From the NCBI GenBank assembly GCA_963575745.1, contig CAUYUJ010000188.1, positions 62,001 through 117,046 of the forward strand: a DNA stretch of 55,046 nt, in the 5' to 3' direction. Numbering within the stretch: the first letter of the stretch is position 1; every line of letters starts with the position of its first letter. The position numbers and the translations under genes were made by a program. This DNA comes from Prorocentrum cordatum. Taxonomy: Eukaryota. A model generated the notes under the pieces. It did no database searches. It worked only from the letters and a program-made list of their open reading frames with translations, and was not told the origin of the DNA. Of this stretch, positions 1 through 55,046 are shown one piece after another.

Positions 1-759
1 CTCGTGACACCCTCTTGGGCCATCGTGGCCGCTCACAACAAACAAACATTGAAATACAAGGAGCCATCCCCCACCCAGCGATCCGCCCGCCTGAAACTCG
101 TAAGTCCCACCAGACCTCTAGACGTGAGTGGTTTAACGAGCTCCTTCTGCAGATTCCCATCTTCCGGATCCAAGAGATCCGCGCGGAGCTCCAACAAATG
201 ATGTATATGAGTGTTTTTTCTTCTTCGATTCGTGCTGCTACACATCACACATCACACATTGGATCAACTCCCCTGGTGATTGTTTTCCGATGGGCTGGTG
301 GGGACGCTTTTCCGTCGCGGCCGCAGGCGAAGGCGCACAGCGGCGACACAAGTCAGCTCGGGCTGTGCTCCGAGCAACTGGTGGGGACGCTGTTTGGCTC
401 GCGAGCGACGCAGGCAGCTGCGCGCCGTCCAAACAGGTAACAAGGTGGGGACGTGCGGAGCGTCAAGAATTCCAACGAGAACCGATCCGCGCTCCCCGGC
501 ACGTCACAAGGCCAGGACCCTCTGAGACCGTGCCCGTGCCCTCCCCTGGGCCCCCTCCCTCCCATGGTCCCTGCTGGTTTCCGTCTCTTGCCTGGGCCCC
601 CTGCCCTCACGCTGGTCCACGTGGTTCCTTCCCCCCCGCGGCCCCCTTCCCTCCTCTGGTCCCCTCCGCTGGTCCCCATCCCTCGCCCTGTCTCCCCCCC
701 GTGGCCCCCACCCTTCCCCGTGGTCCCCCCTCTCTCCCCTGGCCCCCTCCCTCCCCTCC

Positions 760-899
760 TGATGGGCCTGTTTTTCACCACTAGGGGAAGAAGGAGGTGG
801 AAGAGGAGGAGGAAGAGGAGGAGGAGGAGGAGGAGGAGGAGGAGGAGGATCCCCTCCCCCTCCAACCTATGGTGGTGGTGGTGGAAAACAGGCCCATCA
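760..899. mobile_element. Short TIR element carrying a (GAG)n tract
   Basis: 21-bp TIRs TGATGGGCCTGTTTT(T/C)CACCA at 760-780 and 879-899 (one mismatch). The same terminus recurs at 1663-1682, running into the N gap. Confidence 0.7.
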
Positions 900-957
900 C
901 CTCTGGCCCACTCCCCTCGCCCAAGACGACAAAGCAGCCAGCCAATCGACCAGCCTA

Positions 958-1300
958 CGGCAGGTTCGTGTCGTGCCGACTTTCGGCGATGGACAAACCT
1001 CCATTTAGTGAAAACGGCCTAGGATCGAAACCGACTGACCTGGACCTGCAAAAATGACGGCCGCGACGCCCTCTCGCGAACCGAAAACGCCAATTCGCTA
1101 AGCGACGTGTCAGGGCAGGAGGTCTGTCAACCTCCGAGACTTCCGCGCTGGTTCCTGACACCGCGCGGATCGTTCAACCTGAAACGATCGGCCGTTTCCG
1201 AAGCGCCAGATCTTTGAACATCGACCGATTCTGGGCCGCCGCCAGCGTTCAACGTGGAACGGGCGGGGTCGCTGCCGGTCGGCACGACGCGAACCTAGCG
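958..1300. mobile_element. MITE family A, copy 1 (TA-flanked, 23-bp TIRs)
   Basis: TA|CGGCAGGTTCGTGTCGTGCCGAC...GTCGGCACGACGCGAACCTAGCG|TA (TIR match 20/23). Related copies are at 37921-38108, 44009-44182 and ~41875-42027 (partial). Confidence 0.8.
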
Positions 1301-1324
1301 TACCAGCCGCACCTGCCAACTAAC

Positions 1325-1480
1325 CAACAAACACACAAATAAATACACACTAATCTCAGGATTCCCCAGATTTTCCTATAATTTCTGGGCTTCTGGCTTC
1401 CCCCCACTTCCCATATTTTCGCATGTTTTCCTGGGAATCGACGATTCTTTGCGTCTGTGTTTGTCCCCCCCTGGTGATTA
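1325..1480 (+). repeat. AT-rich dispersed repeat, second copy at ~3625-3780
   Basis: Both copies share the blocks ACACACAAATAAATA, ACTTCCCAT, GG(A/G)ATCGACG and GTCTGTGT in the same order. Confidence 0.75.
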
Positions 1481-1682
1481 GCCAGCCAACCAGCCAGCCA
1501 CTCTCCCGGCCAGCCACCCAGGCAGTGCGGAAATCAGAAGAAGGGTACCGCCGGCAGCAGGCGAAGCCCTCCGGCTAGCCACCAAACTGCCCGGAAGCGG
1601 CATCGTAGGCCGCCTGCTGGGCCTCCGAGCGGTAGGGCGGGTTGCACACCACCACGTGATACTGATGGGCCTGTTTTCCACC

Positions 1683-1782
1683 NNNNNNNNNNNNNNNNNN
1701 NNNNNNNNNNNNNNNNNNNNNNNNNNNNNNNNNNNNNNNNNNNNNNNNNNNNNNNNNNNNNNNNNNNNNNNNNNNNNNNNNN
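1683..1782. other. Assembly gap (100 N)
   Basis: Run of N. Confidence 0.99.
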
Positions 1783-4700
1783 TCCTCCCTCCTCCTCCTC
1801 CTCCTCCTCCTCCTCCTCCTCCTCCTCCTCCTCCTCCTCCTCCTCCTCCTCAGGATGGGAGAGACGGGTCCTGAGGGGCACGGGTCCTGGGCCCCGGGGC
1901 TGCCCCCCAGGACGAGATCCTCATCCCGAGCCGTTTTCTGACAGCCCCGGGGCCCGCGGAGGGCACCGAGGGCCCGAGGACGGCGACAAACCTCAGGACC
2001 TGAATATGGCTTCCATGGAGGTTGGTTGGGGCGGTAGGTGGCTGCGTGTGTGTGCCGGCGCCGCTCACCGCAGCAATTTTAGACACAAGTTGAGTTGTGG
2101 CAGGATCTAAACACCAGTTCACTTTCTGTAGAAGTGTCAGCTTGAATCGAAGAGCCATTGCATAAACAGATCGTCGAGGAACTTGTCTGCTTGAATCGCC
2201 GAGGAGCCCCCTTTCCAGATCTGGTTCCCCAATGCGACCGTTTCGACATTGGGCGGGGCTCATGATCTCTGCTTAACGCGATTGCTGTTGCAACAGTGCG
2301 TCCTACGGGGGAGGCCCGACTTGCTCGAAACAGGCGCCAAAAACAGCCCAGGTCTACTCCATGGGGGGGGAGGGGGGGGCTCGAGGGCTCGCGCCGATCG
2401 GCAAAGCAATGAATAAGAAAACGATCACCATGGCGAATAATTGTGCGCACCCGCTTGGAGGAGCACGTCCGAGCCGAGCCCATGACACAGGCATCTCACA
2501 GCACATCGTCACCCGGGCGGTGTGAGCTCCGAGCGCGCGGGTCGCCCCTTGCAGGGCGGACGCGCACCTCGCAGAAGCATGTTTGAGTGATGCCGATTGC
2601 CTCCTCCTCTCCTCCTCCGCCTCCTCCTCTTCCTCCGCCGCCTTCGCCGCCGCCGCCTCCTCCTCCTCCTCCTCCTCCTCCTCCTCCTCCTCCTCTTCTC
2701 CTCCTCCTCCTCCTCCTCCTCCTCCTCCTCCTCCTCCTCCCCCTCCTCCCCCTTCTCCTCCTCCTCCTCCTCCTCCTCCTCCTCCTCCTTCTCCTCCTCC
2801 TCCTCCTCCTCCTCCTCCTCCTTGGGGTGATGCCGATCGCCGCCTCCGTGCCGAGCCTCGCCAGCGCCCGCCTCCTCGAACTCCAGGGGCACGCCGGCCG
2901 CCCGCCAGACCACCGCGTAGGGGCCCGCCCGCCAGAGCAGCTGGATCGGAGCCGCCCCATCGGCCATGCGAGCGGGCGGCGGCGAGGAGGCATGTGGTGC
3001 CGAAGGCTCCGGATGGGACGCAGAAGGACATACTAGTACTATATGTCCTGCTCGAAGGCGCGCGTCCTGCCCGAACACATAGTACACCCATCCTGTAGTA
3101 CATCGTTTCCCGAGCGGTGTGGCCAGGAAGCGCCCGCAACGACGCATATACTGTAAGATTTCTCGGTGCGCGCGTCGCCCCTTGGGGGGCGACGCACACA
3201 TAGTATTAGTATGTTTGGGCGACGCCGACCTGAGCCCAGGCGGCTACAGTCAGGGCGGATTGAACGGAGGACCGGCGAGGGGGCACGAGTCCCTTCCCGA
3301 GAGCAGCGCCACGCTCCAGGCGTGAGGAAGGCACGGAGCGCGATAGACGAACGGAGTCGAAACGGAAACGGTCCACGAGGTTGCTGCGAGCGTCGGTTTG
3401 GTCGATCCCTGCCCCAGGACCCTCTGCTGACACCCGCCAGACAGCCAGGGACAGCCCGAACACCTCGTGAAGCCTCATCCGAGGCCCGCGAGGAGCTCCC
3501 AGGAGGGCCCCAGACCTGACGCCGTCGGGCGTTTCGATCTGTGTTTCCCCTGCAGGTCGTCTGGGTTCAAGGTTGCATCCAGTCTCACTCTGCATGGCGC
3601 CCCGCTAGTCTGAAGGTGCCCTGAGACACACAAATAAATAGACACAAATACCAAGATTCCCTATATTTTCTAATGTTTTCAGGAGTTCCGTCTTCCCCCC
3701 CCAAACTTCCCATGTTTCCCATATTTTCCAGGGGATCGACGCTGAATTGTGTCTGTGTGTTTTCCCCTCTTGATAATCCAGACCCGAGAAACCCCAAGAA
3801 GCCCCACCGCGATGCAACCCGGCTGCGCAGCTTCCCCCACGGTGCGGTGGCGGGGTGGGCGCGGCGCAGCGGGGGATGGATCGCGAAATTCTGGTGTTGG
3901 ACCTCCCACGAGCAGCAGCTCGTGGAGATGGCACCATGCGATCAAGCGCGCACGGGCTGGCATGACTCCTCCTCCTCCACCTCCTCCTCCTCTCCTCCTC
4001 CTCCTCCTGCTCCTCCTCCTCCTCCTCCTCCTCCTCCTCCTCCTCCTCCTCCTCCTACTGCCTCCCTTACTCCTCTCCTCTCCTCCTCCTCCTCCTCCTC
4101 CCCCTCCTCCTCCGCCTCCTCCTCCTCCTCCTCCTCCTCCTCCTCCTCCTCTCCTCCTCCTCCTCCTCTCCTCCTCCCCTCCTCCTCCCCGCCTCCTCCG
4201 CCTCCTCCTCCTCCCTCCCTCCTCCTCCTCCTCCTCCTCCTCCTCCTCCTCCTCCTCCTCCTCCTCCGCCTCCTCCTCCTCATCCTCATCATCATCATCT
4301 CCCTCCTCCTCCTCCTCCTCCTCCTCCTCCTTCTCCTCCTCCTCCTCCTCATCTTCCTCATCTTCAGATCCAAGTGGGGACCGCGGGGCTGCGGGCCTAA
4401 GGCATCTTGACTAGCCACGTGAGCGCCTTGAAGCAGAAGGCAGTCAGAGCTTGAAGCCCACATCGAACGGTGCCAATCCGTGGACGCAACGCTGACACCA
4501 CCTGGAACTCTCCTGGCTGCACCCCCTGGAGGGGGAACCCCTCGCGTCGGCGATACCTCGAGAGCGGCGCCGAAGCTGACGGGTGTCCTCCAGGTGGGCA
4601 AGGACCACAGCTTCCCCTAGATGCGGCTGGTTTTGTGCGGCCGAGTCCGATTGGAGAGGACACGAGAGAGGGTCGCAAGACGCTTTCGAAGGGCACACCG

Positions 4701-5264
4701 CCCCAGGACTGCAATGGGCGCAGGGCGCGAACACACGGGAACAGGACGCACGGGCGCCCTTGATCTGGAAGGGTCGGCCTTCTAATCGACCTCGACTGTA
4801 CGAAGCGCCAGCCCGCGGCGACGCGGAGGGCAACCGACCAGGCCGGGGAAGGGCCTTGTAGACGTCGCTCGCGTGGATGCCCTCCTGCGGGGGAGGGGGA
4901 CAGCGGGGGACAGAGAGGCACTGGCGGACGGCGCCAGGAATGAGAAGCTGCACGGGCAGACAGCCGCTGCGCTCCCCCCGACGACGACGACGACGACGAC
5001 GACGAGAAGGAGGAAGAGGAGGAGGGGGAGGGGGAGGAGGACAAGCTAGGTGCGCTCGCGTCATATCTGACATCCTACCCCTCCCTCCCATCCCTTACCA
5101 TGGCGCAGATCCCCTCTCTACTCGCACAGTCGGATGTCGAGCAGGGCAATGATCCCGAAAGGGTACGCGATGCATTGTAGAGCACGGCATGGCATGGCGT
5201 AGAAGAGCACCGCAAAGCGTAGTATCAACCTAGCATTGCATTGCATGCCGTGGCATGGCACGGG

Positions 5265-5460
5265 AAATGACGCCAGCGCTGCAGCGGGAGCACGAGTCGA
5301 AACGAGCGGAAGCGCGGAAATGAGGCCAGCGCTGCAGCGGGAGCACGATTCGGAACGAGCGGAAGCACGGAAATGAGGCCAACGCTGCAGCGGGAGCACG
5401 ATTCGGAACGAGCGGGGCCCGAAAATGAGGCCGGCGCCTCAGCGAGAGCAGCATTTTGAA
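5265..5460 (+). repeat. ~52-bp tandem repeat (3-4 copies); a single related unit at ~54568-54658
   Basis: Unit AAATGAGGCCA.CGCTGCAGCGGGAGCACGATTCGGAACGAGCGG. Confidence 0.85.
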
Positions 5461-7953
5461 AAAAATGCAAGCGAAAACCCAACTCCGGGGAAACCTGTGT
5501 GTACAAAAAAACAAAACGCGGGGGGGGGGGTCGAGCATTTTCAAACCGTCATCCGGGGAAGAGGGAGAGTAGTTTCATATTAACTGTAGAGGAGGAGGAG
5601 GAGGAGGAGGAGGAGGAGTTACCTTCATCAACCGTTAGCAGCAGGAGGAGGGCGGCGACGACGATGGCGGCAGCGGCGGCGGCGGCGAACGACGACCACG
5701 AAAACGGCGGCGGCGACGACAAGAAGCGAGGCCCCAACTTCGAGCCAAACTGAGAGGGGGCGCGCTCCTTCCCCCGGAGGCCACTGGGGTGTCCGAAAGC
5801 CAAGCCTTGATTGGACACGTCGGGAGAAAGGGGGGCCACAAACGGTGTGGTGACCACGCCGTGTGGAATCGGTAGGGATGCGGGGTCACCGTTCGGTTTT
5901 GGGACTTGAATCGTTCTCCCAGGACGCCTCGAGCGACTGGGGCCTCCAGGGTCCCCAAACCGTGTGGGGACGGGCGGTGCGGTGAGGTCTTTGGGGGGGT
6001 CCGAAGTCACCGCGCGGTCTGTCGCCAAACGGCTGTGGGACCCACGAGGTCTGCAGGTGGTCGCAGAGGTCAGCCGCTACGCGCTGCGGAGGGGGAAGGG
6101 GCCTAGGGCGGGGGGGCGATGTCCAGATCAAGCACTGCAGAGAAGGCCTCGCCGAACGAGCAGACGGCGGCGGAAGGCAAAACGGGGGCAGGCTCGTCGC
6201 CGGGAGGCCGGCGGAGTCCAGAGTCTGCGACAGCTGGCGGATATGAAAGATCCGCCGATCTGGCGTGTGCGTTTCAAAGCGCCGCAGCTACATCCCCCAG
6301 CCTTAGCTTCAGCTCTGCTCGGGGGGGGGGCCAGGGGAGCTTCGCCGAGGAAAGGGGGGGAGAGCTGCTTCGCCTATGCTCCGCCTGTGCTCCGCTTGTG
6401 CTCCGAATGTGCTCCATTTTCTGGGCGGGGCGGGGACACAGAAAAATCAGCCAAATTCCCACCAAATCATTGGTTTTCTATACGCTTTTGTAAGATTGGG
6501 GCGCCTCGTTCTTTTCCGCCTCCCGACTGCACACGACGACCCCAGAGGCCCCCAAGATCGCCCCAGGGGCCCCAAGATGGCCCCATGATGGCCCAAGAGG
6601 CTCCTTAGACGGCCCCAAGAGGATCCCAAGACAGGCCCATAGGCCTCCAAGACGGCCAAGATGGCCTCCCGGGCGGCCCTGAAGCGCCCCCAGATGGCTT
6701 CCAGACGGCGCAGCAAGGCGCCCAAGAGGGCTTCCGACGGCGTCCGACAGATCAGGAACGCTCAAAGACGGCCAAAGAGGCTCCCAAGAAGCCCCCAAAA
6801 GGCTCAAAGATCCACTCAAGAGGCCTCCTCCTACCACGGCCCCACGAGGGCCCCAAGACGGCCCCATAGGCATCCAAGCGAACCCGAGCACCATCGGGAG
6901 CGCCCCGGATCGGCGGCACTGGCCCAAGGGCAACTACAATCGCTCCCAAGAGATGACAACGTTGCGGCGTTCACGCAACAACGCGGATTTCGGACACCCT
7001 GAACCAAAAAACGAATTGATCTCTTGGGGCGCAACTTTTATTTCCGCCGCCTTCCGCCAACCTTCCGCAGGCGGAGGCGGCCCGGTTTCACTTCCGCCGC
7101 CCTTCAGCCGGCTTCCGCCGCGGAAGGGATGACAATGCTTCGATCCTCGAAGGCAAGGCCCTGGTTGGAGCGCCTCACATGAAGGGCCGCTTTTGTTTTT
7201 CGGGGGGGGGACAGAGCCCCATGTGGCAAAGCACCCTCTGATGGAAGCGGCCCAGGGGCCCAAACCCCGCGGCGCAGGCCTCCAAAAGTGGCGGCCACAT
7301 CGCCCCCCCGAGAAGCCAGAAAGAGGCCCTGCGCAGGCGGACTCGCGACTCGACTTGGCAGGGCGTGGGCCCTGCCAAACCTGGAGTGCTCAAGAGAGCA
7401 TGCACTCTCAGTCGCCCCCCCGCCCCTGACGTAAAAAAAACACTAAGCCTCGAGAGAGAGAGAGAGAGACCAGCTCTCTGAAGGCGACCACCCCCGCCCC
7501 CAGCGCCCCTGGAAAGGCATCCGCGGACCAGGCCCGAGGCACACGCTGCCTCGAACACCACCCAGCGCGCCCCGCCTCAGCGGACGAAAATAGAGGGAAG
7601 AGAACTATGCACATGCACCGATTCTGGCCAGGCCCATCCTGAGCCCAGGATCGGTGCATACGCCCTCCTACCTTGGCCAGGACGGCATATGCACCGATCC
7701 TGGGTCAAGGATGGGCCTTGCCAGGATCAGTGCATGTGCATAGTTCTCTTCGCCCGAGAAAAGACCCACCGATCAGCCCCAGCTCGGACCTCGGGACCAC
7801 GGGCTCGGCTGGTGAGACGCGGCACGCTGGAGCCACCGCCCCTTCCACAGCTGGCAAAGGCATCCGCGGACCAGGCCCGAGGCACACGCTGCCTCGAACA
7901 CCACCCAGCGCGCCCCGCCTCAGCGGACGAAAAGACCCACCGATCAGCCCCAA

Positions 7954-8036
7954 CTCGGACCGGTGAGACGCGGGAGAGGCTCCGCGGGGCCGGGGCGGGG
8001 CTCCGCGGAGCCTCTCCCGCGTCTCACCGGTCCGAG
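7954..8036. repeat. Perfect 34-bp inverted repeat with 15-nt spacer
   Basis: 7954-7987 is the exact reverse complement of 8003-8036. Confidence 0.9.
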
Positions 8037-8554
8037 GACAAAGATGATGACCTCTTCGCCTGAGGAGGCGGCGATCGCCTTGAACATCGAGGACGACAAG
8101 GAGAAAGAGAAGGAAGAGGAAGAGGCAGAGGAGGAGGAGGAGGAGGAGGAGGAGGAGGAGGAGGAGGAGGGCTCGGCTGGTGAGACGCGGCACGCTGGAG
8201 CCACCGCCCCTTCCACAGCTGGCTCCGGCTCCCCTGCCCTCGCCCTCCTGCCACCTCCCTCGCCCAACCCCTCCCCCTCCTCGCGATCATTACCTTCCCC
8301 CCTCTTCCCTCCTCATCCGTCCGCCTCCACCGTTCCCATCTCCTCCTCCTCCTCCTCCTCCTCCTCCTCCTCCTCCTCCTTTTCCCCTCATCTGAATCCT
8401 CCTCCTGATCCTCCACTCTTGTTCCTTATGAATGAATCTTCCCTGTCGCACCCTGCGGCCAGTCGGAAGGGCGGGCTGGGCGTTTCGCCTGAGACTTCCT
8501 TACCTATACGACCACCCTTCGGGTGAAAAGGAGGTTCGGGGGGGAGGAACCAAC

Positions 8555-8790
8555 GTCTCACTCGATCGGTCTCACTATCGATCTCACTATCGATCTCACT
8601 ATCGGTCTCGCTGGATCGATCTCACTCGATCGATCTCACTCAATCTATTTCATTCGGTCGATCTCACAATCGATCTGACGATCGATCGCACTATCGATCC
8701 CACTATCGATCTCACAATCGATCTCACAATCGATCTCACATTCGGTATCGCGATCAATCACACTATCGGTATCACAATCGATCTCACAAC
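8555..8790 (+). repeat. 12-bp minisatellite (ATCGATCTCAC(T/A))
   Basis: Direct inspection. Confidence 0.9.
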
Positions 8791-8794
8791 CAAC

Positions 8795-8795
8795 G

Positions 8796-8869
<74 letters not shown>

Positions 8870-9716
8870 GGGACACCATCATCACCACCTCATCACCATC
8901 ATCATCAACATCATCATCAGCATCATCATCACCATCATCATCATCATCGGGACACCATCATCGTCACCATCATCATCATCAACATCATCATCATCGGGAC
9001 AACATAATCATCATCATCGGGGCACCACAATCATCTTCATCATCATTATCATCATCATCATCATTATTATTATCATCATCATCATCATCATCATCAAAAC
9101 TCATGAACAACATCATCAACATCATCAACATCATCATCATCGGGACACCATCATCATCAGCAGCAACACCATCATCACAATCATCATCATCATCATCATC
9201 ATCATCATTATCATCATCATCGGGGCACCATCATCATCATCAACATCAGCGTCATCATCATCACCATCATCGGGCCACCATCATCAAAATCATCATCACC
9301 ATCTTATCATCATCCTCATCATCAACATCATCATCATCGGGAGACCATCATCGCCATCATAATCATTATCATCATCATCATAATCAACATCATCATCATG
9401 GGATCACCATCGCCACATCACCATCATCATCATCAGCAACACCATCAACCCCATCATCATCATCGGGACACCATCATCATCATCATCTTCATCATCATCT
9501 CATCACCATCTCATTACCACCGACATCATCAGGATCATCAACATCACCATCATTATCAGCATCAGCATCATCAGCATCAGCATCATCAGCATCGGGACAC
9601 CATCATCATCATCAACAACATTATCACCATCATCATCATCGGGACACCATCATCACCACCGTTACCATCATCATCATCATCAGCATCATCAGCAGCAACA
9701 TCATCAACATCGTCAA

Positions 9717-9771
<55 letters not shown>

Positions 9772-9839
9772 GGGACACCATCATCACCACCATCAGCATC
9801 ATCAGCATCATCAACATCATCGACATCATCATCATCACC

Positions 9840-9923
<84 letters not shown>

Positions 9924-9924
9924 G

Positions 9925-9970
<46 letters not shown>
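8795..9970 (+). repeat. (CAT)n array punctuated by CGGGACAC
   Basis: Direct inspection. Confidence 0.95.
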
Positions 9971-9971
<1 letters not shown>

Positions 9972-11620
9972 GGGACACCGACGGGACACCGGCGGGACAC
10001 CGGCGGGACACCGCGCCCCACCGGCCCCTGGAAAGGAAACATTTGGTCCGGCCGCGCCTCAGCCGCAGGCTTGACACCGGCGGGACACCGCGCCCCACCG
10101 GCCCCCGGAAAGGAAACATTTGGTCCGGCCGCGCCTCAGCCGGAGGAGACTTTCTTCTCGCCCGCCCACGCAATTATGCCTCGCCCGCACGCACGACACG
10201 CACGAACACGAAACCGAAACCGATTTCCCGGTAGGGGGGCTTTCCGTTCCACTTCGATCTCACCCCCTCACCTCCGACCACGTATGAGCCTGAAGCTTAG
10301 AAATTGGAAAAAGTTTCATAAATGGAGGGCGGGTCGCTTCCAAAATGTGGCTCTCACTTTGGCGCCGCGCACACCTTCTTACAAAATTTGCGAACGCTTC
10401 ACGGATTGAAGGCGGGCCGTTTTCAAAATATGGCTCTCGCCTCAGCGCCGCGCGCATTCTTTTCAAACATTTGCAAGAGCTTCACGGATTGAAGGCGGGC
10501 GGTTTTGAAAATGTGGTTACCGCCTAAGCGCCGAGCAGATTGTTTTCTTATACATATAAAGAAAAACGCAAGCGCTTCACGAATTGAAAACAATTCCTTT
10601 TCAAAACGGGGCTCTCGCTTCAGCGACGCGTGCACTCGTTGTAAAATATACAACTGTTTCACTGAATGTCATGGTTAACGTGTCAGAAACATTGTTCTGG
10701 AACGACTCATGATTGCAAGTGCGCAACAGTTCGGTGGATTCGCGGTGTAGAAGTCCCACGGGTTGTGCTATGGCACGATTCAGGGAGCGCCAGGACGCAA
10801 CAATCACGTGGTCTCCTGCAAATGGTGATTTGGCACGTTTCGGGATTTCCATACGACTGTTCCCCAATGGAGGAATTCCCTCAGCGGAAGGGAGCCCTCG
10901 TGTAGGTGTTTATTAAGAGGGAACTTGGAAGGAGGGTGGATCCCAACATCGTTGGTGAACCTTGGGTTCGCACTGGTCCTCCTCTTCCTCTTCCGCTCCT
11001 CCCATACCACCTATCTCTCTCCCACCTCTGTCATCCGCCTCCTTCCTCCCCTTTCCTCTTCTTCGCATCATACTAACCCTCACCATCCCCATCCTCACCT
11101 TCATCCTCCTTACCATCAGCATTCTCTCGTTAAAGGCTTAACGACTTCTGCCGTCCTTCGACTCGCGCTGGAAGGGCCGCGAGTTGCTTCACCTTTCCTC
11201 GGAGATCTTTGGATTTACCCGGATTTGTTTCGATTTGCCTGGATTTATCTGGATTTACCTCGATTTATCTGCATTTACCTGGATTTTTCTGGCTCGCTCC
11301 CCACAAGTCGATCGGCGAAAAGTCGACAAGCCCTTAGGGATTCTCCGATCCATAATCAGCATCATCGCCATCCTCCTCCTCATCATCACCATCCTCGTCG
11401 TCATCCGCATCACATAAACATCCCCCCCCCCCGAACTTCCTCACCGGCCCCTCGCCCTCTGCCCAAGAGGTCGCCGAGCCCCCCTCAAGCCTCCAAAATA
11501 CGGACGACAACAGGCTGGCAACGCGGCGTTCCAAAACGGGCGCGAGGCTCTGCTCTGAGGGCGTTGGGGCCTCTGTAAGAACGGTTTTTTGAAGGCAGAT
11601 CTGCCTTCAAAGAATGGTCT

Positions 11621-11680
11621 ACTCTGTAAGAACGGTTTTTTGAAGGCAGATCTGCCTTCAAAAAACCGTTCTTACAGAGT
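11621..11680. repeat. Perfect 60-bp loopless palindrome, preceded by a truncated copy (11572-11611)
   Basis: ACTCTGTAAGAACGGTTTTTTGAAGGCAGA|TCTGCCTTCAAAAAACCGTTCTTACAGAGT. Confidence 0.95.
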
Positions 11681-12268
11681 GAACCGCCCCTCCACTGCGC
11701 AATCTGTCCGACGCCCCGAAAAAAAATGGGCCATGGACGGGCCCCCGACAGCAGCAATGCCGCCAGAGCGCGCGCGCAGACCGCCCCCGGGGGCGAGGGG
11801 ACAGGAAAATGAGGAGCAGGAGATCAAAGAGGAGGACGAGGAAGATATTGTATCCTCTGCGAGCCGCGAGGCAGGACCGAGGGGGCCAACGGTGAAGCCA
11901 ACGATGAAGGTCGCGCGCAGTGAGCGACCTCCCTGCAACAAACAAGAGCCCGACGATGTTCGTCGGACAACGCGGCGGGTTAACAGGCTCAGCCCAGGCC
12001 GCGGGCGCCCAGAGGGCGCCGGTTACAGATGCCAAAAAGACGAGCCCGTCCGATGGCCTAGGGGAAGCGAAGCGCAGCCTGCATCGTGCCCTTCTCGCCA
12101 CAAGCTAAGCCCAAGGCCTGCGCGGCCAATCGGCGAGTCAGCAGGCTGCGCTATACTGCCCATGGATAAAACACCACTGGCAGCAGGACACGAGCGAGGG
12201 GGAAACAGCAAAGTCAAGTCCAGTTTGGCACCAGCCGAACCAAGGCGATCCCCTCAAAATCACGGCCA

Positions 12269-13745
12269 CTAGTCAGAATCATCCTCATAAGGGTCCCGAG
12301 ACGGAAGGACGCGTGAGCCCTCGTCATCTTCGACCTTCACGGAGCCCACTACATGTTGGAACACCTGCCTCGGGTCCGCGACGAGACCCTCGGAAGACAC
12401 GTGCTCTTCAACCACGGTGGGGGCGCCTCCCACAGGTGCAGTGTCTCGCCCATCCTGTACACCAGCAGCGCCAGTGAGATCGTGGCCCGTGCTAGCGGCA
12501 GCGTTTGCTGCCTCCTCCTTTGCCTGAACGCGCGCAGCGAAGGCCTGCATGCTCGGAATTTTCACTAAGGACTCCGTCCCTGCAGCAGGCGCGGCGACCT
12601 CAGGAGGAGGAGGGAGGGTGGCAGCAGAACGCGCGTAGTTGACACTACGGTGAGATGGCTGCGAAAGGCGATCCTCGAAGTTCCTGTAGGGGGGATGCAA
12701 ACCTGCCATGATGCGCGGCGGCGTAGACGTAGCACCCGCCAACTTACGCCCCGTGCATTCCTGCCCCAGCTTAAAGCAGCGTAGCGAGGAATAGGCCCCG
12801 CAGGTAGCGCAGAAAACGCACTCACTTCAGTGTCCTTGTCGCTAAGCGACACCACCGCATGAGCTAGCGCGTGCGCTGTGGATAAATCGAACACCCCCTG
12901 CCAAGTGTTACTGCGGCCACGGCATCCGACCACTGGGCGAGCACCAGGGCCACGCCAAAAGAGCAGGCACCCCGGGCACCCAGCGCGCCCCCCGAGGAGA
13001 GGAGAGTCTCCCAGCGGCGCCACCCACAGGACCCAAGAACCTAAAACCTTGGCCGGCACCGTGGCCGCGAGCATTCGTTTGTCAACTTGCTTGTGAATTG
13101 CTCGACAGAAAGCTTGGGAAGCACGACGGCGGAGCATCAGCGCGAACGCGACCAATGCCGATCCTCCAGTCCGGCCCCGAAAGGCCTTCAAGGACCTCCA
13201 TGCCCCCGTGGGCGGGCCGCGCGGTTGACGCGAACCTCGCCGCCCTCTTGCCCATGGAGCAAAGCCCCCGACGCAGGCCGGCATCGCGGCGTCTGCTGGC
13301 GACCTGATGCCGACGGGAAGCGTTGCACAATCTTGTGGCGGCAGCACAGTCAGAGGATCTGTCGCCGCTGCCGGCGACATACGTGGGCACGACCGCCATG
13401 GCCCGATGCTCGGCCGCCTGCGGGGTCTGGCGCAATGCGCCCCGCGCTCCGCCTTTTGCATCGGCCGCTATCAATCCTTCAGCCTCGAAAAAGACGCGGG
13501 CACACGCGGCCCGCGACAGCTCCCGAATGACGCGTCCGGCGCGAGACCCGTCTGCGCAAACTGGTATGCCATGGGTTCCACCCTTAACTCAAAGATAAGA
13601 CACTTTACTGTGGTCTCTCCTAGTCCCCAGGCTCCTCAACACCCCCCCCCCTCAGTGTTGATTTCTCCCTTTCTTAGGTGAACGTCGCAGGGTGTGGCCC
13701 GAAGTCCCACTCGAGTCTCCGACGTTATACAATGCCCATGGCATG
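12269..13745 (-). pseudogene. Decayed gene of unknown function downstream of the 13.78-kb SL relict
   Basis: Non-repetitive, protein-like overlapping ORF fragments (13082-13474, 12565-13461, 12269-12742) end in ...SRDPYEDDSD-stop. No single intact frame exists and no family was recognised. Confidence 0.4.
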
Positions 13746-13772
13746 CGTCCCAATTTCCGACGCGCCACACGG

Positions 13773-13794
13773 TTTCTGCCAAAATGGCTACAGA
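13773..13794 (-). other. Relict DinoSL
   Basis: The minus strand reads TCTGTAGCCATTTTGGCAGAAA, 18/22 to DinoSL with 14 contiguous identities (GTAGCCATTTTGGC). It is preceded by a pyrimidine tract, and ATGs follow about 30 nt downstream. Confidence 0.82.
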
Positions 13795-15971
13795 GCAAAG
13801 AAGCGGAGGGGAAGTCGGGACAGGAGGAGAAGTGTGAGCAGGAGGTAGAAGAATGCGATAGGATGCGAAGGGGGAGGGTGGAGGACGATGAGGAGGACAA
13901 TGAACGATACATTGGGCAGAGAAAAGAAACACACTAGAACGTGCGAGTTACTGCTGACCCGCCCCCCCTTCATGATCCCCCCCGTAACCAGGAGTATGAT
14001 GACGCCCACCTTTATTTTTGAATGGTAGAATTGAGCACAAGGGGGCGCTCAGAGGTTGATCCATAGCCACAAGTGTCAGAACATGTCGGGGAAGCCACGC
14101 GGGAAGCATTGCAATCCATTCTTCTCCATATCCATGTGTGCTCAAATGTTTTCCAAGCATGCCCTTAGAATTCATTTCTCTCGCGCCTTGTCCATGCTAG
14201 GCGACCCAGAGATAGACGGGGATGTGCCTGCCAGGGCGCCTGAGCCTGGCGCTGTCAATCGTCTGCTTCGTGAACACATGGCTGATATCACGCAGGAGCT
14301 CGAAGAACAGAACATGGCTTCTGAGTTTCTCGAGGCAGCTTCCTTTTCATAGTTTGCGAGCTGGCGTTGGACGACGCTGGCGAAGGTATGCAAGTCAATC
14401 GCGAAGGTGCTTGAAACGGCGCAGCTGCATTTCCCGAACTTCAAGTTCATAGCCAAGCTGAAGGACAGATCGGGGGTGGGGAAGGTTCGCGCGGCGCTTG
14501 GGAGCGCTGAGTGGACATCACAGCTGCAATTCGTCACGGCGCTTGCGTCCATGATGAAGGGGTTGCAGAACTGGGGGTCGGGTTGTGAATGTCACATGGA
14601 GCAGCTCATGGCTGGGGAGCGCGTCGACTGCGACAAGAAGTCAAGGCTCACCCACTTAGCATACGGTCGCGCCGTGAGGACTCTGAGCGACGCAGTTGTG
14701 GAGAGCAGGGGTTGGCGACCAGGCCATTTTCGTTCAAACAACATGCAGTTCCTTCAACAGTGCGGGGGGCATATATGCGAGAGCTCTCGCCACTGCCAAG
14801 AGGAAGCTTGAATTTTTGGAACGCGTTCCGTATGTTTCCAGCAAGATGGACAAGGCAAGCGTCCGTGATCAGATAATGGAGCAATGGCGACTCATCGACC
14901 CGTCGATGCATCACCAGCTCACCAGGGACACCATCGGGATGGAGGGCCCAGCGTTGCTGGCCATGGGCGCCGACGGCTCTGGGATGTCGCCTCGGCTTGC
15001 TGCCCACATGCGGGACCTCCGAGATATCCCGTTGGACGACCAGCCAGGAGAAGGTCCGCATGCTCAAGTCTTAAGGATTTGCGGCACAACCAGAGCAGCG
15101 AAGTGGGGTTGGATCGCAGGAAGTGCCGGACCCAACCAGAATTTGCGTGACTTTGATGACCTGTGCGAGGCAGCGGAGGTTGATAGACAAAAAACTGTGG
15201 AATTCATACAAGAGTGCCTTGGCAGATTGCACAGGGCGCGGCCGCCGTTGCCAGAGAAGAGCGCTCCTCCAGAGGGTATGCCAGCTAGATCGGGCCTTTG
15301 ACCCAATCGACTGGCCACCCCATCGTCCAGCGCCACTGCCACCACTAGAGGCGCATGCAGATGATGTCGACGTTGACGGAGGAGGTCCAGCTGTAGCAGA
15401 CGCGGGGGGGCGATGCACTCATGGCCCACGCCGTCGACGAGGATGAGGGCGAGGGCGAGATCTCAGACGATCACAAGTTGCTCGATCAATACTTCTTGGA
15501 ATCGCTGCGCGATATTCGTTCGTGTCGCCCCCATCGGCGCCAGGCGCCGCTGTGCCGCTTCGCGTCTTTCAAGTTATTTCCAAGGGGAACGCAGATATTA
15601 TCATCAAGGCTGCTCTAAGTAAGCCAATCAAGCAGCGAGACTGGACGTGCTTGAATATGAAATTTTGGATGGTGGTGATATCGTTGAAGGCGCCTGCCCA
15701 GCTGAGGTGCAAGTTTTTGATATTTCGGGCCCATGCGATTCCCACCTCTTGCCGAATCTACACGTGACTCCTACATTGAGGAGCTCAGTGTTCGTATGGA
15801 GCTCAATGCCGCCCACGCACGACGGGCGGGCAAATTTGTCGTCCCCCACTTTGGCCAAGCCGTCGCTTAATCTTGGGCAGAATGCAATGCCAATTCTCTG
15901 CCTCACCGATGCTTTGGGACAGCAGGGGCACACAGGCGTGGCGCGCCGCGTGGTCCATGTCCCTGACCCAG

Positions 15972-16256
15972 GTGGAGCCGAAAACATAAATGTGCTGTTG
16001 CTCCCGCCACCCCCTTCTGCGCCTGGACCCTGCAATGGCCACCAACGATGCCACCAGGGAGCCCCGAAGAAAAGCCTGGCGAGGACGGCAGGGGGCCCCG
16101 AGGGGGGGCCCAGGCAAGCCGTCTAGAGAGGCTCAGCATGTAGGGTTTTGCCAAGCCCCCAAGAGGTTCCAGAGAGGCCCGAGATGCCCTGCACGATTCG
16201 GGCCCCCGCGGGCCTTGCACGACATACTTGCAACATCGAATGCTGCATGCCGTTCG

Positions 16257-16288
<32 letters not shown>

Positions 16289-16480
16289 ACTACGACGACG
16301 AGGGGGGCGACGATATGCGGGGCCACTGGGACCCCCCCGACGACGACGACGACGACGACGACTACGACGACGACGACGACAACGACGACGACGACGACGA
16401 GGGGGGCGACGATATGCAGGACCACTGGAATCCCCGACGATAGGCGGGGCCACTGGACCCCCCCCCGACGACGACGCCGA

Positions 16481-16518
<38 letters not shown>

Positions 16519-16590
16519 GCGACGAGGGGGGCGACGACATGCGGGACCACTGGGGTCCCCGACGATACGCGGGACCACTGGAATCCCCCC

Positions 16591-16653
<63 letters not shown>

Positions 16654-16893
16654 CAACTCTCCCATGTGTTTTTCCCGTGCGGCCCCCCCTGATGAGTCAA
16701 ACGCCCAGGGGGGTGTCAATATTTGCGTTGGAGCCCTCGCCTCGGCGCGTTGGCGGTGAATTCGCGGCAAGGGCCCCAACGCGAAAAGCTTGAAATCACA
16801 AATGGTTTTTTGACTCATCAGAGGGGGCCGCACGGGAAAAAACATATGGAATTCACGCCGCGGGCGCTTCCCCCGTCGGTTTGCCTCGCAGAG
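15972..16893 (+). mobile_element. 922-nt repeat-rich insertion with GT-AG ends inside the transposase-like frame
   Basis: The junctions are CCAG|GTGGAG...CGCAGAG|GCTGG. Removal fuses ORF 15647 and ORF 16881 in frame (RRVVHVPDPG-WWVYDNRNLL). The insert contains (GAC)n tracts and a long hairpin. Confidence 0.6.
16662..16849. repeat. Foldback/MITE-like element with ~40-bp inverted repeats
   Basis: 16662-16701 (CCATGTGTTTTTCCCGTGCGGCCCCCCCTGATGAGTCAAA) pairs with 16809-16849. There is a second inner stem, GCGTTGGAGCCCT/AGGGCCCCAACGC. Confidence 0.85.
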
Positions 16894-17944
16894 GCTGGTG
16901 GGTCTATGATAACCGTAATCTGTTGTCCAAGAGGGCATACTTGCAAGTTCTCCTAGGGATAGACCGAGCGTGGGCGGCAGGTAATGTACAATTCAGCAGC
17001 GGGCGCAGCGAGAAATTTTATAAGCTTCTCCTCTGGTCAAATGTGCCCGTGCCAGAGCACTTGCCAGCCATTGAGTATTCGAAAAAGCTGGAAGGATTAG
17101 AGGCCGGCGGTGGCGCCATCCAGGTTGACCTGACTTGCCCTGCGGCGCCGCTGCCAGGTGCACCTGTGATCGCGGTGGCGGCGCCTCCGCCGCCAGAGGC
17201 CCCAGAGGGGCCAGCAGCGCCAGCAGCGCACATGGTTGCGCCAGCCATCGCAGGGGGTGACATCATTGTCGACGCCCCCGCCGCAGTTGTTTGGCCTGAG
17301 TACATGCGTGGGCAGAAAGTCGCCCGTGAGACTCACATGGGCGCAGGAGGGGAGTCCGGTGGGTTCCGCATCAGATGCCCCGCGCAGGCGAACTGTAGGA
17401 AATTCAAGGCGCACGGTACTGGAGTTGCCCAATATGGGCCACTCGCCCCAATTTACTGGTTGGGGGCGTGGGCCACTGCTGCGCCAGATATGCCTCTGGA
17501 GAGGCACCGCTGTTTCATCCCGACTGCTGCCCAGATCAGGCATATCGGGATTCCTTGTGATGAAAGAAAGTGGGTTCCCTCAAGTGATGTTTTTTTCCAG
17601 TCTGTCTCTTCATTCGCTTCTCCTCAACCTCCCCCCCCCCCCCGAGCTGACCTTCGCCCAGAGGCGCCCTTGCTCGCAGAGACTCAGCGCGCTTTGCGCC
17701 GATTCGTCGGTCGACTCGCAGGTGCCGACCGTCTAGGGTGGGTGGAGGGAAGGCCTTGTGAGGGGGGGCTTGTGTGTATCGCCGGACAATGTACAAGGGG
17801 TGCGTGTTGAGTGCCGTGTCATTGGAAAACACCATACACGGCGTCATTGTTGATAATGCGCAAGAGATGTGTGTAGGACCGATGCAGTACAATGCTTGTA
17901 GTTAGAGTGTGGACACGGCAAAGCATCCAGGACCAGAAGGGGGT

Positions 17945-18156
17945 GTTGAGACCATGTTAAGACCATATTGAGACCATGTTTAGACAAGTGTTGAGACACG
18001 TGTTGAGTGTGGAGACCATGTTGGGACCATGTTGAGACCACGTTGAGACACTGTTGAGACACGTGTTGAGTGTGGAGACCATGTTGAGACCATGTTGACA
18101 CCATGTTGGGACCATGTTGAGACCAAGTTGAGACCATGTTGAGACACGTGTTGAGA
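17945..18156 (+). repeat. 11-bp minisatellite (TGTTGAGACCA)
   Basis: Direct inspection. Confidence 0.9.
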
Positions 18157-18363
18157 GTTGAGCCCAAACTGGCTCAGACAAGCCCAAAGTCCAAGGTCGT
18201 CCTAACATCAGCTCTGATGTGCCGTGTCTCATGGCGGAGGTGACGTCGGTCAAGCATCGCTGTGGGCTCAGTGAGTGTTAACACACAGCAAAGTAAGCAC
18301 GCTCCTCAACCAAACTGGCACTGCGGTGACCATGTTGCAATGGGCCTTCCTCCCCACGCTGTC

Positions 18364-18385
18364 TCCGTAGCCGTCTAGGCCCAAT
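18364..18385 (+). other. Relict DinoSL (degenerate)
   Basis: TCCGTAGCCGTCTAGGCCCAAT matches DinoSL at 17/22 without gaps, about 55 nt upstream of ATG 18440. Confidence 0.75.
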
Positions 18386-18439
18386 CCCGCGCTTGCATCC
18401 TTCGTTCTACTACGTACATCCGCATTTGAATTTCATCAC

Positions 18440-19111
18440 ATGAGTCTTGAGACTCCAGAGGAAGCGGTTCAGGAGCATCCGCAGTCGCAGTCGGAGCCGC
18501 AAGGGCAAGAACAGCGAGAGCGGCCCCGATCTCCTCCACGCCGCCAGCGTTCACCACCTTTCAGGCGCGGCCAGGCCATGGCTACAGCCATGATGAACCA
18601 GATAGATTTTCATCTTAGCTTGGTTCAGAGGGCCATGCTCGCCATGTCCTTGAGCTACGGGGCTAACTTCACCAGTACCGTGCTGTTGCCCGTGACTCGC
18701 GAATGCGCTTGCAATCGCGACCCGCCCCCAGGGGCGAACGACATCTTCAATGACTTGTACAGGTTGGAGAAGAAGTTTCTGGATCTCCAGGACCTCGCCC
18801 AGAACGTCACTGGCATGTTCGACGAGACGTGCGAGCTAGTCACCGCTTTCACTTGCTGCGGAGGGAGGAGGGCGCCCCCGAGTATCAATAGGTTCGAAGC
18901 ATACTCTGCAGCCACCCATTCATGTTCCATATTGCTCTGTAAACGGCTGCAGCCGCCTCTGGTGCGCTTCCTTAGCACAGCTTTCTTTGTATGTTGTAGC
19001 CAGCTAGAGCCTATCGTTGCTCCGACGGTTGCGACTCCTCTGCTGTTAGTTTGCATTCGGCCCTTGCTCGGTGCTCCGGCGCCCCGACACCCCTCGGTTT
19101 CGCATCGGTAG
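18440..19111 (+). CDS. Hypothetical protein, SL-relict-preceded (retrocopy candidate)
   Basis: ATG-initiated, non-repetitive 223-aa ORF with an RSPPRR N-terminal patch and a helical-looking core (DIFNDLYRLEKKFLDLQDLAQNV). A DinoSL relict lies upstream. The true C-terminus is uncertain. Confidence 0.5.
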   Translation: MSLETPEEAVQEHPQSQSEPQGQEQRERPRSPPRRQRSPPFRRGQAMATAMMNQIDFHLSLVQRAMLAMSLSYGANFTSTVLLPVTRECACNRDPPPGANDIFNDLYRLEKKFLDLQDLAQNVTGMFDETCELVTAFTCCGGRRAPPSINRFEAYSAATHSCSILLCKRLQPPLVRFLSTAFFVCCSQLEPIVAPTVATPLLLVCIRPLLGAPAPRHPSVSHR

Positions 19112-19470
19112 ACTCACGCGCGCCAGCCCAGCACTTCGCCAGCTGCACGCGCGTCGTGGGTAGCACTGCGAAGCATAACAGATGAGCGTCCACCTATCCT
19201 TTATTCCTGCCCTCTCTTGCTCCCCTCCTTCTCCTCCTCAACGCCGCCCTCCCCTCCTCCTCTCCTCCGCCTCTCTGCGTCTTACTCTGGTCACGATGCC
19301 CCCTCTTCTCCCCCCTCCCCTCCCCCGCTCCCTCGGGCCCTTGAGAGCGCGCGCTGCAGCTGGGCCCCAGGGGCCACGACTCAACCTCGACAGACAGAGA
19401 GATCGGCGAGAAGCTGACGGGCGCATGGGGACATGGAGGAACAAGGAGGAGAGAAGGGAGAAGCTTTCCA

Positions 19471-19492
19471 CGCGTAGCCATTTAGGCTCAAG
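19471..19492 (+). other. Relict dinoflagellate spliced leader (DinoSL)
   Basis: CGCGTAGCCATTTAGGCTCAAG matches DCCGTAGCCATTTTGGCTCAAG at 19 of the last 20 nt. The first downstream ATG is at 19544. Confidence 0.92.
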
Positions 19493-19543
19493 TGTTGTGG
19501 CTTGCCATCTTCCAGCGAGGCCCTTTCGGTCAGGTGCTGAGGC

Positions 19544-22113
19544 ATGTCGGAAGCTGGGCTGGAGAGCCTCGACGGAGACGGCGCCATCAGTTGCGTGGGC
19601 CTTCGCCAGTGCCACGTGTGCTTGGCCCCAGGGCATTTGGCTTCACTCGGCCGCCTGCTGGAACGCTGTGAGATCGAGGAAGCGCAACGCCAAGGCTTCT
19701 CCCCAGTTGCAGCAGCAGGACGACAAGGACATGATCAACGAGCCCGAGAAGTGGCGAGGTAACGTCACGCCGTTCTTGAGCACCGACTCCTCGAGCAGGG
19801 CTCAAGCTCGGGCGGCCGTCCGCGACCAAGTGAATGTCACGGAGACCATGCAAGTCGACAGTGAGATGCAGCTCGATGATCAGCACATTCTGACTCACAC
19901 CCGTTACAAGAACTACAGGAAGTGGTGGGACGACGTCGGGTCAGATACGGCCTACGAGGACTTCGACGAAGAGCACGAGAAGCAGAAGGGCAGGTACGAC
20001 ACTACGGACAAGCACTGGAACAAGGTCGCGAGGGTAAAGGCCGAGGGCGACGCAATGGTGAGGAAGGGCAAGGGGGTCACACACAAACGGGGCCAGCGCA
20101 CTACTACTCCGACGGATGGCCACGACGGCAACGCCGACAGCGACCGCCCGAGGCGCCGCATCAGGCTCGGTGCCGACTCCGATGCGGCCGACAGCGCTGC
20201 TGGGGGGTCGCTTCAGTCCACCTTCCGCCCGAGGCCATGCTCCCGCAGTTTCTCGTCTGGTGGAGCTGCAGGACACGCGCGCTGATGCAGATGAGGAGGA
20301 GCCCGAGCCTAAGATGCAACCTGCGGCAAGCCCACCTGATAAGGTCAAGAAGGAGAAGGTTCCAACGCCATCGACAGCGAGCTTGGAGTTCATCAACAAG
20401 AAGGAGCAGCTGCTGGTGGACTGGGAGAAGCGCTTGGACAAGATTGCGGGCTCCAAGGGGATCGCGACCACGATGGCGCAGTGCCGAGTGGACATCAGCA
20501 GGGCCGTCAAAGGCGACGCCCGGGGGTGCGACGACGCCGACGACGACGACGGCGAGGGAATTTCTGCCCCCACGAGGTGGGCAGAAATTCCATCAGAAGA
20601 ACACGACGACGACGACGACGACGACGAGTGAGTCTCCGCCCCGGCTGGGTTCGCACCCCGGGGCGTCGCCTTCGAAGGCGAGTTGCAACCAGATGAGCTA
20701 CCTGATGGCCACGAGGACCTCGAGCATAAGATCGAGGCGCTGAAGACCGAGGTCAAGGGCTTGATCGATAAGAGCAAGAACGTTCGCCGCGCCGAGCTGG
20801 AGGCGCTGGAGGGCAAGAAGAACAAGCTGCACGGGAAGCTGAGTGCAGTGGAAGTCACCATCTCTGAGGTGGTGTCAGTCACGACGCAGAAGAAGGGGAA
20901 GGCAGTCACCCAGCAGCGCAAGGCTTACATGAACAGACGATGGCAGATCACGCAGATCGTAACCAAACTCCTGAACGGCACCTTTTCCGAGAAGCACGGG
21001 AAGTTGTTGGCGGGTTTGCTGGTCGATGTCGTGTTCACGGCCAACGTCGGGGACACGCATCTGGCCAACACAGACGCGAAGGGCGACCCAGTTCAGCAGG
21101 CGAAGATCTTCGCGCCGAAGTGCGTGTGCTTCTCCGTCGACCCCAGCCCTGAGGAGTTCGCCTGCTCGCACGTCGTGCACTGGACGGGTGCGGTCGACTC
21201 GCCTTCCAAGGCCATCTTCGACACCAACAAGGACGTGATCAGCACCAAGCTTGAGACGTTCGAGAGCACCATGACGGAGAACGACAAGTGGGCAGGGGCA
21301 TGTGGCACGTGCGGTGATGGGTTCGTCCTGGAGGGGGCCTCGATGTACGGCACCACGCTGGAGGACATCGACATGAGTGGCTCGAAGCCTTTGATCGTGA
21401 GCGTTCGTGAGGGCCACCGTGGCAGTGCACCAGCTTGCGCGCCGTTGGCAGGGCTCGCATGCGTCATCAAACCGATCGGTGACCAACGGATCTTCGTCCA
21501 CGGGGTCTCCATGGAGCCGCTCTTGCAGACGGGCATCGCGCTGGCGGACTTCGACTCGTTCTCGAACACCGCTGCGGGCGTCGAGTTCATGAAGGCGCAC
21601 TCGTTCGCGGTCTCTGCCAAGCCCGACGAGATGGTCTACTTGCCGCCAGCGTGCCTCTACCACGTCATCGCCATGACGGCCAACAACAAGAAGACGAAGA
21701 CAGAGAAGGAGGTTGCTCACATTCTCCACTTGCATGTGTGGGTCAAGAGCTGGCACGGATTCTCGGATAATCTCAAGAACGCGATTGTCGCGCTGAACGG
21801 CTCGACACTCCAGCAGAAGAGGGGCCAGCAGATGTGGGAGGAGCGCCTCACGTGGCCCCACAAGATCCTCGAGTGTGATGCTGGTGCGATTTCTCAGGCG
21901 GCCCCCCGCCCAGAGCTTGGTGCAACGACGATGGGAACAGCGCCTTCGCGCTGCGGTCGTGGGAGAGCTCGGCGGGACCGCCTTGAAAACCGCTCGTGCC
22001 GATATCGGAGTGCCGACGCAGCTCCGCCGACGGCAGCGCGCCCCCCCCGCCGCAGTGTCGGGGGGAAGGAGGAGGGTGAGGAGGAGAGGAAAAACGAGGA
22101 GGAGCACGAATAG
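19544..22113 (+). pseudogene. SL-relict-preceded gene: N-terminal Cys/His finger-like motif, coiled coil, unknown C-terminal domain; two frameshifts and one Introner-like intron
   Basis: ATG 19544 (MSEAGLES...QCHVCLAP) shifts near 19630 into GIWLHSAACWNAVRS, then shifts again near 20220 into the 20116 frame. That frame joins ORF 20683 after removal of 20513-20677. GC3 coding bias is strong by eye. The 3' end beyond ~21900 is doubtful. Confidence 0.7.
20513..20677 (+). mobile_element. Introner-like element: 165-nt GC-AG intron with 22-bp TIRs
   Basis: The junctions are AAAG|GCGACGCC...TTCGAAG|GCGAG. The TIRs are 20510-20531 and 20651-20672 (21/22). AAGGCGA is directly repeated at 20510 and 20675. 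An internal in-frame stop lies at 20629-20631. Confidence 0.85.
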
Positions 22114-22309
22114 GAGGCGGGGGAGGAGGGTGGAGGAGGGAGGGGAGAACGAGGAGGAACGGCAGGAGGAGGAGGAGGGGGAGGAGAAGCGAGGAGGATG
22201 AGGAATGATATAAAAAATGAGTGAGGAGGAGGAGGAGCTCCTCCCTCCTCCTCCCTCTTCTTCCTCCTCCTTCTCTCCTCCCCCCCCCTCCTCCTCTTGC
22301 CCCTCCAGA

Positions 22310-23078
<769 letters not shown>

Positions 23079-23143
23079 GACAAGTGGGCGGACCAGGGTC
23101 CGTCCGCGAGGCGCACTGCGGTGCGACAACTCGCCATGCACTA

Positions 23144-23880
23144 TTAGCGGCGGTGCAGCCTTAAGATACGAGGGCGGGCAACAGGCCCCTTCCCCCGGCG
23201 CATTGCGTCTGAAGTAACGGACGGCGGACAGACTGTGAAGATCTCACCTGTCAGACCGCGTGAAGAAAAAGGCCCCAACGCAAGCGGCGACGTGAAAACG
23301 TGGCTAAGGCGGCTTGGCGGACCGCCGGTTGGGCGCTTGGCCGCAGCGCGGCGCGCAGAGACGGGGCACCCCCCGCCCCCACGCCCAGGCCCCGTGGCCG
23401 CGGTGCCTCGCGGGCGCACGGGCTGGCGAAAAGGGAAAAGGTGCACCAGCTGGGAGCCGTATGGCCCAGCACAGTGCGCACAGGCCGAGAACCCCAACAG
23501 GAGCGGCAAAGGCTAGCCGACAGCACAGCGGCACCAGCCGCTGCCAGCTAACCTTTAGCCCCCATTGGCGGACCTCGAAAGTGACAGAGTCCGCGGCCAG
23601 GCGGCGGACAGCAGAGGGGCGCCAGACGCGCCGAGGAAAAGGTGCACATGCTGGGAGCCGAATGGCCCGCATGCTCACAGGCAGAGACAGTGCAAAGGTG
23701 CAGTGGAGGCCCTCACAGCGGATGCACCCGCAACGACATGGCGGACATGACATGGCGTGAAGACACGAGTGCGTGGGGAGGGGCTGAAGCCGCCACCCCC
23801 GCCAGCAGGCATAAAGACGTTTGTGGAAGAGGTCCCATTTCGAACACCGCCGCTCGTGCCGGCAGGGGAGAGACACTGTG
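23144..23880 (-). mobile_element. Possible LINE 3'-end remnant with repeated Cys-knuckle motif
   Basis: A duplicated DNA motif (GAAAAGGTGCAC.GCTGGGAGCCG.ATGGCCC at ~23435 and ~23636) encodes CAHCAGPYGSQLVHLF-like peptides. Confidence 0.35.
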
Positions 23881-23946
23881 TGGCGGCATCCTTGTTACTG
23901 ACCCATCAGGCTGAGACACTGTGTGGCGGCATCCTTGTTTCTGACA

Positions 23947-26900
23947 TCACAGAATAGAGTCAGAGTGAGTGTTTGTACGCATGTGTAGCAGGTGTGAACA
24001 ACAGACACTTGTCTTTTCCACCGATGTTGCCGTCCAGGGGGCAGGCGGGAGGTCAGCAGGGACAGGCTCCTCCGGGATGTCATGGAGGGGTTCCAGGGCA
24101 GTCCCGGGGAAGGGGCGCGGCGACTGGTCGAGGCGCCGCATCAGTTTCTGCGTGCTGCCTGACAGCCGAAGCCCTGGGTCTTTGCGAACGCGAGTCACAT
24201 CGGAGCGGCTCCAACCGACGGTGAGACCGCCGGTGAACTGGACCACGACGCGGTCGCCAGACAAGTCGATGGTTGTGCCGATGTATCCACGCAGAGGGCT
24301 GGTCGGTGCGGTGATCTCGACCTGTACCCCGAGGAAGAGGCCGTCGTCGTCACCGTCATCGCGTGAGCCACCGAGGCCTTCGTCGTGGCCAGCCGTGTTG
24401 TCCGTCTGATCGCGGCTGCTGGCGGCAGGCAGCGAGGCCGACTTGCAGAGTGCCGCCGCTGAGTCGTCAGGCCGCCGTGCCGCCAGACTGCTGCAACTTG
24501 TGTACGCTGCGGGGGCCGGCTGGGGGTCCTGGATTGGCGCCCTCGTGAGTATGCCTGTACTGGTGGGCGGCACCTCGGCGCGCAGCGGAGGTGCTGGGAC
24601 GGTCAAGCTGGAACCGCGGAGGTGGGCAGTGTCACCAGTAGGCAGCGTGACGGTCCAGAGGCCTGGGTACTCCCTGGACGGCCCTCGTACGATGCCTCGG
24701 AGGCCGTTGATGGGGTTGTGGACCTGGCCTTTTACGACAACCTCGGTGCCGGCGTGGAGCCGCGGTGGAATCCGAGCTGCCAAGCGACGGTTGACTGCTC
24801 GGAGGTAACCGATGGTGGCTGGTTGTGGTCCGAGGTAGCGCTCGAGGTGCTCCCGTACAGTCGCAGTGCTAGTGCTGGGAGTGCTAGTGCTAACACGCGG
24901 GATAGCGAGGGAGCCAGGATCCAGGGCAGGCGTGTGAGCATGTGAGACGGCCGAGGTTGGCCCCGCTGCCATGCTACCAGGTTGTGGCGGGGAGGTCACC
25001 CCTGGGCTCGAGGCAGCGTGGGGACCGATGACAGAAATGGCAGGCGTAGTGCCATGCGGGGGGGCTGAAGCCGCCCCCGCTGGCGTGCTACCAGGTTTTG
25101 GCGGGAGGGTCGACTCGAGGCTTGAGGCCATGTGGGGGCCGATGACAGGAATGGCAGGCGTGGTGCCATGCGGGGGGGCTGAAGCCGCCCCCGCTGGCGT
25201 GCTCCCAGGTTTTGGTAGGGAGGTCGGCTCGAGGCTCGAGGCAGTGTGGGGGCTGATGCCAGGGCGGCCCTGGGCGGCCGCCTGGTGGCCTAGAGGGCGT
25301 CTGCGGTCGACGTCGCCGCCGCACTGTCGGCGTCGGCGCCGCGCTGTAGCTGCGCTCCGTCGCCGCCACTCGTCGCGGATGCCGATGGAGAAGTAGTACA
25401 TGCCGTACGTGGCGCACAAGGTGGCCCACGTGGACAATGACACCACGTTGTACCACTCGATGACCTCCAACCACACACGCTCCACGAACGCTGCCGTGTA
25501 GGCCGACGTGGGTGCCACCTTTGGCGCCGCCGCGGACGACTCAGGGCGTGCTGAATCTGGCAGGGTTGGCGTGAGAGTAGTCGTCGGCGATGACGTCTCG
25601 GCTGCGCTCGGTGCCGGTGTTGGTGCTGGTGTCAACGTTGGTGCCCGCGTAGGCGTGGGCGCGGGAGCTGCCGCTGGCAGTGCTGGTGTCAAAGCTATGG
25701 GCGATGCTGCCATGGATGCGAGCGCCGATGCAGACGGCGGAGTTGGCGTAGATGCTGGCTGCAACACTGGCGTGGGTACCGGCGTAGTCGTCGATGTTGT
25801 CGTCAATGCAGACAGTGCCGCAGACGTAAAAATCGACGAGGCAGGCGTGTCCTGACATGACATGGCGGTCCCACTAGCGTAGGGTGCGCCTGAAGACGGC
25901 ACCCGCGCCAGCGGCCCTAAGCGAGGCGTCGGGACAGTGAATGGTTGAGGGCTCGCCGAGGCTGGCGTCGATGCGGTCGTCGGTGCTGACGTCGCTGTTT
26001 GGGTCGGTGGGGCCGTAGGTGACAACGTGGCGGACATGATACGGCGTGGTACGGCGGCCCCAGTAGCCGTGGGTGTGCCTGATGGTGTCGATCTCGTCGT
26101 CAATGCCGCTGTCGGTGCCGACGATACTGAGGCCGATCCTGTCGTCAATGCTGGCGTCGGTGCGGACGTGGGCACGGGAGCCATGGCCGTGTATGCCACC
26201 GTGGATGTAGTCATGAGTGCTATCGTGGATACCGCTGTGAAGGCCGTTTGGGGGACTGCCGTAGGTGCCACCGTGGGTGGCAACGTTGGTGCCGCCGCCG
26301 GCGAGTCTGCCACTGCTGACGTCGAAGGCGGTCGCCCGAAAACTGTCGCTGCCGATGCGGACGTCCCAGCTGCCGTCCGTGGTGGCGTCGATGTGGTCGT
26401 CGGCGCAGATAGTGACACAGACGATACGGGCGACGAGGCGGACGTGGCATGACATGACATGGCGGCCCCGCTAGCGGAGAGTGCGCCTGAAGGCTGCACT
26501 CCCGCCCGCGGCCATGGACGAGGCGTCAGAGCAGTGACTGGCTGAAGACTCATCGAGGCTGGCCTCGATGCTGCCGTCGGTGCTGTCGTTGATGTGGACG
26601 TGGGCGCCTCAATGGATGCGGTGGTCGGCGGTGCTAGCCTAGGGACACCCAGGGTCGTCGGCGGGGTGGGATAAATAATAGTGGTTGGTGCCGCTGGCGG
26701 TGCTGGCATAGGAGCTGTCATCGGTGCTGGTTTCGCTGGAGACGCCGGAGCTGGCGTCGATGCGGCCTGCAACTCTGGCGTAGGTAACGGCGTAGGCGCA
26801 GGCATGGGTGTTGACGCTGGCGGTGCTGTCGTAGGGGCTGGCGTCGGTGCTGGCCTCGATACGGACGTCGGAGCTGGCGTCGAAGCTGGCTGCAACTCTG

Positions 26901-27926
26901 AGAGACGATGATGCCGAGGAGAGGTCTGTAGGTCACCAGACTTCGGCGGGCCTGAAGGCGCCGCCGAGCGAGTGGCAATACAGGTAGCGCAGGAGTGGCT
27001 GATTGTGGTACTGACGTCCGTCGGAGTCTGTGATGCTAGCGGTGCTGCCGTCAGAGCCGTCCTCGCCGCCGTCAATGCTGCCGTCGGGGTCAGCGAGACT
27101 GTGGTCGTATATGCATGCATCATCGATAGATCGGCGACTGCCGTCGGTAGGAGCGTCGGTGCTGACCTCGGCGCCGGCGCCGGTAATGAGTCGTCAAGGT
27201 CGTCGTGGTCGTCATCGTCTCCTCCTCCTCCTGCGGGGCGGGGTGAGGGAGGAGGCGAGGGTGGTGCCGAATCCGTACCACTCGCTGGCGTCGATGCTGA
27301 CTGCAGTGCCGTCGTCAGAGCTGGCGTCGATGCTGTCTGCGGACCGACGGTGCCGAGGACGATGCCGAAGGTGGAGCCAAGGCCGTACCCGAAGTTCAGC
27401 AAGATAATGCCGATGAAGATGAGAGCGGTGCCTACGTTGCCGCGGGAGCGCTCTCGGGGGGAGGTTGGGGGCCGACTGCTTGTCACGCACGGCGCGACGA
27501 CGGCAGGCGTGGGAACAGCCCGACCGCACTCAGCACCGTCACCCTCAGCAGTCGGGAGCCCGACCCCCCCCTGGATACCTGGCCGTACCGAGGTGTGCAG
27601 GTGCTGGACGGAGTCGTCTGTGTTGGCGTCGGTGCCTGGTAAGTGGGCGCGGAGGTCGGCGCGGTATGCGCGCAGCTCGGCGCGCAGGTGAAACACGTCA
27701 TGCCCAAGTATACGTAGATCTTCGTGAAGATCCGCACGCGGCACGTGTGGGGCGTGTCCAGGTGGTACTGGGAGGTCGCGCCCGTGCAGGACGGGTACGC
27801 GGAAGACAAGGTCCTGGTGCCTGTGTACAGTAACATGGCCAGGTAGCTCAGGTAATACAGCATGGTGAGACGTGAAGGTGCGGTGGCGGCCTGGCGCAGA
27901 CAGGGGGGCCATGGCGGCGGTCGCAC
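23947..27926 (-). CDS. Large intronless Pro/Thr/Ala/Ser-rich (mucin-like) membrane protein with two C-terminal KOW/SH3-like segments; probable 5' frameshift
   Basis: The 1321-aa open frame is not built from microsatellite. Hydrophobic segments are ALIFIGIILLNFGYGLGSTFGIVLG and WATLCATYGMYYFSIGI. The beta-barrel-like segments are AGTEVVVKGQVHNPINGLRGIVRG and LGVQVEITAPTSPLRGYIGTTIDLSGDRVVVQF. Overlapping frame 27483-27926 supplies a signal-like start (MLYYLSYLAMLLY) and PT-rich sequence. Confidence 0.6.
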
Positions 27927-28899
27927 TGAGGAGAGGTGACGCGAATCAGTAGGGTCCTGGGGGGACCCCTCCGGTCTCGCGAGGCCTGGGAGACTGACTC
28001 CGAGGCGGGGCGTTTCGCGTCGCGGCTGCGGTCTGAGTGCTGGGCACTCTCGAGCCGAGACTAGCGAGAGGGAGAGAGAGAGAGCGAGCTAGATATTATA
28101 TAACGGGTCAGAGAGATGTAGGGGAAAAGAGACAGAGACAGAGAGAGGGAGAGAGAGAGAGGGATGATAGATACAGAGAGATAGAGAGAGAGAGAGAGAG
28201 CAGGAGAGAGAGAGAGAGATAGAGAGTTAGATATTATAGAACGAGCCAGAGAGATGTAGGGACGGGGGCACGAGACAGAGAAACCAGGAGAGATAAACAT
28301 TGAGAAACAGAGAGACACAGAGAGAGAGGGAGGGACAGCGAGAGCCCCCGCCGCCCCGCCGCGACGTGGGGGGCGCCTGCTGGATCGGCGCCAGGACGCC
28401 CGCCGCAGGGTCGGGGGGAAGGAGGAGGAGGAGGGGAAGGTAGGAGGAGTGCGAATAGGATTTGGAGGAGGAGGAGGATGAAGGAGGGAGGAAAGAAGGA
28501 GGAGGAGGGGCAGGAGGAGGAGGAGGAGGAGGAGAAGCGAGGAGGATAAGGAATGATGTAAAAAAGCGGATGATGAGGAGGAGAATGAGAGCTCCTCCCT
28601 CCTCCTCCTCCCTACTCCTCATCCTCTTGGGCGTGAGGAACCGCAAAACGAGGGGCGTGAGGAACTTGAGCGGCAGGCACTCCTCCTCTTCCTCCTCCTC
28701 CCTCCCCCCTCTTCTTCCTCCTCCTCCTCTCCTCCTCCTCTCCTCCTCCTCCTCCTCCTCCTCCTCCTTCTCCTCCTCCTCCTCCTCCTCCTCCTCCTCC
28801 TCCTCCTCCTCCTCCTCCTAGCCATTGCTCCCGTTTACCGAAATTCCGGCTGCTTGCGCTAGCGTTTCGTTTCCGAATTTCGAAGTTCATTTTGACGGG

Positions 28900-31800
28900 A
28901 GAAAAGTTGAGGCAGTTTCCTTTAGCGGCGGCTCTAGTTGAGCCTCGCCGCATTACCTGCGGGGCGAGTGGGGTGCCTTACGTTTTCGGTTTTCTGGCTG
29001 AGCCGCGGAACCCATGTCTTACCAGCGCAAACACCCAATCCTCGGAGACCCACGGGGGCCCACGGAATGACCTCGCGCCGCGAGGGCTACAGGATGGGCC
29101 CGGGGGAGTCGCCATGACGGGACTGCCTTCAGCTGCATCCGCGCGCGCCCGGGCCGCATCGAGGCGGTTGCACCGCCAGATGCGAAAGTTCACGCCGTCG
29201 GGCTCGCCGCGCAACGGGCGCTCGCCGTCGCCAACGCATCGCGCGGCCAGAGATCGAGCGCGCGCCCATGCACCCGCGCAGAAACAAGTAACAGCCAGAT
29301 GCCTTTCTCTAGAGCAGCCCAGCTTTCGCGGCGAGGGGGCCAGGAGGCGGGCGAGGAGCCCGGCGCAAGCCCGCTGCTCCACATTGTCAGGCATGAGTTT
29401 CGCAAGAGCCCTTTCATGGCACCTCTGGGCCCAGGACGCGAGGACCTGGGCCACCCAGGAAGGCGGATTGAAACCTAGATGGACAACCCCTTCAGCGCCG
29501 CCCGCCCGCGCCAGCGCCGACGCGGGGCACCGGCCCGCCCGAGCGGGAGACCGACGCCTTCATTGGATGCGACCTTGAGAGTTCCCCCCAAGCGACCCCG
29601 TCGTCGAAAGGGACAGCCCACCACCTCTGACAGAACTCTCTCACGCCACGAAGCGAGGGGGCGGCGGCGGCGGGGGGGCGCGGGGGGCGGCGGCGATGGC
29701 CGGCCAAACCACGCACCCCACATGCAACGCAGGGGCTACGCTCGATCTCCTCAAGGCCGCCGCAGGAAGCAAATTCCGCATGAATCGGGCTACCGCGATG
29801 ACAGGGGGGGTTGCACGATGACATCACAGGCTGGGCTTCCTTTACTTCACCAACATGGAAGCGCCAACAATGGAAATCTGACCCATGCAACCTCTGGCGG
29901 GGCAAGCGTTCGCGGTGCCTTTTCAAAATCCGGCGCCGTTGGCTCATTCGCTTAGATCGTTGCGCTCGCTTCCACAAATCGCGCTATACCGACCTCCGTT
30001 GCCCCGCAAGCAGGTCGGCGCCGAGCGCGACCGCCGCGCTGGCGACCGCGACCGCCGCGCCGCCGATCAGATTGCCGAGCTCGCGCGCCAGCGACACAGA
30101 ACTGGGGGAAGCGGCGAGCTCATCTGATTGCAACTGCATGCGGAAGGAGACGCGACAGAAGATGAGCATGGCCGCGGCGGCCTTGGACACCCCAATTAAA
30201 ATTTCGATCTCGCCATCACCTTCGGCAGCGAGCGGATCGACATCAACGTGAGATGACAGCTGGACTCGAGGATGCCCCAGCGAAAACAGATGCGCAGACC
30301 GTTGACAACCCCGATTTGGCGAGCCACGGAGAGGTCAGAGCCCCCAAACGCAACCATCTCTGGCCTCTCCAAAGTTGCGCGTCGGTCTCACGAGGTTAAA
30401 CCCGAAGGGCGAGGCACGCGAGCGGAGTAAATCGAGGTCAAAACTTTCGCGATGTCCAGCGCCAGCCCAAATGACCCCCGCCGTGACCTGGTTACCGTGC
30501 GAAGCAAACTCCGCTCTGACAGCCCGGCGTCACGCGGCGCCCCCAGCGGTGCGCCCTCGGCCGAACGCCCAGGAAAGCCCGGGGGAATTTCTGCTGAATT
30601 TCGAATCAACGCGCGATCGCAAACGCCCCCAGACTCCAGCGGGGCCAGCACATAAAAGGATCCCGCGTGATTCCCGGGCAGGGGGACTGGCAGTAGGAAA
30701 GAAGCCCAGGTTCTCCACGGCCTGATACAAGGCCCCCCGAGGTTCAAGAGCCGCGCCCGACACCAGCGACAACCGCTCGAGGCGCAATCCATCTGACGAC
30801 TGAGACTCGATGGGAGGGAAACCCGCACTGGCCTTGCGGACCGCGCCCGCGCTGGCCCTCGGAAGATGGGCGCGATCGGGCACGTCGACTTCGCGGGGCC
30901 TGGAGCTGGCGCGCCAGCAACGCGCGAGCGTCGCGCAATGACGCCCGACGGCCATTGCTAAACTGGCCCGGCGACGACTGAGCAACAGTGGGGCAATTCC
31001 TGGCTGAGGTTCGTTAGCTGACGCGTAGCTCTAGCCACGCCCATCAACGCCTTCTCCCGCCATTCACCCCATGAGTCCTGCTTGGACGTGGCGATGCCCT
31101 TCCAGGCGTCGTCTCGATCTGCTTCAAGCTCATCGAAGAGACCGCGGATGTCTTGCATCCACCCCTCGAGCGGTCGGCGGACAGCTTCGCGCGATGGCTC
31201 GAGCCCGCAAGATTGCGGCGCCCAGCCGCGCCGCCGTGCCCTCTCCGGGGCAGGGCTGAAGCCATCGCTGATGCACCTGTTGCAAAGCGTCTCGAACAAA
31301 AAAAAACTCTTGAAGGGCCCGCGCCGGGGCCCCGGGCAGTCCCCGAGAGGCTGGAACGCGCCCCAAACGTTTCAATAACATGCTTCACCAAGCAAGCCCG
31401 CCCGCGGCTGACTCACCGGCTCGGTGCAACTTAGCCTTAGGCCTTCGACCACGCGCCTCCTCGTCTTGATGGGCGCCCCAAGGAACGCCCCCAGTCCGGG
31501 CTCACGACGGACGGAAGACCCGCAAGGCCTCGGCGAGGACTTCGCAAGCAAAACCAACGGGCCTTTCGAGCGCAGCCTGAGACGCGCGCCCCGCAATGTC
31601 TCGGGCGAGAGCGCAATCCTGCGGCCGGGGCGTCGGCCTGCACGGCAGGGCAACAGGGGGCCTGGGCGGCCAAGGTACACTACGAAATTGATAGAGCCGA
31701 ACAACCCGCTCAAGGCGACGCGGCCGACCGCCCACTTGCAAATCGCACTCGATTGTCTCACCCGCTCTCGAGAGAGGGGGCCTGGACCAAACAATGGCGG

Positions 31801-33660
31801 CACTCGACGAGCTGGCGCTGCGCGAGCACGAACGGGGGCGGGGGGGGCGAACAACAAAGCGCCCAGTCTAAGCACGACCCCCGCACTTGCCACCAGAATC
31901 GGGTTGACACCCCATCCCCCCGCCGAGGAACACCTGACCCCTCGGGACAGACTGCCCCGCGGCATCTAGAAGCGAGATATTGCGATCGCACAGCCGCGTG
32001 CCAGGCTTGGCACACACGCACACAAATGAAACCACTGGCCACTCGGGACTATCAATATGCGCCGCGATAGATCGACCGGAGGCGAGAATCCCGCCGCCAC
32101 CGCGGCCCCAAGTGCCTGCGAATAAAGGCGACAACGCCCCGCAGAGGTCTACCCGCAGCCCCGAGAACACGGGAGGGGGGCGCAAGCATCCGCCAGCCCA
32201 TCTGACTGACCGCCTCGCAATGATCTCCAAGAAGGTCGCCCGTGAACCCGATTGCTCGAGCGGGGCCACCGCCGGGCGATCCGTCGGCCCCCCCCCCCGG
32301 GAGCTCCCGCCGCAAGTTCCCACGCCTCCACCGCGACCGCCAACCGCAGGCAGCGCGCACTCGTGGAGGACCCATCGCGAAAGAAAGCGTCGAGGATGTC
32401 AGCCGCTAAAAACCCAGCTGCCCCCCGGGGATGAAGGAAGCGACCTCCTCGGCTAACGCGTGCTTCTCCGCCCGTTGGGCGGCGAAAAGCAGCTCGCCCG
32501 CCACTCTCGTCGCACCTTGCGGGGGCGCCAGCCCCGTCAGCGAGGGCCGCTGCGCCCTCCGCGCCAGCACCTTCGTCGCGCTCGCTGCCACCTGGAGCGG
32601 GACAGCTCCCATCATCGCGCTTCTTACCGTTCGCGAACCCCTCCAATGGAGACGCCTGCCGCGCGCGCTCGCGCATGGCAGCCGGGGGCCACGAACGGCG
32701 ACGCGGAGGGGCGGGCAGTCGCCGCGACAGCATGCCCCTACAGCTGCTCGAGTAGCTTTATACTTCTGGAGAGCCTCCGATTGCAACCAGCTCCGAGCAT
32801 CCTCTCAGTCGGTTCCACGGTCAAGCTCGCCCAGCTTGAGCTGGGGAGCGGCCACGCTGCGTGGCAAATTGCGCACCCACCAGCTCGCGGTTGAGCCCCT
32901 CGATTTCCGCGTCGACCACCAGCTGCTGCGCCATGAGAATGTCGAGGTTATCTTGCGCTTGCAGCGTGATGTTAGTTCGCTCAGGCGCTTCCACATCCTG
33001 GACCAACTTTGCACGCCTGGCCTCCGCCCAAGCGAGCTTGTGGCCCGTGTTGGTCTGCTGCGTGAGGGCTGGCTTGAGAAGAGTCAGTTCTTTACGAGCT
33101 GCTTGAAGGTGCCGCTCAAGTGATGCCTTCGCCTCTGAGCCACTGTCAGCGATCTTGTCGACTGCACTGATGGCACATTCGAGCCCCTTGATCTGCTCAC
33201 GGACGACCTCTTCATTTCCACTTTCCTTCGGCACGTACCTGGCGCATGAGCGAAGGTAGCCTTGAGCAGCTCGTCGCACCGCTTCTGAAGGGTGCCGAGC
33301 TGTTTCTGAATATTGTAGCTGTTATTGCCTTTCCCTGTGCTAGGACCCCGCCCAGCAGGAGGGGAACGCTCGCCATCGCTCTTCTTCGCGCCCCGCCTGC
33401 CGGCGGCAATCACGGACGTCGGCGCATCCTTGCCGCATCTGCAGTGCAACCTGCTGGCCACATGGGTGCTGAGGTCGCAGACGCACGTCCAAAAAGGCCG
33501 CGTCGGGCCAGGAAGTGCCGGCCCATCCAAGGATGCCCCTTTCGGGAGCGCGCACACGCACTGATGCCCCGCAGGGCCCAGAAAAGAGCGTCGGCTCGCA
33601 GCAGCACGGGGCCGCTCTGAAGAAGCAGGACGCTGCAAGCTCGGGCCGCGAAGCGCATGG
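28900..33660 (-). mobile_element. Decayed non-LTR retrotransposon (LINE): ORF1, APE endonuclease and RT remnants
   Basis: In order on the minus strand: RanBP2-like finger WTCVCDLSTHVASRLHCRCGKDAP (~33.45 kb); coiled coil (32821-33279); APE-like GRSIAAHID...VSFVCVC...NISLLDAAGQ...FLGGG (31868-32323); linker WGEWREKALMG; RT-like LYQAVENLGFFP, ESGGVCDR and LALDIAKV; and a degenerate YVDD-position HVDV at 30239-30250. There are many frameshifts, and the boundaries are approximate. Confidence 0.72.
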
Positions 33661-33679
33661 GCCAGAACCGCTGAACGAG

Positions 33680-34352
33680 GAGAAGGGGAGAGAAGGAGGA
33701 GGACGAGGAGGGAAAGGAGAGGAGGACGAGGAGGAGGACGAGGAGGAGAACGAGGAGGACGAGGAGGAGAGAAGGACGAGGAGGACGAGGAGGAGAGAAG
33801 GACCAGGAGGAGAGAAGGACGAGGAGGAGAGGAGGACGAGGAGGAGAGAAGGACGAGGAGGAGGAGGAGGACGAGGAGGAGAATGAGAGGGAGAGGAGAG
33901 AGAAGGTAGGGACGAGGAGGGCGGAGAAGGGACGAGGGAGCTAGGGGATGGAAAAGTAGAAGGAGAAGCATACAGAGAAGGAGAATGATATTCTGAAGAA
34001 GAAGAAGAAGAATAAGAAGAAGAACAATAACAAAAAAAGGCGAAGGAAAAGGAGAAGGAGAGAGGAGGATAAGGAGAAGGAGGAGGAGGAGGAGGAGGAG
34101 GAGGAGGAGGAGGAGGGTAAGGAGGAGGAGGAGGGGGGAGGAGGGGGAGGAGGAGGAGGAGGAGGAGGGTAAGGAGGAGGGGGAGGAGGGGGGGGAGGAG
34201 GAGGAGGAGAAGGAGGAGGAGGGAGGAGGAGGAGGAGGAGGAGGAGGAGGAGGGGAGGAGGAGGAGGAGGAGGAGGAGGAGGAGGAGGAGGAGGAGGAGG
34301 AGGAGGAGGAGAGGAGGAGGAGGAGAAGGAGGAGGAGGAGGAGGAGGAGGAG
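33680..34352 (+). repeat. (GAG)n / purine-rich low-complexity array
   Basis: Direct inspection. Similar (CCT)n/(GAG)n tracts recur throughout the window. Confidence 0.9.
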
Positions 34353-34984
34353 GATCGGGTGGGATCTAGCGATCGACAGCTGCGAACGAGTGCCTCGGGC
34401 GCAATCTGCTGAAAAGAGCATCTTCTGACCCTCCCAGGGCCTAGAGGAGGACAAGGAGGAGGAGGGATGAGGAGGGATGGGAAAGGAGGAGGAAGCAATA
34501 ATGATGAGGAGGGAAGAGGAGGCAGCAGAAGGAGGAGGGAGAGCAAGAAGGAAGGATGGAGGAAGAAGAAGAAAAGAAGAAAAGAAGAAAAGAAGGAGGG
34601 ATGAAGGAGGTCCAGGAGATGCACACTGAGGTCCTCTGCCCCCCCTGGACCGTCCGTGAACTTTGTTGATTATCCTTCAAGCGAGGCCCTCCGCGCCACA
34701 GCACGGCGCGCGACTTCAGGCAAGCGTGCGACCTATGGGCTCGGACCTCCTCCTTCCTCCTCCTCCTCCTCCTCCTCCTCCTCCTCCTTCCGCCTCCTCC
34801 TCCTCCTCCTTTTCATCCTCCTCCTCCTCCTCCTCCTCTTCCTCTTCCTCCTCCTTCCTCCTCCTCCTCCTCCTGCTTCTCCTCCTGCCCCTCCTGTTTA
34901 TCCTCCTGCCCCTCCTGGTCATCATCCTCGCCACCAGTAAACCACTGAGTCCTTCTCCTCTTCCTCCTCCTCCTCCTGACCGTC

Positions 34985-34991
34985 CTCGTCG

Positions 34992-35072
<81 letters not shown>

Positions 35073-35178
35073 GCATCATCATCATCATCAACACCACCAC
35101 CATCAGCAGCAGCACCATCAGCATCAGCATCAGCATCAGCATCAGCATCAGCATCAATATCATCAGCATCATCAGCAC

Positions 35179-35239
<61 letters not shown>

Positions 35240-35915
35240 GTCGTCGTCATCACCATCGTCATCGTCATCGGCATCATCATCAGCAGCAGCAGCATCGTCA
35301 TCATCATCAGCAACATCAGCATCAGCATCAGCAGTAGCATCATCATAATCATCTTCAGCATCAGCATCAGCATCATCACCAGCATCATCAGCAGCATCAT
35401 CGCCACCACCACCATAATCAGCATCATCATGACCATCATCAACACGATCATCAGCATCATCGTCATCATCATCAGCAGCAGCATCATCAGCAGCATCATC
35501 ATCAGCATCGTCAGCATCGTCACCATCGTCATCGTCATCGGCATCATCATCAGCAGCAGCATCGTCATCATCATCAGCAACATCAGCATCAGCATCAGCA
35601 GCAGCATGATCATAATCATCATCAGCATCAGCACCAGCATCATCACCAGCATCATCAGCAGCAGCATCGCCACCGCCGCCATCATCAGCATCATCATGAC
35701 CATCATCAGCACGATCATCATCGTCGTCATCATCATCAGCAGCATCATCAGCAGCATCATCATCATCATTAGCACCATCATCAGCAACAACATCACATTA
35801 ATCTTAATCCGCGTCCTCGTCGTCGACGGAATCACACAACACAACAGCAACGACGTCAACATCAACATCATCATCACCAGCATGGCCACGAGCAACATGA
35901 TAATCATCCCCCTCG

Positions 35916-35969
<54 letters not shown>

Positions 35970-36305
35970 GTATCATCATCATCATCATGAGCATCATCAT
36001 CAGGAGCGCCATTCTCATCACCATCATCACCCGTGTCACCATCATCAGCGTCATCATCAGCATCATCATCATCGAAACCAGACTCATCATCATCAGCATA
36101 ATCCTTAGCATCGTCATCATTCTCATCATCGGCAGCAGCATCAGCATCAGCATCATTACCATCGTAATCATTATCGCCAACAGCAGCATCATCGGTAGCA
36201 TCGACATCATCAGCACCATTATCTTCATCACCATCGTCGTCATCAGCAGCATCATCATCATCATTATCGCTGTCAGCAGCAGCACGTGTCCATCACCATC
36301 ACCAT
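34985..36305 (+). repeat. (CAT/CAG)n array with a higher-order ~270-bp duplication
   Basis: The variant pattern near 35300 recurs near 35570. Confidence 0.9.
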
Positions 36306-37920
36306 GATCGTCACCTCCTCCTTCTCCTCCTCCTCCCACCTCCCTCCTCCTCCTCCTCCCCCTCCTCCTCCTCCTCCGCCTCCTCCTCCTCCTCCTCCTC
36401 CCCCCTCCCTCCCTCCCTACTCCATGTCCTCCTCCTCCTCCTCCTCCTCCTCCTCCTCTTCCTCCCCCTCCTCCCCCTCCTCCCACTCCTCCTCCTCCTC
36501 AAGCACAGGGGGGCCCGAGGCGCGTGTCGCACCCATTTGGGCTCACACTTGCCATGGGACCCCTAGCTCCGTGCCTCCACGTCGGCGCTTGAGGGGCACT
36601 GGGTAGCATCCTTCGTCTTTTGAATTGGTATTGTGGGGCGGTCTGTGGAGGAGGCGATCCCTCTTGGGGGTTGCCCGATGACCAGTGGTGTTTGCACATC
36701 ATTGAATAAGAGCCGCATCGAGCCGATTTCACCTCAGCTGAACTGTTGTCAATCCCTTTGGTTTGGGACAGTTGTCCCAGTGGCTAAACGGAGCGAATTT
36801 CGATCGATGTATGGTGTGTTTCTTTCTGGGAGCTGCAGCACAGCATTATCTTATGTTTTGCTGCGCGTATCATTCTGGGCTTCATTCCTGCACGTGTTCT
36901 TCGGCATCCATCCCAGGCGCCAGGGACAGTGGGAGCCTTTGCGCACTGACCCAACGCCTCCCGCCTGGGTGTACCAGTTCGTGCCCTCGCTCTGCAAGCT
37001 GTTTTGTTTGCTGGGGCGGGGCGGAGTACCTACAGCCGATTCGTGTCATGGGAGTTGCTGCGCAGTGGTGTCTTTCAGCATGCTGGACAGATTCTTCTGG
37101 CTCTTACGTTCCTGCTCTGTCTATTCGATATCCATCCCAGGCGGCAGGGACAGTGGGAGCCCACGTGCACTGACCCAACGCCTCCCGCCTGGGTGTACTT
37201 CAATGGATGGTTGTGCTTGGGCAAATGGTTTTTCCCTAGCAAGGGGTATTCTGCGCATCTCGTTATCCAAGTGTTGTGGTTTGCATGTCGGCGCAGATGC
37301 GTGGCTCTTTGTCACATCGACTCGCGATGTGGGTCATACGCTTTGTCTGGCAAGGCGGGTGGAGATTTTCAGTATCAGCATGGGGTGAGGGAGTGAACAA
37401 CGTTGCTGTATCTGATTCATTCTGGGGTGTGGCGTGTTGGAGGTACTCATTTACGGCATCTACGTGTTCCGTAAGCTTCAGCCGTCAGGTCTGATGGTCA
37501 TGCCCTTCGATCTGTTTCTCTCAGCGCTGGAATATCAAGAGTTCGTCGTCGAGTCCTTCCTTTTCGCCGCGGGCTCAGAGAGGGTCAGCGTCAAGTGTGA
37601 TTCGCTTCGCGATAGATCCATTCCATTCCGTTCCCACTCCTCCTCCTCCTCCTCCTCCTCCTCCTCCTCCTCCTCCTCCTCCCCCTCCTCCACCCCCTTC
37701 CTGCCCCTCCCACCTGCGCGTGCACCCTACTGAAGGGGCAACGATGGGCGGGGGGGGACTGGCATAGGGGGGAGGACACCTCGACCTGGAATCGGCGATG
37801 CCTCGCCCACGGATCGGCGATAGGCCCCCGATCGTGACTCCGCAAGATCCTGGGCAGGTTGGGGCTCTCGGGCCCCCGTCTGCGATCAATGGGCAATTGG
37901 GGGTCGATACGTCCCACCTA

Positions 37921-38108
37921 CGGCGGGTTTGTGTCGTGACGACCCTGGCGATGGTTTATGACACCGCACCGATCGTTCAACCTTGAACGATCGACGGTTT
38001 TCCGATCGCCCGATCGTTCCGTGTAGGCCGATTCTGGGCCACTGGCAGCGTTCAACCTTGAACGCCCGCAGCGGGGTCGCCGCTGGTCGACACGACACGA
38101 ACCTACCG
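37921..38108. mobile_element. MITE family A, copy 2 (internally deleted)
   Basis: TA|CGGCGGGTTTGTGTCGTG...CACGACACGAACCTACCG|TA. It shares internal blocks (GATCGTTCAACC, CCGATTCTGGGCC, GCGGGGTCGC) with 958-1300. Confidence 0.8.
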
Positions 38109-38110
38109 TA

Positions 38111-38297
38111 CCCAGAGATCCGATGTCGTGATTTGTTCCATGCGGGGCCCCCAAAAGTCTCGACCCGTGCCCCAGGACCGGCTCTTCCTCCCGAGCCTCG
38201 TTTTTGGAACGGTCCCCGGGCACGGCGAGGACCCCTGGAGATCCGAACACAGCGAAAACCCTCCGCTTTGATTCTTTCAACACGTCGGATCTCTGGG
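38111..38297. mobile_element. MITE family B (~187 bp, 13-bp TIR CCCAGAGATCCGA)
   Basis: CCCAGAGATCCGA...TCGGATCTCTGGG. Further copies are at 38786-38971 (inverted), ~38997-39179 (diverged), 39180-39365 and 41663-41852. Confidence 0.82.
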
Positions 38298-38437
38298 CAT
38301 GCCTGCCCCCCACCCATCGTGGCTCCTGACCTCACCCCGGCGAGGGGGCGCGGGAGGCGCAGGGGGCGCAGGGGGCGCTCGCCACCTGGACCTCCCCCCA
38401 TGGAGGCCTCCTAGACGGGGTCGCGGGATCGCGCCGC

Positions 38438-38560
38438 ATCGGCGATGCATCGGCGATGCACTGGCGATGCATCGGCGATGCACTGGCGATGCATCGGCGA
38501 CGTCCGCGTGAAGCAAATCGGGCCCCACGTCGAGCCCCATCACGGCGATGCATCGGAGAT
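38438..38560. repeat. 11-bp repeat ATCGGCGATGC downstream of the RPN5 stop
   Basis: Direct inspection. Confidence 0.8.
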
Positions 38561-38711
38561 GCGGCGCGATCCTCCGGCCCCAATCTGCTCCGACCCCATC
38601 TAGGAGGCCCAGGCCCCACCCCCGCGGAAGAGAGGCAACGCCTTCCTATGCCCGCTGCGCGCCGCTGGCGCGCCGGGAAGGGGGGGGGTGCAGAGCTGCG
38701 GGCTTCTCCGC

Positions 38712-38759
38712 TCATTTCTTGGGCTTCAGCTTCGAGCGCGCGGCGTGGATCATCTGCTC
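38712..38759 (-). CDS. RPN5: RPN5/PSMD12 terminal exon (EQMIHAARSKLKPKK-stop)
   Basis: It follows a pyrimidine tract and an AG acceptor (ccttcctcgtggAG|GAGCAGATGATCCAC). Joining in phase 0 gives HLIQK-EQMIH, which matches the family C-terminal pattern (human HLIAKEEMIH). The total is 458 aa, the expected size. Confidence 0.88.
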   Translation of the reverse strand, partial: EQMIHAARSKLKPKK

Positions 38760-38785
38760 CTCCACGAGGAAGGGGAGGAGGAGGA

Positions 38786-39365
38786 CCCAGAGGTCCGACG
38801 TGTTGAAAAAATCAAAACGGAGGGCTTTCGCTGTGTTCGGATCTCTAGGGGCCCTCGCCGGGCCCGGGGACCGTCCAAAATCGAGGCTCAGGATGAAAAA
38901 CCGGTCCTGGGGCACGGGTCGAGACTTCCCGGCACCCCGCATCGAAAAAAACACGAAATCGGATCTCTGGGTCCACGAGGAAGCGGATGAGGAGGACCCA
39001 AAGATCCGACGCTCAAACAAAAGTTGGAGCGGCGGGATGTCGGCCGTTTTCGGCAGGCCCCCGGGGCCATTGCCGGGCCTCGGGAGCGTGAAAAAAACGA
39101 CTCGGAACGAAAAACTGGCCCTGGGAAGTGGTCTGGACCTCCGGGGCCCACGCATCGAAAAAATTCGAGCGCGGCCAGACCCAGAGATCCGATGTCGTGT
39201 TTTTTTCGATACGGGGTCCCCAGAATGAAGTCTCGTCCCCTTCCCCAGGACCGGTTCTTCATCCTGAGTCGTTGTTTGACGGTCCTGGAAACCGGCGAGG
39301 GCCCCCAGAGGCCGAAAAATGCGAAAAAGCCCCGTCTTGATTTTTTCAATGCGTTGGATTTCTGG
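38786..39365. mobile_element. Cluster of three family-B MITE copies at the 3' end of the RPN5 intron
   Basis: Repeated CCCA(G/A)AG(A/G)TCCGA termini, and internal similarity to 38111-38297 in both orientations. Confidence 0.75.
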
Positions 39366-39384
39366 GGTCTGGGGACTCTGGGGT

Positions 39385-40875
39385 GGCTGCGATCTGTGAA
39401 ACTGTCGCCACTTTCGAGGGCTGCTGGTGGGTCCAGCGGAGTGAGGCACCACGGGGATTCAGATTAGACCTTGCCATCCCTGGGGGCTGGTGGGCTGCGA
39501 TCTGTAAAACTGTCGCCACTTTTGAGGGCTGCTGGTGGGTCCAGCGGAGTGAGGCACCACGGGGATTCAGATTAGACCTCGCCATCTCTGGGGGTGGGCT
39601 GCGATCTCTGAAACTGCTGTCGCCACTTTCGAGGGCTGCTGGTGGGTCCAGCGGAGTAAGGCACCACGGGGATTCAGATTAGACCTCGCCATCTGTGGGG
39701 GGCTGCGATCTGTGAAACTGTCGCCACTTTCGAGGGCTGCAGGTGGGTCCAGCGGAGTGAGGCACCACGGGGATTCAGATTAGACCTCGCCATCCCTGGG
39801 GGGGCTGCGATCTGTGAAACTGTCGCCACTTTCGAGGGCTGCTGGTGGGTCCAGCGGAGTGAGGCACCACGGGGACTCAGATTAGAACTCGCCATCTCTG
39901 GGGGTGGCTGCGATCTGTGAAACTGTCACCACTTTCGAGGGCTGCTGGTGGGTCCAGCGGAGTGAGGCACCACGCGGACTCAGATTAGACCTCGCCATCT
40001 CTGGGGGGCTGCGATCTGTGAAACTGTCGCCACTTTCGAGGGCTGCTGGTGGGTCCAGCGGAGTGAGGCACCACGGGGATTCAGATTAGACCTCGCCATC
40101 TGTGGGGGCTGCGATCTGTGAAACTGTCGCCACTTTCGAGGGCTGCTGGTGGGTCCAGCGGAGTGAGGCCCCACGGGGACGGGGACTCAGATTAGACCTC
40201 GCCATCCCTGGGGGGGCTGCGATCTGTGAAACTGTCACCACTTTCGAGGGCTGCTGGGAGGCCCAGCGGAGTGAGGCACCACGGGGACTCAGATTAGATC
40301 TCGCCATTCCTGGGGGACTGCGATCTGTGATGTGAAACCGTCGCCACTTTCGAGGGCTGCTGGGGGGCCCAGCGGAGTGAGGCCCCACGGGGACTCAGAT
40401 TAGACCTCGCCATCTCTGGGGGGCTGCGATCTGCGAAATTGTCGCCACTTCCGAGGGCTGCTGGGGTGACCAGCGGAGTGAGCCCCCACGGGGACTCAGA
40501 TTAGACCTCGCCATCGCTGGGGGGGGCTGCGATTTGCGAAATTGTCGCCAGTTTCGAGGGCTGCTGGGGGGGGCAGCGGAGTGGGGTACTCAGATTCGAC
40601 CTCGCCATTCCTGGGGGACTGCGATTTGCGAAACCGTCGCCACTTTCGATGGCTGCTGGGGGGTCAGCGGAGTGGGTCCTACGCAGACTCAGGCTAGACT
40701 TCGCCATCCCCGAAGGGCTGCGATCTGCGAAACTGTCGCCACTTTCGAGGGCTGCTGGAGGGCCCAGCGGAGTGGGGACATATTCGGATTCAGATTAGAC
40801 CTCGCCATCCTTGGGGGGCTGCGATCTGCGAAACTGTCACCACTTTCGAGGGCTGCTGGGTGGCCCAGCGGAGTG
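39385..40875 (+). repeat. ~103-bp tandem array, about 15 units, inside the RPN5 intron
   Basis: Unit GGCTGCGATCTGTGAAACTGTCGCCACTTTCGAGGGCTGCTGGTGGGTCCAGCGGAGTGAGGCACCACGGGGATTCAGATTAGACCTCGCCATC. There are no unique spacers. Confidence 0.95.
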
Positions 40876-41662
40876 ACGTCATACGCGAGCCTGGGGCTTT
40901 AATCCTCGTTCTTTCGATCGTCGTCCTGTGAGCCGTGCAATGCGTGCGCATCCCATGTAGTTTGCACAGCAATTCACATCGCCTACATTATCGTTGTTCC
41001 TGCTAATGTTGGCCTACTCCTCTTGCCACTTGATGCACGTGGGTTGGGTACGTCGCAGGGTAATTTCAATGCGTTGGATTTCTGGGGTCTGGGGATGTCT
41101 GGGGAGGAGGAGCGAGGCCCTGTGCGAAAGAAAACTTCGGGCTGGGAGGAGAGCCTCGAGCCTCGAGGCCAGCCCGACGACCGACCGACCGACCGGCCCG
41201 GCGCCGCTGCGCGGCAGAAGCGGCCGGCCTGACACTGCCGCAGCCCAGTTCGGCGAACGCTCTTCCCTGTTACCCTGGCGACTCCCTTTTTCCGAGCCGG
41301 GCGCCTTCGCCCTCCTACAGGTCCTGGGACCCTCACAGATCGGTCCGGCTCGAAAGGTGGCGCAGCAAGATTGGCTCTTGTGCTCCGGGCGCGGCTTTTC
41401 ACGGTGTTGCGTTTTTTGTTCGCTATACTTCGGATCTCAGGGGGCCTGGGCCGCGGCCCAGCTCGGCGAGCGTCGCTTTCTGGGACGCCCCGCGGGGCTC
41501 GCCGCGCACGGGCACGACCAGCCTCGGCCAGCGACGCCAGCAGACTTGCAGACCGACCGACCCGGACCGGCCCGACCAGACCGCAACGCCACAGACCCGA
41601 CCGACCAGCCTGGGAAGAGGCCTGGAGTATCAATGAAACGCCGCGGCCTGCGTTCGGCGGTG

Positions 41663-41852
41663 CCCAGAGATCCGACGTCGTGATTTGTCCATGCGGGGTC
41701 CCCGGAAGTCTCGACCCATGCCCCAGCACCGGTTCTTTATCCTGAGCCTCGTTTCTGGACGGTCCCGGGGCCCGGCGAGGGCCCCTGGAGACCGAAAATC
41801 GCAAAAAAAAAAATCCTCCGCTTTGATTCTTTCAACACGTCGGATCTCTGGG
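41663..41852. mobile_element. MITE family B copy
   Basis: TG|CCCAGAGATCCGACG...CGTCGGATCTCTGGG|TG. Confidence 0.82.
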
Positions 41853-42206
41853 TGTGTCCGTCCTCCTGGCTGGGCGAGTTGTCGGGGATGGACAGAACCC
41901 CCTTTAGTAAAACGTGGTTTAGTGAAAACGACCTGAGGCCCAAACCTGGCGGGCGCAAACCTGGAAAATAACGGCCGCGGCGCCATCTCGAGAACCGAAA
42001 ACGGACAATTCACTAATCGACGTGTCACTGTTGGGGGTTCTGTCCGCCCCCGAAGTTGGGCACAGACCCCGAGCGCGGGCCCAGGCTCGGCCCGGCCGCG
42101 GCCGCTGCAGGTGCGGGAAGCGGCTTCCTGCGAGTGCCAGAGCGGCAGAGGGGAAACGGACTGGACTTCCACCGCGGAAGGGCACTCCCCGTCACTCCGC
42201 TGCGGG

Positions 42207-42382
42207 CCCTGAGATCCTGGCGACTCGCTTTTTTCGAGCCGCGCGGCTTCGCCTTTTTTGTCGGGCCCTGGGGCCCTCACAGATCGATCCCGCTCGGAGA
42301 ATGACGCCGAAAGATGGGCTCTGGGGCTCCAGGCGCGGATTGTCACGGTGTTGCTACTTGTTCGCGGCGTCGGATCTCAGGG
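42207..42382. mobile_element. MITE related to family B (TIR CCCTGAGATCC), with a second truncated copy at ~41273-41443
   Basis: CCCTGAGATCC...GGATCTCAGGG. The internal blocks CCCTCACAGATCG and TCACGGTGTTGC are shared by both copies. Confidence 0.7.
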
Positions 42383-42479
42383 GACCCCGTGGCGTTCCCC
42401 GCTCCCTGTCCCCGGCTGGCGCCTGCCTGCACCCCCCCCCCCACCTGCACCGCCCCACGGGGCGAGGGAGGCCCCGATC

Positions 42480-43808
42480 CTTCTGTATGAGGTGGCAGGA
42501 GTTCTCCACGAGATCGAGCATCTTCGAGATGCTGCCCGACCAATCGTTGAGGCGGTCCGTGTACGTCTGCTTCTGCCCGAATTTGATCGTGCCGGCTGGC
42601 CTATCCATCTTCGCGTGGACAAACTTCGAGCACACCAGTTCGGAGAGCTCGGCCTCGGCCTCCTGTTCGGTCAGGCCTATGAGTTCGCAGAGACGCTTCA
42701 TGTGGATCTGCTCGTAATACTCGGTGATGACCTTGATATTGTGCTGCACGACGCGCTTCCGGAGCAACTCCCAGCGCTTATCCGCGCCCTCGTGTGGGGA
42801 CTCCTGGAAGACTGGATGCGCCTTCAGCTCGGCCTCCTGCTCCAGGGGCCACGCCACAACCTCTTTCTTGAGGAAGATCTTGATGATCTGCTTGAACGCT
42901 GGGACCTTGTCCAGCTTCTTCTTCTCGAACGTGTCCAGCTTGTTGAGCATGTCGTCCTGCTCGTTGTCATATTTGGCCAGAGTCAGATAAAGCGTGTGTG
43001 CAGTCAGCGCCGCAGTCCACTTCGCCTCGTCTGCTTTCACAGTCGCCGTGTTGAAGATCGCAAGGTAGCACTTGCAGACGTTCATCATATCCTTCTCGTG
43101 AAGCCAATACTTGACCATGTACTCGTTGTACCGGATCTTCAGGTCCTGAAAGTCGTCCGCGTCGAGAAGCTTGGGGTTGATCTTTCTGCTGATGATCTGG
43201 GTCCTAACGAAATCCTTCTTCAGCAACACCAGCCGCATCTGGTTCAAGATGTACTCGGTCTTCTCTCTCCGCTCCATGGCACCGAATGCCTCGACCTGGA
43301 CCTCCTGCAGGAGGTTGGCGGCCTCCTCGATGTTGCCCTCGGCCTCTTTTATCTCCGCCTGCATCTGCGTCAGCTTCGCTTTCTCCACCTCGACGAAGAT
43401 CTTGCCATCGGTGACTTCATTGAGCGTGGCGATCAACTCGAGCTTCTTCTCCTTGTCCAGCCCCTCAAGCCATCCCATGGCGAGATGTACCATGTCCGTG
43501 ATCGCCCGCTTCAGCTGTCCGCGCTTCTTCGCCAACATCACGATGTGCTCGTGAAGCTTCGGCCAGTCCTTCTTGTCCCAATAGACCTGCACGATCTTCG
43601 ACAAGAGCTTCGAGGTGGAGATGCCATCCGAAGAGGTGCGGGTCTTCTTCTCCAAAACCAGCATCTCCTCCACGGCCTCTTCGATCCTGCCGGCCTTCGT
43701 CATGGTGTCCACCCGCGCGATGAGCTCTTCGCACTCTTTCCCATAATCCTCGGTCGCCTTTGGATCCTTGGCCAGATTCCCCAAAACTGGGTTCAGCTCC
43801 TCCGCCAT
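42480..43808 (-). CDS. RPN5: 26S proteasome non-ATPase regulatory subunit 12 (lid PCI subunit), exon 1 (443 codons)
   Basis: The translation from ATG 43808 has hallmark RPN5/PSMD12 segments: LEKKTRTSSD, LAKKRGQLKRAI, VTDGKIFVEVEKAKLT, LQEVQVEAFGAME, RTQIISRKI, KRVVQHNIKVITEYY, AKMDRPAG and LNDWSGSISKMLDLVENSCHLIQK. Similarity stops abruptly after HLIQK at AAG|GATCGG. The ORF-track start at 44189 adds non-homologous sequence from a MITE. Confidence 0.96.
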
Positions 43809-44008
43809 GCCTGGTGATCCTAGGCACCAGTGGGATATCGAATTTGGGCGGACGTCGGCTGCGCCTGCCCGCGCGAAGCCCAACACGCCTCCTCGAGCCG
43901 GCACGCCGTGCGGAGCGCTCCTCCTCTTCCTGGCTCCTGTGGCGCGCCCCTCCCTGGCAAGCTGCCTGTGCGCGCCAGAGGGGGTAGCCGCGACGACGCC
44001 TCCGGCTG

Positions 44009-44182
44009 CGGCAGGCTCGTGTCGTGACGACCCCAGCGCTGGCTGCTGACACAGCGTGGATCGATCCACCTCGAATGATCGGCGGCTCCTCGGTCGCCAG
44101 GTCGTTCCATGTTGGCCGATTCTGCGCCACTGGCGGCGTTCAACCTTGACCGCCCGCGGCGGGGTCGCAGACGACCCTGCCG
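44009..44182. mobile_element. MITE family A, copy 3, 200 nt upstream of the RPN5 ATG
   Basis: TG|CGGCAGGCTCGTGTCGTG...ACCCTGCCG|TG, with the same internal blocks as copies 1 and 2. Confidence 0.7.
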
Positions 44183-44646
44183 TGCCCACTGTGCGCAGAT
44201 GGTGATCAGCACCGCTGGCCCCCCGCCGCTGCAGACGCCGTGCCTGGGCTCGCGACAGCCGCTTGGGCTGCGCACGCCGCAGCCGAGTGCCGCTGCACCA
44301 GATCCGCCAGCGCGCAAATCGGCGGCGAGTCCGGGAGAGAAGAGAGAGGGGGCAGGCCTTTTCAGTGGTCGGCGGGGCTTCTCAAAAGCCATCTGGCCTT
44401 CTGTGAAGCCTCCGTGCCCTCCGTGTCTGACCCCCGCGTCAGGCGTGGCGCCGGCGCGGTGCCTGCGGTGAACCAGGTGTGCCCCGAGGGAGACTCGGAG
44501 GGGGACAGGAAGATGGTTTGAGGGGGGGTGCGGGTCGCATCGTGGCCCGACGCATGGGCGCGAACGGGAGGGGGCCATGGGATGAGCTTTTCAGGCGGGG
44601 CCGCGGAGTCTGGGAGATGTTATGAACCTGGCCATGACAATTGCCC

Positions 44647-44700
44647 TCACACACACACAGACACGCACACACACACAGACACGCACACACACACACACAG

Positions 44701-44736
<36 letters not shown>

Positions 44737-45227
44737 CCACACACAAACACACACACACACGCACACACGCACACACACACACACACACGCACACACACAC
44801 ACACACGCACACACGCGCACACGCACACGCGCGCACACACAGACACACACGCACTAACACACACACACACACACACACGCACAAACACAGACACAGACAC
44901 AGACACAGACACACACACACACAGACACTGACACTGAAACAGACACACACACACACACACACTCACACAAACGCACGCACGCTCACACGCACGCACGCAC
45001 ACGCACGCACGCACGCACGCACGCACGCACACCCACGCACACGCATACGCATACGCACACGCACACGCACACGCACACACACACACACGCACAAACACAC
45101 ACACACACACACACGCACAACACACACACACGCACAAACACAGACACTGACACAGACACGGACACAGACACAGACACAGACACACACACAGACACAGACA
45201 CTGACACAGACACAGACACACACACAT

Positions 45228-45261
<34 letters not shown>

Positions 45262-45448
45262 ACGCAAGCGCACAGGCACGCACGCACACGCACGCACGCA
45301 CGCACACGCACACGCACACGCATACGCACGCACACGCACACGCACACGCACACGCACACGCACACGCACACACGCACACACACACACACACGCACACGCA
45401 CACGCACACGCACACGCACACACACGCACAAACACACACACACACACA

Positions 45449-45524
<76 letters not shown>

Positions 45525-45554
45525 AACACGCACAAACACATATACACACGCACA

Positions 45555-45589
<35 letters not shown>

Positions 45590-45590
45590 G
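44647..45590 (+). repeat. Compound (CA)n/(CACG)n/(CAGA)n array
   Basis: Direct inspection. Confidence 0.97.
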
Positions 45591-46003
45591 CCCCCGAGGA
45601 GTGGACTCTGGACATCCTGGGGCTCCCCCGGGCAGGCTTTCTTCACCTCGAGCCGCCCCATGGCGCCCTCCATCGAGGCCTCCTCCTCCTCCCTCCTCCT
45701 TTTCCTCCTCCTCCTCCTCCTCCTCCTCCTCTTCCTCCTCCTCCTCCTCCTCCTCCTCCTCCTCCTCCTCCTCCTCCTCCCCTCCTCCTGGGGCCCCGAG
45801 AGGCCGAGGACTCCGCAACAGCCTGGGCCCCTTCCCCCCGTGGCCCTGCGCGCGGCCCGCGGCCTCCCGGCGGCTACTACTTGGCGGCCCCCGAGTCCCC
45901 AGAGGCCTCCGGGGGTGCAGAAGTCTCCCGGAGGCCCCCACGAGGAGCCCAGAAGCGTCGAACCCCCTCGAAGGCGAAGCCACGACGAGGCTCCAAATCG
46001 AGA

Positions 46004-48089
46004 AATCCGCCGACCCTGTCGGCGTGTGTGAGGGGCTTTTCCGTTCGAGCCGTCATCTCCGTCATTCTTTGTACTCGTCGTCTCTGTCCTTCCCTTTCCC
46101 TGGAGACCTCTTCCCCTGGGCTCCAGCCAAGCCGACCTTGAGCAACCTCGTAATTGAGTCGAAGGGAAGCCCCTTCCCTTTGATCCCTCCCCCGCCGGGA
46201 GGGGGGGGGGTAGCGACCCCCCCCGGGTCAGATACGACGCCCCCCCCTGGGACTCCTCTTCCCCTGGGCTCCAGCCAAGCCGACCTTGAGCAACCTCGTA
46301 ATTGAGTCGAAGGGAAGCCCCTTCCCTTTGATCCCTCCCCCGCCGGGAGGGGGGGGGGGTAGCGACCCCCCCCCCGGGTCAGATACGACGCCCCCCCCTG
46401 GGACTCCTCTTCCCCTGGGCTCCAGCCAAGCCGACCTTGAGCAACCTCGTAATTGAGTCGAAGGGAAGCCCCTTCCCTTTGATCCCTCCCCCGCCGGGAG
46501 GGGGGGGGGTAGCGACCCCCCCCCCGGGTCAGATACGACGCCCCCCCCTGGGACTCCTCTTCCCCTGGGCTCCAGCCAAGCCGACCTTGAGCAACCTCGC
46601 CAAGCCGACCTTGAGCAACCTCGTAATTGAGTCGAAGGGAGCCCCTTCCCTTTGATCCCTCCCCCGCCGGGAGGGGGGGGGGGGGGGTAGCGACCCCCCC
46701 CCCGGGTCAGATACGACGCCCCCCCCATTCTTTGTACTCGTCGTTTCTGTCCTTCCCTTTCCCTGGGAGACCTCTTCCCCTGGGCTCCAGCCAAGCCGAC
46801 CTTGAGCAACCTCGTAATTGAGTCGAAGGGAAGCCCCTTCCCTTTGATCCCTCCCCCGCCGGAGGGGGGGGGGGTAGCGACCCCCCCCCCCGGGTCAGAT
46901 ACGACGCCCCCCCCTGGGACTCCTCTTCCTCTGGGCTCCAGCCAAGCCGACCTTGAGCAACCTCGTAATTGAGTCGAAGGGAAGCCCCTTCCCTTTGATC
47001 CCTCCCCCGCCGGGAGGGGGGGGGGGGTAGCGACCCCCCCCCCCGGGTCAGATACGACGCCCCCCCTGGGACTCCTCTTCCCCTGGGCTCCAGCCAAGCC
47101 GACCTTGAGCAACCTCGTAATTGAGTCGAAGGGAAGCCCCTTCCCTTTGATCCCTCCCCCGCCGGGAGGGGGGGGGGGTAGCGACCCCCCCCCGGGTCAG
47201 TTACGAACGCCCCCCCCTGGGACTCCTCTTCCCCTGGGCTCCAGCCAAGCCGACCTTGAGCAACCTCGTAATTGAGTCGACGGGAAGCCCCTTCCCTTTG
47301 ATCCCTCCCCGCCGGGAGGGGGGGTGGGTAGCGACCCCCCCCCGGGTCAGATACGACGCCCCCCCCCCTGGGACTCCTCTTCCCCTGGGCTCCAGCCAAG
47401 CCGACCTTGAGCAACCTCGTAATTGAGTCGAAGGGAAGCCCCTTCCCTTTGATCCCTCCCCCGCCGGGAGGGGGGGGGGGGTAGCGACCCCCCCCCCGGG
47501 TCAGATACGACGCCCCCCCCTGGGACTCCTCTTCCCCTGGGCTCCAGCCAAGCCGACCTTGAGCAACCTCGTAATTGAGTCGAAGGGAAGCCCCTTCCCT
47601 TTGATCCCTCCCCCGCCGGGAGGGGGGGGGGGGTAGCGACCCCCCCCCCGGGTCAGATACGACGCCCCCCCCTGGGACTCCTCTTCCCCTGGGCTCCAGC
47701 CAAGCCGACCTTGAGCAACCTCGTAATTGAGTCGAAGGGAAGCCCCTTCCCTTTGATCCCTCCCCCGCCGGGAGGGGGGGGGGGGTAGCGGGGTGGGGTA
47801 GCGACCCCCCCCGAGTCAGATACGACGCCCCCCCCCCGTACCGACCTTGAGCAACGTCGTCATTGAGTCGAAGGGAAGCCCCTTCCCTTTCCGTTCCCCG
47901 ACGGGGGGGGGAGAGGAGGTCCCAGGGGGGGTCCCGGGGGAGTCCCGGGGAAGTCCCGGGTCAGATACGACACCTCCCTCCCCCACCTTCTCGTCCTTCT
48001 CCCCGTTCCCCCAAACCATCCCACAGCCCGTGCCTCTTGCTGCGCATTGCGAACAGGGTCGGCGGCACCGGCCGTCAGGCCTTCGCAAT
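46004..48089 (+). mobile_element. Non-autonomous Helentron/HINE-like element, copy 1, with an internal ~150-bp tandem array
   Basis: The left end is AAT-CCGCCGACCCTG (46007-46018). The right subterminal inverted copy CAGGGTCGGCGG (48054-48065) is followed by the mini-hairpin GGCC-GTCA-GGCC and TTCGCAAT. The superfamily call is by structural analogy only. Confidence 0.6.
46107..47890 (+). repeat. ~150-bp tandem array, about 11 full units plus a partial
   Basis: Unit CCTCTTCCCCTGGGCTCCAGCCAAGCCGACCTTGAGCAACCTCGTAATTGAGTCGAAGGGAAGCCCCTTCCCTTTGATCC...CAGATACGACG. Copies differ mostly in G/C run length. Confidence 0.95.
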
Positions 48090-48397
48090 CTCGAGAACCT
48101 CTGAGATCTGGGGGCTCTGGAGGGCGTCTCGGGCGCCGCGGCCTTCTCAGAGCGTTCCGGATCCGAGAGCGTTCCGGAACGCCCTGGAACGGATTTTCCT
48201 CGTCCCAGCCCCTCCTCCTCCTCCTCCTCCTCCTCCTCCTACTCCTCCTCATCATCATCATCTTCCTCCTCCTCCTCCTCCGCCGCCTCCTCTTCCTCTT
48301 CCTCTTCCTCTTCCTCCTCCTCCTCCTCCTCCTCCTCCTCCTCCTCCTCCTCCTCCTCCTCCTAAGGCTCCGAGGTGAATGTAAGGCAAGCTTCTAC

Positions 48398-49402
48398 AAT
48401 CCGCCGACACTGTCGGCATGTGTGAAGGGCTTTTCCGTTCGAGTCGGCCTTTACCGTTGGAGTCGTCGTCTCCGGCCTCCTCTGTTCCATTTGCCTGGGC
48501 CCTCTTCCTCATACGCGCCGTCCAAAGCAAATTGGAACAACACAGGAGTTGAATCGAAAGGAAAGCCCCTTCCCTTTGACCCCGCGACGGGGGGGGGTCC
48601 CGTGGGGGTCACGGGGGGTCCAAAGGGATTCGCCACCCAGATACGCTTTCCCCCCCTGGGGGTCACAGGCTTGCAAAAAACACAAACACAAGCCAAGAGT
48701 GCCCCAAGAGGCCCCCGAGACGGTCAAAGAGGGCCCCCCATCGCCAAACGGTCGGTCCAGAACGCCTTCGCGCCCTCCACTGCCCAGGAGACCTCCAAGA
48801 AGCCCTGAGAGGCCTCCAAAGGCACTCCCGAGAGGGCCCCAGGAGGCACAATGCACTGATGTCCCTTAGGTTTTTGAGAGATTTGGGCGTTCTCGCCTTT
48901 TCCGCTTCCCGCCTCTCCAAAGACGGCCGAAAATGCCTTCAAGCTCGCCCCGAGACGGCTCAAGAGGCTTCCGGAAGCGCACCAAAATATCCTTAGAGAA
49001 CAAGGCAGCCCAAAACACGTCTAAGTCGGCCCAAGAGGCCCCCAGGACGGCTCCAAGACGGGGTACCCGAACGGACATTTCGAGCCCTCGGCCCCGAGAA
49101 GCTCCCAGGAAGCCCCATGAGGTCCCCAAGAAGCCCAAAGAGGCCCACAACAGGCCCGCAGGACACCCGAAGAAGAGGCCCCCAAGACGCTCCCACGAGA
49201 CCCCCACGAGGCCCCCAAGAGACCCCAAAACTCCTCCCTAGAGGCTCCTGAGAGCTTTCCCAAGAGACCCCAACAAACGTCCCTGAGGACTCGGGCCCAC
49301 GGCAGCATCTTCGTCGTCGTCACCGCCGCCACCACCGCCGCCGTCGTCGTCGTCCCTCGTCCCCCTTCAGGGTCGGCGGCACCGGCCGTAAGGCCTTCGC
49401 AA
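48398..49402 (+). mobile_element. Helentron/HINE-like element, copy 2
   Basis: It has the same left end (AATCCGCCGACACTGTCGGCATGTGTGAAGGGCTTTTCCGTTCGAG) and right end (CAGGGTCGGCGGCACCGGCCGTAAGGCCTTCGCAA) as copy 1. It holds one diverged monomer of the 150-bp unit (~48548-48660) plus CCCAAGAGG-type low-complexity DNA. Confidence 0.65.
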
Positions 49403-49633
49403 GAAATGGCCCAGAATGCGTGGGCGCTCCTTTCGGGTGGCCGTCACCCCGAACGCAGTTTGAAGGCCGCCACCCGACTTTCCCAGCCAACCCTGCTGCT
49501 CAGTTCCTCAAAGACGGAACCGAGAGGCAGACCGAAGAGAGCGCAACTGCAGATCGGGTGTAACCCCAAGATGTTGGTTCAGGGTCGGGTCGGCCTAAAC
49601 TTGGCCTGACCTCGTAGCCTGTGATGGCTCCCC

Positions 49634-49701
<68 letters not shown>

Positions 49702-49704
49702 TTC

Positions 49705-49741
<37 letters not shown>

Positions 49742-49742
49742 G

Positions 49743-49790
<48 letters not shown>

Positions 49791-49859
49791 CACCACAATC
49801 ACCATCAGCATCGTCATTGTCATCATCATCGTCGGCCTCGCCAGCTTTACCATCATCAA

Positions 49860-49890
<31 letters not shown>

Positions 49891-50034
49891 GCCGTCGTCA
49901 TCATCATCAGCATCAACAGCATCAGCATCAGCATCAGCATCAGCATCAGCATCATCATCATCATCAGCAGCAGCATCATCATCATCATCAACAGCAGCAG
50001 CACCATCACCAGCACAGTCATCGCCGTGATCATT

Positions 50035-50092
<58 letters not shown>

Positions 50093-50265
50093 ACAACAAC
50101 AACAACATCAGCAGCAGCAGCAGCATCACCATCATCCTCAGCATCGCCATCATCATCCACATCTGCCTCCTCCCCATCAGCATCACCATAACCATCCGCA
50201 TCATCAACAATGGAATCATCACCATCATCCTCATCATCATCATTGACAAAAACAACATCATTATC
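49634..50265 (+). repeat. (CAT)n array
   Basis: Direct inspection. Confidence 0.95.
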
Positions 50266-53200
50266 AGTCCTTCCTTCCGTCCTTCCCATGGCTCCTCCTC
50301 ACGCAAATCGGGCTCGTCCCCAGACATCCAGCGATGTTGTTTTCCAGCCCGAGGGCCCACGAGGTCTCGACCCCCTCCCCCGTGGCACCGTTTCGCTGCG
50401 GACCCCTGTCGGATGGTGCTGGGAACCCTGAACCTTAACGTGCCCACACCTCACCGAATCCCCCCATGGCTCAAGCCACGAGCGGGTCCCCCTCTGGGGT
50501 CTCCCGCACTCGAGGGGGCCCCCGCACACGAGCCAGGCCACCCTTCCCCCGCGGGCAGTGCGGCAGCCGTCTTCCGCCGAACTCCCGCGGGCCTCCGCGG
50601 GCGGACTCGCGGCCCCTCCTGCCCGAGCTGGCTGCCGTCGGCCTCCCGCTGGCCTCCGCCAAAAGACGAGGCGCGCCGAAGGCGAGGCCCTTTCTGAAAC
50701 GATCCCCGGTGCACGTGCGCTGACACACACGTGTTCTGGAACCACGCGGGCGCTTCGCGGGCGCTCAGGTTCTGGCGCGCAGCGGCCCTCGACAGCAGCA
50801 CACCTGTGCATGTGCACAGACCTGCACGCGTAGATGTGCGGATGTGGAGCAGCAGGTGTGGCATCGTGTAGAAGGACATCTTCAGTTTTGCTTCCTCTGT
50901 ATCTGCTCCTCCTGCTCGCACAGGCTTTCTCATCGGCCGCAGCCGCGAGGAGGAGGAAGCTTGGGGAGGAGGTAGGGTCACAAACTTGCAAGGGGATAAC
51001 AGGAGTGTCGGGGGAGCACGAGGGAGGAGCAGAGGGATGAAAGAGAAGGGAGGTGGAGGGAGTGAGTGAAGAGGAGGCCAAGCCAATCGGGCCATCTGGG
51101 ATTGGAGTGCGGGGCGTATTGGGCCGCCTGGGCTGTCAAAAGCCCGACGCGCCAGTGGCTGAATTGTGGGGCAGAGCCGTTGGGGTCTGTTGGGGAGGCT
51201 CTGAAGAATCTGTCGGAGACAATTGTGAGGCCACTTGGGGCCTCTGAAAGGCTGGTTGAAGGCCTCGCGGGATCTCTTGTGGGCCTCTTGGAGCTTCTTG
51301 GGGGCTCATCGAAGCCCTCTGGTGGTCTCATGGGGCCTCCTGGGGCCTTTGGGGGCCCTCTTGGGGCAGAGGGCTTGAACATTCAGACCCTTGAGCCGTC
51401 TTGAGCACCGTCTCGGGGCTCTCTTGGGGGCCTCTTGGGCAATCTTCGACGCTATTAAAACCGACATAACGGATGTGCTGAAAATGTGTTCTGTTGTTTA
51501 ACCTCTTGAGGCATTCTTGGGGGGACGATTGGAGCTTTCTTGAGGCGTCTTGGGGGGTCTCCTGGGCCGTCTTGATGCCGTCTTGGAGCGCTCGTGGGCG
51601 GTTTCGGGGGCCTCTTGGCCCCTATTCGATCCCTCTTGGGGCTCTCTGTGGCCGCTTGGGGATGACTCTGGGCCGTCTTGGAGCCACGTGAATGAAGCCC
51701 TCCCAGGGTTAGGTCGGGCATGTCCGCCTACATGCAGATTTTGGGCGAAACAATCAAAAACAATCAAAAGTAGCAACAAAAAGTCAAAACATCGTCCCCA
51801 GACTATTGTTTTACCATTTTTGAATTTTCCTCCTGTAGAGGGATAGGCCCGACTTAATCCCAGGGCCCCCATGACACGGGCGTAAAGCGGATGTCCGGGC
51901 GGTGGGCCCGGGCACTGGGTACCCCGGCACAGCAAAGAACCCGTCGATAAGGAATACAGGGTCTGCAAGCCGGTGAAGCTCCGATCGTGGAGTGGCCATG
52001 GACATCACCACCGCATGCATCCATACCCTTGTGCTTTTCCTCAACGAACCCACCATGGGACTCTCGGAAAACAACTAGAGCAACTTTAGAATAACTTTAA
52101 ACGAATGCGTGCCGCAGATCCGAAGGTAAGGGTCTAAGAAACGTTTCAAGTAGGTCACGAAAACGCGAGTAACGTGACCGAAAGGCTTTCAGCAACGGAC
52201 TGCACACAGCGGTTTACAACGGGCCCGAAACCAAGCTGCGACGGCAGCGCCGAGCGCGCTGGATGCCCGACTCGCGCGGGCGCGGCAGAGCCGCCGCCCG
52301 CGCGGGGCCCAGGCCCTGCCCCCATGCCACGACGACCACGCGCGAACACAAGATGTCCCCCCAAAACAGTGCCCACCTGGCGCGAGGGACCCGCGCAGAG
52401 CAAGCACGGTACGTGTCCCACGCGACGGCCGTTGAGGCGTCGCTCGAGCAGCCGCCGCACGAGTTGGCCGCGCTGGCACTGTGGCGGGACTTGCCGCAGG
52501 CATCCGAACAAGGCAGTGCGGCGATGGCGGGGGCGATCGCGCCCGCGTCGCTGGGTCACCGCGTGTCGGGGGGAGGGGGGCGCGGTGGAGGGAGGGGGCA
52601 GGGGGGAGGGCCTGGCTGGGGAACGGGACAGAGTCTGACCCCGAGGACCTACGAGAGGACGGGGCAGCGAAGGACGGGGAGGCGGAATGCGCGGAGCAGC
52701 CTCCGCCGCGCCTTTCCCCCCTGGATGCCTTTCACTCCCAGCACAAGAGAACAACGATGCAAGCACATCTCGGTGCACGAACGCTCGAGGCCCGCCAGCG
52801 CCGCACACGCCATTGCCGTTGTAATCGTCCTCCTCCTCCTCCTCCTCCTCCTCCTCCTCCTCCTCCTCCTCCTCCTCTTCCTCCTCCTCTTCCGCAGCCT
52901 CCGTCGCACGCGCCCCCTTCCCCACACCTCCCCGATCCTGCAGCCACGTCCACCGTCCTCCCCGTCCCCCGCCTGTCCCCCCCCCCCCCCCCCACCCCCC
53001 CACCCCCCACACACACACACACACACACACAACACACACATACACACCACACACACACACCACACACACCACACACACACCTCGGTGCGTACTCCGCCGC
53101 CCGTGCCCCCCCCCCCATGCCGAATGCCCCGCCTCGCGCCCCCCCCCGTCGCACCCCAGCCCAACCGCCTCCATGCATCGCGCCCTCTTCCTCCTCGTCG

Positions 53201-54204
53201 TTTGGGTGTGTCCCCTTCGTCCCCTCTCCTCGCGCCACCGCCCCCGCCCGCCCTCCTCCGCGCCCACCGTCGTCCGCGCGAAGAGTTCGATCCCCGCCCG
53301 CCTCTCCATCGCCCCCACCGTCCGACCTCCTCCCTTCATATCCTAACATAGGCTGGGCACGGCCTCAGGGCTAGGGCCAGCTTCAGGCGCTGGAGCAAGA
53401 GCGGGTGCACACAGTTGGCCTCTTGCAGGCCTTGGGAGCGAAGCTCCAAGATCTCTGCCTTCGTTTTATCTCCTCCTGTCTGGCTATGTCCGCTGTCCTC
53501 CCCCCCCCCGCTGGCGGACGGACAGGGGGTCCTTGAGAAGCTCCTCGGCTCGCTGCAGGAGCTCCCCCCCCAGGCTGACCACGAGGTTGGTGGCGTCCCC
53601 GCACTCCTGTGCGGCGGTGGAGTGGCAGGGGAATTGGGGGTCCCAAAACGGTATGATGAAAGACCGCGCAGTGACCTCGGAATCCACAACGACCTCACCG
53701 CGCAGTCCGTCCTCAGGTGCCCGAGACATCCTCGGAGAACGACCCGAGTCCCAAAACCGTGCGGTCACCCCGAATCCCCACTAACTCACCACACGGTGTG
53801 GTCACCGGACCTGTTGGGGGCCCCCGACGGAAGGCGTGACGTCTCCGAAGTTTTCGGAAGACGCCCGAAGCATCTGAGGCCCAGGCTGTTTGTGTTACCA
53901 GCTGCTCCTCGTCGAGAGCATTCTGGGGACGCTGGAGTCGTCCAGAATGGTCGCTGGAGGCCCAAGGGGGGGGGAGGGGGAGAGAGGAGGGGGGAGGGAG
54001 GAGGGCGGAGGGGGGGAGGGGAGGGGGGGGGACAAGCTAGGTGCGCTCGCGTCATATCTGACGTCCTACCCCTCCCTCCCATCCCTTACCATGGCGCTGA
54101 TTTTCTCTATCCGCGGACGCGTGTCGTAGCGGACCTGTGGCTCCGCGCGCGCGTGCGTAACTAGTGGGTGGTGGTGCGCGTGCGTGCGTGCGTGCGTGTG
54201 TGCG

Positions 54205-54472
54205 TGGTTGTGGTGGTGGTGGTGGTGCTGGTGCTGGTGCTGGTGCTGGTGCTGGTGCTGGTGCTGGTGCTGGTGCTGGTGCTGGTGTTGGTGCTGGTGC
54301 TGGTGCTGGTGTTGGTGCTGGTGCTGGTGCTGGTGCTGGTGCTGGTGCTGGTGCTGGTGCTGGTGCTGGTGCTGGTGCTGGTGCTGGTGCTGGTGCTGGT
54401 GCTGGTGCTGGTGCTGGTGCTGGTGCTGGTGCTGGTGGTGTGGTGGTGGTGGTGGTGGTGGTGGTGGTGGTG
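54205..54472 (+). repeat. (GGTGCT)n/(GGT)n array
   Basis: Direct inspection. Confidence 0.95.
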
Positions 54473-54734
54473 CGGCGCGGTGGTGGCGGGCGGATGGGCG
54501 CGCGAGAAAGAGGCCCGCGCTGGGGCGAGAACGCCATCCTGAACGACGGAGGCCAAACACCGATCCGAAAATGAGGCCCACGCTGCAGCGGGAGCACGAT
54601 TCGGAACGATTCGGGAGCAGAAATGAGGCCGGCGCTCAGCGAGAGCAGCATTTTAGAACATGGTGGACCCACGAACCCGGAAAGGGATATAGACATGTGG
54701 AGCATGGACACGTTTTCACGATACCCAACTGGGC

Positions 54735-54880
54735 AACACCTCACGAAACATCCCACGAGACACTTCACGAAACATTCCACGAGACACCTCACGAAACATT
54801 CCACGAGACACCTCACGAAACATTCCACGAGACACCCCGCGAAACATTCCACGAGACACCCCACGAAACATTCCACGACG
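54735..54880 (+). repeat. 24-bp tandem repeat (CACCTCACGAAACATTCCACGAGA), about 6 copies
   Basis: Direct inspection. Confidence 0.9.
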
Positions 54881-54904
54881 ACAGGCAACCACTCAACCAA
54901 GGCG

Positions 54905-55046
54905 GTGTGGTCGTGCTGGGGAGTGGTCGTGCTGGGGTGTGGTCGTGCTGGGGTGTGGTCGTGCTGGGTGTGGTCGTGCTGGGGAGTGGTCGTGCTGGGG
55001 TGTGGTCGTGCTGGGGTGTGGTCGTGCTGGGGGGTGGTCGTGCTGG
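54905..55046 (+). repeat. ~16-bp tandem repeat (GTGGTCGTGCTGGGG(T/A)), runs off the window end
   Basis: Direct inspection. Confidence 0.9.

Follow-up and report, generated by a model that had tools for sequence, protein, structure and literature searches.

A gene copy in Prorocentrum cordatum is interrupted by a short insertion bounded by inverted and direct repeats, which is probably an ordinary, introner-like element of a type previously described from P. cordatum. Comparison with the relatives sampled indicates that the insertion is lineage-specific and inherited by all close copies of the gene, and is not newly arrived. It lies in a 55,046 nt stretch of genomic DNA (hereafter the window; contig CAUYUJ010000188.1, positions 62,001 to 117,046), and all coordinates below are window positions on the forward strand. 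The reading we favour, at a little above even confidence, is that it is the remnant of an introner or MITE-type DNA transposon which entered the ancestor of a gene subfamily, that the subfamily was subsequently copied at the level of DNA, and that the window copy then decayed. Splicing of the insertion is putative, its intron status coming from gene models.

The host gene copy extends from 19544 to 21897, as delimited by aligning the translated open reading frames with the paralogue proteins and with contigs. Relative to the paralogues it is read in three frames over this interval, because two stretches that the paralogue contigs have, one of 20 nt following 19629 and one of 2 nt following 20275, are deleted, and at the point where the paralogue proteins end the window reads CAG (21895–21897), the stop having been lost. 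With two frameshifting deletions and its stop codon gone the window copy is a pseudogene, and its translation differs from P0004 at 44 of 724 aligned residues. The closest protein match to this translation is from P. cordatum, at 93% identity, and the cluster of close relatives found with the protein downstream of the element contains four P. cordatum gene models of 731–739 aa. A HMMER search recovered a wider family of 442 cluster representatives (E ≤ 0.001), mostly of 650–800 aa and encoded on contigs of about 2.7–3 kb from environmental assemblies, with one from MMETSP. The gene exists in multiple copies, of which the host is one. A Pfam search of the host protein found no family at its cut-off, and profile searches against solved structures matched exclusively coiled-coil, at host protein positions 290–450. 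The element sits at the start of this coiled-coil linker. A JmjC lead for the host protein (Atlas, 0.86, 137–148 shared features) fell under Atlas's own reliability marks and was discarded. The G+C content of the window is about 0.6, that of the P. cordatum genome 59.7% (PMC10666404).

An inverted-repeat search places the two arms of the insertion at 20503–20531 and 20651–20679 (29 nt, 26 of 29 positions or 90% complementary, spaced by 119 nt). The 22-nt terminal inverted repeats given in the preliminary description lie within them, at 20510–20531 and 20651–20672, and are complementary at 21 of 22 positions, just as it had stated. A 20-nt core of the arms contains one mismatch, and across the whole 55 kb it matches at these two places only (0.02 expected), two matches being obtained in none of 100 shuffles. 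RNA of positions 20500–20685 (186 nt) is predicted to fold at −102.7 kcal/mol, compared with −73.5 ± 4.5 kcal/mol in shuffles (z = −6.5), and none of 200 shuffles was as stable. The interior comprises a GAC/GCC triplet run that begins within the left arm (20529–20552, direct-repeat search), an internal hairpin with 16-nt arms that are 94% complementary (20554–20594, inverted-repeat search and RNA fold), a second GAC run (20603–20628) with two units fewer in the paralogues, and an in-frame TGA (20629–20631, from the ORF translation). The frame that enters from 20287 crosses the left arm, is open for 38 codons within the element, where it encodes runs of Asp, stops at the TGA, and reopens from 20632 to 22113. 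The inserted DNA and one copy of the direct repeat together come to 165 nt, in which there is no gene of the element's own.

A direct-repeat search identifies the repeat at the two boundaries as 20503–20516 and 20668–20681 (14 nt, 12 of 14 identical), so that the duplicated AAGGCGA reported earlier is real, although the repeat is longer than was then stated. Read from the letters, the right junction at 20666–20681 is a perfect 16-nt palindrome which contains the right copy of the repeat. The same letters therefore make up both the duplicated AAGGCGA and the outer part of the inverted repeat, and from one copy the true ends of the element are not fixable; a target duplication of any size between 2 and 14 nt with TCGA at its centre can be fitted, at a cost of one to three mismatches.

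The same insertion is found in close copies of the gene. A 2525-nt contig from run X1 spans 19400–20567 and a 1505-nt contig from the same run spans 20538–22048, the break between them lying solely in the GAC run, and a 396-nt contig from run X2 spans 20298–20699 unbroken, the element included. These contigs hold the 20-nt and 2-nt stretches that are missing from the window, and they therefore represent intact paralogues. Among the best-supported 40 of 67 differences between window and paralogue contigs, those within the element are C to T at 20521, G to C at 20522, C to T at 20641 and G to A at 20660, and the contigs also show six gap letters, which in X2 fall in the second GAC run. Two predicted peptides, P0010 (on a 1023-nt JGI contig) and P0011 (from EukProt, under the label Pyramimonas sp. 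CCMP1952), continue from the upstream exon across the left arm and terminate at the same stop. The distant homologues present a different picture: in a 72-row family alignment the interval between the columns of R327 and P342 of P0004, 14 residues in P0004 itself, measures 4–11 residues in each of the 67 further rows with coverage of the site, none of these distant rows has the extra 52–58 residues, and a 15-row alignment of the family displays the same insert-free pattern. Absence from 67 of 67 distant homologues and presence in each of the close copies sampled place the entry of the insertion in the subfamily ancestor, before the duplication at DNA level. This bears directly on the preliminary description, in which the element was an introner caught in the act. 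The lineage-specific gain and the inverted- and direct-repeat anatomy are upheld, whereas the recent arrival is not, for the X1 and X2 contigs, P0010 and P0011 have the element at an identical position and the gain predates the duplication of the family. No empty site, which it had proposed to look for in paralogues, was seen among the close copies sampled (X1 and X2 contigs, P0010 and P0011), and its empty-site motif, searched in the window, matched the right junction alone, at two mismatches.

Upstream of the gene, 52 nt before the ATG at 19544, positions 19472–19492 agree at 19 of 21 positions with the spliced-leader consensus, which 0 of 100 shuffles matched, and we take them to be a relict of the 22-nt dinoflagellate spliced leader, as the preliminary description did. 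Inside the relict no difference between the paralogue contig and the window appears among the best 40 of 67. The match between the X1 contig and the window extends beyond the relict on its upstream side, over 19400–19471, with two listed differences (again among the best 40 of 67), and the contig runs on for 1335 nt further, from which it follows that the copies multiplied as DNA with the relict included. No poly(A) relict was seen at the 3′ end, there being no A-run beyond ATATAAAAAATG at 22208–22219. The earlier reasoning ran from this relict to an intron gained after retroposition; the relict is real but the step is unsafe. In two Symbiodinium genomes retrogenes and other genes have similar numbers of introns (3.74 vs. 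4.17 and 16.74 vs. 17.1), and some Symbiodinium retrogenes keep the introns of their parents (Song et al. 2017, PMC5585692), hence a relict alone cannot date an intron, and the absence of the insertion from all distant homologues is a stronger argument for gain. Compared with the retrogenes described in that study (PMC5585692), the present gene is alike in having a 19/21 relict shortly before its start codon, and unlike in that the sampled copies multiplied together with their upstream flank, by a DNA duplication that followed any retroposition, and in that no 3′ poly(A) relict was seen.

There are two candidate sets of intron boundaries. The one proposed in the preliminary description, 20513–20677 (165 nt, phase 1, from the letters and the splice-pair enumeration below), starts with GC at 20513–20514, inside the left 22-nt repeat, and ends with AG at 20676–20677, past the right one and followed by G; taking it out removes the TGA and keeps the frame, in agreement with what had been claimed. 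It is the sole G[T/C/A]…AG pair within the direct repeat, and the GCGA at its start recurs at the start of what would be the next exon. Such a GC…AG pair followed by G fits the splice rules reported for P. cordatum, where GC donors account for 51.4% and AGG acceptors for 79.7% of sites (PMC10666404). The second interval, 20506–20661 (156 nt, GT start), is the one absent from the annotated paralogue proteins, in which four of four gene models read ISRA, GVAFEG, ELQ across the site; GVAFEG, exonic in all four models, is encoded by the outer half of the right arm. This interval ends in GG in the window, and in AG then G in the X1 and X2 contigs, owing to the G to A difference at 20660. When the arms pair, 20660 faces 20522 and 20661 faces 20521, perfect pairing there would require C at both left-hand positions and G at both right-hand ones, and the right side of the window is G, G; the A of the paralogues is a transition at a CpG. 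From this complementarity we infer that the G of the window is the older state at 20660 and the annotated acceptor a derived one. The GC…AG pair is intact in the window, and none of the best 40 of 67 differences from the paralogue contigs falls at 20513–20514 or 20676–20678. Removal of 20513–20677 leaves a linker of 11 residues, at the top of the 4–11 range of the homologues, and the annotated product has 14, outside that range; the commonest linker size in homologues with the DLP motif is 8, which equals P0004 minus GVAFEG. By these homologue lengths, the sequence before the insertion may have lacked both VKG and GVAFEG.

Joints across either interval were absent from the contigs of the four runs X1–X4 over 19400–22200, which contain no expression information, and the peptides P0010 and P0011 include the element as far as the TGA. 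We enumerated G[T/C/A]…AG pairs that start in 20440–20628, end in 20632–20760, are a multiple of three in length and leave an open frame, and 294 pairs within about 190 nt restore the frame and remove the stop, so a gene predictor can always bridge it. A frame-restoring pair and a stop-bridging gene model are thus expected by chance, and 20513–20677 is special solely for its position in the direct repeat. Of the listed differences that separate the window from the X1 contigs (the best-supported 40 of 67), 34 fall in coding frames; 5 of these are synonymous and 29 nonsynonymous, divided 2:15 on the upstream side of the element and 3:14 on the downstream side. At least 29 of 34 nonsynonymous has a probability of P = 0.11 under neutrality (75% nonsynonymous) and P = 0.0055 with strong constraint in one lineage (64% nonsynonymous); the count is compatible with neutrality and a poor fit to strong constraint in one of the two lineages.

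Under the reading we favour, a small DNA transposon, of the kind termed introner element or MITE, would have inserted into the coiled-coil linker in the ancestor of the subfamily, after which the gene, the relict, the insertion and the upstream flank would have been duplicated together as DNA, as is seen for the window copy and the paralogue contigs, and the window copy would have decayed through its two frameshifting deletions and the loss of its stop codon. As the insertion brought a TGA with it, a full-length protein requires its removal from the RNA. The direct repeat offers GC…AG|G at 20513–20677, whose use would take out exactly the insertion, and the annotations of the paralogues instead take GT…AG|G at 20506–20661, whose acceptor relies on the G to A change at 20660 that the window does not have. 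These two boundary sets could be stages of a single stepwise intronisation, in which GC…AG from the duplicated target was the only usable pair at insertion, the window copy being still in that state, and a new AG|G, arising at 20660 by CpG transition in the lineage of the intact paralogues, together with the GT at 20506, would later have shifted the donor by 7 nt and the acceptor by 16 nt, the protein gaining six residues from the terminal repeat of the transposon itself. We consider this quite unlikely; were it true, paralogues of one family would display two successive definitions of the same young intron. The original proposal, of an active introner that had just made a GC–AG intron in the window retrocopy after retroposition, spliced to RAVKG-ELQPDEL, is in our view very doubtful. 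It gains from the exact 165 nt removed by the GC…AG|G pair within the direct repeat, from arms that match at 19 of 20 positions in the window and 18 of 20 in the paralogue, from the apparently older state at 20660, and from an 11-residue linker inside the range of the homologues, where the annotated product has 14. The same insertion in paralogue contigs and peptides nevertheless makes the gain neither recent nor specific to this copy, splicing would restore no protein from a copy with two frameshifts and a lost stop, the spliced sequence was not seen in the contigs of the four runs, and the relict is compatible with an inherited intron (PMC5585692).

A plausible reading, though we lean against it, is that the insertion was never spliced: it would have truncated the protein of the subfamily ancestor, the subfamily would be a set of decaying duplicates, and the 'intron' would be a gene-model product that bridges a stop. 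It is a reading of the splicing alone and could hold equally for an insertion that began as a transposon. P0010 and P0011, which keep the element and end at the TGA, argue for it, although they could derive from either RNA or DNA, as do the lack of joints in the contigs of the four runs, the 294 chance splice pairs, and the 5 synonymous against 29 nonsynonymous differences, a count that rests on the best 40 of 67. On the other side, four of four annotated models drop the same interval and the P. cordatum gene-model pipeline ranks transcript evidence highest (PMC10666404), and about 400 codons downstream are open in four paralogues, though the near-identity of these makes that little proof. A transposon may also not be involved at all, if a break in the linker was repaired by a fold-back insertion templated on the adjacent coding sequence, whose reversed copy would form the inverted arms, and GAC triplets were gained or expanded along with it. 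We regard this as unlikely, though as a rival still to be reckoned with. The outer half of the right arm is still coding, as GVAFEG, in four of four models, the 16 nt of the right junction are perfectly palindromic, no target duplication is cleanly delimited, a second copy was not found in the window or by protein search, and GAC-rich minisatellite DNA lies 4 kb off (16280–16650), all of which would suit such a repair. However, linker length would place GVAFEG in the insertion and not in the original sequence, the usual length in DLP homologues being that of P0004 less six residues, the 20-nt arm core and the 16-nt internal hairpin are not traceable to the visible flanks, and the anatomy matches the kind reported for 2.4% of P. 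cordatum introns (PMC10666404). It is scarcely credible that the 55 codons are a coding, acidic, low-complexity insert whose TGA is a late pseudogene mutation: 38 codons are indeed open in frame with Asp runs, but the TGA is in the same place in P0010 and P0011, positions 20629–20631 are without a difference in X1 or X2 among the best 40 of 67, and 0 of 67 distant homologues have such an insert.

In its anatomy the element, read as a transposon remnant, resembles the introner elements of dinoflagellates, P. cordatum being among their hosts, as described in two studies (Farhat et al. 2021, PMC7789003; Dougan et al. 2023, PMC10666404): it has terminal inverted repeats, a direct repeat at its boundaries and a predicted hairpin that joins them, and it is non-coding. 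The second of these studies reports introner-element signatures for 2.4% of the introns of P. cordatum. The pattern used to search for them specifies inverted repeats of 8–20 nt and direct repeats of 3–5 nt at most 30 nt from the intron ends (PMC7789003, PMC10666404), and the present element differs in that its arms of 20–29 nt and direct repeat of up to 14 nt are both longer, and in that its intron status comes from gene models alone. In Symbiodinium and Polarella glacialis, introner-like elements obtain splice sites from the target duplication, a GHNN or AGGH motif giving the 5′ and/or the 3′ site, with G and then A, C or T after the acceptor (Roy et al., bioRxiv 10.1101/2020.10.14.339549). 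The AG|GC within the present repeat agrees with the class 14 and class 13 patterns of that work. Those elements belong to families whose similar copies number from hundreds to thousands and whose duplication has a constant length (4, 5 or 8 nt), whereas the present one is known from one gene family and the size of its duplication is not fixable.

Further copies were sought in several ways, all of them weak tests. The rest of the 55-kb window holds no second copy of the element. Depth in X1 over the bin with the right arm (20622–20715) is not above that of the single paralogue contig; over the bin 20434–20527, which holds the first 18 nt of the left arm, it is 24.1 vs. 23.4, or 0.7 above the paralogue contig, and the rest of the left arm falls in the repeat-swamped bin 20528–20621. 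The peptide of the element was searched for in other, longer proteins, none of which carries it. The internal hairpin had 0 matches in viral contigs. A search of metagenomes with the arm pattern returned 119 loci, all of them single matches save one tandem pair, with 0 inverted pairs, and as blastn found nothing like the gene or the element in them beyond the pattern itself, we discarded them as chance matches in GC-rich DNA.

As it stands, this is one more case of a phenomenon already counted genome-wide in P. cordatum. If the element belongs to a mobile family, the locus would be a dated example of an introner-type insertion in a gene that was once copied via RNA, and its DNA duplicates, with their different acceptor letters, could reveal how splice sites become established once an insertion is in place. 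It also carries a caution, as under the loose splice rules of dinoflagellates a frame-restoring GC–AG pair is no evidence of an intron. The window as a whole contains nine high-complexity inverted-repeat pairs (arms of 20 nt or more, no more than one mismatch, spacers of 30–600 nt), compared with none in each of five block shuffles, and small hairpin elements are therefore common in it; the GAC-rich minisatellite DNA at 16280–16650 lies in the same window.

Besides the hairpin-forming insertion, the window holds another eight inverted-repeat pairs of high complexity (arms ≥20 nt long with no more than one mismatch, separated by a spacer of 30–600 nt), at 760–899, 7595–7753, 7953–8037, 11570–11680, 16679–16831, 38232–38851, 38887–39268 and 38949–39202, whilst each of five shuffles yielded none. 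These pairs may represent small hairpin or MITE-like elements; the arms of the studied insertion were found in none of the eight. The interior of the insertion has a single other match within the window, to a minisatellite at 16280–16650, and this match runs through GAC/GCC runs only. The minisatellite is built of ca. 120-nt units, each combining GAC runs with a G/C-rich spacer, and is immediately followed by a ~180-nt stretch (16660–16840) delimited by inverted repeats of ~33 nt (TTTTTCCCGTGCGGCCCCCCCTGATGAGTCAAA and its complement).

The gene carrying the insertion (19544–21897) belongs to a large family, with 442 representatives at E ≤ 0.001 and proteins of ~700–800 amino acids, laid out as an N-terminal Cys/His-rich stretch, then a coiled-coil linker and then a C-terminal domain in which G540, R582, G592, G619, G634, P656, G658 and R723 are near-invariant. 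A language-model search with the host protein returned JmjC proteins at 0.86, which falls below the reliability marks of that search. A EukProt record labelled Pyramimonas sp. CCMP1952 contains peptides that cluster at ≥90% with P. cordatum proteins belonging to two subfamilies. The proteins concerned, all from outside the window, are P0008, P0009, P0011 (a predicted peptide that reads through the left arm of the insertion and ends at its TGA), P0182 and P0183, and the same NCBI sequences additionally carry the label Polarella glacialis. Labelling in these sources may be mixed.

Downstream of the host gene lies a long, purine-rich simple-repeat tract (22060–23100), composed of GAG and then GA repeats, which gives rise on both strands to spurious open-reading frames that run to hundreds of codons, and the paralogue contigs, sequencing-run contigs that match the host gene and carry the same insertion, stop where this tract begins. 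On the minus strand, a Pro/Thr/Ala/Ser-rich open frame of 1332 codons occupies positions 23947–27945.
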